DNA of 64,000 nucleotides from an uncultured Candidatus Poseidoniales archaeon (lineage in GTDB: Archaea > Thermoplasmatota > Poseidoniia > Poseidoniales > CAYMED01): the NCBI GenBank assembly GCA_964389655.1, contig CAYMED010000002.1, positions 32,001-96,000 on the forward strand, written 5' to 3'. Positions 1 to 64,000 of the stretch are shown here, in pieces (the first letter of the stretch is position 1; each line of letters opens with the position of its first letter). The notes below the pieces were generated by a model. That model was not told where the DNA came from and searched no databases. It saw only the letters and a list, made by a program, of their open reading frames with translations. Both the position numbers and the translations under genes were made by a program.

Positions 1-155
1 GATGTATGGCTAAAATCACTTCCCTCAAATTCCCCTTCTGTCAGATCAGCCCCGTCAAGAATCGCTCTTCGAAAATTTGAGTAGGGGTGTTTTCCCTTAC
101 GGAGAATGGTGTTTTTTTTACCACGAAATGACCAATCTAGATGTTCTACGCTCAT
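1..155 (-). CDS. Pentapeptide-repeat protein, 5' part only (runs off window start; absent from ORF track)
   Basis: Manual translation from ATG at 155: MSVEHLDWSFRGKKNTILRKGKHPYSNFRRAILDGADLTEGEFEGSDFSHT. It is open to the edge and shows the 5-residue A(D/N)Lxx periodicity (SNFRR-AILDG-ADLTE-GEFEG-SDFSH). It starts 15 bp after the stop of 171..656. Confidence 0.8.
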   Translation of the reverse strand, partial: MSVEHLDWSFRGKKNTILRKGKHPYSNFRRAILDGADLTEGEFEGSDFSHT

Positions 156-170
156 TATTTTCGCCTAATT

Positions 171-656
171 CTATCGTAATGATTTGAGATGTTGAATACC
201 CGCATCGCTAACTTTTGCCCACCGATTTCGTTGTCCCTCTCCTTCTGGAAGTTCCACATATCCCTTTTCATGCAATCTATTCACATAGAGGCTGATGTTG
301 GATGGTGCGGCCACGCCCGCATCTTCAATGAGTTGTTGAATCATTCTAGGTGGAATTTCGGAGTGAAGATCATCTTCGCGGAGGATGTGGATGGCTGATA
401 GAATTTGATCAACTCTTTTCTCAACGCGATAATCTTTCAAGAAGGCCATCAATGCCCTTCCCCGTGCAGTAGAACCTCCTCCCGTCTTTGCATTTTCAAT
501 CGCTTTTTCGACAACATCCCGCAAAGAATCAATTGCCTCATCCCAACTCCCATCATGGCGCGCAGCCTCAATCCCTTCCTCAACAACTTCTTGGTCACCT
601 TCAATATTGATCTCAAATCCAGTTCCAGAAAGGACAACCTTCCACTCCTCTTCCAT
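171..656 (-). CDS. Small protein with C-terminal winged helix-turn-helix-like domain
   Basis: 161 aa. C-terminal PSNISLYVNRLHEKGYVE...WAKVSDAGIQHL resembles a wHTH recognition helix plus wing. Confidence 0.6.
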   Translation of the reverse strand: MEEEWKVVLSGTGFEINIEGDQEVVEEGIEAARHDGSWDEAIDSLRDVVEKAIENAKTGGGSTARGRALMAFLKDYRVEKRVDQILSAIHILREDDLHSEIPPRMIQQLIEDAGVAAPSNISLYVNRLHEKGYVELPEGEGQRNRWAKVSDAGIQHLKSLR

Positions 657-768
657 TCAATCCCCACTCTTCGGCCGCCGGCGCGGGATTCAAGCATTCC
701 TGTTGGTGCTCAAATGACAATTCCACCCCGAACCTTCAAGTTGACATCCAATTGAATCGACCCGCTCC

Positions 769-3700
769 ATGGTGCCTACCCACCACCCAACCCGCGACTT
801 GCGTAGCGTCAGCGCCGTCCTTATTCTCTTAATTTTCTCAATATTGCCCATTACTGTGAGTGGTGGCTCGACACAATCCCGCTCTGCTAACGGGAACATC
901 AGCGTTTGGGAAAATAATACCACCATCATGGACATAGAACTGAATGGTTCTACAGAAAACACATCCCTATCTATTGAAATTCCCCGAAACACAACTGTGA
1001 TTGATGCGACCTTTGATTTAACTGTCAATGGCTCTAAAGGTGACCTTGGAGAACTTTCTCTAGATGTGGGGAGTGATGGGATCAATGAGTGGTGGTGGAA
1101 TGCCTCATTACTTGGGTCCCTCGGGAATCTTGATCGGTTTGCAGATGGCTCGAATCAATCAAGTACATGGGTTGGAAACGGAAAAAATACTGCAGCAAAT
1201 ATCCGAATACCACAAGGTGCCATATTGGATGACTTCAACGTTGACCTTTCCCTTGAATCGAATTTTACAGGAGGGGCGGTGCCAGTATCTTCCCATATCA
1301 AGAATTTGATCTCAGGAGACCTCTCAAATGACTCACACATAGATGCAGCAATCCATGTTGTGGACCATACATTTAATCTTGGAGCAAGCACTTGGAAACA
1401 AGATGCAATATTATACATAAATAGCTCAAAAAAACCACAAACAGGCGCATCTTTAGCATTTGAAACAATAGGTATTTGTAATGGCTCTGATATTGTACAC
1501 ATCGATAATTTGACTGGTGATGCTAGAGCAGAGATCATCGCCTTCAATACCACAGATAGTTGGGCCTGTATACATACGTTCAATTCAGGGGTTGGCTGGA
1601 ATCTATTGGCCAATACCTCAATTCCATCCCTCACAATCAGTACTGCTTTGTTCGATTGGGATATGGACGGGGGTGTCGAGATATTACTAGGAACTGCTTC
1701 GGTTTCAGGAGGAGGGGGGGGCTATACAAACAACCTTCATGCCCTTGTTTGGGATGCGCCTAGCAGCAGCTTTTCCATCCTTGCTTCTGCACTTGCAGAT
1801 CATACAAATTCCACATCTGCAACAATGGTAACTGGAATAAGTGTTGGAATGTTTCATCCACCACAACCCTCAATTGCAGTCTCTTCAGCAAATGGCCGAA
1901 CTAGGTTCTATAATTTCTCATTAACAATGATTATGCCTGGGGGCACACTTTCAGGTGCATTTGGCCTACCTCTTGATGGTGATTTATTTCTAGAGTGCAT
2001 CAATGGCCCAATGACCCCCGTTGATCTAGACAATGATGGTGATCACGATTTAATTGGCCAAAGCGCAGTTGGTGCGTGTATGGCCGTTATTCATGATACC
2101 TCATCAATTCAAACAAACACAACTGCGTTTTCATTCGCTAATGCGACTTACCTTGACTATGATAATGATGGTGTTATTGAAGCATTGGCGCCCTTTGAAG
2201 GGACTCCCGATGGAAATCCTGCAACCAACAATGGTTCTATCAAAATATATCAGGTATCGCAGAGTGGTTTTATCCCAGACTCCCCATCGAACCGGACACC
2301 AGTATCTGCCCCTAGAGATATTATATTGGCAGACGCGAATGGTGATGGTTCACTTGAGCACGTATTGCTTGCCGGCGAGCCCACCGGAATTTCAGTGGCG
2401 GCTTGGCAGTCATTTGGCCTCGATCTCAATTCTGATGGTTCTATTGACGTTTCAACAACAGGGTATGCAAGTATTACAAATAACCTGAGCATAAATATTT
2501 CAGGCTTGGCACCGGACATTTTGCAGGACCATTTTAGCAACCTCACATATACAAAAGGTGATTATGGAATTATGGCTGCTACCCTCCCACTTTCCCTCAT
2601 TAACCCCCCCGCGGGAAAGGTTTACGCGACCAACTTGAGTTCCGCATACTTATCTAAATTCACAGTTGAATTAAATCCTGGTGCGACCATTAATTTAGCA
2701 ACCGCACTGAATCTTGAAATGGAGTTAGGCACTGGAAATATGTCCATCCCTCTGCCCCTAAATTCCACATCACCCGGTTGGATTACAGCAAACGCCCTTC
2801 AATTATCTTGGAAAGTTGGGCCCCCCCCAAGCCTCATGATACCCCCGGCCCCATCCATCTCTATTGTTTTGAATGACTGGAATATTACTGGCATTGAGTG
2901 GACACCCTTCAATCAATCCACCGCGCCTAATATCACCTTACAGTACTATGAAATCCAACGCTGGAACCGCTCATCCGACCATGTCGAGACATATCTCCGT
3001 TCCGGGACAAATATTTCAGGAATCCCTGCAAACCCGGAAACCAACTTTTCAGTGAGAATACGTTATGGCTTTATTGGCATTAACAGCAATTGGTCAAATT
3101 GGATTGATTATCAAACACCTTCAATGCCCGACCTCGTAGCACCGGCACCTGTTGTCATTACTGGATTTTTCGACCGCCCATCAGATTCAGGGGGCCACCT
3201 TGTGGTTACTTGGTTACGAGCAACAGAGGGTGATGCAAACTTCTATCATTTCTATGTGCAGGACAATGTATCTAATTTGTCTAATCTCTCCCTTTTACAG
3301 CCCGTGTCATCCCTTAATCATTCAATCAATTCCACATCGATGATACTCAACCATACTAGTGCGGTATTGGATAGCAATGGAACTACAATTCAGGTAGCTT
3401 CACCAATTGTTGATGGAATTGACTATTATGTTGTGATGATCGTAAATGATACTAGCAATAATGTCAACTTAAATGCATTAGCATTTGGACCTGCAACATC
3501 TCTGAAGAATCCAGTCATTACTCAACTCAATATGACGTCTTCCCTAATACATAACCGATCGGGAAATGTTAGTGACAATATTTGGCTCCAACACGGGGAA
3601 GAAATCACGCTGACCTATCATGTTGATCGAGATGGTAAAAGTAATGCGTCAGTTCCCATTTCTATAAAATATTCATCTTATTGGAATAATACAACCACGG

Positions 3701-5631
3701 ATTCATTTGGAAATGCCTCGGTTATCATCAACAGCACTCAATTACCGCCAGGACTTATTCACGTTGAAGCGTCCATTCTAGATACTCAAAGTACGGATTC
3801 AAATCGGTTAATTTTTGGTGCTTGGTCGAATGTAACTTTAGACCACACAATATCAGTCTCCATGACATCACCCAATATGTCGGGAATTTATCTTTCCCCA
3901 GTTATAGGTTCAACCCACGACCTTCAATTAACACCTTCAATCATTTCTGCTCAGAATTATTTATCTGGCATTCAAGCATTGATCCATTGGAAAGATCAGA
4001 ATGGCTACAACCACACATTATCGCCGTTGTTTAATTCACTTGGGCACGTTTCTGTGGCCATACCTAGCAATGCACGTGGCGTCCTTACCTCCTCAATTAG
4101 TTCCCCGCCTTGGTTAATTGTAAATCCTTCAAATATTTCGATTACATTGACAGAACCAATAACTGCTACCCTTTCCCCACTTTCACTTTCATGTGTCCCA
4201 GATCCATGGAAGCCCGATCACGCATCATCGGGTTCTGGCAAGTCACTTGCATGCACGGTTTCAAATCCGAATATGTATGATGTTGAAGTATCTTGGACAA
4301 CGACCACCACCCTTCCCCTTTCCCTTCCATCTCCAACGATAATTGGCCCCGGAAAATCCATTCTCAAAGTACTAACCCTTACACTCCCTGCAGAGGGCCT
4401 TCCAAACACTCAAGTGGGCCAACAAATTGACGTAGTTCTTACATTGCAGTCTTCTGCTATTGACCACTATGATCTCTATCAAAATCACACGATATCCCTT
4501 ATTCCCCAGCCCACAATTCTAACGGCCCCAATTCTGACGTGCCCATCTAGCATGGTAAGTAATGGATCTGAAAATCACCCCAATTCAACCATAACTTGTG
4601 CGCTTGAAAACCCCAATTCAGTTCGAATAACTGTATTAATCAACCACACGCTTTCAGGAGACATTCAATTTTACAAACAATCACCTTCGGCGAACTCTAC
4701 GATCATACCGGCTGGAAAAACGATTGATCTCAAGTTTAGGTATTTCTCATTGACCGCCACAAATGACACATCTGGGTCCGCCGAGATTTCTATCCATGCA
4801 AATTCAGATGGTTGGGGTGGTATCGCATCATTTTCCAATATATCTCTTCAGATAGTGGTTGCAAAAGAGACTCTGTCTGATGCGGCTGACGAATTAGATA
4901 ATGAATCAACCCCATCTAATCAAACAGTTGTGGTAGATCAAAATGTAACGATAGATGATCCGAATCTTAGTAATTCTACGGACTCAATTGCAGCTGAAAC
5001 GAATGACACCTCAAATACAAGTGCTGATGCAACCTTGTCTTTAATATCACCCACTTCAAAGTCCTCAGCAATGTTTGCGTTTGGTGGTTTTGGGGCAATT
5101 TTCGTATCGATGATCCTTTTATCTCGCTTAATCACAGCAGACCGAGAAGTAGATGAGGATGATGATGAATTAATTGAAGGAAGTAATTGGGATGAATTTA
5201 GTCAAATCGATGATGTGGTTCGGCATTCCCTTACCTTAGATGATGCTAAATCCTCTGTTCCTTTATCTAGCCAAGCAACAGGAGTCACCATGGCCTCTCC
5301 AAAGGAGACCGCTAGAAGTCGGCTTGCTTTCCGCCGAGGAAATGATGTTACTGATGAACCAGACCCATCTTTGGAACACAAAGATGGGGGGTTGGAAAAT
5401 GAATGGTCAGAGGAAGAATCCGAAGGTGAATGGTCAGAGGAAGAATCCGAAGGTGAATGGTCAGAGGAAGAATCCGAAGGTGAATGGTCAGAGGAAGAAT
5501 CCGGTTCAGATGAGGATGGTATCACTGTAGATGAAGACGGCGTCGAATGGTGGGAAGACGAAGATGGACAGTGGTATTTCCGAGATCAAGACATGGATGA
5601 TTGGGAATTATTTGAGGATGATGATTCATGA
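769..5631 (+). CDS. Giant membrane-anchored surface glycoprotein (FG-GAP/VCBS repeats, FN3 and Ig-like domains, C-terminal TM, acidic cytoplasmic tail)
   Basis: Signal peptide. DxDxDG Ca-binding repeats (DWDMDGGVEILLG, DLDNDGDHDLIG, DYDNDGVIE, DANGDGSLE). FN3-like segments (QYYEIQRW...TNFSVRIRY...SNWS; DRPSDSGGHLVVTW). Many NxS/T sequons. TM AMFAFGGFGAIFVSMILL. Confidence 0.8.
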   Translation: MVPTHHPTRDLRSVSAVLILLIFSILPITVSGGSTQSRSANGNISVWENNTTIMDIELNGSTENTSLSIEIPRNTTVIDATFDLTVNGSKGDLGELSLDVGSDGINEWWWNASLLGSLGNLDRFADGSNQSSTWVGNGKNTAANIRIPQGAILDDFNVDLSLESNFTGGAVPVSSHIKNLISGDLSNDSHIDAAIHVVDHTFNLGASTWKQDAILYINSSKKPQTGASLAFETIGICNGSDIVHIDNLTGDARAEIIAFNTTDSWACIHTFNSGVGWNLLANTSIPSLTISTALFDWDMDGGVEILLGTASVSGGGGGYTNNLHALVWDAPSSSFSILASALADHTNSTSATMVTGISVGMFHPPQPSIAVSSANGRTRFYNFSLTMIMPGGTLSGAFGLPLDGDLFLECINGPMTPVDLDNDGDHDLIGQSAVGACMAVIHDTSSIQTNTTAFSFANATYLDYDNDGVIEALAPFEGTPDGNPATNNGSIKIYQVSQSGFIPDSPSNRTPVSAPRDIILADANGDGSLEHVLLAGEPTGISVAAWQSFGLDLNSDGSIDVSTTGYASITNNLSINISGLAPDILQDHFSNLTYTKGDYGIMAATLPLSLINPPAGKVYATNLSSAYLSKFTVELNPGATINLATALNLEMELGTGNMSIPLPLNSTSPGWITANALQLSWKVGPPPSLMIPPAPSISIVLNDWNITGIEWTPFNQSTAPNITLQYYEIQRWNRSSDHVETYLRSGTNISGIPANPETNFSVRIRYGFIGINSNWSNWIDYQTPSMPDLVAPAPVVITGFFDRPSDSGGHLVVTWLRATEGDANFYHFYVQDNVSNLSNLSLLQPVSSLNHSINSTSMILNHTSAVLDSNGTTIQVASPIVDGIDYYVVMIVNDTSNNVNLNALAFGPATSLKNPVITQLNMTSSLIHNRSGNVSDNIWLQHGEEITLTYHVDRDGKSNASVPISIKYSSYWNNTTTDSFGNASVIINSTQLPPGLIHVEASILDTQSTDSNRLIFGAWSNVTLDHTISVSMTSPNMSGIYLSPVIGSTHDLQLTPSIISAQNYLSGIQALIHWKDQNGYNHTLSPLFNSLGHVSVAIPSNARGVLTSSISSPPWLIVNPSNISITLTEPITATLSPLSLSCVPDPWKPDHASSGSGKSLACTVSNPNMYDVEVSWTTTTTLPLSLPSPTIIGPGKSILKVLTLTLPAEGLPNTQVGQQIDVVLTLQSSAIDHYDLYQNHTISLIPQPTILTAPILTCPSSMVSNGSENHPNSTITCALENPNSVRITVLINHTLSGDIQFYKQSPSANSTIIPAGKTIDLKFRYFSLTATNDTSGSAEISIHANSDGWGGIASFSNISLQIVVAKETLSDAADELDNESTPSNQTVVVDQNVTIDDPNLSNSTDSIAAETNDTSNTSADATLSLISPTSKSSAMFAFGGFGAIFVSMILLSRLITADREVDEDDDELIEGSNWDEFSQIDDVVRHSLTLDDAKSSVPLSSQATGVTMASPKETARSRLAFRRGNDVTDEPDPSLEHKDGGLENEWSEEESEGEWSEEESEGEWSEEESEGEWSEEESGSDEDGITVDEDGVEWWEDEDGQWYFRDQDMDDWELFEDDDS
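5400..5503 (+). repeat. Perfect 27-bp in-frame tandem repeat (about 3.8 copies) encoding EWSEEESEG
   Basis: Unit GAATGGTCAGAGGAAGAATCCGAAGGT at 5401, 5428 and 5455, with a partial copy at 5482-5503. No spacers. Confidence 0.95.
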
Positions 5632-6383
5632 CAATTTCAGAAAAAAGCGGCCGTTATTCACTTGCCCTTCATTCAGGGGATTCAGAATACAGTAAAGGTG
5701 GAATTGCAATAGCGGGATTTAGCACAGTAGGCATGGTGGGCGTGATCTCCACCAGCCACATTATTCGTTCTCTTGATTTGAGCCACGATGGTAGTGTATT
5801 AGATACAAAATTCCCTGCGATTGCCCTCGTCCATGATCATGTCCCAAAGCATCCCGTTCGAGTCCATAGGGGTGACGGGATTGGAGTATTTACTGCAGAG
5901 ATTCAGTTTCCCCCAGAACGGGATGTGGAATTCGCCAATACCGTGCTCGAATGGTTTTCAAGATGCGGATATTCTCGCCTTTTCGTGATTGATGGGCTTG
6001 TCCGCCAAAATTCAACCATCGATTCAGGCGGGCTTTTTGCAGTTGCATCTAGTTCCGAATCTCGCACAGAACTCAATGAACATGAAATTGAACAAATCCA
6101 GCAAGGAGTTGTAGCCGGCATCCCAGGCCACCTTCTTTCGGAAGGAGATCGGCTTGGTATGGATGTTATTGCCTTACTTCCCGAGTGTAACCCAATGTAT
6201 CCCGACGCCCGCGCTTCAGCCTCAGCAATTCAAGCATTTTCATCCCTTTCGGGTATCAATATTGCTCTAGACGACCTTTTGGCAGACGCACACCAGATTG
6301 AAGAAAGTGTTCGAGAAGTATTTGACCGCGCCCAGTCGATGTTACCTAGTAGTGCCAATGAACAAGACCCTATGGTGGGTTAA
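5628..6383 (+). CDS. PAC2 family proteasome-assembly chaperone homologue (PbaA/PbaB-like)
   Basis: GFSTVGMVGVISTSHII, FPAIALV..P.HPVRV, GVVAGIPGHLL and YPDARAS motifs. ATGA overlap with the upstream stop. Confidence 0.85.
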   Translation: MTISEKSGRYSLALHSGDSEYSKGGIAIAGFSTVGMVGVISTSHIIRSLDLSHDGSVLDTKFPAIALVHDHVPKHPVRVHRGDGIGVFTAEIQFPPERDVEFANTVLEWFSRCGYSRLFVIDGLVRQNSTIDSGGLFAVASSSESRTELNEHEIEQIQQGVVAGIPGHLLSEGDRLGMDVIALLPECNPMYPDARASASAIQAFSSLSGINIALDDLLADAHQIEESVREVFDRAQSMLPSSANEQDPMVG

Positions 6384-6386
6384 GAA

Positions 6387-6773
6387 TTGATACAAAAGCA
6401 ATGGGAGACCCTGCAACTCCCACTTTTTGTATTTTCAGTGTTCTTTTTCCTGCACATCATTGCCGCCTCTCTTGACTTTGAAATAATGTTTCGCTTTGCA
6501 GTAACAATGACTGGACTTATTTCCCTTCTTTTCCCAAATTTAATCGCCCAAATATCAGAAAACTCTTCACACACACCTCTGGAAAAAAGAACATCTATTC
6601 TTTATTCTATGATCATTTCAATAATACTTGTCGGTGGTTGGGGTTGGGCTTACGCTGGACGCACGTTTGTCAAATGGATTGTCCCCCTTGTTTGTACCCC
6701 CCTTGCAATTGGTTGTACAATTCTCATTTCAGATGAAGTCACCAACCGTTTTTTGGGGTTATCAAATGAGTGA
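6387..6773 (+). CDS. Small membrane protein (about 4 TM), function unknown
   Basis: Four hydrophobic segments. Fills the gap between flanking co-oriented genes. Confidence 0.6.
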   Translation: MIQKQWETLQLPLFVFSVFFFLHIIAASLDFEIMFRFAVTMTGLISLLFPNLIAQISENSSHTPLEKRTSILYSMIISIILVGGWGWAYAGRTFVKWIVPLVCTPLAIGCTILISDEVTNRFLGLSNE

Positions 6774-7242
6774 TGATGCTCGAGATTTTTTACGCCATCT
6801 AGTCACATCAACGAGAAACTTGAGTCCAGTTGAGATGGCAGACCGGCATGAGAAGGCCATTGCAGAAATCCGGAAGGGGTTTGGTCACGTAGCTCTTCGA
6901 GATGGTGAACCTCTCGGTGGTACGGTGTGGTCTCCAAAGATACGCTGGCACATTTCAGGTGATCTTGCGCACATCTTTGTAGATGTTCGGCATTTAGATC
7001 AAACAGGCGTTGGCCTTGAGATTGAAGATTCCATAGCGCACCTTCACCTTAAACGCAAATTAGAGCGCGTGCTGGAGGATCAAAAATTGATGGAAACCTC
7101 AGAAACCATCAATCGTCGGATTGATCTTGGGCGCCCCATCATCGTCAATGATGTAAAAGCAACAGTAGATAATGGTGTTTTGCACATACAGTGTCCATTA
7201 GTAGATCTCCGGGGAACTCCAGTTTCCATTACTTGGGATTGA
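6766..7242 (+). CDS. Small heat-shock protein (Hsp20/alpha-crystallin family)
   Basis: C-terminal VKATVDNGVLHIQCP matches the AxxxNGVLxIxxP signature. Start moved to ATG 6766 (MSDDARDF), which overlaps the upstream stop (ATGAGTGA). Confidence 0.75.
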   Translation: MSDDARDFLRHLVTSTRNLSPVEMADRHEKAIAEIRKGFGHVALRDGEPLGGTVWSPKIRWHISGDLAHIFVDVRHLDQTGVGLEIEDSIAHLHLKRKLERVLEDQKLMETSETINRRIDLGRPIIVNDVKATVDNGVLHIQCPLVDLRGTPVSITWD

Positions 7243-8641
7243 TGTTAGAAATATGTGAGGCCCCTTTAACCAACACCTTCCACGAAATGTCGGCATATAT
7301 TGCGGGTTTTGGGTGTCGAGCAAGACACGCACGCCCCCCCTCATTGCGTATCCATTCAACTAAACGGGATGGGGAGGGGGGGTGTGCTAGTTTGAGATGT
7401 GATGCTAAATCATCTACCGAATAGAGTAAATATCCTTCCTTGACTGCCGATAGACCCTCTAAACCACGCACTGATCGAAGAAGGGCAGCATTGTATTTCC
7501 ATACGTCCTTCGATGTAAGTTCAGCTTCGTTGACTAAATCTCCATCTTGCTCCATCCTCAATAATTCAATTGAATCAGGTTCAAGCATTTGGCTAGAGGG
7601 CGCCAGATCTCCAATTTTGTGTTCAATCCCTTCTATCTTATTTGGCAAGAGGCCACATTGACTTATTACAAGTTCTTCATTGATTTCAAGCATGATTTCA
7701 GGCTCCCACAATGGTCCTGTCCAAAGCGGACCCGAAACCCTCTCATCAATGCAGGTAGGTGGATAGATCCAAGGGAGGAGAACCCGGTGGGGTGTTAGAT
7801 TTGATTCCCCGTTTTTAATTGGAATGATGGAATTTTTCATTTCTTCCCCATCCGGATTTGCAACCATCCACCCCATTGAATTGAATACTTCCCCCGCATT
7901 AGTTGGTGAATATCTCGTTCTTACTGTAGTACGGATGTGGTGCCCATCTACAATTGTAAGAATAGGCTCAATAATCCGGTCGTGCCTCGCAGCAGTAAGT
8001 GCTAGCCACCCGACTAGGATCCTTGCACCAGCATGATGGTTAATTCTGTCTCTCCTTGCGCGTGCCCCATATCTTCTAGCAAGTGCTTTCGCCGCAGCTC
8101 CGGTCAATGCAGCAGTATCAGTGGCACTTACCGAAACCACGCACGTTCGCCCTGCTCTTTGTAACAAAGGTTCAAGAAACGGAACCGGTGACCCAAAGGG
8201 GTCAATATCAATCCAGTCATAACCCCCGTCAAGACCCCGCCGAATATCAGCGCATTTCCACTCAATTTTTCCCTCTAAAGGCGGATATAGTGCATGAGTG
8301 GCTGCAGCCCATTCGATACTCTTTATGTCTATGTCAGTTGCAGTAATATGGATGCGCTCAGGTTCTGTTATTTCGTGCAAGATTCTCCTTGCCCTAAGGC
8401 CAGTTGCACACATCGCATCAAGCACTCGAAAAGGCCTTCCGATCTCTCCAATCTGATTAAGGTAGGCTTCCATAAGGAGAACAGTTCGAGTTCTTGATCC
8501 GGCCATTGCGGGATTGTAAAAAACGTGTTTATCTTTAGCAATTGGCCCTATTGCATTTGGAGATCCCCTTTTTTCCTTTGGAAGGCGAAAAAGAGTCCTT
8601 CCTTCAATTGCAGGTGTGCCGGGCCATCCACTATTGTTCAT
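7229..8641 (-). CDS. trm1: tRNA (guanine(26)-N2)-dimethyltransferase Trm1
   Basis: VFYNPAM, LDAMCATGLRARR, DIDPFGSPVPFL, ATDTAALTG and GPLWTGPL motifs. Confidence 0.9.
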   Translation of the reverse strand: MNNSGWPGTPAIEGRTLFRLPKEKRGSPNAIGPIAKDKHVFYNPAMAGSRTRTVLLMEAYLNQIGEIGRPFRVLDAMCATGLRARRILHEITEPERIHITATDIDIKSIEWAAATHALYPPLEGKIEWKCADIRRGLDGGYDWIDIDPFGSPVPFLEPLLQRAGRTCVVSVSATDTAALTGAAAKALARRYGARARRDRINHHAGARILVGWLALTAARHDRIIEPILTIVDGHHIRTTVRTRYSPTNAGEVFNSMGWMVANPDGEEMKNSIIPIKNGESNLTPHRVLLPWIYPPTCIDERVSGPLWTGPLWEPEIMLEINEELVISQCGLLPNKIEGIEHKIGDLAPSSQMLEPDSIELLRMEQDGDLVNEAELTSKDVWKYNAALLRSVRGLEGLSAVKEGYLLYSVDDLASHLKLAHPPSPSRLVEWIRNEGGRACLARHPKPAIYADISWKVLVKGASHISNINPK

Positions 8642-8657
8642 GGCCCTTTCCTCATTA

Positions 8658-9752
8658 TTACATGGTTTCTAACATTCGCGTAGACAAGCCAGGATGCTCG
8701 ACAGAAGTACCGTTTTCCAAAATATGGCCCACAATTTGTGCATGCGGGCAACCATTATTGCGAACAAAATCAATTATTGCTGGGGCACTTAATTGTGCAA
8801 CAACCAGAACCATTCCCATGCCCATGTTGAATGTTCTCAAAGCTTCATCTCCTTCAATGCCCCCGATTTCAGTTAGCCATGTTGCTTCAGGAGGAGGGGG
8901 GATGGGATTGTCAATAACCCACGTGTGCTTTGATACCCTCATTAAATTCAACAATCCCCCCCCGGTAATATGAACAACCCCGTGTAAATCCTCCCATTGG
9001 ACAGAATTGCTATTTTCCCTTAATACATTGAATAAGGGCACTAATGGGTCGACATAAATCCGGGTGGGTTCTAGAAGAATGTCTATGAGATCTATAGAAC
9101 TACTTCTTTCCCTCCCCAGCCATTTTTGAGCAAATGGTGGGCTTGAATATAAGTCAATTTTATTTTCATTCAATACCGCCCTTACTAAACTATAGCCATT
9201 ACTATGGAAGCCACTAGATGGGAGCCCAATAATTACGTCCCCTTCTCCGATCTTTGATGTTTCAATTACTTTTTTTTTCGGAACCCTACCCAACGCAGTT
9301 CCAGAAAGGTCAATCATATTCACCAAATCAGGTAAACTTGCAGTTTCACCCCCACATAATGTGACTCTTGATAGGCGAGCGGCTTCGGATAAAGATGCAC
9401 CCAGCGCAGCATGGATTTCTTCATTAGGCTCTGGGGTTGCTATGTAATCAACGAAAGCGAGCGGTTCTGCGCCGCAGCAAAGTAAATCATTCACATTCAT
9501 TGCCATACAATCTATCCCAACCCCGCCCCAGCGATTGGACATTTCCGCCAACACCAATTTACTTCCGACCCCATCTGTGCAAATTGCTAATGCATCATCG
9601 CCATATTCGATCAATCCACTAAATCCCCCAGAAGCACCCATTGGGGCTCCGTAAGTCCCTTTTTCTCGTACAGATGACCCCAACGCCGAAATCAACGATG
9701 AGACCGCTTTTGCCTCTAGGCCGATATCCACGCCGGATGCGGCGTAATCCAT
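8658..9752 (-). CDS. purM: Phosphoribosylformylglycinamidine cyclo-ligase (AIR synthase)
   Basis: MDYAASGVDI start (9752), TDGVGSK, CMAMNVND, GGETA, SSGFHSNGYSL, HITGGG and RTFNMG motifs. Confidence 0.95.
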   Translation of the reverse strand: MDYAASGVDIGLEAKAVSSLISALGSSVREKGTYGAPMGASGGFSGLIEYGDDALAICTDGVGSKLVLAEMSNRWGGVGIDCMAMNVNDLLCCGAEPLAFVDYIATPEPNEEIHAALGASLSEAARLSRVTLCGGETASLPDLVNMIDLSGTALGRVPKKKVIETSKIGEGDVIIGLPSSGFHSNGYSLVRAVLNENKIDLYSSPPFAQKWLGRERSSSIDLIDILLEPTRIYVDPLVPLFNVLRENSNSVQWEDLHGVVHITGGGLLNLMRVSKHTWVIDNPIPPPPEATWLTEIGGIEGDEALRTFNMGMGMVLVVAQLSAPAIIDFVRNNGCPHAQIVGHILENGTSVEHPGLSTRMLETM

Positions 9753-9802
9753 GATTTGGCTCGTGCCGCATTCAGGCCATAGCATATCCGATTATGAAGC
9801 TC

Positions 9803-9953
9803 CTTCAATTGGAATTATCTGCACTTGAAATACCGTGCATTAGTGTGGCCGAATCACAAATAGCACATGTGTCTTTAATGGAAGCGGAGGTGTGTGGAGT
9901 AAAGCAGAGTAAATGGGGCGCAATCACCTTATCTCCACTGGAAGGAAAGGGGT
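9803..9953 (+). promoter_or_regulatory. Cluster of ORB-like (Orc1/Cdc6 origin recognition box) direct repeats in the purM/mcm divergent intergenic region
   Basis: CTCCACTGGAAGGAAAGGGGT (9933-9953) fits the archaeal ORB pattern TCCA-N-T(G/T)GAAA...GGGG. A related copy CTTTAATGGAAGCGGAGGTGT (9873-9893) is 14/21 identical. Core-only copies lie at 9819-9834 and 9803-9817. Confidence 0.5.
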
Positions 9954-9989
9954 ATGTGAACGGAGAGTTCATCACCCCCCGCTCGCCCG

Positions 9990-12134
9990 ATGACAGTGAT
10001 TCTCGTGTTTGCAGTAACTGACGCCGGGGCTAGATGGCGTACATTTCTTGAGGAAACACAACACGACATCATCAAAGCCCTCATCCACCAATGGCCAAAG
10101 AACAAACATCTGAAAGTTTCTTGGAATGTGATCCATACATTCCACGCAGAGTTTGCTCTCCAAATATTGGAATCTCCTTCAGTAATGATACAACCGGGGG
10201 TTGATGCTCTTCGAAACCTTTGCTTTGAATTAGGTGCGCCAAATGTAAAATTGAGTCTCCAAATAACAAAACTCCCCCCTGACCATCGTCGCGGGGTTAG
10301 TGCCCTTCGCACGGAAGATGTTGGGCGCTTGATTGCTGTTGAGGCAGTTGTAAGTCGAATTTCTGCAGTCCGCCCGCGCGCTTTACTTGGATTATTCAAA
10401 TGCCGTGGGTGTGGTACTGAAACGCCCATCGAGCAACCCGATGAGCGCATTCTTCGCCAACCGGTTGAGTGCACAGGAACAGAGGGGTCAGGGGGATGTG
10501 GGAAAAGACGTGGCCAAACAGATTGGATTTTTGAATGGCGGAAGGACAAATTAATCGATTCTCAATTTATCGAGATTCAAGACCTCCCTGAAACTGTGGA
10601 ATCCGGGGGCCAACCCGAGCGCGTTTCGACATTGGTCTCAGGCGATCTCGCGGGTATTCTTCACCCAGGTGACCGAATCATTGCCAATGGCTTCCTTGTT
10701 ACACGTCAACAAGGCACCAGCACGCGTGCATCTCCTGTGCTTGATATTCTTCTTGACCTCCAAAGCATCGAGCGCCAAAACCACGCGTATGAAGAAGTAT
10801 CCATTACGGTAGAAGATGAGGAGGAAATCCGTTCAATTGTTGCCCGCGATGACTTATTGGATCTCGTTAGTCGAAGCATTGCTCCTTCAATTGAAGGCTG
10901 GCTTGAAGTGAAACGATCACTCTCCCTTCAATTATTTGGAGGTGTGGCCCGGAGAACAAAGGATGGAAGGCGGCAACGCGGTGATATACACGTGTTGTTG
11001 ATGGGTGATCCGGGGACGGGAAAATCGCAGATCCTTGAATATATGGCAACACTTAGCCCGCGCGGGATGATTGCCTCAGGGCAATCGACTTCCAAAGCTG
11101 GACTTACGGCAACCGCAGTTCGAGATGAAGCAAGCGGTGGTAGATGGACCTTGGAAGCGGGAGCCTTGGTCCTTGCAGATTTGGGATTAGCAGCAATTGA
11201 CGAATTGGATAAAATGAACGCAGAAGATCGTTCAGCCATGCATTCTGGATTGGAACAGCAGCGGATCCATGTCAATAAGGCAGGCATCAATGCAACCCTG
11301 TTCTGCCGCTGTCCCGTTCTAGCAGCTGCAAATCCCCGGCGTAGTAAATTTGACATCAATGATATCTATACAAATCAAATCGATTTACCTGCTTCATTGA
11401 TTAGCAGGTTTGATGTTATTTGGCCTATGGTTGATGAGCCGAATGAGGATCATGATCGGGATATTGTTCAACGGATATTGAAGAATCGAGCTCAAGGGGA
11501 GCCCGAAATGCTTGGATCTGCAAAACGCGGCCAAACAGTTGAGATTCCAAAGCATGAATCACCCCTGATTCGGGACGAGGGCGGTCAAGAAATTCTTTCG
11601 CCTAATTTTGTCCGGAAATATGTGGCATATGCGCGCCGTGCTTGTTTTCCAGTTCTTTCAGAAGAGGCCCAAAAAATTCTAGAAGAATTTTACATAGATA
11701 CAAGAATTCCGAAAGACCGAGAGAGAAGTGAATCGGGTATCGATAAAATCGCCATCACTCCGCGCGGCTCCGAAGGCGCCATTCGTTTGGCAGAAGCTAG
11801 CGCCCGCATGAATCTCCGCGAGACAGTGTTGGCATGGGATGCGGAATTGGCTGTTATGATTATGCGCCACTGGAGGGACAAATTACTCGGCGATGAAGAT
11901 ATAACCTCTATTTATTCAGGTACATCAACAAAAACGAGGGACATTTCTGCAACCATCTACAGCATCGTGCGTGAGAAAATGGATCCACACTCAAATATGA
12001 CTGAAAAGCGCGTAATTCTTGAAGAATGCGCCCGGAGGAATATTCCAGCATCTAAGGTAGAAGAACTTCTCAAGAAAATGTCGGACAAAGGTGAGCTCTA
12101 TTCTCCAGGTTATGGTGAGTATGGCTTTGTCTAA
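9990..12134 (+). CDS. mcm: Replicative DNA helicase MCM
   Basis: Zn finger CRGC...C..CG, Walker A GDPGTGKS, Walker B IDELDKM, AAANP, arginine finger SRFD, C-terminal wHTH. No intein seen. Confidence 0.97.
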   Translation: MTVILVFAVTDAGARWRTFLEETQHDIIKALIHQWPKNKHLKVSWNVIHTFHAEFALQILESPSVMIQPGVDALRNLCFELGAPNVKLSLQITKLPPDHRRGVSALRTEDVGRLIAVEAVVSRISAVRPRALLGLFKCRGCGTETPIEQPDERILRQPVECTGTEGSGGCGKRRGQTDWIFEWRKDKLIDSQFIEIQDLPETVESGGQPERVSTLVSGDLAGILHPGDRIIANGFLVTRQQGTSTRASPVLDILLDLQSIERQNHAYEEVSITVEDEEEIRSIVARDDLLDLVSRSIAPSIEGWLEVKRSLSLQLFGGVARRTKDGRRQRGDIHVLLMGDPGTGKSQILEYMATLSPRGMIASGQSTSKAGLTATAVRDEASGGRWTLEAGALVLADLGLAAIDELDKMNAEDRSAMHSGLEQQRIHVNKAGINATLFCRCPVLAAANPRRSKFDINDIYTNQIDLPASLISRFDVIWPMVDEPNEDHDRDIVQRILKNRAQGEPEMLGSAKRGQTVEIPKHESPLIRDEGGQEILSPNFVRKYVAYARRACFPVLSEEAQKILEEFYIDTRIPKDRERSESGIDKIAITPRGSEGAIRLAEASARMNLRETVLAWDAELAVMIMRHWRDKLLGDEDITSIYSGTSTKTRDISATIYSIVREKMDPHSNMTEKRVILEECARRNIPASKVEELLKKMSDKGELYSPGYGEYGFV

Positions 12135-12181
12135 GCGAGTTCTCAACTGGTCTTTATGTATGGGACGGGAGTGGATTTTCT

Positions 12182-14221
12182 GTGTCCGATCCCTCTGACC
12201 TCGATCTTGTGTCTCTCGGTTTCATGTGCGGGCTTGAAATACACCGCCAACTAGATACTGGCAAACTTCACAGCCGACACCCAAGTGAACTTCATGATTT
12301 AAGAATTGAACAAATGCCCAAAAATTGGCCTAGGGTGGAACGCCGCTTAATTGCAGCAAGCGGTGATTCTGGGGATATTGATATTGCAGCAAGATTTGAA
12401 GCGAGAAGACACAGGACATTTACCTATGTTGGCCCACCAAATGCTGGATTGATTGAATTCGATGAAGCCCCTCCTCAACCCTTAGATCCCGATGCACTTT
12501 CAGCATGCTTGACATTGTGTGGGATGCTCAATGCATCTCCCCTCCCTGTTCTTCAAACGATGCGGAAGACAGTTGTTGATGGATCAAATACTTCGGGTTT
12601 CCAACGAACAACTTTGGTGGCGACAGATGGGAAAATAACAGTCGATGACGTCGACGTTGGAATTGATGTGATTTGCCTCGAAGAAGACTCGGCGCGCCAC
12701 CCCACTGAGCATCGCCCAAGTGCGGATTCAGCATGGTATACTCTTGATCGTTTAGGGATACCATTGGTTGAAATTGCAACGGCCCCAGATATTGTATCCC
12801 CCGAACATGCCAAATTAGTTGCAGCGGAACTGGGGGCCATTCTTGTTGATACGGGAAAAGTTCGCCGGGGTCTAGGGACAATCCGACAAGATCTGAATGT
12901 GAGTATTGGGGCCGGGGTCCGGGTTGAAATCAAAGGTTGTCAAGAACTTAATGATATTCCTTCGATTATACACCTTGAAATTCACCGGCAAATCCATTTT
13001 TACAAACTCGCAAATGAGCTTAGAGAGGAGATTGGACTCGCCCCCCTTCCCCCTCACCGGGACGGCGACGGCATCGCCGATATTGAAGGGGAATGTGACG
13101 TACTTAGTAGGCATATACCTTGTAAGTCGGTTGATGTAAGCCCCTTGTTTGAAAACAGCGAATGCACCATTCTCCGCCAGGTTATCGATGAGGGGGGTCA
13201 GATTCTTGCAGCCGAATTGCCCCACCTTTCTGGTAAATTAGGGCGGAAGGGGGACTTGGTTGGAGATCTTCCTGCGCCCCGTCTCGGTTTGGAATTGGCG
13301 GGTGCAGCGCGGCTTGCAGGCGTTGGGGGTTTATTCCATACTGATGAAATGCCGTCTCGTGGTGTATCTATAGGGGAAATTTCGGAAGTTCGAAATGCCG
13401 TCAACGCTTCTTCTACAAGCGCCGTAGTATTTGTTGGAGCAAAGAAGTGGCAAGCACAACTTGCAATTGAGGCAATTGTATCTCGTGCTCGCTCCGCTTG
13501 GCAGCGGCTCCCATGTGAGGTGAGGGGGGTTTCAGCCGATTGTGCCACGCGCCCCCTCCGTCCTCTTCCAACAGGTGCCCGAATGTACCCTGAAACAGAC
13601 CTCCCCTTGCAAAGAATAGATCTCGACCTATGGGATTTGGTAAAATTGAATATTCCCCCACGTTCAGCAGAGAGAATATCCTACCTTTCAAAATCACATG
13701 GGATTTCAGAAGATCAGGCGATGCAAATTGTTCAGAGGAATTTATATGATGTTTTTGAGGATGGGATTTCAGGCGCGATAGGACATAGCCTTGGCCCGCT
13801 TTCACCTCGCGCATGGGCTCGCATGTTACTTGAAGGAGGGAGCCAATTTTGTGAAGGTTTTACCCCATCCCCCATATTCCTCTTTACCACCCTCCATCTA
13901 TTGGATCGTGGTGTAATTACTCGGGATTCATTCCCCATGATTGGTAAATGGATAATGGAGGGTGAATTTGAGCAAATAGATCCATCGTTGTTATTCGAAG
14001 AATTGAAATCACGCGCGGAATCAGAGGGATTGGGTGTGTTGGAGTCTTCAGTTGTTGAAGAAACAATTGAGAAGATAATGGATGAGCGCGCTGAATTTAT
14101 TGCCGAAAGGGGAATGGGTGCGATTGGTCCGCTAATGGGCGAAGTAATGGCGCGCCTATCGGGAAGAGCCGATGGAAGGGTGGTAAGTGTCCTTTTGAGG
14201 GCAGCAATCGAGCGACGTTGA
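12182..14221 (+). CDS. gatE: Glutamyl-tRNA(Gln) amidotransferase subunit E
   Basis: CGLEIHRQL, VVDGSNTSGFQRT, LEEDSAR, LDRLGIPLVEIATAPD, RRGLGTIRQDLNVSI, RMYPETD motifs, GAD insert and C-terminal Yqey-like tail. Confidence 0.97.
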   Translation: MSDPSDLDLVSLGFMCGLEIHRQLDTGKLHSRHPSELHDLRIEQMPKNWPRVERRLIAASGDSGDIDIAARFEARRHRTFTYVGPPNAGLIEFDEAPPQPLDPDALSACLTLCGMLNASPLPVLQTMRKTVVDGSNTSGFQRTTLVATDGKITVDDVDVGIDVICLEEDSARHPTEHRPSADSAWYTLDRLGIPLVEIATAPDIVSPEHAKLVAAELGAILVDTGKVRRGLGTIRQDLNVSIGAGVRVEIKGCQELNDIPSIIHLEIHRQIHFYKLANELREEIGLAPLPPHRDGDGIADIEGECDVLSRHIPCKSVDVSPLFENSECTILRQVIDEGGQILAAELPHLSGKLGRKGDLVGDLPAPRLGLELAGAARLAGVGGLFHTDEMPSRGVSIGEISEVRNAVNASSTSAVVFVGAKKWQAQLAIEAIVSRARSAWQRLPCEVRGVSADCATRPLRPLPTGARMYPETDLPLQRIDLDLWDLVKLNIPPRSAERISYLSKSHGISEDQAMQIVQRNLYDVFEDGISGAIGHSLGPLSPRAWARMLLEGGSQFCEGFTPSPIFLFTTLHLLDRGVITRDSFPMIGKWIMEGEFEQIDPSLLFEELKSRAESEGLGVLESSVVEETIEKIMDERAEFIAERGMGAIGPLMGEVMARLSGRADGRVVSVLLRAAIERR

Positions 14222-14326
14222 CCGATTATAATGGCTAGTACAGGACCTTTGTGCGCGACGAAGTCTCTATATGATGATCGTCATGGGTAGAGGGGGCCTA
14301 GCCTGAGGCTCCGCGAGGTGAAACCG

Positions 14327-17300
14327 ATGGAAAAACGAATGACTTACCGATCGATAATGTTGACATTGATGCTACTAGTTGCCCTGCCCTTGCCGGCCAT
14401 GGGTGCAGATGATGCAAGACAAGGGACTGTAAACTACGAGGTATTTTTCTCACTTGGAGTAAATGATACATCAATACTTGGACCCAATTTTGTAAACAAT
14501 TCAGGTTGGGCCAGTGGTGCCACTCCACAAGAAAATGTCGAACAGGTTTCTAAAGCCGCAGCACAACTTCTGTGTGATAGCCCTGAATCATTCCTAACAA
14601 CTGGAAGTTCTGGTGGTAAGAATGTGGTTTCGATATGCAATATACCAAGTACTGGTTCTGCAGAATTTGTTCCTTATCAGTGGATGAATAGCTCTAACTT
14701 TTGGTTCAAGGTGGGCATGAACCCAGGAGATACTGAAAAGCAAAACTGTGACAATCCCGATGCTTGGGATCAATGTGCACCGGGGCAAGATTACGCATTG
14801 GCATGGCACGCAGTTGACCGTGCTGATTCAGTAGCCGAGCTTCTCGGTCCAGCAGCATTCCCCAATGCCAAGGATATCGATGCTAATGCAACGTTCAATT
14901 ACGCTTTCCCAGTTTCAGACCTTGGAACTAATTCATGGCGGTGGTATACAGGAACTACAACATCAGCATATAATGCAAATGCTTGGGCGGCTTTTGTCAA
15001 CCTTGGTCTTACCAACAGCACCATTGGTGTAGATCCGGATGTTGAATTAATCCAAGATCAAACATCTCAGTCGACGGGCCCACCACAAATGATTCCAGTT
15101 GCTGGTATTGGATCAATTTACACCGATATTGGCTATATGAGTGGCGGACAAGGATGGGAATGGGTTGCCCACACATGGGATTCACAGCAATCAGTATGGG
15201 CACCTGAAGCAGATATGAATGGAAACGTCACGCCTCTCACGGAAGTACCACTTGACAATAATACCCAGACAACTGTTCTTTTGCTACCTGGCATGTTTAA
15301 TCAAATCATCAAGGATGTTCCTTTCACCCCAGCTAATATGTCTGGTTGGAATGATCAAACACACGGCGAACTTGTTCCTTCCTCTTTTAGCGGTGCCACA
15401 ATCGATGTTGTCGTTGACCCAGAAGGACGTTCTATGACAACTACAACGAGCGTGGATGCGAAAGGATCCGGTGCATACTTAGGTGGTGCTGATGGTTTGC
15501 GCACAATCATTGGCGGACAAACAGAGCCTTATCTAGAGGTTTCTCAATCAGAAATAGACACAATGTCGGCTGACTGTAAGCTAACAACAACCTTCAATGA
15601 GAATGCAAATCTATGTGATGATGAATTTATGTGGGAATTCTTCAACACAAAGTCTCACAATGATCTAAAGGAGATTCAATGGACATCAAGCGGTGTTGGA
15701 ACCGTTAAAGGTGGAGCATGGGATATGGTTTCTGGAACAACGAGTTATTCGCAAACAGGCCTCGTTGGTGGTGCAGAGTCTGCAGCTACAATTACTACAA
15801 CCACAACTGTCTCTTTCGGCGCAAGCCCACGCCTCACAAAATCAATGGCCATCACAGATAGTCTGAGTTTGGACACACTTCACACGACCCCTGTGGTGCG
15901 AGCAAATGGCATTCCAACAGCATTTGGTGGAGGAAACGTAACTGTGAATGTAAATCTAGGTGGATCTTCACAATTCGTTCTTGGTGGCCCAAGTTTGAGC
16001 CAAGCAGAAAAATATGGTGGAGATAGCGTTGCTCAAGCGGTATTTGCCTCGAATGGAAATGGCGGATACACTGTGACAATGTCTGCAATACAATATGCTA
16101 CCATCGAAAAAATAACTCTTCCACTGTCTACTGATGTAGATCCCCCTCAAAAGGCAGCATTTGACTCACCTGAAGATATTGAACAAGGGTCTACTCTAAC
16201 TCTAGTTGGGACTGCTGTGGATGCAGATACTGTGCTTATCGAAATAGGCAATAGACGCTCTCCAACAGTCCAAGAGCAAGAGAATGGAACAACTGAATAT
16301 GGTGGACAGGTTATGGATGGAGCACCCCTCCTTTCACAATCAGTATCAGTTCCATCTAATGGCGACGTTTCCGTCGACCTTGCCAACTTTGCAATTGGAT
16401 GGTGCACCCCCACACAAAATGAACCCTGCAGGTTCTTGGGTTTAGCCACCGCATCTAATTCATTGGGCATGACCTCAGAAACAGATGATTTCCTCGTAAC
16501 AGTCAAAGTTGCATCAGATCCGAAAGTGGCACGACCAAGCATGTCAATCAGCCTAGACGACTTGGGAACATCTGGAAGCATCGATACAGACGCAGGGGAA
16601 TATCTAGTTGAAGGGGCAGTTACGAAACCAGTAGGTTATGACTATTCAGATTGTGTTTATTCAATTTCTTGGAATGAACCTGGACAAGACGCCACCGTGA
16701 ATGCACTTGTCGTACTCAATAATCGGTTTAGCCATTCAATAACGATTGCTGAAGACCAGTCCCTCTTTGTTGAAGTTAGGGCATCATGTGATGCTAACAA
16801 AGGAGGTACATCATATGTGAATCTCCGTGGCTTAAAGTCAGGAACTACAGATCCAGGAACCAACACCAATACCACAACTAATACCACAACCACCCCTACT
16901 GTTTATGCTCTAACAGTTGGAAGTGTTGCAGGGGACATCAGTTCATCAGGTGCTCAAGTAACTGTTACCATGACTGGAGCAGATTGTAGTGGCTGGGATA
17001 CAAAAGGTCTGAAGGTTTCAGTCCAAGTTGACACAATTACAAAGCTGTTTGATGTTGCGAGTTCTCCTGGAAGTTGTGATCTATTCTTGACCGGTTCCGA
17101 TTTGACAGGAATTACCGCAGGCACACATGACTATCTGATTACAGTAAACGATGCCGACGGCAACCTTGTTGATACAAAGTCAGGTAAGTTCACACTTTCA
17201 GAGCAATCTGTAGTTGATACAACAGATGAACCCATAACTGATGTGGCAACCCAAGCGCCAGAAGATGAAGGAGGCCTTCCAGGCTTCAGCGTCATTCTAG

Positions 17301-17359
17301 CGGTGAGTGGTTTCCTCCTTGCAGCCTTTGGAGTATCTTCTCGTAAGCGAGAGGAATGA
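14327..17359 (+). CDS. Large exported surface protein with PGF-CTERM archaeosortase anchor; N-terminal region possibly tandem DUF4430-like domains
   Basis: SD GAGGTG at 14315-14320 before ATG 14327. Signal peptide. Thr-rich linker TNTNTTTNTTTT. C-terminal LPGF + TM + RKR, the canonical PGF-CTERM pattern. Confidence 0.8.
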   Translation: MEKRMTYRSIMLTLMLLVALPLPAMGADDARQGTVNYEVFFSLGVNDTSILGPNFVNNSGWASGATPQENVEQVSKAAAQLLCDSPESFLTTGSSGGKNVVSICNIPSTGSAEFVPYQWMNSSNFWFKVGMNPGDTEKQNCDNPDAWDQCAPGQDYALAWHAVDRADSVAELLGPAAFPNAKDIDANATFNYAFPVSDLGTNSWRWYTGTTTSAYNANAWAAFVNLGLTNSTIGVDPDVELIQDQTSQSTGPPQMIPVAGIGSIYTDIGYMSGGQGWEWVAHTWDSQQSVWAPEADMNGNVTPLTEVPLDNNTQTTVLLLPGMFNQIIKDVPFTPANMSGWNDQTHGELVPSSFSGATIDVVVDPEGRSMTTTTSVDAKGSGAYLGGADGLRTIIGGQTEPYLEVSQSEIDTMSADCKLTTTFNENANLCDDEFMWEFFNTKSHNDLKEIQWTSSGVGTVKGGAWDMVSGTTSYSQTGLVGGAESAATITTTTTVSFGASPRLTKSMAITDSLSLDTLHTTPVVRANGIPTAFGGGNVTVNVNLGGSSQFVLGGPSLSQAEKYGGDSVAQAVFASNGNGGYTVTMSAIQYATIEKITLPLSTDVDPPQKAAFDSPEDIEQGSTLTLVGTAVDADTVLIEIGNRRSPTVQEQENGTTEYGGQVMDGAPLLSQSVSVPSNGDVSVDLANFAIGWCTPTQNEPCRFLGLATASNSLGMTSETDDFLVTVKVASDPKVARPSMSISLDDLGTSGSIDTDAGEYLVEGAVTKPVGYDYSDCVYSISWNEPGQDATVNALVVLNNRFSHSITIAEDQSLFVEVRASCDANKGGTSYVNLRGLKSGTTDPGTNTNTTTNTTTTPTVYALTVGSVAGDISSSGAQVTVTMTGADCSGWDTKGLKVSVQVDTITKLFDVASSPGSCDLFLTGSDLTGITAGTHDYLITVNDADGNLVDTKSGKFTLSEQSVVDTTDEPITDVATQAPEDEGGLPGFSVILAVSGFLLAAFGVSSRKREE

Positions 17360-17501
17360 ATCTCTTTTGGCGCTGAGAAGAAACTAGAGGGGCCTAATCC
17401 CTCCCACCCAAGACAATAAGGTGGACTGTGTCCAATAGTTCGTTTACCACTTGTTTCCCTAAGGGGGAACGACCTAAGTACCGTTGTTCCTCCCTCATTA
17501 C

Positions 17502-17990
17502 ATGGTATGGGGACACTTACAGACATCTATGCTGGTTTGTTTACTGTGTTCCCCCGCACTTTCTGGATGCCTTTCAGACAATGAATCACTTGCTAATCCC
17601 TCTCCCCTTTCCTTTGATGAAGTGGGCCCCCTAAATATTACAGTAACAATAGATTTTGGGCGGTTTTCGAATGAGTCCTTGTCCTTAGTACCTGAACATA
17701 ATTATACCAATATTACCTTTTCACCCTTATTTGCCTCAAATGGTACAACAGCATTTCGGATCATGGAAGCCATTCAAGCTAGAGAAAATTTTTCGATTGA
17801 AGTTACTTATTATGCGGGGATGGGGTCTGAACCATCCAGCGGCGCATTTGTCCATACAATCGATGGCGTTGGACAGCACCCTCCAGAATACTGGATTGTC
17901 TACCACAATGATAAACGTGCAGAAGTCGGTATAGGTGCATTAAAATTAAGTCAAGATTCGACCCTATATTGGGTCCTTGAAGAGTATTAG
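17502..17990 (+). CDS. DUF4430 (transcobalamin beta-domain-like) lipoprotein, putative cobalamin-binding
   Basis: Lipobox LSGC. GAFVHTIDGV...YWIVYHND...VGIG..KL...TLYW matches the DUF4430 pattern. Start taken at ATG 17502 (track uses TTG 17484). Confidence 0.75.
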   Translation: MVWGHLQTSMLVCLLCSPALSGCLSDNESLANPSPLSFDEVGPLNITVTIDFGRFSNESLSLVPEHNYTNITFSPLFASNGTTAFRIMEAIQARENFSIEVTYYAGMGSEPSSGAFVHTIDGVGQHPPEYWIVYHNDKRAEVGIGALKLSQDSTLYWVLEEY

Positions 17991-18035
17991 AGGCTGATGA
18001 TCATAAACGTGGACCATTTCAGGAGATTGATTCAC

Positions 18036-18686
18036 ATGTACCTTGGTCTACACGGGTTGGGGGCAGATTCAGTTCTAATCCAATTGGTAACTGTCTTACT
18101 TTTCCTTTTTGGTATCGTTTTGCTCGTCCCAGACCTGAAAAAAAAGATGTATGCTCCAACCCTATTCATCATTTCTCTTTCTCTTATTGCCACATGGATG
18201 AGAATTCAACTTCAAGTGATCCCTAACGTACAACCAATAACTTGCATTGCGTTTCTCATTGGAGTGCGTTTTGGTCTTCGTCATGGTGGATCTTTTGCTA
18301 TCCTTACCACTCTTGCTTCTAACCATGTACTAGGAACTGGAGAATGGACCCTTTACCAAATCAGCGGATGGTTTTTGGTTGCAACATGTGGTTCATCTCT
18401 CCGCAATTTCATCTCAACAGGTGATGGTGGTTTACATGCATATCGTATTTCACTTATTTGCGCATTTTTGGCTTTCCCATTTGATTGGTGGGTTTCTCTC
18501 CCTGCAGCTAGGTTTGGCATTTCCCCTTACCTTGAATATATCTCAAACGGTCTCATTTTCGATCTTTATCATGCTGTTGGAAATTTATTCTTTGCCCTTT
18601 TCCTTACCCCAATTATGCATCATCTATCTCAAAAAATTCCCACAAAAAACCAAAAAATAAGGTCCGTGGGGATCGTTTCTAAGTAG
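18036..18686 (+). CDS. cbrT: ECF transporter S component, CbrT-like (cobalamin)
   Basis: IPNVQPIT signature, G.WTLYQ..GW, GLIFDLYHAVGN, about 6-7 TM helices. SD AGGAG at 18021-18025 before ATG 18036. Confidence 0.75.
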   Translation: MYLGLHGLGADSVLIQLVTVLLFLFGIVLLVPDLKKKMYAPTLFIISLSLIATWMRIQLQVIPNVQPITCIAFLIGVRFGLRHGGSFAILTTLASNHVLGTGEWTLYQISGWFLVATCGSSLRNFISTGDGGLHAYRISLICAFLAFPFDWWVSLPAARFGISPYLEYISNGLIFDLYHAVGNLFFALFLTPIMHHLSQKIPTKNQKIRSVGIVSK

Positions 18687-18775
18687 TGTTTCTTCCTAAT
18701 AGGATCAAAATATATTTTATCAGCCGAATTGAACTGAAGGCACATGGATAAAAGATTGGTACCCTTGGCAGTGCT

Positions 18776-19174
18776 GTGGCGAAGTGGTGGCGCAAGCAAA
18801 CGCGCAGTGGTGAGCCACATCTTAATCAGAAATTAGCTTGTATTGTCAATAATTCACTGAAAATGGGCAAGGGAAAGATTGCAGCGCAAGTAGGTCATGC
18901 TTGTATCAAGGCTTACCGGGAGTTCTCAATTCATCATCCATCTGAAGCAAGAGCTTGGATAGATGGCGGTGAGAAAAAAATCATCCTCAAAGCGCCATCT
19001 CGTACAGAAATAGAAAAAATTGCAGCAGAAGCAAGAGATGCTGGTTTGGAAACTTACGAAATCAAGGACGCTGGCCACACACAAATACCACCTGGAAGCT
19101 TAACTGTGCTTGCTATTGGACCTGCCAGTGAAAAGAAAATTGACAACATTTGTTCCAACTTGAAACTGCTCTGA
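18776..19174 (+). CDS. pth2: Peptidyl-tRNA hydrolase Pth2
   Basis: LKMGKGKIAAQVGHA, W...GEKKIILK, DAGHTQIPPGSLTVLAIGP and LKLL motifs. Confidence 0.95.
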   Translation: MAKWWRKQTRSGEPHLNQKLACIVNNSLKMGKGKIAAQVGHACIKAYREFSIHHPSEARAWIDGGEKKIILKAPSRTEIEKIAAEARDAGLETYEIKDAGHTQIPPGSLTVLAIGPASEKKIDNICSNLKLL

Positions 19175-19181
19175 ATAACGG

Positions 19182-20222
19182 TCACAATGCCTCAAAAGCT
19201 TTGATTGTTCGAATGATGTCCTCGTCTGTAATATGCAAATGAATAACAGCACGAACTGCATTTTCTCCAACAATTAGGACATCAACCGCCTGTGATTCTA
19301 ATCCTTTTAGCACCACTTCAGCTTCAATATTTGCATGAATGTATATCATATTGGTTTGGACACTATTCAAATCGACAGTAAATTTCTCCATTGCATTTAC
19401 TGCCTCTGCCAAATGACGAGCTCGAGAATGATCTTTAGCCAATCTTTCAATATTATTTTCAAGAGCATAGATACCAGCAGCAGCAATAATTCCTGCTTGG
19501 CGCATACCCCCACCAAACATTTTCCTCCATCTATGTGCTTCTGCAATAAATTCAGTTGAACCGAGGAGAACACTTCCTACTGGTGCTCCTAGCCCCTTTG
19601 AAAGACAAATTGAGATTGAGTCGTAATCACGGACAATGCGAGCGGGATCAGTTCTTGTAGCAACTGCAGCATTGAATAGACGTGCTCCATCCATGTGTGC
19701 TACACAATCTGAATCATGTGCTATTTTGGCGATCGCATCTAATGTTGCTAGTGGGTAGCAAGTTCCCCCACCTCTATTTGATGTATTTTCAACACAGACT
19801 AATGTGCCATTAGGATAGTGCCCAAGACTTCCCTCCTCTTTTCGAATTGCCTTACCTACGTCAGTAGGGTCCATAATTCCGAGTGCCCCGGAAACCAAGG
19901 CAATTGAGCAACCAGAGAGTGCAGCGTAACCGCCGCCCTCGTAGACATAGATGTGGCTGGTGCTTTCTGTAATAATTTCATCTCCTGGATTGGTATGTGC
20001 CCGAATAGCCACGGCATTTGACATCGTACCACTTGAAACAAATAATCCCGCCTCTTTTCCCAGCATACTTGCCAATTTCCTTTGTAATTCTTGTACTGTC
20101 GGATCATCTCCTAAAACATCATCACCAACAATGGCGTCTCGCATTAGATCTCGCATGGCCATTGTTGGTTGAGTCACTGTGTCACTTCGCAGGTCAACAC
20201 GGTCCGAAGGAAACTCATCCAT
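19182..20222 (-). CDS. ltaE: Low-specificity L-threonine aldolase
   Basis: DLRSDTVT, SGTMSN, HIYVYEGG, ENTSN, HMDGARLFNA, CLSKGLGAPVGS (PLP lysine) and GGGMRQAG. Start at ATG 20222. Confidence 0.93.
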   Translation of the reverse strand: MDEFPSDRVDLRSDTVTQPTMAMRDLMRDAIVGDDVLGDDPTVQELQRKLASMLGKEAGLFVSSGTMSNAVAIRAHTNPGDEIITESTSHIYVYEGGGYAALSGCSIALVSGALGIMDPTDVGKAIRKEEGSLGHYPNGTLVCVENTSNRGGGTCYPLATLDAIAKIAHDSDCVAHMDGARLFNAAVATRTDPARIVRDYDSISICLSKGLGAPVGSVLLGSTEFIAEAHRWRKMFGGGMRQAGIIAAAGIYALENNIERLAKDHSRARHLAEAVNAMEKFTVDLNSVQTNMIYIHANIEAEVVLKGLESQAVDVLIVGENAVRAVIHLHITDEDIIRTIKAFEAL

Positions 20223-20335
20223 ATGCACTAGCAGTGGGCCTCTGCACTTAGCATTCATGTGAACAGATCTAGATATTCTCTCGACCCGATCGTTGATAAG
20301 CCACCGCCATCGATAAGGCGACTCGGTTGTTCGGA

Positions 20336-23300
20336 ATGAGAATCACCGCGGAAGTGGAAGAGGTCGCAGCAAAGCCCCCTATGTGGCTTATTGAACGACT
20401 TCTAATGTCCTGGAAAGGGAGTTCAGGTGATGATGGCATTCTAGTTCTTGCTCCAAGTTCAGTGGCCCGTCGCACATTTCTCAGACATCTGATAGAAATG
20501 AATCATGGTGCCCCAATTGATCCAACAAGCGTTTTGACTATTGGTGGGTTAATTCATCGCCTTTCCCTTGATTTCGACTTACTCATATCTGATCATTCAT
20601 CCACAATTGATGAAGCCATCCAGCGCCATATTTCTTCGAAAACCGGCGATCAAATGGACCTCTCATGGTCCCGCTCCCATACGTTTCAAATAATGCAATT
20701 GCTAGATGCTTGTATACGTCATGATGCTGAAATTCCAGATGAGTGGCAATCAATAACATCTGAAATTTCTAGCCAAAGAATGAGAATTGAGGAGGTGACG
20801 GGACTTGTTCATCCAATTGATGCAATAAGTCGTATCATCAATTATTTGCGGTCAGATGATCCCCCGTTTAGTTTGAAGATTATTTCAGGGATTGTGATGT
20901 TACCCCATTCCCCTGACTTGTTAGGTGAATCCATCAAGTTACTTGATGAAATATCCCATCACCTCCCAATTCATCAGATTCTTCACCATGGTTCTATGGT
21001 TCTGGGAACGTCAGGGTGGGTGCACCCAAATTCAGAAATTATCGGGGAAGGCCAAGATCGGCCACAGTGGTTAGGGGGACAAGTCAATTTTCATCCACAA
21101 AATCTCTTGACTCCAATATTGATTCAAGTCCCTACACCCCATTCAGAAATTGAAGCAGCAATCTCTGCTGCAGTTACTCATATTGAGGGGGGTGGGGGTG
21201 AAGTCACGTTTGTCGATCCCCTTGCGCATAATCGCTCGGATATTTGGGAATCATCCTTACGAGGAGCACACATGTTAATCGATGAATCAAGACCTAATAT
21301 AAACCGAGCAATAAATTGTTTGAAAGATCTTTTTTTTCTGGCACACGCCCCTGATGCGTGGTCTGCTCGAAGATTATCTGCTTTTGCCAGTCAAAGCATC
21401 TTTACGATTGACTGGTCAAAAATTTGCGACAATGCAGCTAGTCTAGACGCTGATTTGATCATGAAATTAGGTGCAAGTGGACACATGATTGGGGGGCCCG
21501 GTGAGATTTCACGATGGGTCAATCGTCTAAGCCATCCAATTTCTTCTTCAAGAGATGATTCAGAAGCTAGATCCAAAACGCAACACGCCCTTATCCAATT
21601 AGGTAGGGTGTTGTATCCATTTTTGCATCCAGAAGACAAAATATTCCTCACGCCCTTATTACACCAATGGCCCCTTCCTCAAACACCCCGTGAGTCATTG
21701 GACCAACTTTTCATGATAGTCAAAGTTCCACCTGATACTTTTGCTAGTCTTGAATCCATACGCGAGCATCTCGATAAAGCGAGATCTATTGATGAAATAG
21801 TGGGAAATGAAATATTGATCGATCCAGAACAATGGTTATTTCGTTTTGAATATCTAATCCCTCCACCCCCCTCATCACTTCCAGTTATGACACCCTCTGA
21901 AGCGGTTGGTCTGAAAACCGACCTTACAATTGTAGTTGGTCTATCGAGTCAAGCATGGCCAATCCATCCACCTAGTATTCCACTTGTAGACACTAATTTG
22001 ATGCATCGGTTCGGTTTTCCGGGTCCCGAGAGAACACTTTCAGGCCATCGATTTTATTTTTCTTCCCTTGCAACTTCAGGAGAAAATGTGATTTTAATCG
22101 ATCCAACGGGTTGCCCCCATACATACCCATGCTTTCCTCTACACGAACAATATGATGCGATTAAATCATCAAAATCCCCTCTTCCTGCAACATTTTCAGC
22201 AAGTTCAGCATTTCCCAAAAATGAAGAATCCCTCATCCATTATCGTGTATGGGGCGAGGGGGAGTATCCCAACCCCATGGGATTTGACGAAGCCCACCAA
22301 CGCCAACGAACAGGCCTCTCACTACGAGGGGAAGGGCCAGTTATTGGGTCTATTATTGATCCATTAGCAGCCTCAATTGGGTTTGATGCTGAGATAATCC
22401 ATAATCGTTCGGGCCACCGAAGTCGTGATCCAGAAATTGATGGAATATTCCTCCATCCAAACCGGCATTCTGAAATTATTGGACTTGACAATATTCATCT
22501 AAGCCCCCGTATTAATTCAGCCCAACATCACCTCCTTGAAGGTAGAATATTTGGTGGTAATTCCCAATATCGGGTATCCGGGATTTCAGCAGACGGAAAA
22601 GAAGGAGCAAGCAAAGACCCCCGTCCTTTAGATCCTAATCCAACTGGATTCAAGGCACATGACCTCCGACAAGGACCATCTTTTCACCCACCTTATCCTA
22701 AATATTGGTCTTCAAGTCGTTTGGACTTATGGGCCGAATGCCCGCGTCGTGCTTGGTTAGAAACAGTTCTCGGTGCGCGGCAAAAAGAAAATGTGTCTGA
22801 GATAATTTCTCCGCGTGAAGTTGGTATATTGGTCCATGATGTATGGGCAAATTACCTCTCCGATCAACTACACGTTAAAGTTGGAAACTCAAGAACCACC
22901 TTTGATCCTCCTTCTCTTTCAGAAGTTGCCTTAGCAAGAGGCACCACAATTGAAGAGATGCAAGGTGAACTCGTGCACCGTCTATTCACTCGTGCGCCCT
23001 GGCTTATCCGCCAAGATGCAAGCGCGAGCACCGCTAGAATGAACTTAATTGGTCCTCTCACGAATGATGTTTCCTCCCTTATCGAAAAATCAAGCCCCCT
23101 TCCTCCTCTAGGAATGCTGGGGACTCTTCTAAAATCAGAACTTCGTTTGGGAAAACACGCAATTCTTGGGCTAGAAATCAGAATATCTGGTAAAGAAATG
23201 AAATGGATGGATGGGTTTTCTATCCCTTTCAAGGGTATTATTGATCGTGTAGATATAATCCCAAACAACCATGGTTCTTTCATCAACCATGGCGCTCCAA

Positions 23301-23815
23301 AAGAGATTGTTCCCCTCCACATACCTGTCCATTTAGTGAATGCACGCCGATGGATTATCATCCGAGATACAAAATTAGTTTGGTCTGAAAAAAGAACAAG
23401 AAATGGCGAACGTCACAAACGATCGATTCACCAAAGTTTGCAACTAGCCGCCTATGCGCGCGCTTGGGAATGTTCTCACCCAGGGGATATTGTAGTGGGT
23501 GTTGGCATTACTGAAATATCAACCCAATCTGACCATCATCTCACCCATAGTTTAGATGCAATAGACAGCATTGCAGACCTCGGGATGCCATATACTGGGC
23601 ATTTTGACACCCTACATGCCCCTTCAGATAAATTGACAGATTCGTTTAGACTTTGGCTTTCAGATCGTGTTAAGACTGCCCTAAATATCACAGACGCAGC
23701 AAGTGATGGCCGAATAATTCCTACTCCTTCAAAGCAAGTTTGTCGTTTTTGTCGCGTATCTGATGCTTGTGACTTGTACCCTTTGTTCACCCAGGGGGTA
23801 GATATTTGGAATTGA
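20336..23815 (+). CDS. AddB/AdnA-like subunit: degenerate helicase-like N-terminus plus PD-(D/E)xK RecB-family nuclease with Fe-S cysteines
   Basis: WSSSRLDLWAECPRRAW, GILVHDV, FKGIIDRVD, IRDTK, LQLAAY and CRFCRVSDAC. No intact Walker A. Overlaps the start of the next gene. Confidence 0.8.
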   Translation: MRITAEVEEVAAKPPMWLIERLLMSWKGSSGDDGILVLAPSSVARRTFLRHLIEMNHGAPIDPTSVLTIGGLIHRLSLDFDLLISDHSSTIDEAIQRHISSKTGDQMDLSWSRSHTFQIMQLLDACIRHDAEIPDEWQSITSEISSQRMRIEEVTGLVHPIDAISRIINYLRSDDPPFSLKIISGIVMLPHSPDLLGESIKLLDEISHHLPIHQILHHGSMVLGTSGWVHPNSEIIGEGQDRPQWLGGQVNFHPQNLLTPILIQVPTPHSEIEAAISAAVTHIEGGGGEVTFVDPLAHNRSDIWESSLRGAHMLIDESRPNINRAINCLKDLFFLAHAPDAWSARRLSAFASQSIFTIDWSKICDNAASLDADLIMKLGASGHMIGGPGEISRWVNRLSHPISSSRDDSEARSKTQHALIQLGRVLYPFLHPEDKIFLTPLLHQWPLPQTPRESLDQLFMIVKVPPDTFASLESIREHLDKARSIDEIVGNEILIDPEQWLFRFEYLIPPPPSSLPVMTPSEAVGLKTDLTIVVGLSSQAWPIHPPSIPLVDTNLMHRFGFPGPERTLSGHRFYFSSLATSGENVILIDPTGCPHTYPCFPLHEQYDAIKSSKSPLPATFSASSAFPKNEESLIHYRVWGEGEYPNPMGFDEAHQRQRTGLSLRGEGPVIGSIIDPLAASIGFDAEIIHNRSGHRSRDPEIDGIFLHPNRHSEIIGLDNIHLSPRINSAQHHLLEGRIFGGNSQYRVSGISADGKEGASKDPRPLDPNPTGFKAHDLRQGPSFHPPYPKYWSSSRLDLWAECPRRAWLETVLGARQKENVSEIISPREVGILVHDVWANYLSDQLHVKVGNSRTTFDPPSLSEVALARGTTIEEMQGELVHRLFTRAPWLIRQDASASTARMNLIGPLTNDVSSLIEKSSPLPPLGMLGTLLKSELRLGKHAILGLEIRISGKEMKWMDGFSIPFKGIIDRVDIIPNNHGSFINHGAPKEIVPLHIPVHLVNARRWIIIRDTKLVWSEKRTRNGERHKRSIHQSLQLAAYARAWECSHPGDIVVGVGITEISTQSDHHLTHSLDAIDSIADLGMPYTGHFDTLHAPSDKLTDSFRLWLSDRVKTALNITDAASDGRIIPTPSKQVCRFCRVSDACDLYPLFTQGVDIWN

Positions 23816-26800
23816 ATATTGGACAACAACTTGGTCTTGACCTTGATCGGCACCTAGTGCTAGATGCTGGTGCTGGAACTGGAAAAACAACTGTGATGGC
23901 CGAACGCTACGTCGAACATATCCTTGATCCATTACAACGTGCAGCATTAGTAACACATCGCTTAACAGAAGATGGAAAACTCCTACGTCATTGGAATGAT
24001 TGGGCGGCCTTGCTACCTGATGAAATTGTTGCAATAACATTCACAAATGACGCATCAGAATCTCTTCGGCATAGGATAAGGCAATCATTAATGGAGCGAT
24101 GTGACCTACCAGACCCGAGAATTGTTGGAAATGATGCAAAAAGAAACCTTCTTTCAAAGCTTGAACAAGCTCCAATTGGGACAATTGATTCTTTCCTTCA
24201 CCGACTTGTTAAGCCCTGGTTTGGAATATTAGGAAGCGCACCGTCCTCTTCACAAATATCCGATGAAAGCAGGGTTTTGCTCGCAGCAGAAGTGCGAGAT
24301 ACAGCGTTACGCATCCGGCACCCTTCGGAAGGCTCATCCATTGGTCTCTCGCATCAAGAAACGTCTAATTTACTACGTATACGAACGCGCTTATCCCGTC
24401 TACTTGGCGGTCGGCGTGGTCTTGTTTCCGTAATTGAAGTCTTACGCAGCCAATCTCAATTTGTATGGGAAGTAGAAGCAAAAATGCGACAACAAAGCGG
24501 GCGAAGCCTTCAGGGCTTGCAAGTTTCAGACCTCCGCGAGATTATCCTTGCACCAGTCTCAGCCCATATCAAAGAAAGTGCCACTTTACTTCATAAAGAG
24601 ATTCAGATTTTCGTTGACCTTCTTCGAGAACCAGAAGTGTGGTCTCGCCTCAAAATCGGTGATGCGGAAAATGAATCTAGAATCATTGCTTTGTTAACTC
24701 TGGAGGATCAAGCCCCCCCCCCTGATCAATGGTCATCTCTTCTTTGGTGTGGTGAGTTGGTCAGGGCACTGACTTCACAATCAAATTGGAATAAGCGCAA
24801 ATTGGAACCTTTTTCTCGTGGCTGGATCCCCCATTCATCAACAGGATGGGTGCGCGGCTGCAATGCTTTAGGAAATCTTGGTAAAAGTCAAGCGATGCAA
24901 CGATTTTTCTCTGAAATCCGAAATTCATTGAATAGAATCACTGAATTATTTTCAAATCCACAAATATTTCATGTTATACAGCAAGCACGTGATGCAGTAG
25001 ACCTTGAACCAGAGAACACACCTAAATGGCTCCATAAAGATTTGACATCGACTTCTTTTAATGAACCATTAACATCTTCACCACCGTTGAATCCATTGCC
25101 ATCTCCACAACTTTTGATTCAGAACTTAGTAGACCTTTCTGACCTCGCCCGCATACTGTCAAAAATTGAGAATCACGTGAAACAATTGCGCTTGCTAAGA
25201 GACCATGATGATATTACACGCATGGCATCTGATCTCTTGCTTGTCAAATGCCCTCGCAATTCAGATTACCTTCCCCCCTCTGTTCAAGCACGCCTCGATG
25301 AGCCAGGTGAACCATGGACTGATACGCACATTCACGAATCAATTATGATTGCTAAATCTCTCGGCGACGAAAAAGCAGTTCATAGATTATCGAAAGGCGT
25401 TGAGAGGTTATACTCCATCCGCGCCAAATTCCGCGCATTTATCATTGATGAATTCCAAGACACTTCCCCGCAACAATGGAGAATATTAGGCAGGCTATGG
25501 GGTCCAATTTCTCAAGATAATAGCGCATTGATTTGGCGCCCTACAGTAACTTTTGTTGGAGATGCGAAACAATCGATTTATCGTTTCCGCCAGGCACAAG
25601 TAACTGTCATGTCTCAAGCAACAGAGATTGTTCAGGCTGCAAATTTGCATGAACGTTCACACCACCCATTACTAACTCATTTTGATCCAACATCTTCTCG
25701 TGATCCTCGGCCTCAAGAGGTACGTCATCCAAATACGTCAATTCCTTCATCTAAAGGCGCTTTCCGCCCAGCGAATGAATCTGTAACTGAAGTAACGGGA
25801 ATTGTGAACTTTGGAGATGGTTTGGAAAAAGGAGATGACCGCTCATGGGCACGCCGACAGGCTGGAACAATCTCTTTGGATATCAATCATCGCACTTCTG
25901 GAAGATTGTTACGTACGATTGATCGAATTTTTTCGAGTGTATTTAGCCCATTCCACCATCAAACCCCAGGAGATTGGTATGCTCGCCCCCAGGGGCTTTA
26001 TCCATCACCGCAAACAGAAAACAACCCCTCATCTCTTGAGTGGCTAGTCCCCCTTCCATCACCCCCTCGAAAGCCCCTTCCATTGGGCGAGATTCGCACC
26101 ACAGTCCCTCCTCCAAGCAATATGAGGGAGATGGAACACGAACTTATTGCTGCAAGAATTCAGTCTCTATTGAATCAAGATGAATCATCTCTTGGCACTG
26201 ATGATGCAACACTACAACCCTCAGATTTCATGATTTTAACGACATCTCGCACACATCTTCCTGATCTGATGTCCCGTTTGCGTGCATATGGAATTCCATC
26301 TCAGGCAGATACACTTGGTCGCCTTGATAGGAGACCGGTTGCCCGCGCTTTACTCAGCCTTCTTTCCCTTCTTGGAGACCCAAAAGACCGTCTTGCTGCA
26401 GCTGCATTTGCAAGGTCCCCAATTGTTGGAATGGCCGAATCAGACTTTGAGCAATTCATTCTTTCAACTACAGATGAGGACGACCTTCTAGATGCGTTAG
26501 CTAAGTGCTACGATAATCAGCCTAAAGGCAACCTTCTTGGCAGGTTGTCATCTCTTCGCAGCACGCCTATATCGTCACTAGAAATAGCTCTTCGACATAG
26601 TGACTTGATGGTATCATATCCCGATGCAGAGGCGCTCTCAGATGGGTTTCAATTGCTTGAAGTTCTTCAGAAGTTGGTAGAGGATAATGCAACCGATGCT
26701 GCAACATTGTCGAGTAGGATGCGAGAAATCAGGATGTCATCTGCAAAACTGTATACCCCAACATCATCCCTCGCCAATGCAGTTAGGGTGATGACAGTTC

Positions 26801-28533
26801 ATAGCTCAAAGGGATTAGAATCGAGGGTTGTAATCTTGTCGGGCTTATTTCGTCAAGCGTCAGCTTCAGTGAATCTTGAAACACGCCCCGGTCTCTTAGT
26901 CTCTCCCGAATCTTTGGCATTACGAATGCACCCTTGGGCAGATCAAAAATCTTCGATAGAAGGGCCCCTTTGGCACCATACCAAGAGGATATCTTCTGCG
27001 CAAATAGCGGCAGAAGAACGCCGTTTGCTCTATGTTGCCGCCACTCGTGTCCGTGAACGTCTGATTATATCAGGCGCCCCAAAAGGGACTTTCATGGATA
27101 AAGAGGGTGCATTATGTCTTCCAATTGATATGCAAAACAAACCAAATTTGGGGCAGATGCTTCTTCACGCGATTCAATCAACAGCATTGGATGATAGTCC
27201 TTGGAAAGCGGTGCCTGTAGTTCAGCGCTCTAGCAAAATAATATCAAGTGCGTGGGCTACAAAGGAAAATACACGTACTTGCCTCCGCCTCAACATATCA
27301 TCCCTTTCAAGAAATTCGGGTTTCCCGGCAGATGAAGTGAAATCCGTATCTGTCTTTCATAGCCCAGGTGAATTGGGCTCGCGTATTAAGTCAGATCCAC
27401 TTCATTTAGCAAAGGCAGTTGATGAGAGAGCCCACAATGCCTCAAAAATACCTTTACAATCCCCAATAAAACGCCTACCGAGGCCCCGGCAGATTGTTAT
27501 TCATCCTTCTTCATTTGATTCCATCTCGATTTGTCCTCGGAGAAAATGGCTAGATCGCGTCCATTATCCATTGCCTCAAAATGGCATTATTCGTATGGCA
27601 ATTAGGCAGAGGTCAGAATATGCTGGATTAGCAGCAAACCGGTTAGGTGACATCATTCACCGTCTTCTTGAAATTGGTCTTGGTCTTACCAAACCCGCTG
27701 ATTCTCTGACGCCCTTGCCCCCTAGTTGGGACCTAAAAAACCCTTTTTGCGTTGACAGTCCAGAAACAATTAGACGAGCAATTCCGGGCGATTTATCATC
27801 TTCAGCAACCGCCACGGCCAATCGATTGGTTCCTCTTATTGCCAATGCATTGGCAACAGGTAATCTTGGCAATTGGTGTAAAGGAAAATCGATGGGTGGG
27901 TGGCGAATTCAGGGAATGAGGACCGAATGGCCTTTTCAACAAATTTGGGACCACGAACCAAAATTTACCGATCATGTTGAGGTTTGGAGTCCATTTGGGC
28001 CACGCAAGGTTGGCTCACCCACTTTGAAACTTGAGGTAACAGGTCGTTGCGACCTTGTTCTAGCTTTGCAGCATGAAGATGGTCGGGAGGCGTGGTTGCC
28101 GCTGGACCTAAAGACAGATGGTTCTCTTAATCATACAACTAGTGAATCTCTACGTGCAACTGCAAAGTCTTCTGAAATGTTTCCGGTTAGTTCTACTGAA
28201 AATGAAATTTTGTTTTCTCACCGCCTTCAATTGGCCTCTTACCGTCGCATCCTCAAAAATTGGTCTAAATCACGCCACAGCAACGTTCGAGATGTATTGC
28301 CGGGAGGCATCATTATCGGTACGAGTGGGCGAATTGTCTGCATGACGGATGTTGAAGCAAAACAAGCGGAAGATGACTTAGGCCCAATGCTTGAAAACCT
28401 TGTCGCTGCAGAATTCCTACCCAAGGAAAACAATGTTCTTGCTAAACGTCTTTCGACTGACCATGCACGCGTGTGCAATTCCTGCCCACACTATCTGTCC
28501 GGAATCTGTGGTCCAACAGATTCAGATAGTTAA
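23806..28533 (+). CDS. AddA/AdnB-like UvrD (SF1A) helicase fused to RecB-family nuclease
   Basis: Q motif, AGAGTGKT, AITFTN, TIDSF, IIDEFQDTS, VGDAKQSIYRFR, INHRT, MTVHSSKGLE and EERRLLYVAATR. Nuclease motifs GRCDLV, DLKT and QLASY. Confidence 0.9.
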   Translation: MELNIGQQLGLDLDRHLVLDAGAGTGKTTVMAERYVEHILDPLQRAALVTHRLTEDGKLLRHWNDWAALLPDEIVAITFTNDASESLRHRIRQSLMERCDLPDPRIVGNDAKRNLLSKLEQAPIGTIDSFLHRLVKPWFGILGSAPSSSQISDESRVLLAAEVRDTALRIRHPSEGSSIGLSHQETSNLLRIRTRLSRLLGGRRGLVSVIEVLRSQSQFVWEVEAKMRQQSGRSLQGLQVSDLREIILAPVSAHIKESATLLHKEIQIFVDLLREPEVWSRLKIGDAENESRIIALLTLEDQAPPPDQWSSLLWCGELVRALTSQSNWNKRKLEPFSRGWIPHSSTGWVRGCNALGNLGKSQAMQRFFSEIRNSLNRITELFSNPQIFHVIQQARDAVDLEPENTPKWLHKDLTSTSFNEPLTSSPPLNPLPSPQLLIQNLVDLSDLARILSKIENHVKQLRLLRDHDDITRMASDLLLVKCPRNSDYLPPSVQARLDEPGEPWTDTHIHESIMIAKSLGDEKAVHRLSKGVERLYSIRAKFRAFIIDEFQDTSPQQWRILGRLWGPISQDNSALIWRPTVTFVGDAKQSIYRFRQAQVTVMSQATEIVQAANLHERSHHPLLTHFDPTSSRDPRPQEVRHPNTSIPSSKGAFRPANESVTEVTGIVNFGDGLEKGDDRSWARRQAGTISLDINHRTSGRLLRTIDRIFSSVFSPFHHQTPGDWYARPQGLYPSPQTENNPSSLEWLVPLPSPPRKPLPLGEIRTTVPPPSNMREMEHELIAARIQSLLNQDESSLGTDDATLQPSDFMILTTSRTHLPDLMSRLRAYGIPSQADTLGRLDRRPVARALLSLLSLLGDPKDRLAAAAFARSPIVGMAESDFEQFILSTTDEDDLLDALAKCYDNQPKGNLLGRLSSLRSTPISSLEIALRHSDLMVSYPDAEALSDGFQLLEVLQKLVEDNATDAATLSSRMREIRMSSAKLYTPTSSLANAVRVMTVHSSKGLESRVVILSGLFRQASASVNLETRPGLLVSPESLALRMHPWADQKSSIEGPLWHHTKRISSAQIAAEERRLLYVAATRVRERLIISGAPKGTFMDKEGALCLPIDMQNKPNLGQMLLHAIQSTALDDSPWKAVPVVQRSSKIISSAWATKENTRTCLRLNISSLSRNSGFPADEVKSVSVFHSPGELGSRIKSDPLHLAKAVDERAHNASKIPLQSPIKRLPRPRQIVIHPSSFDSISICPRRKWLDRVHYPLPQNGIIRMAIRQRSEYAGLAANRLGDIIHRLLEIGLGLTKPADSLTPLPPSWDLKNPFCVDSPETIRRAIPGDLSSSATATANRLVPLIANALATGNLGNWCKGKSMGGWRIQGMRTEWPFQQIWDHEPKFTDHVEVWSPFGPRKVGSPTLKLEVTGRCDLVLALQHEDGREAWLPLDLKTDGSLNHTTSESLRATAKSSEMFPVSSTENEILFSHRLQLASYRRILKNWSKSRHSNVRDVLPGGIIIGTSGRIVCMTDVEAKQAEDDLGPMLENLVAAEFLPKENNVLAKRLSTDHARVCNSCPHYLSGICGPTDSDS

Positions 28534-28621
28534 GTGATTATTGCAAGTGTCCGTCCCCCTTATTTGATGGAAAGGGATCTGATAATCAAGGAGATACATC
28601 TGATATTTCACGGCGTCAGGT

Positions 28622-29500
28622 CTATTCATCTCTACCTGCCGTTTTCTTTCTTGCATATAGTACGAGGTTTGTGCCGTGTCGCTTACGGATGTCAAGAATC
28701 TGCATCATTCTCCAGAAAATCCAGGTCGTTGATTCAAACAGCATTTTCACAAGGCTCAATGGCCGATGATACTTGATGTATGGGCGCCATATCCCAATTG
28801 AGTGGTATTGCGAGTTCTTCATCTCGGTGAACACTCTGATGGCCTCGAAACCGTTCTTCTCGAACATTTTTCGCAAACTCTTCCTATTGAATACATGAAT
28901 GTGTCGAGGTGGGTCGACACAGAACCATGGTCTTCAAATGAATCGGAAAAAATTCCGAATCCAACTCCCCTTTCCTTTTGAGATGTATTTTGACATCTAT
29001 CTCCATCCAAAATTTGCATTTGGTACTATTGTGGGAATAAGGCCCCCCGACTCGATTGATTTGGAGTGCATATAATCACAATTCCTCCATCCTTGATACC
29101 GGAATATATCGCCTTTGCAGTCTTCCCAGGGTCGGGCAAATGCTCAATTACGTGACTGCAATAGATAATGTCCCAATTGTCAATGCCCGCAACCTCTTCA
29201 GGTGAACAATTGTGAATTGTGATTTCGGAGGGAAGATGACCTTTAGCAAATTCACATACTTGCGGATCTATATCTGCAAATTCGGCTTTCAATCCCTGAT
29301 TATAGAACGCGCGAGTCATCATTCCAGACCCATCCCCCAGTCTAGTAACCGACCAGATGTCCCATCATCCGAATACGATTTGATGTTCCGAAGGATGAGT
29401 TTTGCATTTCGTTCAGACTCTCTCTCCACTGCCTATAATTTCGATTTTCGGTTAATGTATGAATCTCGGAGTAGCATCGACCATGCCATTTATTAATTAA
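28622..29500 (-). pseudogene. Degraded class I SAM-dependent methyltransferase (Methyltransf_23-like)
   Basis: Manual reading across frames: ...GRLLDWG [frameshift] GSGMMTRAFY...DIIYCSHVIEHLPDP...IICTPN [frameshift, two in-frame stops] RPWFCVDPPRHIHVFNRKSLRKMFEKNGF...NLVLYARK. This joins track ORFs 29026..29322 and 28622..28876. Confidence 0.75.
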
Positions 29501-29506
29501 CAAAAT

Positions 29507-30355
29507 TTATTTTCTAGCCTCGAGGTATAAAGACATTATTGGGTGAGTATTATCAAAAATTTTTGTATTTTTCATTGGCGTGCTTAGAGATTGTCCAAAT
29601 CCTGAACGATAAACATCCGTAAATCCAGCTTCAAAACACATTTTAGTTATCTTTTCATAAGTCCAGTAATTTATATGATATTGAGGTGTTTTTCGGTCAA
29701 ATGAGTTTTTTTCCACCATCCATTGAAGAAAGGCATTATCATCTAACTCATTCATTTTTTCTTTAATTTGTTTTGGGTGAAGTGGATCTATTACATTTTC
29801 AAAAAATCTACAACGTGCTGTGGAAATTTCCCGAACTAAAAAATCTTCTAATTCTATTTCACTAGGTTTAATATTAAATTTTTTTGTGAACCATTCGTGT
29901 CTCCAATTCCAAAAAGAATCTACTTTATTTTTAATACTATTAATGAGTAAACCCGCATCTGGACATGTAATTCTTAGAATTCCACCCTTCTTCAAAATTC
30001 TGAAAGATTCTTTAAGCATATTTTTGACAGAGTCATCATCTATATGTTCAATTGTATGACTAGAATATATTATTTCGATAGAATTGTCATTAAACGGGAA
30101 TGTTGGTTTTTCCATTAAATTTAATTCAACAAAGTCATTTTGAACTTTAGCATATTGCTCAGAACCATAATCTACATTTGTCCAATATTTGTGATTAAAG
30201 GTTCCGGCTCCAATATTCAAAAAAGATTTTTTTTCTAATGATTCATTGGAGAATTCTACATATAATTCAGAATCTTCTTTACCTTTGATGCTTTCAATAT
30301 GATATCCTAGGCTTCTAAATATTCTTCCAATTGATCGACGAGGAACAAGTCCCAT
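29507..30355 (-). CDS. Class I SAM-dependent methyltransferase (AT-rich, likely acquired)
   Basis: FLNIGAG (motif I), IIYSSHTIEHI and FRILKKGGILRITCPD. Low GC: two sampled 60-nt lines give 16/60 and 15/60. Confidence 0.85.
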   Translation of the reverse strand: MGLVPRRSIGRIFRSLGYHIESIKGKEDSELYVEFSNESLEKKSFLNIGAGTFNHKYWTNVDYGSEQYAKVQNDFVELNLMEKPTFPFNDNSIEIIYSSHTIEHIDDDSVKNMLKESFRILKKGGILRITCPDAGLLINSIKNKVDSFWNWRHEWFTKKFNIKPSEIELEDFLVREISTARCRFFENVIDPLHPKQIKEKMNELDDNAFLQWMVEKNSFDRKTPQYHINYWTYEKITKMCFEAGFTDVYRSGFGQSLSTPMKNTKIFDNTHPIMSLYLEARK

Positions 30356-30385
30356 TCGTCATACCCCTTCATCTGGACTATCCAT

Positions 30386-31372
30386 TTATTCATCCCCACT
30401 AATTGGTTCTGATTCAACCACTCGAATGGTCATTCTTGCAATTCCAATGCAGAGTCCAACGAGACAAACCCCCGTCATCAAAAATGCAATTAGCGCCCCA
30501 ACTACTGGATTTAGTTGTGCCATCCTCGCAATTTGAAAGGCCCCCACGTCTAGTAAGCAATGAGTAAGAACTGCGGTGGGAAGCCCACGTCGAAGATACA
30601 TCCAACCTAGGACAAACCCTCCAATTGTTGCTGGAAATATTTTCCATATTCCATAAGCAGATAAGTGCAAGCCCCCGAAAACGAGGGAACTTAGGACAAG
30701 TAAAGCAATTGGAAAAGGCGTCCATGGCCTATTCCTAAGTGGCCCTTTCCAAAGGTCCTCTGGGTCACTCTTATTCCCCCTGATTCGATGATATAACCAC
30801 AAAGGAAACCCAATAAGCACCAGACGACTTACAATTTCTTCCCATGCGCCAGCATTCATCATTAATGTCCAAACCATCCCAGGGGGTAATTGTGTAAAAT
30901 CTGGCCCCTCGATGTAAATACCAGTAAGCCATGCAAGTAGCATCGTAACTAAAGATACTAATATCATAATACTGATTGCAAAACCGACCTCCCCCATATT
31001 TGTGTCACTATCATTTCTATTTCGTCTACCGGGATTCGCTTTGTTGAGCGTGTGGAAGAGAAGAAGCATGATCAATAACATCCAAGGCGCCCTCTCCCAG
31101 CCATTCAACACAAACCATACGCTAAGCCCCCCTTCTGAAATGAACGATGGGCCCACAAATTGTAGGGCCTGCCCCCAATCCCCTTCTCTCCAATGAAAAA
31201 GAACATTGATTGTTGGAGTAATCATCAGTGTCAAGAGAGATATACCCCACCAGATATATTCGTTAATCTTGGTAAACAGTTTGATCAACTCACTTTTTCG
31301 CAATATTCTAGCATTCGAAATGCCTATTGTTGCGTGGATTATCCGGGGCTTTCCCCTCCCATCCATAGTCAC
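30386..31372 (-). CDS. CPBP (Abi/CAAX, Rce1-like) intramembrane glutamic protease
   Basis: WEEIVSR (EExxxR), SSLVFGGLH (FxxxH) and THCLLD (HxxxD). Multiple TM helices. Confidence 0.85.
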   Translation of the reverse strand: MTMDGRGKPRIIHATIGISNARILRKSELIKLFTKINEYIWWGISLLTLMITPTINVLFHWREGDWGQALQFVGPSFISEGGLSVWFVLNGWERAPWMLLIMLLLFHTLNKANPGRRNRNDSDTNMGEVGFAISIMILVSLVTMLLAWLTGIYIEGPDFTQLPPGMVWTLMMNAGAWEEIVSRLVLIGFPLWLYHRIRGNKSDPEDLWKGPLRNRPWTPFPIALLVLSSLVFGGLHLSAYGIWKIFPATIGGFVLGWMYLRRGLPTAVLTHCLLDVGAFQIARMAQLNPVVGALIAFLMTGVCLVGLCIGIARMTIRVVESEPISGDE

Positions 31373-31456
31373 TTCCCCCTCCTGCTCGCTGGCTGCCTCA
31401 TCGGTGATGAGTATAAGTGGGGTTACCGATTCGTGTACTTGTCGAATGGTGTCAAC

Positions 31457-32233
31457 ATGAGCGAAGATGAGGCCGAAGAATCTTCAGATGAAATGACTCC
31501 CGAGCAAAACATTGCCCATTTGCAAGAGCGTTTGCTTCAGGAAACAGACCGCTTGACTAAGTTGTTCGATGCGTATGAAGAACAACACAAAGAATTCATT
31601 GATGCCAAAGCAGAGATTGATGTATTGGAGCGAGAAATTGTTGAGAAAGACATTGATCGAGAGGGTCTTGAATCCCTCATCGGCGAGAAAGATGATCGAT
31701 TTAGGGAACTTGAAACGCGTTTTGCCAAATCCAACAAGCGGTTAGAATACTACGAGGTTGAACTTCCAAAAATGGAAGAAAAGTATCAGCGAGAAAAAGA
31801 AAGGTTAGGCCGTGTTTTTGAATTAGCCGAAGAACTTGACGATGACCTCCGGATGGCAGTTGTAGAAATGAAGGCACGAGACGAATGGTATGTTGAACAT
31901 CTGCAACTGTTTGAGGATTTGAATACTGCAATCAAGAAACGATATACTATGGTTGAAGAAGCTCTTGAGACCGAACGAAAAAGTGGACATCGACACAGAG
32001 CACTCGAAGAACGCCTTACTTCCTTGGTGGATGCCCGAGCAGCTGAAATGACAATTGAAGAAGCTGAAAAAGCTCTATCTGATGAAAATGATGATGTAAT
32101 TCCCAAGGCAGATGAGGAATCAGAATCACAAGATAGCGAGACTAATGAGGATGACAAAGAAGACGGGTCCTTAGATGACATCAAATCCACCGAAGAAGCT
32201 GAAGAAACAGATGAGGTTGACGAGACGTCGTAA
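31457..32233 (+). CDS. Acidic long coiled-coil protein, function unknown
   Basis: Start moved to ATG 31457 (MSEDEAEE) to avoid overlap with the divergent CPBP gene. E/K/R-rich heptad pattern over about 190 aa, then an acidic tail. Confidence 0.7.
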   Translation: MSEDEAEESSDEMTPEQNIAHLQERLLQETDRLTKLFDAYEEQHKEFIDAKAEIDVLEREIVEKDIDREGLESLIGEKDDRFRELETRFAKSNKRLEYYEVELPKMEEKYQREKERLGRVFELAEELDDDLRMAVVEMKARDEWYVEHLQLFEDLNTAIKKRYTMVEEALETERKSGHRHRALEERLTSLVDARAAEMTIEEAEKALSDENDDVIPKADEESESQDSETNEDDKEDGSLDDIKSTEEAEETDEVDETS

Positions 32234-32253
32234 GACCCCAGATCGGGTTTGCT

Positions 32254-33102
32254 ATGTCTCTAATCGCCATCGAAGGCCGCGCGCCGGCGCTCTCTTTTCT
32301 TCTTAGCGGCTTTGCTGTATTTCTCATCGGCCGGATATTAGTCCAACCTTGGTCCGACCTTGCTATTGTGTGTGGGATTTTTCATTTTAGCATTGCAGCG
32401 TTTATCGTTGCCTTTTTCCGCGACCCCGACCGCAAGACCCCTCTTGATCCCTCCACAATTATTGCTCCAGCAGATGGGCGCTTACTCTGCTTTAATTATA
32501 TAGAAGCAATTGGCAGACGCCCCACTTCCCTGGAACTTGAAGAAGAAGAATTTGAACTAGATCCAATAAGTGGCCCTTGGTCTCCATTGGTTGAAAAAGA
32601 TCCCCTCTGTTTTAAAAACGAGCAACGGTGGCGGAATCATGATCCTGAAATACCAGTTCCCAATTCAGTCATTCACATTGTTACGCACATGAGCCCCCTT
32701 GATGTGCATGTTAATAGGGCCCCAATTTCAGGTAGAATCCGTATTTTAGAACACCGGACCGGATCTGGAAGGAAAAGGGGCCCATTTCGTATAGCAAAAC
32801 ACAAGGAAGCAGAATACAATGAGCGCGTTCGGATTGTGATTGAAGGGGATAATGGATTTTTTGTTGAAGTAACTCAGATTGCAGGCGCTCTTGCTCGATC
32901 CATATCTCCCGCCGTGCATATTGGTGAGCATGTGAAAAGAGGGCAGAGGATAGGGATGATTCGCTTAGGATCTAGAGTGGATGTTCGTATCCCGGCTGAT
33001 GCCTGTAAGATAAATCAAAACAACCTCATACCCAATGAATCTCTTCTACTAGCGGGTAGTAGCATTCTTGGGTGGGTCGTAAATAGAGATGAATCCGAAT
33101 AA
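32254..33102 (+). CDS. psd: Phosphatidylserine/archaetidylserine decarboxylase proenzyme
   Basis: FFRDPDR, APADG, MSPLDVHVNRAPISG, NERV, QIAGALAR and GMIRLGSRVD (pyruvoyl cleavage G-S). Confidence 0.9.
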   Translation: MSLIAIEGRAPALSFLLSGFAVFLIGRILVQPWSDLAIVCGIFHFSIAAFIVAFFRDPDRKTPLDPSTIIAPADGRLLCFNYIEAIGRRPTSLELEEEEFELDPISGPWSPLVEKDPLCFKNEQRWRNHDPEIPVPNSVIHIVTHMSPLDVHVNRAPISGRIRILEHRTGSGRKRGPFRIAKHKEAEYNERVRIVIEGDNGFFVEVTQIAGALARSISPAVHIGEHVKRGQRIGMIRLGSRVDVRIPADACKINQNNLIPNESLLLAGSSILGWVVNRDESE

Positions 33103-33143
33103 ATGACCGGTACAATCGAGAAGGAGAGGCCTTTCGTCACTTC

Positions 33144-34280
33144 GTGCAGAAACGAAACACTCTCCTCAAAAAGAGTTCATCTCTCCGTCTACACGACCTC
33201 ATTAAAGCCCCTGAAAATTCAGAATCATCAATTGCTGCTCGGGCCACAATGAATCCTCGGCAACCAGTCACTGTATACAGATCTCCGGAGCGCCTTCCAA
33301 ACGGTCACTTTACAGAAGCATTAACAATTGTACTTCATACAAAGGGATGCCATTGGTGGTGGTCATCTGGCTGTACTTTTTGTGGATACTATAATGATAC
33401 GAGGGATGATATTGGTGCGGATGAACTTGAAGCTCAATGGGCGGCAGCATTTGACGAGGTTGATATGAGTGAGATTGGAATGCTTAAGGTCTATACATCT
33501 GGTTCATTGTTTGAGGACCGTGAGATCCCCCCTTCATTCCAAGATAAAGTTCTGAAAACAGCATCTGAAAATGATTTACACCTTATTGTTGAATCGCGTA
33601 CTGAGCAACTTACTGATGAAAAAATATTTCATGCCACTTCCATCCATTCAGATCTTTGTGTTGCAATTGGGCTTGAGGCACACGATGATGAAGTATTGCA
33701 ATTCCACATTAACAAAGGGTTCACCGTAAAATCTTGGAAGGACGCAGCAGTAAGGCTTCGCACCGCAGGCGTACGCGTAAAGACGTACCTCATGTTCAAA
33801 CCCCCATTTATGTCAGAATATGATTCACTTTCTCACTGCATTAAATGGGTAGGACAAGTGTCACAATATTCTGATGAGATTTCAGTCAATCCGATGAACA
33901 TTCAACGAGGAACCATCATTGATCGAATCCACAGGTCGAAGAGTTACCGCCCCCCTTGGTTGTGGAGTCTCGTGAGATTGATTAAAGAGAGTCATCCTAA
34001 ACTCAACCATTCTGGTAATTTCTCTTCCCGACTCATCGTCCACCCAACGGCGGCAGGAAAAACACGTGGCGCACACAATTGTGGGTCTTGTGATTTTCAA
34101 GTTGCCTCGGCAATTGAAACATACAGCATCGATGGCTGTTTAGATATTTTTGAAGAGCTTGATTGTAATTGTCGTCAAAGATGGATGGAAGAACTCGCAA
34201 TAGAATCCTCTTTACCCATCCCCCTCGGTTTTTCCCTCACACGCCGAGGAGGCTTTCGATACAGAAATCCCCTTACTTGA
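33144..34280 (+). CDS. Archaeosine biosynthesis radical SAM protein RaSEA (TIGR01210 family)
   Basis: GCHWWWSSGCTFCGY (Cx6Cx2C), KVYTSGS, ESR, IGLE, INKGF, KPPF, YRPPWLWS and RGAHNCGSCD. Confidence 0.88.
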   Translation: MQKRNTLLKKSSSLRLHDLIKAPENSESSIAARATMNPRQPVTVYRSPERLPNGHFTEALTIVLHTKGCHWWWSSGCTFCGYYNDTRDDIGADELEAQWAAAFDEVDMSEIGMLKVYTSGSLFEDREIPPSFQDKVLKTASENDLHLIVESRTEQLTDEKIFHATSIHSDLCVAIGLEAHDDEVLQFHINKGFTVKSWKDAAVRLRTAGVRVKTYLMFKPPFMSEYDSLSHCIKWVGQVSQYSDEISVNPMNIQRGTIIDRIHRSKSYRPPWLWSLVRLIKESHPKLNHSGNFSSRLIVHPTAAGKTRGAHNCGSCDFQVASAIETYSIDGCLDIFEELDCNCRQRWMEELAIESSLPIPLGFSLTRRGGFRYRNPLT

Positions 34281-34374
34281 GCATAAAAAATTCTGTTAAA
34301 CCTCCGGCAATGTTTATCGGAGCAACATGGGTCGTCATGACCGTCCTATAGGGGCCCACCATTGAGGACTGATC

Positions 34375-34668
34375 TTGAGCGACGGCAAGGAACAGACAAA
34401 CTTCGTTGCTGATGTTTACGTGGGCAGTGATGAGCCACCGATGGCATCAGTTGCAATGGCATTTAGCGTAATTTGCGCCTTTATCTCCCTTATGTTCATC
34501 TCTTTGGTGCTCGGGTGGGATCGCTTACCTGCCCTTGGCTCATTGATTTCGGTATTTTCTAATTTAACCACATCTGGCATATGGTGGTATCTGATTGGGA
34601 TTATTGGGGGTGCAGCTTTGCTGGTGGCAACTTGGCTGGGCGAAGTTGTTGGGAGGGGTGTAGAATGA
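34375..34668 (+). CDS. Small 2-TM membrane protein translationally coupled to the CcoN-like gene
   Basis: Two hydrophobic helices. TTG start preceded by GAGG. The stop overlaps the next ATG (ATGA, 34665-34668). Confidence 0.6.
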   Translation: MSDGKEQTNFVADVYVGSDEPPMASVAMAFSVICAFISLMFISLVLGWDRLPALGSLISVFSNLTTSGIWWYLIGIIGGAALLVATWLGEVVGRGVE

Positions 34669-36806
34669 ACCTTCTTCTCCTATATGCTTGCTATCTTGTT
34701 TGGATGGGAATTGTAGCATTAGTTTGCTCAAGAGGTCTTGGTGCAGCCACAGCCGGGCTCAAAGACTTTGGTAATTTCATGCTTGAAAAAGCACCAGGGC
34801 CCTTGGTTGATTTGATTGAAAACCGGGAAGGCGCGGCTTCTCGCATCTGGATGATGCATGGAGCATTTTGGATGTTTATCGCTTCATCAATAACTTTTGT
34901 ATCAATGTGGTTAGAGCAGGACCCCAAGGCCCTAGACGCTTTCAAATCGTGGGGTTGGGTATATGATTCATCGGGAATGATGGCGGCGTCGCAGGTTTCG
35001 TTTGTATCCGGTGCAGCTTCGATGCTGCTTTTGGGCAGTGCATTCCATGTAACCGAGCGAATGGGTGGAACACGCTTAGTCGGTCAACGCCTTATTGCTT
35101 TGATATCGATTGCCTGGTCACTGCTCACAGTCATAGAGATCATTGCAGCTTTTACTCAATGGACCCACACTTCCATATTATTTCCCGGCCCATGGCAATT
35201 ACAAGTTGTTCATTTATTGTTATCAATACCAATTCTAGTATCATTTGGGTTAACCGGATCTGAGTCTGAACAAGGATCCCGTGACATTTCCACATGGTTT
35301 TTCACGATGGCATCTGCAGCATTAGTATGGGTTTATTGCATATCATCGGCACGTCCATTATTCAATACATCAGAGATTGATTGGCTCTTAGCGAAAGGAC
35401 TTGAGGGTTGGTGGCTATGTGGGCTAGCATTTGGCTTGTTGTCATACATTGTTCCACACAGTGGAACTGGAAGGTTGTGGTCTCGATCGTTAGCTAGCGC
35501 TGGTTTAATCGGTTTAATGGTCTGCATTGTTCCATTTGGATCCTCTATTGAAGTAGCCACCCCCGGTGGTCTTCTCAGGGCAGTTATGCTTTGTCTCATG
35601 GCTCTTTCCTTGCTTCCAATCACCGCAACATCACTGAATATCATTGCAAGTGGCCGTGCATCATTCGGGAAAGGCGGTGGGCCCGGTGTTGTGATTGGCG
35701 TCAGTGCCGCTCTTCTCTTTTTGCTCTGTTCTTTCGGAAGTATTTTCACAAGTGGTGATGCATTTGGTGGTAATGAAGGCTTGGAAGTCTTTAGTGTAGT
35801 TAGCGATCGTGCTTTCCATTATGGGGCCCTTGGAATTACAGCATTGGCAGCATGTTCTGTCATTTGGCCACAAGTAAATGGGCGTCACCTCTTACTCCCG
35901 GGACGCGCCCGAACTGCTTGGCTCATCACTCTTGGTAGCATCATATCTGCTACAGCAGTGGGTGTGGGGGTTGGCATTGCTTCTAAGGCCTTGATTGAAG
36001 GGGGGATTACAGAAAATATACTGCAGAACCCCTCGATTGCAAGTGCGATCCGTGTTGAATCATTTTTGTTCTATGGGGTGATTATTGGATCCTTGGCAAT
36101 GACTGTACAGATGATTACCACGGCCCACCGCGGACCAATCGCAGTTCCACGTGGCTTAGTCATTGAATCTGATGTTTCAGTACCAAGACAAATTGTACCT
36201 GCTGGTGAACACAGCATGCGCAGTTTTCTTTCAATGGGCTTAACTCTTGACACAATTTTAGATTTCAATCCAACCTCTCCGGTTCCAGATATAGGGACAA
36301 CAACCGTTAATCTCGAAGACGAGGAAGATGATGATGATAAGGAAGCGGATGAGGATTGGGATGAAGAAATCGTTCTACTCGCACATCATGTAAAGAGAAG
36401 TTCAATGTCTGTGTTTGAGATATTTCAGCGATTTGATATCAATGGGGATGGTGTCCTTTCTCCATATGAATTTAGGGAGGGTTTAGCTGCATTAGAGATT
36501 GCAAATTTAGATCCATGGGATATGGACCGCATAATTCGAGCAATTGATATCAACCGAGATGGTTCGATAGACCTTCCAGAACTTGATATATTGGTTGCTC
36601 GGATAAATAGGGCAGTTCCAATAAGCCAGCCCACTTCCACCAAAGAGAACCATGCAGTTCCTGTAAAGTCAGAAAACGAATCCCCACATACAGAATCTTC
36701 CTTGAAAAAGAAGACAAAGAACGAACTTGTTGAGATTGCAAACACCCTAGGTGTCTCTCCCAAAGGAACAAAAAGTGACCTAATATCTAATATCCTTTCA
36801 GTCTGA
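34665..36806 (+). CDS. Heme-copper oxidase subunit I (cbb3/CcoN)-like membrane protein lacking canonical His ligands, fused to an EF-hand pair and a SAP/Rho-N-like domain
   Basis: SD GGAGG before ATG 34665. About 13 TM helices with three CcoN-type loop motifs (ERMGGTRL, YIVPHSGTGRLWSRSL, WPQVNGRHL). EF-hands DINGDGVLSPYE and DINRDGSIDLPE. C-terminal LKKKTKNELVEIANTLGVSPKGTKSDLISNIL. Confidence 0.7.
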   Translation: MNLLLLYACYLVWMGIVALVCSRGLGAATAGLKDFGNFMLEKAPGPLVDLIENREGAASRIWMMHGAFWMFIASSITFVSMWLEQDPKALDAFKSWGWVYDSSGMMAASQVSFVSGAASMLLLGSAFHVTERMGGTRLVGQRLIALISIAWSLLTVIEIIAAFTQWTHTSILFPGPWQLQVVHLLLSIPILVSFGLTGSESEQGSRDISTWFFTMASAALVWVYCISSARPLFNTSEIDWLLAKGLEGWWLCGLAFGLLSYIVPHSGTGRLWSRSLASAGLIGLMVCIVPFGSSIEVATPGGLLRAVMLCLMALSLLPITATSLNIIASGRASFGKGGGPGVVIGVSAALLFLLCSFGSIFTSGDAFGGNEGLEVFSVVSDRAFHYGALGITALAACSVIWPQVNGRHLLLPGRARTAWLITLGSIISATAVGVGVGIASKALIEGGITENILQNPSIASAIRVESFLFYGVIIGSLAMTVQMITTAHRGPIAVPRGLVIESDVSVPRQIVPAGEHSMRSFLSMGLTLDTILDFNPTSPVPDIGTTTVNLEDEEDDDDKEADEDWDEEIVLLAHHVKRSSMSVFEIFQRFDINGDGVLSPYEFREGLAALEIANLDPWDMDRIIRAIDINRDGSIDLPELDILVARINRAVPISQPTSTKENHAVPVKSENESPHTESSLKKKTKNELVEIANTLGVSPKGTKSDLISNILSV

Positions 36807-36815
36807 TGATGTTCA

Positions 36816-38093
36816 ATGAGAATTGGTTTGGTTGGAAAACCAAATGTTGGAAAGTCAACATTATTCAGTGCACTAACTGAAACTCCCGTTGAAATAGCGA
36901 ATTATCCTTTCACAACAATTGATCCAAATGTGGGCGTATCATTTGTCAAATCATCTCAACCATGCCCATGCAAAATACGTAGGATCGGTCTTCAAGAAGA
37001 TGGCAGACTAGATTCTTCATCGCTAGATGATCCAAGGCAGGGAAGCCTTTGTAATCCCCGCACAGGAAGCTGTGTCAACTATCATCGTCGTGTTCCTGTA
37101 CACTTGATTGATGTTGCTGGTTTAGTCCCTGGAGCTTCAGAAGGCCGCGGAAGAGGGAATCAATTCCTCTCTGATTTAACACGTGCAGATTTATTGATTC
37201 AGGTGATTGATATTTCGGGCCGCACGAATCTTGAGGGGCAACCAATTGAAAATAACCCACCCGATCCCTTTTCCGAGCATCAATTCCTAGTTGATGAATT
37301 GGATGCGTGGATTTCCAGCCTGATTTCAGATGGTTGGGCTCGAATTGCTAGAAAGGCCCAGGGCGATGGAATTCGGGGAATTGAAAACGCCCTTATTGAA
37401 AAATTATCGGGGTTAGGTGCTAATCGCGCTAATATTCACTTTTCATTATCGAATGCTAAAGACACTCTAAATATGAATGAACCTTGGAATTGGAGCCAAG
37501 TTGAACTTAATTTCCTAGCCAAATTAATACGCCCTTCAATTTATCCAATCGTAATTGCCGCAAATAAAGCAGACGCAGCAGAAAGTGGTGCTGCTGAATC
37601 CCTTTCCTCAAAATTATTGGATCAGAGTATTCCAGTTATTTCAACGAGTGCAGACACAGAACTTGCAATATCCCGGGCACGTTCATCGGGGCTATTGTCC
37701 CTCTCCAATGAATCCCCCCGGCCCCAAATATCTCCTGATGCCGAACCGACTTCAGCCCAAGCAGCAGCCCTGACTCAACTAATTGACCGATGGGAGAAAC
37801 TTGGTGGAACTGGTGTTGATCAATTAATGTCATATGTGGTGTTTGACCATTTGGAACAAATAACGGTCTACCCTGTATCTGATGAAACACATTGGACAGA
37901 TGCAGATGGGAAAATATTGCCTGATGCGCATTTAATGATCAAGGGGAGCACAGCTCGTGATCTTGCTTATTCCGTCCATTCAGACTTTGGTGAGGGCTTT
38001 ATCCGAGCGATTGATGGACGAACAGGGCGCACATTGGGTGCCGAACACGAATTACTAGATGGTGATGTGATACGCATTCATGCCCGAACATAG
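36816..38093 (+). CDS. ychF: Obg-family ATPase/GTPase YchF (archaeal type) with TGS domain
   Basis: GKPNVGKST, NYPFTTIDPN, CPC...CNP...C insert, DVAGLVPGA, ANKAD, and TGS TARDLAYSVHSDFG. Confidence 0.92.
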   Translation: MRIGLVGKPNVGKSTLFSALTETPVEIANYPFTTIDPNVGVSFVKSSQPCPCKIRRIGLQEDGRLDSSSLDDPRQGSLCNPRTGSCVNYHRRVPVHLIDVAGLVPGASEGRGRGNQFLSDLTRADLLIQVIDISGRTNLEGQPIENNPPDPFSEHQFLVDELDAWISSLISDGWARIARKAQGDGIRGIENALIEKLSGLGANRANIHFSLSNAKDTLNMNEPWNWSQVELNFLAKLIRPSIYPIVIAANKADAAESGAAESLSSKLLDQSIPVISTSADTELAISRARSSGLLSLSNESPRPQISPDAEPTSAQAAALTQLIDRWEKLGGTGVDQLMSYVVFDHLEQITVYPVSDETHWTDADGKILPDAHLMIKGSTARDLAYSVHSDFGEGFIRAIDGRTGRTLGAEHELLDGDVIRIHART

Positions 38094-38145
38094 ACTTTGC
38101 AATTTCAAGGATTTGATTAGAATTGATTATGGAGTGGAATAGAAC

Positions 38146-39573
38146 ATGACGAACCTTTCAGACGCAGCGAATTCTGTATTCAAGGCCTATGATATACGCG
38201 GCATAGCAGGCGAACCCCTAAATGCACACCTAGCTAAGCAGATTGGGGCTGCATTAGCCGTTCAAATTAGTCCTAAATCGATTGCCGTTGGGCGAGATAT
38301 TAGGGTGAGCAGTCCCGAATTAGCAAATTCCCTTATCGATGGGCTTGTGCATTCAGGTGTCAATGTGATTGACCTTGGTGTCGTCCCCACTGGTGCCATG
38401 TACCATGCAACTCATCATTTAGATGTGGACGGTGGGGTAATGGTAACTGCTTCACACAACCCACCAGAATATAATGGGTTCAAGATTAACAGAGGAACAT
38501 CTTCTATGGCGGGTGATGCGATTATTGAATTACGAGACATTGTTTCTTCAGGAAAAAAAAGTACAGGAAAGGGGCAAGTGGAAAAATATGACATTATTGA
38601 GGACATGCTCAATGCTATCGTTGCATCTTCAGGAATTCCAATGCGCCCAATGTCAATCGTTGTTGATGCTGGCAATGCGGTTCCAGGCCCAGCAGTTGCT
38701 AGGTTGATGGATTTATTGAATGTCAATGCTACATTGCTGTATTGTGACCCTGACCCCACATTCCCTAACCACCCTCCTGATCCTACGCGACCATCAAATA
38801 TGGTTGACCTTGCCCAAGCCGTGATTTCAGAATGTGCTGAATTTGGAATTGGCATTGACGGAGATGGCGATCGAATTGGAATTGTGGATGAAAGAGGCCA
38901 GTTCATTTCTCCAGATCGTTTACTTACCTTGTTTGCAATAGATACAATAGAGGTGGCACGCGCTAACGAACCAAATTCAGAACCTCCAATCATATTCGAT
39001 GTTAAATGTTCAATGAGCCTAGAAGAATCGATAATTGCAGCAGGGGGAAAACCCATCATGATGCGCACTGGCCATTCATTCCTCAAACAAGCACTCAAAG
39101 ATCTTCCATCTTGTCCCTTTGCGGGAGAAATGAGCGGTCACTTTTTCTTCAACGATAATTGGCCAGGATATGATGATGCACTCTATGCTAGTGCGCGTCT
39201 TTTAGAACTCGTGTCTCGAGATCCGTCTCCTGAAAATGGTGGCCCTACAATGTCCCAACGGCTTTCAATATATCCAAACTACCCCGCAACAGGTGAGGTG
39301 AAAATTCCCCTCAAAGGATTACGTAATGAATTGATGAATTCAATCATTGATCGACTTGATACATCCGGCGCTCGTCTCAATACAAGTGATGGCGTTCGTG
39401 CTCGATGGGCAGATGGGTGGTTTTTGTGCCGACCTTCAAACACGGAACCCATTCTTGTAATGCGGGCAGAAGGGAGAAGCAAAAAAATCCTGTTAGGTAT
39501 TGCGAAAGAGATTGAAGAAAAAATAGGTGATTTGGTGGATTTGTCCACATTTCTCTCAGATATCCCTGCTTAA
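38146..39573 (+). CDS. Phosphomannomutase/phosphoglucomutase
   Basis: FKAYDIRG, VTASHNP (phosphoserine), DGDGDR (metal loop), GEMSGH and RPSNTEP. Confidence 0.93.
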   Translation: MTNLSDAANSVFKAYDIRGIAGEPLNAHLAKQIGAALAVQISPKSIAVGRDIRVSSPELANSLIDGLVHSGVNVIDLGVVPTGAMYHATHHLDVDGGVMVTASHNPPEYNGFKINRGTSSMAGDAIIELRDIVSSGKKSTGKGQVEKYDIIEDMLNAIVASSGIPMRPMSIVVDAGNAVPGPAVARLMDLLNVNATLLYCDPDPTFPNHPPDPTRPSNMVDLAQAVISECAEFGIGIDGDGDRIGIVDERGQFISPDRLLTLFAIDTIEVARANEPNSEPPIIFDVKCSMSLEESIIAAGGKPIMMRTGHSFLKQALKDLPSCPFAGEMSGHFFFNDNWPGYDDALYASARLLELVSRDPSPENGGPTMSQRLSIYPNYPATGEVKIPLKGLRNELMNSIIDRLDTSGARLNTSDGVRARWADGWFLCRPSNTEPILVMRAEGRSKKILLGIAKEIEEKIGDLVDLSTFLSDIPA

Positions 39574-39589
39574 ATGGACTTATTCGGTA

Positions 39590-42500
39590 TTATTCTTCGT
39601 GCTGTAACCAATCATGCACGCCAGGTCTTCTATACCAAAGGTTTCCACTACCTGCGGGGTGCTCCATCCATTCAATCCCACTTTCATCGACAATGACTGA
39701 ATCGTAAGCCTCTTCACCATATTCTTCTGCCTCTTCAAACGCATCCATGTCTATCCGGCCAGTTCGAAGTATTAGCACAAAGAGAACAGCCATACCAATT
39801 AACACAAAACCAGCAAGTGCGACAATAACGATGGCTCCACCCCCATTATTTTCTTCGGTCTGTGCCTGAGATGCTCGGCTTAGGCTTGCCTTTTCTCCAC
39901 TATTGGTGGTTGTATTTTCAGTACCTATATTACTCGATTCTGGCGTGGTCGAAGCACTATTGTCTTCTAACCCAGTAATGTCAGGGTTACTCGGGTCAGC
40001 ATCATTCTCATCAGATACTCCATCCCCATCTCTATCGGGACAACCGTACCGGTCGATCCAAGATGTCCCCTTGAATGCGGGACAGGCATCGGGTTCTATT
40101 CCATCCGGATTATCTCCGTAGTCATCCTCATCTCGATTTTCCCATTGTGTCTTTTCATTTGGAAATGCATCAGCTCCATCGGCCCAATGATCTCCATCCC
40201 CATCTAGGCACCCCAACAACCCTTTCGTTGATGTTCCAGCAACTTTTGGACAATCATCGAAAGGTGCAACCGCACTTGCAGCGAACTCAGGGTCGTCCCA
40301 ACCATCATTATCCCAATCTAATGGCCATTGGTCCGCATTATTTGCACCAGGGAGCCATTCACCAGGATAACTTTCAACTCTTTCTTGATGCCACATAGGA
40401 CTTCCATAATTATCTCCGAGCCCATCTCGATCGGTGTCATTCCACTGGGTTGGATCGTCGAAAAATGCATCTGCGCCATTATCTATCGTCCAATCTGCTG
40501 TTGGATTAGATGCCCCGTCCCCGTCCTGGTCTGGACATCCAAAGCGATCAATATACGATGTGCCATGCTCATTCACGCAGCCATCCGGCTCAAACCCATC
40601 TGCCTCATCTCCAAAGCCATCTCCATCCCTATCTTCCCATTGTGTGGGTTCAGATGGAAATGCGTCTATTTTGTTTGCACCAATTGATTGATTATCACCC
40701 CATCCATCCCCATCGAGGTCTGACCACTGAGTTGGTTCATTTGGTAGTGCATCAGATTGCGACGCTCCTTTTGTTTGATTATCACCCCACCCATCTCCGT
40801 CACTATCTGAGTGTTGGGTTGGGTTCATCGGAAATGCATCACCGAATGGATGATCCGACCACCCATCGAGATCAGTATCTGGGCAACCATATCCATCTAG
40901 TGCAATTCCTCCGGCTTCAAATGGGCATCCATCAGGTTGGTGGGCCCCAATATGGAATTGACCAATGACGGGAGTTTCTGATTCCCGCATGTCCGTCCAA
41001 GACGAATCAGCCCAATTATCTCCATATCCATCCTCATCCATATCAGCCCATTGTGTCTTTTCGTTTGGAAACGCATCGCCCCCATCATCCTTTGTCCACC
41101 CGCTATCAGTATTGGAATATCCATCCTCATCTGAGTCAAGACAACCTAGTCGGTCGGCCGAAGAAGTTCCCGCAATTGTCGGGCACGCGTCCCCATTATG
41201 TCCACCCGATTCATCGCCCCATCCATCCCCATCTGAGTCGGCCCATTGGGTGCCGTCCCCTGGAAATTCATCATTTGTATCAGCCCATCCGTCGCCATCT
41301 GAATCTACACATCCTAGAACATTACCTTTTGAGGAGGTTCCCGCAATTGTTGGACAGCTGTCAACATTATCCCCAAACCCATCCCCATCAGAATCAGCAA
41401 CCATGCGCCAAATAAATCCGTCAGACCCTCCGTTGTTTGTAAGAGTAAGATCACCAATTGTTGTTGGTGATGTTCCATTTCCGCCAAATAATCCCACAGC
41501 ATAAATAGTTCCAGAAGAATCAATTGTGATATCGACCCCTTGATCATCATTGGTGCTTCCAGTTGCAATAACTTCTGTCCACGCACCCGTGGTATCAAAT
41601 GATAGAATTAGGATGTCAGATCCGCCTTGAGGTGAAATTGTTTTTGTTCCAGAACCTGAAATTGGGATCGATATGGACGTACTATCAAAAGAGGCGGCAA
41701 ACCACACATCACCTGACGATTCTGCCTCAATACCATATCCGTATTCATCCCCTCCTCCCCCCAAACTCATAATCCAAGATGGATTTCCTGAAGTGGCAGT
41801 TATGGAAGCAACAAACAAGTCACTTCCTCCAGCATTTGATGCACTTTTTGATCCCAAATTTATTGACCCTCCATCATAGGAACCAGATGCAAATACATTA
41901 CCGGACGAATCAACTTCTAATCCTTCAATAGATTCATCCCCTGTCCCTGATATTTGGGATGTCCAACTAACCACTTGGTTGGATGGATTAATACGGACAA
42001 GAAGGGAGTCTTGTCCCCCAGTACTTGTATGTGATTTACCCCATATGTTGGCAGTTTCTTCAAAAAGAATTGAAATAACAGTTTCCTGCGAACCTATTTC
42101 TTCCATTTCAACACCCAAATCACCTCCCGCACCCCCTGCTGTTGAGATCCAAGTCCATGATCCAGATGTGGTAAGGCCCCCAAAAAACACATCAAGTGTT
42201 GTTTGTCCCGTAGCATCCGTATTCGATGTAATGGATTTTGATCCCACAGTCATGGTTTCAGCATACGTTCCTAGAACGACTACCTCGTTACCGATTAATT
42301 CCACATCAAATAATGCGCCAGCACCACCATTTCCGAAGGATGAAGTATCATATGGAATACTTTCTGCCCACGACCAAACACCGTTTGAATTAATTTTGGC
42401 AACCCACCCATTCAAGATCCAATCAGAGTGTCCTTGAATTGTTGTTGAACCAAATGTAGTGGATGGTGAGGTGTAGGTGGTGATGTCTTGACTATATCCA

Positions 42501-42991
42501 GCAACATATGCATTACCCTGTGCATCGACTGTAATTCCGAATGCGCGGTCATTGGTTGAACCTCCTGCTTTTGCGGCCCACACCCATTGCCCAGTCGCAG
42601 TCATCCTAGCAATGAATACATCATAATCTCCAGAACTTGAAAGGGTGGTGGAGCCAAAAGATGCAGTGTCACTGAATAACCCTATGAGCCAAATATCCCC
42701 ATTAGGGCCAGTAACTGATTTTAGGATCAAATCTTCACCAGAACCTCCCATTCCTTCTGCCCAACTCGCCGCAGTTCCACTGGCGCGTGCGCTAACTTGG
42801 CTAAATACGAGATCTCTCCTCTCTAAATCAATCGATTCAAAGTCTTGGATTGCATCTTTAATCACAGCATCCGGTCCCGTAATAGCTGTTTCAGCGGCAG
42901 CAAGGATTGAAAGAGAAAGAAATCCTATGATTACCGCGAAAGAACGGCGCGCTGCGTAGCATCTAGTGGACATAGCCAAGCCCCTGATCAT
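39590..42991 (-). CDS. Membrane-anchored surface protein: SBBP-like beta-propeller plus thrombospondin type-3-like Ca-binding repeats
   Basis: Signal peptide. Propeller repeats (GITVDAQGNAYVAG, GLEVDSSGNVFASG, DITIDSSGTIYAVG). Many DxFPxxxTQWxDxDGDGWGD and GCxDxDGDG repeats. C-terminal TM. Confidence 0.85.
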   Translation of the reverse strand: MIRGLAMSTRCYAARRSFAVIIGFLSLSILAAAETAITGPDAVIKDAIQDFESIDLERRDLVFSQVSARASGTAASWAEGMGGSGEDLILKSVTGPNGDIWLIGLFSDTASFGSTTLSSSGDYDVFIARMTATGQWVWAAKAGGSTNDRAFGITVDAQGNAYVAGYSQDITTYTSPSTTFGSTTIQGHSDWILNGWVAKINSNGVWSWAESIPYDTSSFGNGGAGALFDVELIGNEVVVLGTYAETMTVGSKSITSNTDATGQTTLDVFFGGLTTSGSWTWISTAGGAGGDLGVEMEEIGSQETVISILFEETANIWGKSHTSTGGQDSLLVRINPSNQVVSWTSQISGTGDESIEGLEVDSSGNVFASGSYDGGSINLGSKSASNAGGSDLFVASITATSGNPSWIMSLGGGGDEYGYGIEAESSGDVWFAASFDSTSISIPISGSGTKTISPQGGSDILILSFDTTGAWTEVIATGSTNDDQGVDITIDSSGTIYAVGLFGGNGTSPTTIGDLTLTNNGGSDGFIWRMVADSDGDGFGDNVDSCPTIAGTSSKGNVLGCVDSDGDGWADTNDEFPGDGTQWADSDGDGWGDESGGHNGDACPTIAGTSSADRLGCLDSDEDGYSNTDSGWTKDDGGDAFPNEKTQWADMDEDGYGDNWADSSWTDMRESETPVIGQFHIGAHQPDGCPFEAGGIALDGYGCPDTDLDGWSDHPFGDAFPMNPTQHSDSDGDGWGDNQTKGASQSDALPNEPTQWSDLDGDGWGDNQSIGANKIDAFPSEPTQWEDRDGDGFGDEADGFEPDGCVNEHGTSYIDRFGCPDQDGDGASNPTADWTIDNGADAFFDDPTQWNDTDRDGLGDNYGSPMWHQERVESYPGEWLPGANNADQWPLDWDNDGWDDPEFAASAVAPFDDCPKVAGTSTKGLLGCLDGDGDHWADGADAFPNEKTQWENRDEDDYGDNPDGIEPDACPAFKGTSWIDRYGCPDRDGDGVSDENDADPSNPDITGLEDNSASTTPESSNIGTENTTTNSGEKASLSRASQAQTEENNGGGAIVIVALAGFVLIGMAVLFVLILRTGRIDMDAFEEAEEYGEEAYDSVIVDESGIEWMEHPAGSGNLWYRRPGVHDWLQHEE

Positions 42992-43033
42992 TAAGCAACT
43001 GCCCCACTCCCCATTATGACTTTTGATTGCAAG

Positions 43034-44578
43034 TCACATTCGTTCTAGGTTTATGTTCCCGCTTAACTTTCGCTGGCTTTTCCGATATTTTGGCGTTAGC
43101 CATGTATCATACAATGATTCAATGGCCAAATTTACTGTGGCTTCAGCAAAAGATGGGTGTACGGACATGCTGTCAAGTAGTTGTTGTAATGTGGCCCCTG
43201 TTCGTGTTGCTAGAGCAAACATTTGTATCAAATCAGCAGCATTTGGTGCAATCAAATCAGCACCAACCACCACATCTTTTACACAAATTACTTTGACAAA
43301 TCCCGTGGGTTGATCATCAATGATTGCACGATCGATATTTCCCGAATCCCATTTGTATACGTTAACCTTCTTTCCGAACAATCGTCTTGCATCTGATTCA
43401 GTATATCCACAATGTGCTATTTCAGGATCAATCATAGTTGCCCATGTTACTCGATCAGGCTCAAATCGAAATCTTGCTTTGCTGCGTGATGCGCCAGTAA
43501 AGGCATGTTCGGCAGCAACCCGTGCCTGCCAAGCTGCTAGATGTGTAAAGGGATGCGTCCCAAGAACTTCACCTGCAGCATATACATCTGGGTTTGATGT
43601 TTTCATCACGTCGTCGACTGCTATGTGGCCTGATCTCTGGTCGAAATTGATTTCCCCAGCTTCAAGGCCAAGATCTTCAGGCGTTGGTATTCTCCCTATT
43701 GCAATCAGTAAATGAGACCCATTTCGTTCTGTACCGTCTGGGAGAGTGACCGTAACATCCCCTTGTGCTCGACCTGCCCCTGAGCCTCCCGCAACCTCTA
43801 ATTTTCTTGTACGTCCAGCAAGGACTTCCACACCCTCTGATTGAAGGATGTTTTTGCATAGATCTCCCACTTCAGGGTCATCTCGAGGCAAGACTTGTCC
43901 ACTTTGCCCACAAATAATTGATACTGCAGAACCAAACCGGCGCCAAATTTGTGCCCATTCAACGGCCTCTCTTCCAGCACCTATGATTATCATATATTCT
44001 GGCAATTCTGTAATGTTCCAAATAGTGTGGAGCGTAAGGGGCGCTGCTTTTCGATATTCTTTTGGAGTTTCAATTGACGAACCCGTAGCAATCATTGCTT
44101 TCTTGAAACCCACTGGTAAGCCATTAACCACCATTTCGCTTGTGCTAATGAATTTCGCTTCAGAACCGAGTAGCACTTCAATACCCCTGTCTGCGAGATA
44201 TCTTTGGGAAAACCGTTCCATTACCAAATCCCTAACTTTTCCCGTATGGTGGTAAGCCTTCCGGAGGGACATTTCAGGGAATGGCTCTATCCGCGACAAT
44301 CCAAACCGCCCCTGGGAGTATGCCTTTGATCGCGCTCGAGCAGTTGAGAGAAGGGTGGAACGAGGCAATGTTCCCCGATGCATTGAATTCCCTCCCAATT
44401 CCTCATTCTTCTCAACAATGAGTGTTTTCGCACCTAATTGTGCTGCCAATAATGCTCCTGCAACCCCTGCAGCACCACCGCCAATAACAACGAAATCATA
44501 ATCCCCTCCTGCAAAATCAGAAGGAGGAACATCTGCGTGGATAGGGGGCCATTCCTCGTCATCCATACTTGACACCAA
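43034..44578 (-). CDS. Class I pyridine nucleotide-disulfide oxidoreductase homologue (Lpd/MerA/SthA family) without redox cysteines
   Basis: VVIGGGAAG, IATGS, IIGAG, TSNPDVYAAGEV and HPSFAE. The active-site region reads GGNSMHRGTLP instead of GGxCxxxGCxP. Confidence 0.85.
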   Translation of the reverse strand: MVSSMDDEEWPPIHADVPPSDFAGGDYDFVVIGGGAAGVAGALLAAQLGAKTLIVEKNEELGGNSMHRGTLPRSTLLSTARARSKAYSQGRFGLSRIEPFPEMSLRKAYHHTGKVRDLVMERFSQRYLADRGIEVLLGSEAKFISTSEMVVNGLPVGFKKAMIATGSSIETPKEYRKAAPLTLHTIWNITELPEYMIIIGAGREAVEWAQIWRRFGSAVSIICGQSGQVLPRDDPEVGDLCKNILQSEGVEVLAGRTRKLEVAGGSGAGRAQGDVTVTLPDGTERNGSHLLIAIGRIPTPEDLGLEAGEINFDQRSGHIAVDDVMKTSNPDVYAAGEVLGTHPFTHLAAWQARVAAEHAFTGASRSKARFRFEPDRVTWATMIDPEIAHCGYTESDARRLFGKKVNVYKWDSGNIDRAIIDDQPTGFVKVICVKDVVVGADLIAPNAADLIQMFALATRTGATLQQLLDSMSVHPSFAEATVNLAIESLYDTWLTPKYRKSQRKLSGNINLERM

Positions 44579-44740
44579 TGGGCGAATAGGCCGCTTTATT
44601 TACAAAGTAATGCATATATCTTCTCTTTTTTGTTTGATCTCCCGCCCACCCACATTTTTCGACTTATCATATTTCCATCTGTGGTTAGCATATTTTTCCT
44701 AGGGAGCAGATTTCATGCCCCCCCCCCCTCTCCCAACACC

Positions 44741-44992
44741 ATGCCCCGCCTAAGTGACTTGCGCGGCCGTGCAGTTATTCTCCCCGATGGACGGAAACTT
44801 GGAACCGTTCATGATGCGGTTATTACTCGTGACGATTTGGAATGCACCCATCTTTTTGTCTCAGATGTGGATGAAAATTTAGTTGAGGGCGCAGTCCCTC
44901 TTGCGATTCCTTGGCGATGGGTTCGTGGCGTCGCCGAAGTGGTGGTTTTGCGGTGGTTTCCAGAAACACCAATCCCCTTTGAAAGACAATGA
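44741..44992 (+). CDS. PRC-barrel domain protein
   Basis: LSDLRGRAVILPDGRKLGTVHDAVI...IPWRWVRGVAEVVVL. Start at ATG 44741. Confidence 0.8.
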   Translation: MPRLSDLRGRAVILPDGRKLGTVHDAVITRDDLECTHLFVSDVDENLVEGAVPLAIPWRWVRGVAEVVVLRWFPETPIPFERQ

Positions 44993-45001
44993 GGGCACTA
45001 C

Positions 45002-46093
45002 ATGGCAATACATTTGCACATGTTGGGAACGGCCTCAGCACGACCAGCACATGGGCGCGACGTTAGTGGGTCAATCCTTCGAGGAGATGGATGGATAATT
45101 GGTATTGACCCAGGCGAAGGCTTTCAGCAGCGTATTAGAAAGCACGATATGCTGCTAAAGAAATTTCAACCTAGGTGGCGCATCCGTTCCAACCGTATTG
45201 ATCTAGTTCTTATCACACATGGTCACCTTGATCATACATGGGGCCTGTTACCTTGGCTTCATTCTCAGTCATTAGATGGCAGAAAGAAACCATTACGCAT
45301 TATTGCTCCAACTTCCTCTGCAGGTAAGTTGTCATCAAATAATGGTACTTCACTCAATAACTTGTCTTTGTCAGGCCAAGACATGGCAGTTCAATTTGCA
45401 GCAATTCACCGCATAGGTGGGGCAGCATATTCATTTGATATAAAATGGGATTTAATTGATATTGAAAAGGAAATCAGTCAGGTAGTTGAAGTTGACATTA
45501 ATGGCCTAGATGTCCGTGCTTTGAGGACTCATCATCGAATTCCATCGTGCGGGTGGAAAATCTCTGAAACAGACCATGTTGGCTCATTCGACCGTGCAGC
45601 TGCAGAAGCAGACGGATTAGATGAGATGACAATCCGGGAATTGGCAAAAAATCCCTCTTTATCGCCAAATTATAGAGGGGGAATGCGACACGGAAGTCGC
45701 GTCATTATCAGCGGTGATACAACGGCACAAGCACCGGGATTTCGTATTTGTGAAGGTCCGGTTGATTTGCTCGTACACGAAGCAACTTACGATGAATCAA
45801 ACCGGGAAAAAGCAGAAAAAAATTTACATTCCACTGGTCTTGATGCCGCGAAAGCAGCTCAAAAAATAACAGCTAAACACCTTTTGATTACTCATTATAG
45901 CCAACGATACTCATCTCCAAACAAAATGTTGTTTGAAGCACGAACAATCCATCCTAGAACTGCCGCAGCCCATGATGGTTGTATCGTTGAAATAAGATCT
46001 GGAGAAACTCCCATTTACTATTGCATCGATGCCGATGGAATTCACCGAATTGATACGGCATTTAGTGAAAACGACCTGCACGCAATGGACTAA
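45002..46093 (+). CDS. rnz: Ribonuclease Z (tRNase Z)
   Basis: LGTASARP, DPGEG, THGHLDH, exosite region, SGDT, HEATY, HST and THYSQRY. Confidence 0.9.
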   Translation: MAIHLHMLGTASARPAHGRDVSGSILRGDGWIIGIDPGEGFQQRIRKHDMLLKKFQPRWRIRSNRIDLVLITHGHLDHTWGLLPWLHSQSLDGRKKPLRIIAPTSSAGKLSSNNGTSLNNLSLSGQDMAVQFAAIHRIGGAAYSFDIKWDLIDIEKEISQVVEVDINGLDVRALRTHHRIPSCGWKISETDHVGSFDRAAAEADGLDEMTIRELAKNPSLSPNYRGGMRHGSRVIISGDTTAQAPGFRICEGPVDLLVHEATYDESNREKAEKNLHSTGLDAAKAAQKITAKHLLITHYSQRYSSPNKMLFEARTIHPRTAAAHDGCIVEIRSGETPIYYCIDADGIHRIDTAFSENDLHAMD

Positions 46094-46125
46094 TCTTCAT
46101 GACTATGAAGAGGATGGGAGTTTAG

Positions 46126-48657
46126 ATGCATCTCCAAAGGCGAGTGGTATTTGCCGCCTTTGTGCTCGTCATGACATTAGGAATTCCACCATCAGCCGCA
46201 GACGAAAACACACATGCAAGAGCAAATTTGGGACTTTGCTCTCTGCACACAACGTTCACCAACGTAGTTGTGGCGGATGGGTCTTGTGCAGTCTTTCAAA
46301 CCGCACCTTTACCCCCCGGTGCAATATTATCTATCCAATTAGATGTTCAAGCAACCCTGCCCTGGGATTTATTTGTGCTCGATCAAGTAACTTGGGACCA
46401 ATATAATGGTAGTCAAGATTTTTCTTCCGTTCTTGTAGATGGTCCTTCATTGATCAACGTTCAACCCACCTCTTTGTCATTCAATTGGACAACCCCCACA
46501 TCATGCACTGGCCAAAGCACTTGCATTTGGCACCTCATTCTTGACAACCGAAATGATGCTAAAGTTCCAGGTGCTCCCGGGGGGGCCCCTATTACTGCAT
46601 CTTTATCCGTAATTGAACGTACAAATTCCCCAAATATTATTTATGATTCTGTGGGACATTATGGAGCCGATAAACCCCACCCCATTGTCACTCAAATTGG
46701 CCTTGATTCAGGGTCTACGATCCAAGTTGAAGCCAAGGCGCTGGTCGGCACAGCAGACATTTACCTCCTTACTGATGAAGAGATTTGCTCCCGCACAGCA
46801 GTCAATTATCCTGAAAAAAGCTGTTGGTGGATTTATCAAAACATCAATGATCAGGGAGACCTTTGGATACCGGGTGCAAGTGCCCCCGACCGAACATACC
46901 TATGGCGCCTGACCCCTCAATTATCATCACTAACTTGGACTGTTGATTCAACGCATGATGGGATGTCCATACTTGTTGTTGTCAATACACAAGCGAGGGG
47001 CGATTCGGGCTTAGCCACAGCAGCATCAGGAACCCTATACATCCGCGTATCTATCAACCCGGTCATAAATGCAGAAGGTTTGGTGGGACCAAACGGTGCA
47101 TCTTCTGAAGTGGGCGGTGTCATGACACTAGATTCAAGCACGACCCCTAATGCAAGTGCACAGATCATCGATCGTTGGTGGGACCTCGATATTAACTTTG
47201 AAAATGATGGTTTTGGGGGCCCAGCAAATGATCGAGACTGTGATGCAAATTCCCCATCCACTACGTGGGAAGTCATAGGAAGCGGCGCATCCCTAATTGG
47301 GGAATGCCGGCGCGATGGCAATGAGATGTCTAATGAGGTACGATGGCTATCTCCCGGTTCACGAACGATTGCCTTGTGGGTCAAAGGAAGTGACGGGACA
47401 TTAGATAGCCATACGATTCCAGTGACAATTACAGATCAAACAGATCCAATTTTAATTGGGTCGATTAATGGTATCACCCAACCAAGTGTTGGCGACAGAA
47501 AGGAGTATTCGGCAACTGTTGATGATAACCATCAGCCAGATGAATATCGCTGGCTTATCAATGGCAATATTCGAGCAAATGGAAGCCTAGGTGCTGCAAA
47601 CATGGATGAATTTGGCCGTTGGTCGATACCTCAATTTTCAGAAACATGGAATTCACGCGGTATCCACTCACTACGGCTTGAAGTCTCAGATCCATCGGGA
47701 AATTTACTTATTGAAGAACTCAAAATAACTGTGATTGATACAACGATTCCTGAAATACGCAGTTTGGAAGCAAGCGCTACTAAAGTAGAAGTTGGCGCCA
47801 CCATCACACTTGAAGCAAGTGCATCCGAAATTGAAAGCCCATCAGGGGATATAGTGTATTGCTGGGACCTTAACACGGGCATTGATAGTAGCAACGATTC
47901 TGATCCAAGCAATGATTGTGATGTGATGGGCCAAACCGTCGAAGTATCTTGGTCAACACCAGGTTCTAGGGACGTTGTTCTGATCGCTAGAAATGTGGAT
48001 GGATATTCTGCCTACGAAGTTCTTGCAATTGAGATATTACCTCTCCCTGAATCTGACTTCCCTATATTTTCAGTTATTCTTCTTGTAAGCACTCTTGCAG
48101 CCGTAGGCGGCTGGCTTGGTTGGCGTAGGTATAATGATGTGAACACCCTCAAAGAGATGATGGCCCAACAAGTTGCAGAATCATCTGCACAACAAACCCA
48201 AGAGCTAGATTCAGCATCACAAGTCTCCATGTTTGCACCCACTTCGAATGAGGGCGAAATGCGTCGTTTGGCGGGAATTGGCGGAGGCTCCTTTTCTCGC
48301 GATGCAGCAGAAGCAGAGATGGCCCGTTTAGCAGGAATGCCAGTATATTCCCATTCCATAGTTGAACCAGTTCAAAATCCGGTAGATATTGAAGATATCA
48401 AGGGAATCAAGGAAATGGATGAGCTGTCTTTCCTAGATGCAACTTCACCTAAGAACACCTCACCAACCCTTATCGATGATTTTGACCCATATGGGTCCCC
48501 CGATCAAATTGATCCACTTGCCGTTGAAGCATATTCATCCCACCGTGCTGAATGTGCAAATTGCTCGCGGACATTTGCACTTGATCTTCCCCCAAACACC
48601 AAAGAAGCAGTGGTTGAATGTCCCCATTGTAACACAAGACAACGGTTCAGACCATAA
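46126..48657 (+). CDS. Exported PKD/Ig-domain protein with C-terminal TM and cytoplasmic Zn ribbon
   Basis: Signal peptide. PKD-like modules (WWDLD...SPGSRTIALWV, YCWDLN...STPGSRDVVL). TM PIFSVILLVSTLAAVGGWLGW. Terminal CANC-x18-CPHC. Confidence 0.75.
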   Translation: MHLQRRVVFAAFVLVMTLGIPPSAADENTHARANLGLCSLHTTFTNVVVADGSCAVFQTAPLPPGAILSIQLDVQATLPWDLFVLDQVTWDQYNGSQDFSSVLVDGPSLINVQPTSLSFNWTTPTSCTGQSTCIWHLILDNRNDAKVPGAPGGAPITASLSVIERTNSPNIIYDSVGHYGADKPHPIVTQIGLDSGSTIQVEAKALVGTADIYLLTDEEICSRTAVNYPEKSCWWIYQNINDQGDLWIPGASAPDRTYLWRLTPQLSSLTWTVDSTHDGMSILVVVNTQARGDSGLATAASGTLYIRVSINPVINAEGLVGPNGASSEVGGVMTLDSSTTPNASAQIIDRWWDLDINFENDGFGGPANDRDCDANSPSTTWEVIGSGASLIGECRRDGNEMSNEVRWLSPGSRTIALWVKGSDGTLDSHTIPVTITDQTDPILIGSINGITQPSVGDRKEYSATVDDNHQPDEYRWLINGNIRANGSLGAANMDEFGRWSIPQFSETWNSRGIHSLRLEVSDPSGNLLIEELKITVIDTTIPEIRSLEASATKVEVGATITLEASASEIESPSGDIVYCWDLNTGIDSSNDSDPSNDCDVMGQTVEVSWSTPGSRDVVLIARNVDGYSAYEVLAIEILPLPESDFPIFSVILLVSTLAAVGGWLGWRRYNDVNTLKEMMAQQVAESSAQQTQELDSASQVSMFAPTSNEGEMRRLAGIGGGSFSRDAAEAEMARLAGMPVYSHSIVEPVQNPVDIEDIKGIKEMDELSFLDATSPKNTSPTLIDDFDPYGSPDQIDPLAVEAYSSHRAECANCSRTFALDLPPNTKEAVVECPHCNTRQRFRP

Positions 48658-48704
48658 CATATCGAGCGAACCCATATCAGTACGGTCGTCGAGCACAGAA
48701 CGTT

Positions 48705-51700
48705 ATGGGCGAAGAAGCGTCGCGGCGCGCTGTCCTTTTTTTCCTCATTCTAGCATGTTCAACATTAACTCCTGCAGTTACTTTGGTGGGGGGCCAAGAC
48801 CTTTCAGTAGCAGTAGATGATTTTGGAATTATCGCCTCATTGCATGATGTGCTTTCATCTAGAAAAACAGATTTTAATGATCCTATTCTTTCATCGTCAG
48901 CGAATGCAGCAATTGAAGATGTACGTTCATCAATGCATGATGTCTCCCCGCAAGATTCGTTTAATTTGAACAATAATGTCCTTTCAGACGTAAACTTCAC
49001 AACAACAAACCTCTCTCAAATTGATCATCCATACCCATACCGTCTTCTTTCAGAACCAGATGCCCGCCCGCCTTATTTACCAGCGTCTTTGATTGAAACA
49101 TTGCTACCTACCGAATTAAATGAACTTGTGGTTTTTTCAGATTACACATCGCGTAATGGCGCAATAAACTGCCAAAATTATAGCTCAGAGGGCTTACTGA
49201 ATTTTGATATTTTTCCTTTAGATCAATACAACCCTACTGTCAATACAGTTGACATTGATTGCGACGGTATTGATGATGTAAATGTAGGGCTTGGGCTTGG
49301 GATTGCCAATTCACCAGGCCAAACCTGGGACATCGATATTCTTGAAGCAAAGATGTGGGTGAAACCCGATATTCGAGTGACTATAGACCCCATTAATTCC
49401 AGCAGAAATGTCTGGTCGCAAATGGGACGGCTGGAAATTTCAGTGATGAAAGGTTTCACGTATAGCGACCAAACTTGGGTTTGGGTTATTGACACTCGCT
49501 TCACTCAAATTCCTGAAGATGCAGCAGTTACTGTAGGCCTTGAACGAGTCGATTTCGATCTTAATCCAACTTCCATTCTTGGCATGCTCATACCTTCAAC
49601 AACGGGCTTAAATGATGCCGATCTTACAATTACTGGAATCCGTGCCCCATATGCGATTACAGTGGAGAATCCCGTGAGTACGAGTTGTGATGACCGCTGG
49701 TTAGCGGACCCAGATACACAAAGACACCTCCCTTCTCCCGAGATTGATTGTGGTATTGCTGCGGGATTGGGTTATGTGCATTATCGAATAGGCTCGGGAA
49801 ATTCACATCCAATTGCTGAGATGGCATATGTGGATGCATCATTCCACCCAGCCAAAGGAACCAATGAACTCGCTTCTGTGTATAATTTAACCATTAGAAA
49901 CGATGATTATACGCTTGATACGACACCTACTGACGGTTCTTGGGATTCAATAGAATATTACGCCAATCAAAAAGCAGACCTTTATCTCCATTATCACGAG
50001 GATCGGTCCGGTCTCACGCGCACAGATGGCAGTGGAGAGTTTGGCAATACCACTGAGGCACGGGGATGGCTGAGAGGTCTACCAGGGGACTCGTTTAATG
50101 AACAAGAAATCGATCGTCTTTTCCGACAGATTGGGGCATCGCCAGATGGACCAACTCCTTTGCCAGGAAGCCTTCCAAAAAATCTTGGAATGTTCATTGG
50201 TGTCAAAAACTGGACTGCGGATCCGACCCGTCACGACAGCGATCCATCTCTACCAATTGATCCAGCCAACCCTCCAGATTCATTGATCATGATTGCAACA
50301 ACGGAGTCTATTGAATCAATCAATTATTCATCTTGGCTGTTGCGCTCAGGGGATGCATCAGACCATTTACGAGTAACTATATCGATAGAGGATTTACCAA
50401 AAGTCGTCATTGTCAGTGGCTCATTAGAATTTGAAGATTCAGATGAGGATGATGTACTCGGCTTTGGTGACTCATTGAATATAGCACAATCGATGATTGA
50501 TACTGTGGTTGTAACCGTTGTTGATGTCATATTAAAAGTAGGTGAGGTCGTAAATAGCCTTCCTGCAATTGCCATTGATTTATCAGGTGATGCATCAGGT
50601 GGGGAATTACAAATTTTAACCATGGAGTCTCTTGCATCTAACCGCCCACCCGACCCAATAGGGTCTATCTCCTTGCAAATAGGCTCATCTCCCCATCCAA
50701 CAATTGGTGATGAACATCTCCTCATTTCTCGTGATTTGGGACTTTTTGACAGTTTAATGGCACTCAATCGCACTCCAATTCTTTCTGTAGCAGCCAGTTT
50801 AAAGTTACGCGGCTTTCATTCAATGAATAATCTCGTTGAATCAAATGGTGATCGCGCATTTAACTTGTCATTAAGCGGGAGTTCGAAAATGGTCGCAGGG
50901 CACATTCAGCACATGGGGAAGACCCTAAATGGGTCTGTTCGTCAAGAAGTGATATTACAACCACTTCCCAGTGAAATTGGCCTCAAAATGATTGGTAATC
51001 AGACAATAATTGAATTAGAAGACGGTATTGACGCCGTTGCATATGCGTCTGTAGAAGGGGATGAACGCGTTTCAGTTCAATTACTTGGAGTTCCTTCGGG
51101 GATCAATTTAGATTTTTCAAATGGTACGGAATTATCTCTTTCGTCTCCCTTAACAACATTTGAGGTGATGGCAACGAATTTGAGCACCCCAAGAACATTT
51201 TCCGGTGACCATGTTCTCATTGAACGGAATGGTTCGAAAGCGGGTTCTTCTGCTAGATTAAGTGGAATTGAATCTATAGCGTGGGTACCAGCTGAAATAC
51301 CAGATGCTCCAGGCCCTTCAGGAAGAGAACTCGCCTCTATTCATCTTGCGGGAAACCGTGCATTAAAAGCAGCAATCATCGATGACGGAACGTCACAATC
51401 GAGCCAGAAAGCAGAGGCATTTCTCCGAATAAATCCACTACCGACACGCCTAGATGTGCGTATGCCTCGCTCATCAGAGGGTAGTTCAGTCACTACCCCT
51501 GACTTTGGAAATGGCGTGGGTTTAGTTGGAATATCAAATGGGCTGCTAGATTTAGCTAGGTTTGGGCGTTCAATAAATGATGTATTGGGTGAATTCACCC
51601 ATTCAATTTCAACCACCACCACCGAAAGCGACCATTTTGGCTTAGATGTCGAAATAGATACTGATGCACCATTTGACCTCGCAGCAGAATTTGTAATTGG

Positions 51701-53000
51701 CGATCTTGAAGTTGAAGAACCACCCTGGGTACAAGGAATTTCTATTGAAGCTAAAGAAAATAGTACATTACGTTCAATGCATGGGCGTGTTTGGCTTCCG
51801 TCTCTTTCTCCAAACACAACAATTGAAATTGTCTATGATAATACCACCGGCATTTCGACATGGTCTGTTGATCTTTCAATGGCCTCATGGATCCCAACAC
51901 ATGATAATTTGGCATTGATTAGCAGAGGAATTGAAGGGATGGACCTAGAACTTGTGGTTGATGGCCTTGATACAAATACATCAGGGGACCTTCGCCTTGA
52001 AATGCTTCTTGAGCAAGATGCCTCCCCTTCAGTACCGGTTTTGTCCGTGGTCCTTGATGCTGAATTGCCATCCGATGCCGAAACGATCCATCTATTGAAT
52101 TTGAATCGAGCAATTGGTCAGCGCTTGGAATCCCTCATTGTAGGCGCACCACAAAAAGCGGCACTTACGATGACAATAGGCTCAGCAATCGAACTCGATG
52201 TTGATGTTCCCCCCGAAGCACGTACAGACGGCCGGGCAGCCGAAGCAATGCTGTTACAGACCCATCGCTTTGCTGAAGAACGGTGGTGGCCCGCTACAAT
52301 TATGATGCGGGACATTCCGGGAGAAATAACCCTCTCAACAGTTCCATTGAGGGAATTTGATATTTCTCAAGACTTGAGTTTTCAAGGCATGGCAACCCTC
52401 GATTATCGCAGTTGTTGGACGGGTGTTGGTGATTGTAGGGGTGACGATCTAGACCTCTATATCGAAGCAACTGGCAGGGCCATCGATCAGCGCGGAGACA
52501 TTCTCCTCATTGGAGAAAACCTTGCAAGACTGACGCGCTTATCTTCCACAACAGATTGGGGTATGAGTTTAGTAACTTCAGAGAAAGGAGTTGAACGCAT
52601 TTACATACGGTCAACAGATCTGCCTTTGAGGCCAGGAATGTGGTTGAATAGCGCAGAGATTGTGGGGGAAAATATCCGTTCAGCAACCGTGCACATCGAT
52701 AACATTGGTAACACATATCCAATTATACGTTTAACAGATGTTTCAGCAGGGAGGATTGTAGCTATTTCAAGTGTTGATGTCGATATAGCTGGGCGTACAT
52801 TCAATGGAAAAGCAGTGCTAGTAGATGCTCAAATTGCAGGGATCATGCCAATTGGGACCACATTGGGGCTGAATGGGTTGGCGGCCGATTTATCCGTTAT
52901 TGGAACTGCAAGTGGAGACCGTATACAATCAACTCATTTCATGTTTGTAGAACCCCTTTCGAGTTTAATTGCTACATTAGTAGCCACGGCGGTGGGCTGA
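48705..53000 (+). CDS. Very large (1431 aa) exported beta-rich protein of unknown function
   Basis: Long ORF with N-terminal signal/TM. No family motif recognised. Recurrent (L/I/V)PxxIxL elements. Confidence 0.75.
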   Translation: MGEEASRRAVLFFLILACSTLTPAVTLVGGQDLSVAVDDFGIIASLHDVLSSRKTDFNDPILSSSANAAIEDVRSSMHDVSPQDSFNLNNNVLSDVNFTTTNLSQIDHPYPYRLLSEPDARPPYLPASLIETLLPTELNELVVFSDYTSRNGAINCQNYSSEGLLNFDIFPLDQYNPTVNTVDIDCDGIDDVNVGLGLGIANSPGQTWDIDILEAKMWVKPDIRVTIDPINSSRNVWSQMGRLEISVMKGFTYSDQTWVWVIDTRFTQIPEDAAVTVGLERVDFDLNPTSILGMLIPSTTGLNDADLTITGIRAPYAITVENPVSTSCDDRWLADPDTQRHLPSPEIDCGIAAGLGYVHYRIGSGNSHPIAEMAYVDASFHPAKGTNELASVYNLTIRNDDYTLDTTPTDGSWDSIEYYANQKADLYLHYHEDRSGLTRTDGSGEFGNTTEARGWLRGLPGDSFNEQEIDRLFRQIGASPDGPTPLPGSLPKNLGMFIGVKNWTADPTRHDSDPSLPIDPANPPDSLIMIATTESIESINYSSWLLRSGDASDHLRVTISIEDLPKVVIVSGSLEFEDSDEDDVLGFGDSLNIAQSMIDTVVVTVVDVILKVGEVVNSLPAIAIDLSGDASGGELQILTMESLASNRPPDPIGSISLQIGSSPHPTIGDEHLLISRDLGLFDSLMALNRTPILSVAASLKLRGFHSMNNLVESNGDRAFNLSLSGSSKMVAGHIQHMGKTLNGSVRQEVILQPLPSEIGLKMIGNQTIIELEDGIDAVAYASVEGDERVSVQLLGVPSGINLDFSNGTELSLSSPLTTFEVMATNLSTPRTFSGDHVLIERNGSKAGSSARLSGIESIAWVPAEIPDAPGPSGRELASIHLAGNRALKAAIIDDGTSQSSQKAEAFLRINPLPTRLDVRMPRSSEGSSVTTPDFGNGVGLVGISNGLLDLARFGRSINDVLGEFTHSISTTTTESDHFGLDVEIDTDAPFDLAAEFVIGDLEVEEPPWVQGISIEAKENSTLRSMHGRVWLPSLSPNTTIEIVYDNTTGISTWSVDLSMASWIPTHDNLALISRGIEGMDLELVVDGLDTNTSGDLRLEMLLEQDASPSVPVLSVVLDAELPSDAETIHLLNLNRAIGQRLESLIVGAPQKAALTMTIGSAIELDVDVPPEARTDGRAAEAMLLQTHRFAEERWWPATIMMRDIPGEITLSTVPLREFDISQDLSFQGMATLDYRSCWTGVGDCRGDDLDLYIEATGRAIDQRGDILLIGENLARLTRLSSTTDWGMSLVTSEKGVERIYIRSTDLPLRPGMWLNSAEIVGENIRSATVHIDNIGNTYPIIRLTDVSAGRIVAISSVDVDIAGRTFNGKAVLVDAQIAGIMPIGTTLGLNGLAADLSVIGTASGDRIQSTHFMFVEPLSSLIATLVATAVG

Positions 53001-53001
53001 T

Positions 53002-53601
53002 ATGGTCGCCGATATAGACGAAGACGTCGAAGATGTGTTGTCGCAAGACGATGTGATGGTGGAAGTCGGACGAAGGGGCGTTCACAAACGTGACCTCACT
53101 GCTGCCAGCCGAGCAGCAGAGCAGGTTGCAGCAATTGTAACTCCTGCACGATTATTTGTGGCAAGCATAACTCTCTTGCTCTTAGTAGCAATATTTGGAG
53201 CATTCATTTACTACATTGTGCCCCAGGACCGGACAGAAGTCCGCGTTGTTTTCATGCAGTCTTCGGCAGGCCATGTGGTTTTAACAGAAATTCTCAACAA
53301 AGGGAGCCGGGAGATTTCCGATGTCAGCTTATTTGTGGAGGTAACTAAGCTCGATGGTAGTGCCTTAAACTCGACTCAATTTGACCGTAGTTCTCTTCAA
53401 TCTCACACATCACTCACACACGATGACCTTGAACTAATTGTGGAGGGCGCTAGTGGGTGGGAAGAATACCTAGTCCACATCGAATTGTCCTATACTGATG
53501 CAACGGGAGACCCACAAGAAGCCGCCCAAATCAAGCGTGTTGGTGAGTGGATTACGGAAGAGTGGCGTGTAGGTCAAGGATACAGGCTTATTCTATGGTG
53601 A
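53002..53601 (+). CDS. Single-pass membrane protein with extracellular Ig-like domain
   Basis: Starts 1 bp after the upstream stop. One TM (LFVASITLLLLVAIFGAFIYYIV), followed by a beta-rich domain (ILNKGSREISDVSLFVEV). Confidence 0.7.
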   Translation: MVADIDEDVEDVLSQDDVMVEVGRRGVHKRDLTAASRAAEQVAAIVTPARLFVASITLLLLVAIFGAFIYYIVPQDRTEVRVVFMQSSAGHVVLTEILNKGSREISDVSLFVEVTKLDGSALNSTQFDRSSLQSHTSLTHDDLELIVEGASGWEEYLVHIELSYTDATGDPQEAAQIKRVGEWITEEWRVGQGYRLILW

Positions 53602-56600
53602 TAAATAACCACCAAACCCCAACCGACAAAAGGTGTGCGGACGCACGCAAGCACATCGAAGGGGGTATCATAGTTCGGAGCGCACTGCTAATTCTTGCGC
53701 TGATGCTAATTGCACCGGCTTCTGTCTACGACTCTTCATCAAAGTCATCACAAACCCCAATGATGGAATCCAGCCCACATTCAGAATCCATCAAAATCAC
53801 TCCAAACGGCTCAATGCTTCAGAATTTATTGGGCCTTGGGATTGAAAATGGGTTTGCAGATGTGCGCACTTCTGAAGCATGGACTCATATTGGCAAATTC
53901 ACAGTCGAAGGCCTTGAAAGAATTCATACACCCCCTGTCCCATTACAAAAAGCAAGATCTGATTTAGTTCTCTTAATTGTTGATGGAAATATTCCCCTCC
54001 CTCAAGTTCGCGCAGAAATTCAGAAGACAACCTCTGCCACGATTCATGACTTCATAGCCCCCAGCGGTTTTACTGTTCAAGGTTCGAGTCACGATTTAGT
54101 AAAATTAAGAGGTATATACGGGGTTGCGGCCGTTCATTCCGTCCCACTAGATTTTCTCCTAGATCCAAGTATCTGGGAATCAGTAAATCAAGGGGAGTCA
54201 TTCGATGCAAGAGTTGATGGATGGCGCGATGCCGAGGGGCACCGTCAGCCATTGGTGCGCATTGGTGAAATAAATCATCGCTTATCTAATGCAGTTCCAT
54301 CATCAGCAAGCGCTCCCGCGGGTGCTTCAGAAGGACGTTTTGATGTTCTTCTCAATCCCCGTGAATTAACCACGGCTTTGATGAACCCAGCAGTGGCATG
54401 GGTGGGTCCCACCCCGCATTTCGGCCTTCATAATTCCAAGGCAGTTCTTCATATGGATGTGGGCTCAATGCGAAGTAAATATGCTACAACCCTAGATGGT
54501 GCGGGTGAACTAATTGCAATAGCAGATTCAGGTCTTGATTCAGATCACGGGGATTTTGGAACCCGTGTACATGCTGTAAAGGACGTCATAAATGATGGTG
54601 ATACTTCTGATTCGCAAGGTGGTCATGGAACTCATGTTGCATGTTCTGCACTAGGTGATGGGTCCCGTGGGGGCTATGCCGGAACTGCGCCAGGAGCGGA
54701 TGTTTATTTCCAAGCGATGATGCGAAACTGGGATGGTGCTTTCATGTCTCCTTCCCTTGACTCACTTCTTCGTACAGCCTACAATGATGGTGCACGGATT
54801 CACACAAATAGTTGGGGAAGTCAAACAATTCGTGGCAGCTATACCACTGAGGCTCAAGATCTAGATTCACGTTCATACACATATGATCGTGTCACAAGTG
54901 GTTATTCCGGATTTACGATATTATTTGCTAATGGAAATGATGGAGATGAGGGTTCCGGGTCTGTAGGTGCCCCCGCGACTGCGAAAAACTCAATTTCAAT
55001 TGGAAATCATCACAACCGGGGTGGCTCATCTCCGAACAAAGTGTCAGATTCGTCAAGTAGGGGGCCAACAGACGATGGGCGCATCAAACCAGACGTTGTT
55101 GCTCCCGGGACTTGGGTAAGGTCTTGCAAGGCTCAAGAGATGACAGATTCTTCTTCAGCCTCTTGGGAAGATTCTTCAGGATGGTATATTGAATTCAGTG
55201 GGACTAGCATGGCCGCCCCGCACGCAGCGGGCTTATCTGCGATTTTACGCCAATATTTGATGGATGAAGGAGGGCGCCCTTCCCCTCAAGGATCCCTCAT
55301 CAAAGCCATGATGATTTTGGGCGCAGTGGATATTGGGACGCGAGACATTCCAAATAATGTAGAGGGGTGGGGCCGCGTCAACCTCAAAGAAACCTTAGAT
55401 CCTGGCGACGGACGCACTGTTTGGGTTGACGACCGAACGAGCCTTTCGAGTGGGCAATGGCAGGATTATCCCATACAAGTGGACATCCAAAACCGGGCGT
55501 TCAAAGCAGTACTTACATGGTCTGATTACCGCGGCTCAACGAGTGCTTCAAAAGCCCTAGTAAACAATCTTGATTTAGAAGTAATAGATCCATCGGGTGT
55601 GGTATATCGCGGAAATGATTTCCAAAACGGCAAATCCCTTGCAAATGGAAATGGTGACAACACGAACAATGTTGAAGTTGTTTTAGTTGATTATGCAAAA
55701 CAAGGAACATGGACCGTTCGCGTGCGAGATTCAGCCCACGGTGGCCCAAAAGCCCAAATGTTCTCTATTGCAATTGCAGCTCAGGGCGCCGATCGCGTGT
55801 TACCTGATGTTGTCCTCGTTCCAAATTCACTTACTGCCCTCGATGAACTCCCAGAGCGAGGAAAACAAACACAGATTGCTGCTGAAGTTCGGAATACTGG
55901 AAACGGCGAACTAACCGATGTGCGCGTTAGTTTGCTTGCGGGTTCACAAACTTTTGTTGACAAAGTTTTCGATATGGGCCCAGGAACCCGTGAAAGAATG
56001 ATTTGGGATTGGACTCCATCAACAGCAGGCCCCATTCTTCTTCGCTTAAACATAGACCCGTCAAATCAACTTGAAGAGGGGAATGAATCCAATAATATCT
56101 TAGAAAATAGCATCACAGTGGCAGATGCTGGTGTGCGGGTCGAATCTGATAAAAAAACGATTCAACTAACTAATTCTTCCACAGTAACTTCTTCTTGGGA
56201 CACCCGCATTCGAAATTCTGCAATGCGAGCAACCAACGGATCTGTGTTGGTGGATGAACAAGTATTCCGGTCAGAGGATGGCGCGTTTATGCCTTGGAGT
56301 GTTTCCTTAAGCAAAGCAAACTTCACCCTCAGTTCATTGGAAGAGGACACATTTACCGTCTATCTATCTCATGCGGCAGCGCCCAGCCCCGGGACGTATG
56401 TTGTTAGAGTCAAAGCTTTGGATTTAGACGCGGGTTTATCCCAAACAACGAGCCTATACATGATGGTGGGAATTATACCAGCCGTTCGAATAGACCTCCC
56501 ACCAGGTGAATTGCCAGTTCACCCCGTTAATTCAACAACATTCGAGTTTAAATTAACCAATTTGGGCAATGCCGAACAGGGATATGACATGATACTTGAA

Positions 56601-58040
56601 CCACCACTGGGGTGGTCGGTTGGATTTGATGAAATTGGTTCTCATCCCAACGTCCCTCAAGCAACATCTGGTGCATTGAACCCTGGAGGGAGCATCCAAG
56701 CAGATGTATCCATACAACCCCCCCATGTCATGCCGTCTTCAGGGTCAAAAGCAAGACTTGACGTCCGCATTATTTCCCAAATGGTAGAAGGAAACGAGTG
56801 GACGTTTTCCCTCGATTTAGTGACTGAACGGCATGATAATATTACTTTGGACTTAAAGAATGGAAATCTTCCTCGCGTGGCGGAAGTAGGTAAACAAGTT
56901 CGTTTGGTATGGACAATTGAAAATATTGGAAATTCGGAGATAGACTCTATTATAGAAACAGAAGCTCCCCTTGGCTGGGAAATAACAGGACCTTCTACTT
57001 TAATCATTGACCGGAATGGCAATCCTACAATTATCTTCGATGTCCTTGCGGTAGATCGCCCTCTTGATGGCGATTTCTCTTTACGAGTTGTATCCCGAGA
57101 TGGTTCAGAACTTGCCTCAGGAACAGTCCCTCTGCTTGTTTCAGGTACAGCATCAATTGAATTCAAGCGCTTAATTCATGCGGATGACACATATGATGAA
57201 AATGCGGCCGACCTTCGACCAATAGGGCGTGGTGAATTTGCAATAATAAGAGCTGAAGTATATTATGATGGGTCCGCCGCTTGGCACCCTCAAGTTACTA
57301 CAGTAAGCCCACCAGGGTGGTCTGTTGATTGCGATCCCTTGGGGTCTGTAGATTCAGGAACAAGTGCAACACTGGATTGTGGTTTGTTAATTTCAGATCA
57401 AGTGTCTGCTGGTGATTCTGGCGAAATTATAATCGAACTTTCAAGCGGGGGTACAAGTGCAAATTTCACGTTCACAATTGCATCAGCAATACGACATTCA
57501 GTAATTTGGAGGGTGATTGATGCTCCCCAAATGACGTTGGATGAAACAGCAGAATTTGCGATACAACTTGAAAACACCGGTGAGGGTGCTGTAATTGGCC
57601 CAGTGTTACTCCAACCACCATCTGGTTGGATTATTTCACCAAATCGACTGATATTTGATCCAATAAACCCAGGTGATAGTGCGTTACTTGAATTCACCCT
57701 CAAACCCACAACTCGATTATCCACGCCTTCTCTTTTCCTTTCGCTATCTGTTTCAGGAGTAGAAGGGGGGGAGCAAGAACTTTCATTGCGCCTTTCACCC
57801 ACCGCACCAAATCAAGCAGAATCTAGCGTTAGCGCTTCTGAAGATGATGGTGAATGGCCCCTTGGAATCATCATTTTTCTCATCCTCGTTCTCTTGGGCA
57901 TTGCTTCAGCAATAGCATATGTTTTGGTACAACAAAAAAGCAACCACGAACCGCCTCAAACCAGCATTACATTCCCCCATAAAACACCTTGGGATGAGTC
58001 AACAGATGTGTCTAATCCCCTTCCCGAGGAATTAGACTAA
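53595..58040 (+). CDS. Membrane-anchored subtilisin-like S8 serine peptidase (KP-43-like) with PPC, CARDB and NEW3-like domains
   Basis: Catalytic triad IADSGLD / HGTHVA / FSGTSMAAP. IHTNSWG, ATAKN, DGRIKPDV, LVNNLDL and NNVEV motifs. CARDB IDPSNQLEEGNESNN. C-terminal TM. The start is uncertain; ATG 53595 overlaps the upstream stop. Confidence 0.9.
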   Translation: MVINNHQTPTDKRCADARKHIEGGIIVRSALLILALMLIAPASVYDSSSKSSQTPMMESSPHSESIKITPNGSMLQNLLGLGIENGFADVRTSEAWTHIGKFTVEGLERIHTPPVPLQKARSDLVLLIVDGNIPLPQVRAEIQKTTSATIHDFIAPSGFTVQGSSHDLVKLRGIYGVAAVHSVPLDFLLDPSIWESVNQGESFDARVDGWRDAEGHRQPLVRIGEINHRLSNAVPSSASAPAGASEGRFDVLLNPRELTTALMNPAVAWVGPTPHFGLHNSKAVLHMDVGSMRSKYATTLDGAGELIAIADSGLDSDHGDFGTRVHAVKDVINDGDTSDSQGGHGTHVACSALGDGSRGGYAGTAPGADVYFQAMMRNWDGAFMSPSLDSLLRTAYNDGARIHTNSWGSQTIRGSYTTEAQDLDSRSYTYDRVTSGYSGFTILFANGNDGDEGSGSVGAPATAKNSISIGNHHNRGGSSPNKVSDSSSRGPTDDGRIKPDVVAPGTWVRSCKAQEMTDSSSASWEDSSGWYIEFSGTSMAAPHAAGLSAILRQYLMDEGGRPSPQGSLIKAMMILGAVDIGTRDIPNNVEGWGRVNLKETLDPGDGRTVWVDDRTSLSSGQWQDYPIQVDIQNRAFKAVLTWSDYRGSTSASKALVNNLDLEVIDPSGVVYRGNDFQNGKSLANGNGDNTNNVEVVLVDYAKQGTWTVRVRDSAHGGPKAQMFSIAIAAQGADRVLPDVVLVPNSLTALDELPERGKQTQIAAEVRNTGNGELTDVRVSLLAGSQTFVDKVFDMGPGTRERMIWDWTPSTAGPILLRLNIDPSNQLEEGNESNNILENSITVADAGVRVESDKKTIQLTNSSTVTSSWDTRIRNSAMRATNGSVLVDEQVFRSEDGAFMPWSVSLSKANFTLSSLEEDTFTVYLSHAAAPSPGTYVVRVKALDLDAGLSQTTSLYMMVGIIPAVRIDLPPGELPVHPVNSTTFEFKLTNLGNAEQGYDMILEPPLGWSVGFDEIGSHPNVPQATSGALNPGGSIQADVSIQPPHVMPSSGSKARLDVRIISQMVEGNEWTFSLDLVTERHDNITLDLKNGNLPRVAEVGKQVRLVWTIENIGNSEIDSIIETEAPLGWEITGPSTLIIDRNGNPTIIFDVLAVDRPLDGDFSLRVVSRDGSELASGTVPLLVSGTASIEFKRLIHADDTYDENAADLRPIGRGEFAIIRAEVYYDGSAAWHPQVTTVSPPGWSVDCDPLGSVDSGTSATLDCGLLISDQVSAGDSGEIIIELSSGGTSANFTFTIASAIRHSVIWRVIDAPQMTLDETAEFAIQLENTGEGAVIGPVLLQPPSGWIISPNRLIFDPINPGDSALLEFTLKPTTRLSTPSLFLSLSVSGVEGGEQELSLRLSPTAPNQAESSVSASEDDGEWPLGIIIFLILVLLGIASAIAYVLVQQKSNHEPPQTSITFPHKTPWDESTDVSNPLPEELD

Positions 58041-58076
58041 ACAATCAATATAAAGTCAAGTTTTTTCTTACTTGAT

Positions 58077-61000
58077 ATGGCTTGTAAGAGTTCCATGAAA
58101 GCAGCAATGTGCTCTGTGATGATATTGGTTCTTAGTCAAACATATTTTATTCAAAACCAAATCCCCCAACCCTCTGTCCTTGATGAATTCACCAGAAACA
58201 GTGGTTCGGGAAATGTTTTCACCGGTAATGGAACCCAATGGCGGACTGCAGGTTCCAGTTCGTTCGATATGGGGGCCGCACCTACGTTTTACCCTCTCTC
58301 CAATGAGTCATTCTTGTTCGAGCATAGGGAGGAGTCAGGTAAATGCGTCAAACGTTATCATCACTCAAATATTTCAACGTCGAATGTTTCCGTGGACAGC
58401 GATTTCTACTGTGGTGCAATCGGATCTGGATTACACTTTGGCCCTATTATTGATTCTATAGTTTACTTGAGTGCAAACTCAATTGAACATGGGACGGAAT
58501 TGTTCGCTTATGATTTGAGCAATGACTCCCTCTATATGGTTGATAATATCAACACCGAAGACAATGGTTTTGGAACAGAATATGGGTCCCTCCCATACCA
58601 TTTCGCTGCCATCGACTCAACGCTGTATTTCAAAGCCGAAGGATCCAGCTCTACTGGTATGGAATTATGGGCATTTGAGACAACCAACAGTACCTCTTGG
58701 ATGGTCGCAGATATCAAACCTGGAGCCGGCGATTCAACTCCCAAGAATCTCCTCCCAATAGGTACCAGTATCTTATTCACTGCTGACGATGGAACTAATG
58801 GTCATGAATTGTGGGTACATGAAACCACCAACGACTCAACTTGGAGAGTCACAGATATGAATCCAAATGGCGCCTCATTATCTTCATATGGTGGTTTGCG
58901 ACCATATGATTCCGCTGTGCTAGGAAGCCGTCTGATGTTCTGGGCTGACGATGATGGGGCGACCGGAAGGGAATTATGGGCATATGAAACCACCAACAGC
59001 ACTCATTGGCAGGTTGCTGACATCAATTCAGGATCTGGAGATTCGAAGTCCGGTCAAGCACTCATCACCCGAGATGGCTCTCGCATGTATTTCGCTGCTG
59101 ATGATGGTATCAATGGAGAGGAATTGTGGGCCTATGAAGCGACGAACGACTCAACATGGCTTCTTGCTGACATATGTAGCCCCTCTTGCTCTTCAGAACC
59201 AAACCAGATAGCAGTGGTGGGAGGTCAATTGATATTCGCTGCAGAAGCAGCAACTGAAGGGAGAGAGTTATACATTTACAATTTTTCAAACAATACCGCA
59301 TGGATGCGTGCTAATCTTTACCAATTCACTTCCACCATCGCCGATTCTAATCCTGACATCATTGCAGTTACGGGTACGCAGTTGTTGATAGTTGCAAAAG
59401 AACGAAAATTCGTATCCACCGGTTCCTATGCTGGCACCTCTCTCTTCGTCTATGAGACTGCGAATGATACCATCTGGTGGAATGATAATTTAGGTTTGGT
59501 CAGCGCTGGCCAATCTTCTGCTAAAACATATGGCGGAACCCTCAATATGGGTTCAGAGGTAATATTCTCTCTTGGTTGTACTTCTTCAGCCGCAGTCAAC
59601 TGTCCCGAGGGAATGTCAGGTCGTCAACTCTGGGTTTACACACCTTCGAACGTCACAATCCCAGATGATTTCACCCCCAGTGGTGGGGATGCGAATAATT
59701 GGGAGCCACCTACTGGTGGTTTTGAGGGCGTTTGGGTTGGTGGGGGTTCCGGGGGCTCCGGGGGCTCTGGTGGCGGTTCTGGCGGCGGTTCAGGTGATGG
59801 AGCGACAATTATCCCGGCTTCAAATTCGTTAGTGCTGACGAATGGCACAGCGATGAATCCACTCACTTACAGGTGGGCTAACGATGGCCCAGTGGCCGAT
59901 GCCATCTGTGAAATCTCACCTGCTCTTCCTGCTGGACTCACCCTTGCCCAAGGAACTTGTACCATCGGCGGAACCCCTACTGTGGTTCAGGAGGCTACAA
60001 CCTATACTCTCTGGGTCAATGGCTCAGGCCTCTCGGATTCGGCGGAAATAAACATCACCATTGAAGAGAGGATCTTCCATCCACCAGTGATCACGCCTTC
60101 GACTACAGAAGCAGTATTGATGCGCACTGTTGAGATGATACCTATCACATTCAGCAACAGCGGTGGTGCAGTAGTTGACTGGGAGGTGGACCCTGCACTT
60201 CCGAATGGCTTGTCCATGGCCTTTGATGGAACGATAAGTGGAACGCCCACCACTGTGCAGGATGCTGCTGCTTACACCATCAGGGCCAACAACAGCGACG
60301 GGGCTAATTCAACGATAGTGACCATAACAGTAGGAGAGTATGTTCCAGACCCTCCACAGATCGATTATGATGAATCATCGCTGAGTCTGACTCAATACAT
60401 CCAGATGACAACGCAGACCCCTTCGAACTCAGGAGGAGAGGTTGTAGACTGGACGATATCTCCTGAATTATCTCCTGGATTGATATTCGACAACACCACT
60501 GGTTCAATCAGCGGAATTCCCACCACCAATGAAAGTGCAATCATTTACACCATCTGGGCCAACAACACCGGAGGCTCGAGTTCTGATACACTGCAGATAA
60601 CGATTGAAGAACCTCCAGAAGGACTCATTGCATCGAATTCCGATGTCTTGCTTGTCAGAGGAGTTGAGATGACACAGATTCTCTTCACATATTCAGGAGG
60701 CGATGTGACAACATGGGAGATTTCACCCGAACTTCCATCAGGTCTGTTCTTTGATGCCGCCAACAATTCGATCATAGGTACTGCAACGGGAAGCACGAAT
60801 GCGGTGGTATTCACCATCTGGGCGAATGGAACTGGATTTTCTGAAAACCTCAACATCACGATTGAGATTCTAGAAGACACAGATGGTGATGGTTTGCCAG
60901 ATGACTTGGGCAATCATGTCGATTCAGAATTTGAAGAGGATCTTGATGATGATAACGACGGCATTGCTGATGTGGCAGAAGGCGCTTCCGTCCCCGAAAC

Positions 61001-62375
61001 AAACTCCTTGCTGCCTGATACCGATGGTGATGGAGTCTGTGATGGTCCCGTCAATGTGACCATTCGCGATGCGGATTTCTGTACAGGGGGTCCAGATGCC
61101 TTTCCATTAGATGCAAATGAGTGGTTGGATACTGACGATGATGGAATTGGCAACAATGCAGATGCTGATGATGATAATGATGGTCTGAGTGATGAGAATG
61201 AAAGCATCTTTGGATCCGACCCCCAAATGTCGGATACCGATGGTGATGGGGTGTGTGATGGTTTGATCAATGTCTCCTCTAACGGCCAGTTAGAATGCAC
61301 TGGTGGTCCAGATGCTTTCCCCTCAGATGCAAATGAGTGGTTAGATGCTGACGGTGATGGAATCGGCAACAATGCAGATGCTGATGATGATAATGATGGT
61401 GCAGCAGACGATATAGAAGTGAAATGCAAGACCGACCCATTTGATAAAGAATCGATTCCAATAATCGATGATGTTGGAAACTGTGTAGGGGAGGGAGATG
61501 AAGTAGCAAGTGATGGGGGGGAGGTGGCAGCAAACGATGGCTTCACTTTTATGTGGTGTTTCCTAATTTTCCTTGTTCTCATTCTCTTGTTGGTGCTACT
61601 AATATTTACTCGTGACAGAACTATAACATTGATGATTATGGGTCCTGAGCCCGAAAATACCACAGCGGAACCCGATTTCTTGTCGGGTTTTGGAACACAA
61701 GACGATCCGTTCGTTCTTTCTCCATTGATGGATGTAAAAGCAGGCAGCAAGGCTAGCGCCAAAGAGGTCATCAGAATCACTAATTTGGGTGATATTGACG
61801 TGCACTTGACAGATCTCAATCAAGCGAATAACGGCACTAGATTCTCTATTTATGAGGCCAAATCAAAGAAAAGAAGCACTCGAGTAGTCAAGGTTGGAGG
61901 TGATGGAGAAATCAACATTCACATCCAGTTCGATGATGCCGAAGACCCAACGTATGGCGGTGGGGAATACAAAGGCTTACTCAAACTAGGCCACGATTCG
62001 GTTTACATCTATTGCAGTGTTACTGTGAAACCAGACGCGAAAAAACTTAGAAAAGCCAAGAACGAGAATGCCACCAACTCCTCTAAGGAAGGGAAAAAGA
62101 AAGAGGCGCTTGAACGTGTCAAGAAAAGAGCATCAGACATTGATTTCAAGGCCTTAGGGACTGCAAAGGCTTCAGACAAAGATGACCTGCAAGAAATCAG
62201 AGGAATCGGCCCATTCATTGAAGAGAAACTCAATGCCTTGGGTATCTACACCTTCAAACAGATTTCAAAGATGGATTCCAAAACCGAAGATCAAGTCAAC
62301 GAGGCGATCGAATTTTTCCCTGGAAGGGTGAAGAGGGACCAATGGGTTGTTCAAGCCAAGATGCTTCTTGATTAG
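58077..62375 (+). CDS. Surface protein: ELWxxDGT beta-propeller, putative Ig (He_PIG) repeats, TSP3-like repeats, TM, then cytoplasmic HhH (DUF4332-like) domain
   Basis: Repeated G.ELW(A/V)(Y/F/H)E. PALPxGL...GTISGTPT...YTIWAN repeats. DTDGDG/DAFPxD repeats. TM WCFLIFLVLILLLVLLIF. C-terminal DDLQEIRGIGPFIEEKLNALGIYTFKQI. Confidence 0.85.
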   Translation: MACKSSMKAAMCSVMILVLSQTYFIQNQIPQPSVLDEFTRNSGSGNVFTGNGTQWRTAGSSSFDMGAAPTFYPLSNESFLFEHREESGKCVKRYHHSNISTSNVSVDSDFYCGAIGSGLHFGPIIDSIVYLSANSIEHGTELFAYDLSNDSLYMVDNINTEDNGFGTEYGSLPYHFAAIDSTLYFKAEGSSSTGMELWAFETTNSTSWMVADIKPGAGDSTPKNLLPIGTSILFTADDGTNGHELWVHETTNDSTWRVTDMNPNGASLSSYGGLRPYDSAVLGSRLMFWADDDGATGRELWAYETTNSTHWQVADINSGSGDSKSGQALITRDGSRMYFAADDGINGEELWAYEATNDSTWLLADICSPSCSSEPNQIAVVGGQLIFAAEAATEGRELYIYNFSNNTAWMRANLYQFTSTIADSNPDIIAVTGTQLLIVAKERKFVSTGSYAGTSLFVYETANDTIWWNDNLGLVSAGQSSAKTYGGTLNMGSEVIFSLGCTSSAAVNCPEGMSGRQLWVYTPSNVTIPDDFTPSGGDANNWEPPTGGFEGVWVGGGSGGSGGSGGGSGGGSGDGATIIPASNSLVLTNGTAMNPLTYRWANDGPVADAICEISPALPAGLTLAQGTCTIGGTPTVVQEATTYTLWVNGSGLSDSAEINITIEERIFHPPVITPSTTEAVLMRTVEMIPITFSNSGGAVVDWEVDPALPNGLSMAFDGTISGTPTTVQDAAAYTIRANNSDGANSTIVTITVGEYVPDPPQIDYDESSLSLTQYIQMTTQTPSNSGGEVVDWTISPELSPGLIFDNTTGSISGIPTTNESAIIYTIWANNTGGSSSDTLQITIEEPPEGLIASNSDVLLVRGVEMTQILFTYSGGDVTTWEISPELPSGLFFDAANNSIIGTATGSTNAVVFTIWANGTGFSENLNITIEILEDTDGDGLPDDLGNHVDSEFEEDLDDDNDGIADVAEGASVPETNSLLPDTDGDGVCDGPVNVTIRDADFCTGGPDAFPLDANEWLDTDDDGIGNNADADDDNDGLSDENESIFGSDPQMSDTDGDGVCDGLINVSSNGQLECTGGPDAFPSDANEWLDADGDGIGNNADADDDNDGAADDIEVKCKTDPFDKESIPIIDDVGNCVGEGDEVASDGGEVAANDGFTFMWCFLIFLVLILLLVLLIFTRDRTITLMIMGPEPENTTAEPDFLSGFGTQDDPFVLSPLMDVKAGSKASAKEVIRITNLGDIDVHLTDLNQANNGTRFSIYEAKSKKRSTRVVKVGGDGEINIHIQFDDAEDPTYGGGEYKGLLKLGHDSVYIYCSVTVKPDAKKLRKAKNENATNSSKEGKKKEALERVKKRASDIDFKALGTAKASDKDDLQEIRGIGPFIEEKLNALGIYTFKQISKMDSKTEDQVNEAIEFFPGRVKRDQWVVQAKMLLD
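59738..59794 (+). repeat. Gly/Ser-rich linker repeat (GGGSGGSGGSGGGSGGGSG)
   Basis: Degenerate GGN-GGN-TCN repeats within the ELWxxDGT gene. Confidence 0.8.
61017..61400 (+). repeat. Internal 216-bp-period duplication encoding two TSP3-like units
   Basis: 61017-61184 and 61233-61400 share GATACCGATGGTGATGG...GGCAACAATGCAGATGCTGATGATGATAATGATGGT. Confidence 0.85.
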
Positions 62376-62523
62376 GCTACTAAATGCGACATTTCTATAA
62401 AATTATGCGTTTTAATAGCCTTCAAGCTGATGAAATTTCATGGAAAACCCCCTGAAATGAGCATTATTCAAATGGCGCGGGGACCCGAAGCCCCCATAGG
62501 GGAGCGGTGCGCGTGCATCACTT

Positions 62524-64000
62524 ATGCGCCGGCAGCGGCTAGTCCCTACATTGCTGGTGCTGGTGCTAATCGCACCCACTGTATTTGCAGCAACAAGTGG
62601 TCGAGATCCTTTTGCAGTTGAAGTATACCCTGCCGGTGCCTCGGAGAAGGTAGTCGACCCTGGTGAGACTGCTGAATATACCATTACTGTGGAGAATACA
62701 GGTGATCAAACCACAACCGTCTCCTTGACAACTTCAAATGATCAGGGCCCAAATGTCTGTTCAAGTACAATTGAACCATTACCTGGCCCTCTTGAATCTG
62801 GGGCTTCAGATGACGTTACATTATCGGTAAACATCTCTGCTACAGCCGAAAAAGACGCCACTTGTGTAACAACAGTAACGGCAACAGTAACTGGAGCCCA
62901 GCCCGCTCAAACAGAAGTAACAACCACTGTTGGGGATGGTGATGCGACCCCCCCGTCCGCTCTTGGTGTGGAAGTTACCGCACAAATTGATGAGAAACAA
63001 TACCAGGGTACAAGCCCTGTTAAGTATACATTTGAAATTAAAAATACAGGACAAGTGAATGAGAACATCAGTTTATCCTTTGAGGATATTGCTTCGGAAA
63101 ATCCAGACCGCTGTGATAGTTCTGGCCTTGGTGCCACACTTTCAGAAACATTGGTTGCAGTTGAACGTGATAAAACCGAGACAGTAACTCTAGATGTCGA
63201 CATTCCAGAAGGGAGTGATGCTGGAAGGCACTGTTTCGAAGTTACTGGCTCAGTTACGGGAGACGTTACCAATAATGCAACAGATTCTGATGACGTGACT
63301 CTTATTATCCCCCCAATTCATGATTGTGAAGTCTCAATCAATCCTTCCTCAATTGAGATCAAACCAGGTGAATCAAAGTCGGCATCAGTACAGATTCAAA
63401 ATCGAGGAAATGAGGATTGGACCGTTTCCCTAACGGGTACGCCCACTTCCCATTTTTCTCTAGCCGCAGGTGAAGATGGGTCTAAGAAAATCTCTCGAGA
63501 TGGTTCTGTATCGTTTAATATTGAACTAACAGTTCCAGAAGATACCAATGCAGATGCTGGGGCAAAAGAGACGGTAAGAATTCAAGGAAAGGACGGCAAG
63601 CAATTGATTTGCGATGTTACTGCCCAGATTACCGTTGGGCGATTGAGATCTGCTACGATTTCAGCATCGAGTAGCGTGTTGAGGGGCGCCACGCCTGGTG
63701 AGATCGCAGAACTCGAATTGACGGTAAGAAATACTGGAAATGGTGGTGATACATTCAACTTGGCAGTTCAGCACTCTAATTCACGTCCAGCGGGTTGGGG
63801 TGACCCAAATATTTCAACAGATAAAGTCACTCTTTCAGCTAAAATGACTGGAACGGTTAGTATTTCAATTGATGTTCCATCCAATGCTCTAGGTTTAGAA
63901 AGCGTGCTTTTGAGAGCAACAATCTCATCAATAGATGGAACACTTTTCTCAGAAGTTACTGTTTCAATTGAAGTTAAAGAAGTATTGGATTTATCCATAA
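62524..64000 (+). CDS. Exported protein with tandem NEW3/CARDB-like Ig domains, 3' truncated by the window end (absent from ORF track)
   Basis: Manual translation from ATG 62524: MRRQRLVPTLLVLVLIAPTVFAA (signal), then VDPGETAEYTITVENTG, KYTFEIKNTG, KPGESKSASVQIQNRGN, TPGEIAELELTVRNTGNGGD. Open to 64000. Confidence 0.85.
   Translation, partial: MRRQRLVPTLLVLVLIAPTVFAATSGRDPFAVEVYPAGASEKVVDPGETAEYTITVENTGDQTTTVSLTTSNDQGPNVCSSTIEPLPGPLESGASDDVTLSVNISATAEKDATCVTTVTATVTGAQPAQTEVTTTVGDGDATPPSALGVEVTAQIDEKQYQGTSPVKYTFEIKNTGQVNENISLSFEDIASENPDRCDSSGLGATLSETLVAVERDKTETVTLDVDIPEGSDAGRHCFEVTGSVTGDVTNNATDSDDVTLIIPPIHDCEVSINPSSIEIKPGESKSASVQIQNRGNEDWTVSLTGTPTSHFSLAAGEDGSKKISRDGSVSFNIELTVPEDTNADAGAKETVRIQGKDGKQLICDVTAQITVGRLRSATISASSSVLRGATPGEIAELELTVRNTGNGGDTFNLAVQHSNSRPAGWGDPNISTDKVTLSAKMTGTVSISIDVPSNALGLESVLLRATISSIDGTLFSEVTVSIEVKEVLDLSI

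Follow-up and report, generated by a model that had tools for sequence, protein, structure and literature searches.

A haem-copper oxidase-like protein without metal ligands and its small membrane partner in Poseidoniales archaea

Few membrane enzymes have been studied as thoroughly as the haem-copper oxidases (HCOs), whose six histidine ligands are taken as defining. The fold contains three pseudo-symmetric pores, two of which are emptied when the haems go. The cbb3-type catalytic subunit CcoN/FixN is known in structure from P. stutzeri (3MK7/5DJQ), R. capsulatus (6XKW) and P. aeruginosa (8SMR). The superfamily already includes members that have moved away from O2 reduction, namely the NorB of cNOR and other NOR-type HCOs such as gNOR, which keep both haems and a metal site and have exchanged no more than one His; a preprint presents gNOR as the first case among HCO families in which so much as a single active-site His is replaced (10.1101/2021.10.15.464467). 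In contrast, the archaeal family reported here keeps none of these ligands.

With CcoN/FixN, the large protein of this family has in common the 12-helix fold, profile-level homology, membrane orientation and a series of motifs: TLAxR...WF in TM4/5, W...G at the top of TM6, WS/YS...L in loop 6-7, the Pro before the former HH pair, P..(A/G)...N...T in TM8 and YP...GR after TM10. Unlike CcoN, it lacks the cross-link Tyr as well as every ligand of haem b, haem b3 and CuB, and is accompanied by a dedicated protein of two transmembrane helices (2-TM) instead of CcoO, CcoP and CcoQ. The family also adds an N-terminal TM helix, a conserved C-terminal module and optional EF-hand/SAP tails, and is archaeal and confined to one order. 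By analogy, the tails may be likened to two systems whose membrane domains are unrelated to that of this family: eukaryotic LEM/HeH inner-nuclear-membrane proteins, in which a like helix-extension-helix module of DNA-binding type is tethered to the membrane by a disordered linker, and EF-hand-regulated channels, in which a similar Ca2+-binding-type pair on the cytoplasmic side is tethered to a membrane anchor. The first-pass annotation had held that no system of this architecture is described. This stands for the papers that could be searched, where we found none on a ligand-free HCO family or on this Marine Group II (MGII) protein, many subscription papers being beyond reach, but an orthologue has been in GenBank since 2012 under the label 'putative cb-type cytochrome c oxidase subunit I' (EHR75896.1).

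The gene pair, its neighbours and its distribution

The window, a 64,000-nucleotide stretch of the genome of an uncultured Poseidoniales archaeon, carries the two genes on its forward strand (positions are those of the window). The small 2-TM partner is encoded at 34375..34668 (97 aa, TTG start), and the 713-aa cofactor-ligand-free CcoN-like protein at 34665..36806, stop codon included. Although the longest frame of the large gene opens at 34581, orthologue alignment placed its start at the ATG at 34665, which overlaps the TGA stop of the small gene as ATGA. The coupled arrangement noted earlier for the two genes is supported, and an equivalent small ORF was present directly upstream of the large gene in 27 of 28 loci.

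Upstream lies the archaeosine radical-SAM protein RaSEA (33144..34280, + strand; TIGR01210, E 7.8e-84), a position conserved in 28/28 loci. Downstream, a YchF-related GTPase (36816..38093, + strand; NF007171, E 7.9e-126) starts 9 nt past the stop of the large gene, and in 24 of 26 loci the gap lies between 2 and 70 nt. The GTPase gene is possibly co-transcribed with the large gene, and the short, retained gap might be a sign of a functional link, whereas RaSEA, despite its conserved position, probably does not belong to the system. In the sister family, the large gene and the YchF-related gene are not adjacent, YchF being preceded there by an unrelated surface protein, with RaSEA at another place. 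A functional tie to either gene was accordingly set aside: the synteny is order-wide, but it offered no mechanistic lead and the sister-family arrangement differs. Both neighbours are housekeeping genes.

The gene pair was detected in all but one of the other Poseidoniales genomes sampled (62 of 63) and was absent from the roughly 238 genomes from elsewhere in the phylum. Reading frames were intact in nearly all of the 62 genomes, and dN/dS was 0.03-0.09 in both the transmembrane part and the tail (pairs with dS of 0.4-0.7), showing that this copy is not evolving neutrally. The large protein is thus specific to Poseidoniales and kept under strong selection.

Fold and ligand positions of the large protein

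A 12-helix fold of the HCO type, closest to cbb3 CcoN, spans residues 57-489 (34833..36131, + strand). Searched against the PDB, the family profile returned CcoN chains only (E 1.1e-13 to 2.3e-10). The AlphaFold model (pLDDT 83.7, pTM 0.85) gave CcoN as its best seven Foldseek matches (target-normalised TM 0.77-0.83, probability 1.00), and the ten best VIA-align matches were all HCO or NOR subunit I. Superposition on 3mk7_A reached a Z of 40.6 with an rmsd of 2.5 A over 424 residues, followed by NorB (Z 36.2) and the remaining HCO/NOR subunits (Z 25-30). The CcoN-like scaffold first recognised by eye was therefore recovered by both structure comparisons, with CcoN on top and, in VIA-align, NorB next. 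The estimate of about 12 TM helices holds for the core, but the AlphaFold model has 13, including an extra N-terminal helix (TM0).

Single-sequence searches gave a different picture. The TM domain had no match in Pfam or NCBIfam, phmmer against the PDB with the large protein found calmodulins only, and phmmer over 1.8 billion representatives yielded 64 matches, all apparently family members or fragments. Just two of 28 family members reached Pfam COX1 unaided (best E 5.2e-7). The kinship with CcoN is thus visible only to profiles and structure. NnrS (PF05940) had no match at E up to 1 in the 28 members, and the two PDB fold searches, in which no NnrS entry came up, do not bear on it; given the strong CcoN match, NnrS is not needed as an explanation. 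By profile and predicted fold, we regard the 12-helix core as a true CcoN homologue within the haem-copper oxidase superfamily, which shows that the large subunit is descended from a C-family (cbb3-type) catalytic subunit. A recent duplication of the genome's working oxidase was ruled out as its origin: the same genome carries a separate COX2-COX1-COX3 operon on another contig, and hhalign of the family against this A-type COX1 gave nothing significant.

Ligand positions were mapped in P. stutzeri CcoN numbering from the HMMER alignment, whose register proved identical to that of the by-eye alignment. The axial ligands of the low-spin haem, H60 and H347, correspond to S109 and R382, the proximal ligand of the high-spin haem, H345, to S380, and the CuB/FeB ligands H207, H257 and H258 to K244, F291 and G292. 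By gap-free count from Pro256/P290, the cross-link Tyr Y251 becomes M285, in a region that HMMER shows as an insert; the family column is F/L, with Tyr in no member. One segment, GHVHAGALG, had been aligned in two alternative registers that left at most one His; this upper limit was right, and with the VSDRAFHYG register holding, none is kept. All six His are consequently replaced in this protein, and the scaffold described as stripped of its metal ligands is just that.

The loss extends across the 28 orthologues, no member of which has the full ligand set. The columns of H60, H257, H258 and H345 hold His in 0/28 members (the H345 column being V/L/I/M across the family), and that of H347 in 1/28. 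Only the H207 column is cationic (R in nine, H in eight and K in six, i.e. R/H/K in 23/28); five of the six columns are mostly hydrophobic or Gly (F/L/V/I/M/G), with that of H347 mixed. In no alignment column does His exceed half of the orthologues, some of which have just 2-3 His across the entire TM domain. A search of the complete set of contigs, an assembly 93% complete, gave no match to FixO (PF02433), and the neighbourhood, consisting of RaSEA, the 2-TM gene and the YchF-like GTPase, contains no ccoO or ccoP, as the first-pass annotation had stated. Since every residue that holds haem or CuB is lost together with the cross-link Tyr, neither O2 nor NO reduction is possible, which supports classing the large protein, on its sequence, as a non-redox pseudo-oxidase. 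The observations that could have overturned this description, namely an unrelated fold, alternative intact His sites, or ligand-keeping orthologues alongside a neutrally evolving copy, were none of them made.

Topology, cytoplasmic modules and the small partner

Residues 1-56 (34665..34832, + strand) comprise TM0 (2-22) and two cytoplasmic amphipathic helices (30-41 and 45-50), in which G24 and F38 are invariant and K42 is invariant or nearly so. With a count of 13.1 K+R on the predicted inside loops against 0.75 outside, the positive-inside rule shows that the N-terminus, by virtue of the extra helix, is outside and that the entire C-terminal tail is in the cytoplasm. Beyond the core, residues 508-535 (36186..36269, + strand) form a predicted beta-hairpin and short helix of moderate model confidence (pLDDT 63-72). 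The family motif TTIRxLLxxGVGxDT, which reads MRSFLSMGLTLDT in this protein, has T530 invariant and R519, G525 and D529 nearly invariant, and the module is kept in every orthologue, even those with no further tail.

An acidic linker at residues 550-568 (36312..36368, + strand), for which disorder is predicted (pLDDT <50 over residues 542-562), leads into an EF-hand pair (residues 567-650, 36363..36614, + strand). We counted an EF loop as canonical when its 12 residues had D1, D/N3, D/S5, G6 and E12, with position 8 hydrophobic. This was the case for both loop 1, DINGDGVLSPYE (residues 591-602, 36435-36470, + strand), and loop 2, DINRDGSIDLPE (residues 628-639, 36546-36581, + strand). EF-hand_1 was matched above the Pfam cut-off (E 5e-11, 41.8 bits against 25.4), EF-hand_7 at E 1.1e-7, and calmodulins in the PDB, and the model has pLDDT above 92 here, verifying the fusion of an HCO-like domain to two canonical EF-hands. 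The protein ends in a SAP/HeH-like helix-extension-helix tail (residues 677-712, 36693..36800, + strand). Its assignment as SAP/Rho-N-like is partly upheld: the model predicts a confident helix-extension-helix at 685-712 (helices 685-695 and 703-712, pLDDT about 95) and eight relatives have aligned tails that score against SAP (E up to 1; 9.5e-9 for the best), but the protein's own matches fall below the Pfam cut-offs (SAP, E 0.016, 15.2 bits against 23.9; Rho_N, E 0.0037, 17.6 against 24.9).

Across Poseidoniales, the core and the 2-TM partner are conserved but the fusion is not, with the EF-hand pair in 14/28 orthologues and the SAP tail in 9/28. Every sampled member of one of three families is without the EF-hand pair. 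The two tails are optional, lineage-specific cytoplasmic add-ons to the core, and their absence from 14/28 (EF-hands) and 19/28 (SAP) orthologues indicates that the core function is independent of Ca2+ or nucleic acid.

The small partner had no match in Pfam, NCBIfam or the PDB, the PDB search with its profile giving nothing meaningful. Its alignment (26 sequences) shows P21, P52, W70, G75 and G79 to be invariant, with a conserved G..EP motif ahead of TM1 and a GIWxxLxGxxxG motif inside TM2. A CxxCH motif was sought and is absent, and an origin as a remnant of the CcoO/CcoP membrane anchors could not be supported. From the near-universal, tightly coupled adjacency of the two genes, we infer that the 2-TM protein is an obligate partner of the large subunit.

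Candidate functions

We consider it rather probable that the gene pair gives rise to a non-redox membrane complex, specific to Poseidoniales, in which the dead oxidase core serves as a platform. Residues conserved in at least 80% of the family are chiefly Trp, Pro, Gly, Asn and Thr; no charged residue in the middle of a TM helix reaches this level, E141 being located at the cytoplasmic start of TM3. In such a complex, the core would be a rigid membrane platform and not a pore, and the working surface would be its conserved cytoplasmic face, made up of the amphipathic helices with F38/K42, the W272-S273 loop and the TTIRxLLxxGxGxDT module. EF-hand pairs, coiled-coil, HhH and SAP/HeH modules would be lineage-specific additions to this platform. 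In clades that carry the tails, this genome included, it may act as a Ca2+-responsive platform that holds DNA or another partner at the membrane. Taken as a whole, we judge the chances of this mechanism to be roughly even.

Two readings retain the protein in respiration or dismiss it altogether, and we give both practically no credence. A working cbb3-type (high-affinity) oxidase subunit is what the label of EHR75896.1 implies, and the homology to CcoN is real; at the level of sequence the reading is nevertheless refuted, with the full ligand set in no family member, no CcoO in the genome, no ccoP nearby and as few as two or three His in some TM domains. A decaying pseudogene or chance ORF would account for the loss of catalytic residues and nothing more, and is refuted by the intact frames, the low dN/dS, the confident model and the conserved partner and synteny. 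A third reading, which we regard as improbable, treats the protein as a relic subunit docked on a cytochrome b/Rieske complex or aa3-type oxidase, or as a binder of quinone, lipid or tetrapyrrole in the former haem pockets. A lipophilic ligand would find a fitting environment in the hydrophobic interior, and docking is favoured by the unusual arrangement of cytochrome b and Rieske protein without a canonical bc1 complex in MGII archaea (PMC6336850). However, a c-type cytochrome partner is lacking (no FixO, and no CxxCH in the 2-TM protein), the cox, cytochrome b and Rieske genes are unlinked on other contigs, and the gene pair sits among housekeeping neighbours.

The first-pass annotation had proposed an ion conduit, scaffold or membrane sensor gated by cytoplasmic Ca2+ and possibly in contact with nucleic acid. 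Of this, Ca2+ gating is not supported as central, and conduction found no support. We think it improbable that the emptied haem pockets serve as an ion or proton conduit, or as a secondary transporter, gated through the EF-hands; a Ca2+-controlled conduit through the pores that the haems once filled, or else a membrane-nucleoid tether, has in our estimation a small chance of being correct. The vacated pores of the HCO fold and the basic residue at the former CuB position in 23/28 members speak for the conduit, as do Asn325 and Thr329 in TM8, conserved with Asn289 and Thr293 of CcoN. We take Asn289 to be part of the cbb3 proton input channel, and a remnant polar path through the core, formed by the kept TM8 Asn and the cationic former CuB position, is possible from the alignment. 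Gating would be served by the EF-hand pair, which the model places on its flexible acidic linker beneath the cytoplasmic face. A similar EF pair occurs on the A-type ATPase subunit I of the Iverson MG-II genome (Poseidoniaceae), and like-sized ORFs of relatives have the same EF match, so that ion-motive machines may, as a theme, be controlled by Ca2+. Against gating, the EF-hands are missing from half of the orthologues and from a whole family. Against conduction, the former ligand positions are mostly hydrophobic, the TM helices lack conserved mid-membrane charge, and the cbb3 proton-channel positions T215, Y223, S240, H243, Y317 and E323 are not conserved, leaving that one Asn. In MGII archaea, the ATP synthase is putatively coupled to Na+ (PMC6336850), and Mrp is reportedly missing (PMC9258230). 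A role as a stand-in for a missing Na+/H+ antiporter is weakened by the CPA-type Na+/H+ exchanger that this genome already encodes, which leaves no obvious gap for a conduit to fill.

Marine Group II archaea are uncultured, and their physiology is inferred from annotation alone. Annotating these genes as, for instance, 'cb-type cytochrome c oxidase subunit I' can falsely imply high-affinity O2 respiration in this group. The gene pair is a signature of Poseidoniales, an order that ranks among the most abundant archaea of the ocean, and being order-specific it offers a clean phylogenetic marker. With two genes and a confident model, it is also a tractable target for the study of a cofactor-free oxidase shell. 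The loss of all ligands in a family kept under strong selection shows that the HCO fold has a second, non-redox life, and a conduit or tether, if true, would be a function never seen for the HCO superfamily.

Gene pair and membrane fold

The large gene (34665-36806, + strand) is preceded by a co-directional gene (34375-34668, + strand; TTG start) encoding a 97-aa protein with two TM helices, and the TGA stop of the small gene shares an ATGA overlap with the ATG of the large one, as the first-pass annotation had described. Read as its longest frame, the large gene would start at 34581; all orthologues in alignment A1 (P0001, the large gene product, aligned with 27 orthologues taken from the genomes of relatives) begin at the equivalent of ATG 34665, and the product is therefore taken as 713 aa.

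The TM part of P0001 found no match in a single-sequence Pfam search, even at E-values up to 1, and NCBIfam and PDB sequence searches with P0001 returned nothing beyond EF-hand relatives. Against all PDB sequences, the A1 profile gave five significant matches, every one a cbb3 oxidase subunit I (CcoN) and each covering about 330-375 profile positions (9g6b_A, E = 1.1e-13; 3mk7_A, E = 3.1e-13; then 8smr_E, 6xkw_n and 9g83_t); two orthologues reached Pfam COX1 unaided (best E = 5.2e-7). Among 5.8 billion proteins searched with the family profile, a single non-family protein matched, weakly: a fused cbb3 subunit I/II (E = 1.3e-6). An AlphaFold2 model of residues 1-530 was confident (pLDDT 83.7, pTM 0.85), and the top seven Foldseek matches were CcoN chains (target-normalised TM 0.76-0.83). 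A second, independent aligner, run with the model against representative structures, matched 3mk7_A (Z 40.6, rmsd 2.5 Å, 424 residues), NorB (Z 36.2) and other HCO/NOR subunits (Z 25-30), with the first unrelated chain at Z 10. Language-model neighbours were clusters of the family itself, followed by COX1 clusters. Because profile, structure and language-model matches all lead to CcoN or COX1, assignment of the membrane domain to the haem-copper oxidase (HCO) fold is secure, with the C-family/cNOR side as the nearest branch of the superfamily; the CcoN-like scaffold recognized by eye is thereby upheld.

A separate contig of the organism's own assembly encodes an ordinary COX2-COX1-COX3 operon (COX1 E = 3.5e-145), and hhalign of the pseudo-oxidase family against this COX1 found nothing beyond a YPxxTGR motif after TM10, so that a copy of the working oxidase was rejected as its origin. 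FixO/CcoO had no match in the 93%-complete genome, in agreement with the lack of a nearby ccoO partner noted earlier. The sole cytochrome b (PF13631) match in this genome lies on another contig (C9:10128-10484), inside a 1632-aa open frame, an indication that cytochrome b is part of a very large fusion protein here.

Loss of the metal ligands

Ligand positions were mapped by HMMER alignment of the family profile to P. stutzeri CcoN, with columns counted over 28 sequences; the register drawn by eye in the first-pass annotation was identical. The reported loss of CuB and haem histidines was confirmed, with S109 at H60 (haem b), K244 at H207 (CuB), F291 and G292 at H257 and H258 (CuB), S380 at H345 (haem b3) and R382 at H347 (haem b). 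For this last site two registers had been offered; HMMER picks 'VSDRAFHYG' over 'RAFHYGALG'; H385 then corresponds to none of the ligands, and no His is kept. Histidine occurs in 0/28 sequences at the H60, H257, H258 and H345 columns and in 1/28 at H347, and the H207 column (R9/H8/K6) retains a basic residue in 23/28. Y251, within an insert region of the HMMER alignment, corresponds to M285 by gap-free manual count from the aligned Pro256/P290, and its column is F/L across the 28 sequences.

In no TM-domain column is His the majority residue among the 28 sequences, the whole TM domain of some members contains only 2-3 His, and no Cys or Met column reaches 80%, initiator Met aside. Residues conserved at ≥80% are mainly Trp (62, 69, 82, 211, 240, 272 and 420), Pro, Gly, Asn193 and Thr197, together with Ser273, Asn325, Thr329 and Tyr470. 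The positions that we take to form the cbb3 proton channels, mapped by HMMER alignment, are lost except for the TM8 Asn/Thr pair. Judged from these alignments, the metal sites are gone in P0001 and every orthologue, and a genuine oxidase is excluded since the ancestral cofactors could not be bound.

Topology and cytoplasmic tails

The P0001 model contains 13 TM helices; the roughly 12 counted previously correspond to the HCO core, to which an N-terminal TM0 is added. In the CcoN orientation, K+R averages 13.1 on predicted cytoplasmic loops vs 0.75 on predicted outside loops, placing the N-terminus outside and the entire C-terminal tail in the cytoplasm. In every orthologue TM12 is directly followed by a TTIRxLLxxGVGxDT module, a beta-hairpin plus short helix (residues 508-535 of P0001).

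The tail fusion noted by the first reading proved to be modular. The EF-hand pair of P0001 stands (Pfam E = 5e-11, residues 584-640, single sequence), and its Rho_N/SAP matches are sub-threshold (E = 0.0037 and 0.016, residues 680-711). In the full-length model (pLDDT 84.9), two confidently predicted domains, the EF pair (567-650) and a helix-extension-helix (685-712), are set apart on disordered linkers. Beyond the conserved module, 11 of the 28 orthologues have no tail, 3 SAP only, 8 the EF pair only and 6, P0001 among them, both (EF pair in 14/28, SAP in 9/28). One relative has a coiled-coil between EF pair and SAP, and another an insert resembling HhH, with weak similarity to Pfam HHH_5 (E = 0.095). 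The EF pair occurs throughout Poseidoniaceae and the window's own small family and is absent from a third, presumably Thalassarchaeaceae.

EF-hand modules are spread through Poseidoniales proteins. In the complete Marine Group II (MG-II) genome CM001443.1, the EF pair of the pseudo-oxidase tail has its best-matching counterpart outside the orthologues in an internal pair (residues 338-396) of an 802-aa A/V-type ATPase subunit I (PF01496; L079:1480-3885). Other Poseidoniaceae genomes contain similar ORFs of 789-870 aa that match likewise, and subunit I of the window's own genome (741-aa frame on contig C8) gave no EF-hand match. CM001443.1 also encodes a 614-aa protein with a double zinc ribbon and two EF-hand pairs (L080:1226-3067). 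Within the window, a 1133-aa protein (39590-42991, - strand) is rich in acidic repeats of the DxDxDGxxD type, which by eye resemble the calcium-binding motifs of thrombospondin type 3, and has a hydrophobic anchor at its C-terminus; it appears to be a surface protein that binds Ca2+ outside the cell. An archaeal lineage-specific-family survey reports calcium-binding domains in Poseidoniales-specific modules, with no more on the topic (PMC9258230).

Distribution, gene context and proposed role

Full-length family-profile matches were found in 62 of 63 other sampled Poseidoniales genomes; eight genomes from the sister family within the class, and about 230 from the rest of the phylum, gave none (E up to 1e-5). 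In pairs with unsaturated dS (0.4-0.7), dN/dS was 0.03-0.09 in TM part and tail alike, at odds with the neutral evolution considered in the first-pass annotation, and the set of ligands is kept by no orthologue. A decaying pseudogene is excluded, as the gene is intact and strongly constrained. The small partner is likewise conserved: of the 28 loci scanned, 27 have an equivalent 85-125-aa ORF with two TM helices immediately before the large gene (gap 1-25 nt or overlap), and across 26 aligned ORFs the Pro of G..EP and the Trp and Gly of GIWxxLxGxxxG never vary.

In virtually every Poseidoniales locus inspected the pair sits, in constant order, between RaSEA (33144-34280, + strand), an archaeosine radical-SAM gene, and a YchF-related GTPase gene (36816-38093, + strand). 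In 24 of 26 loci the large gene and the GTPase gene are 2-70 nt apart, making co-transcription plausible. The sister family differs: its GTPase gene lies 3' of an unrelated CARDB-type surface protein, RaSEA is elsewhere and the two are not adjacent; we take this context to reflect inherited synteny rather than an evident functional tie. The gene at 31193-32233 (+ strand), conserved 5' of PSD-RaSEA in several relatives, encodes a strongly acidic 346-aa protein that is apparently a coiled coil and matched no family. The 90%-identity cluster with the MG-II orthologue (L010:2974-4950) also holds many 430-aa YchF-type GTPases, probably an artefact of gene calls fusing both adjacent genes, and could mislead automated annotation.

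One orthologue, EHR75896.1 from a 2012 MG-II genome, is annotated in GenBank as 'putative cb-type cytochrome c oxidase subunit I', and other records are labelled hypothetical, EF-hand or SAP domain-containing proteins. The pseudo-oxidase is not mentioned in two MGII genomics papers (PMC6461757, PMC6336850), the searchable literature contained no account of a ligand-free HCO family, and a preprint on HCO diversity treats the single active-site His replacement of gNOR as unprecedented (10.1101/2021.10.15.464467). Our analysis confirms the P0001 family as a cofactor-less, repurposed haem-copper oxidase subunit.

The interpretation offered in the first-pass annotation holds in part. The Ca2+-gated ion conduit that it envisaged was not borne out, and a conduit through the pseudo-oxidase core is unlikely: most former ligand positions are hydrophobic or small, suggesting filled pockets, no charged residue reaches ≥80% in the middle of a TM helix, and the Ca2+ module for gating is missing from half of the family. 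On these grounds a membrane platform is preferred over a pore. Docking onto respiratory complexes as a subunit, or binding of a lipophilic ligand, is similarly improbable, given that the pseudo-oxidase has neither a cytochrome partner nor linkage to respiratory genes. P0001 is thus an HCO-superfamily protein of C-family ancestry, intact, strongly constrained, order-specific and paired with a small membrane protein, and we infer that it would act as a non-redox membrane platform.
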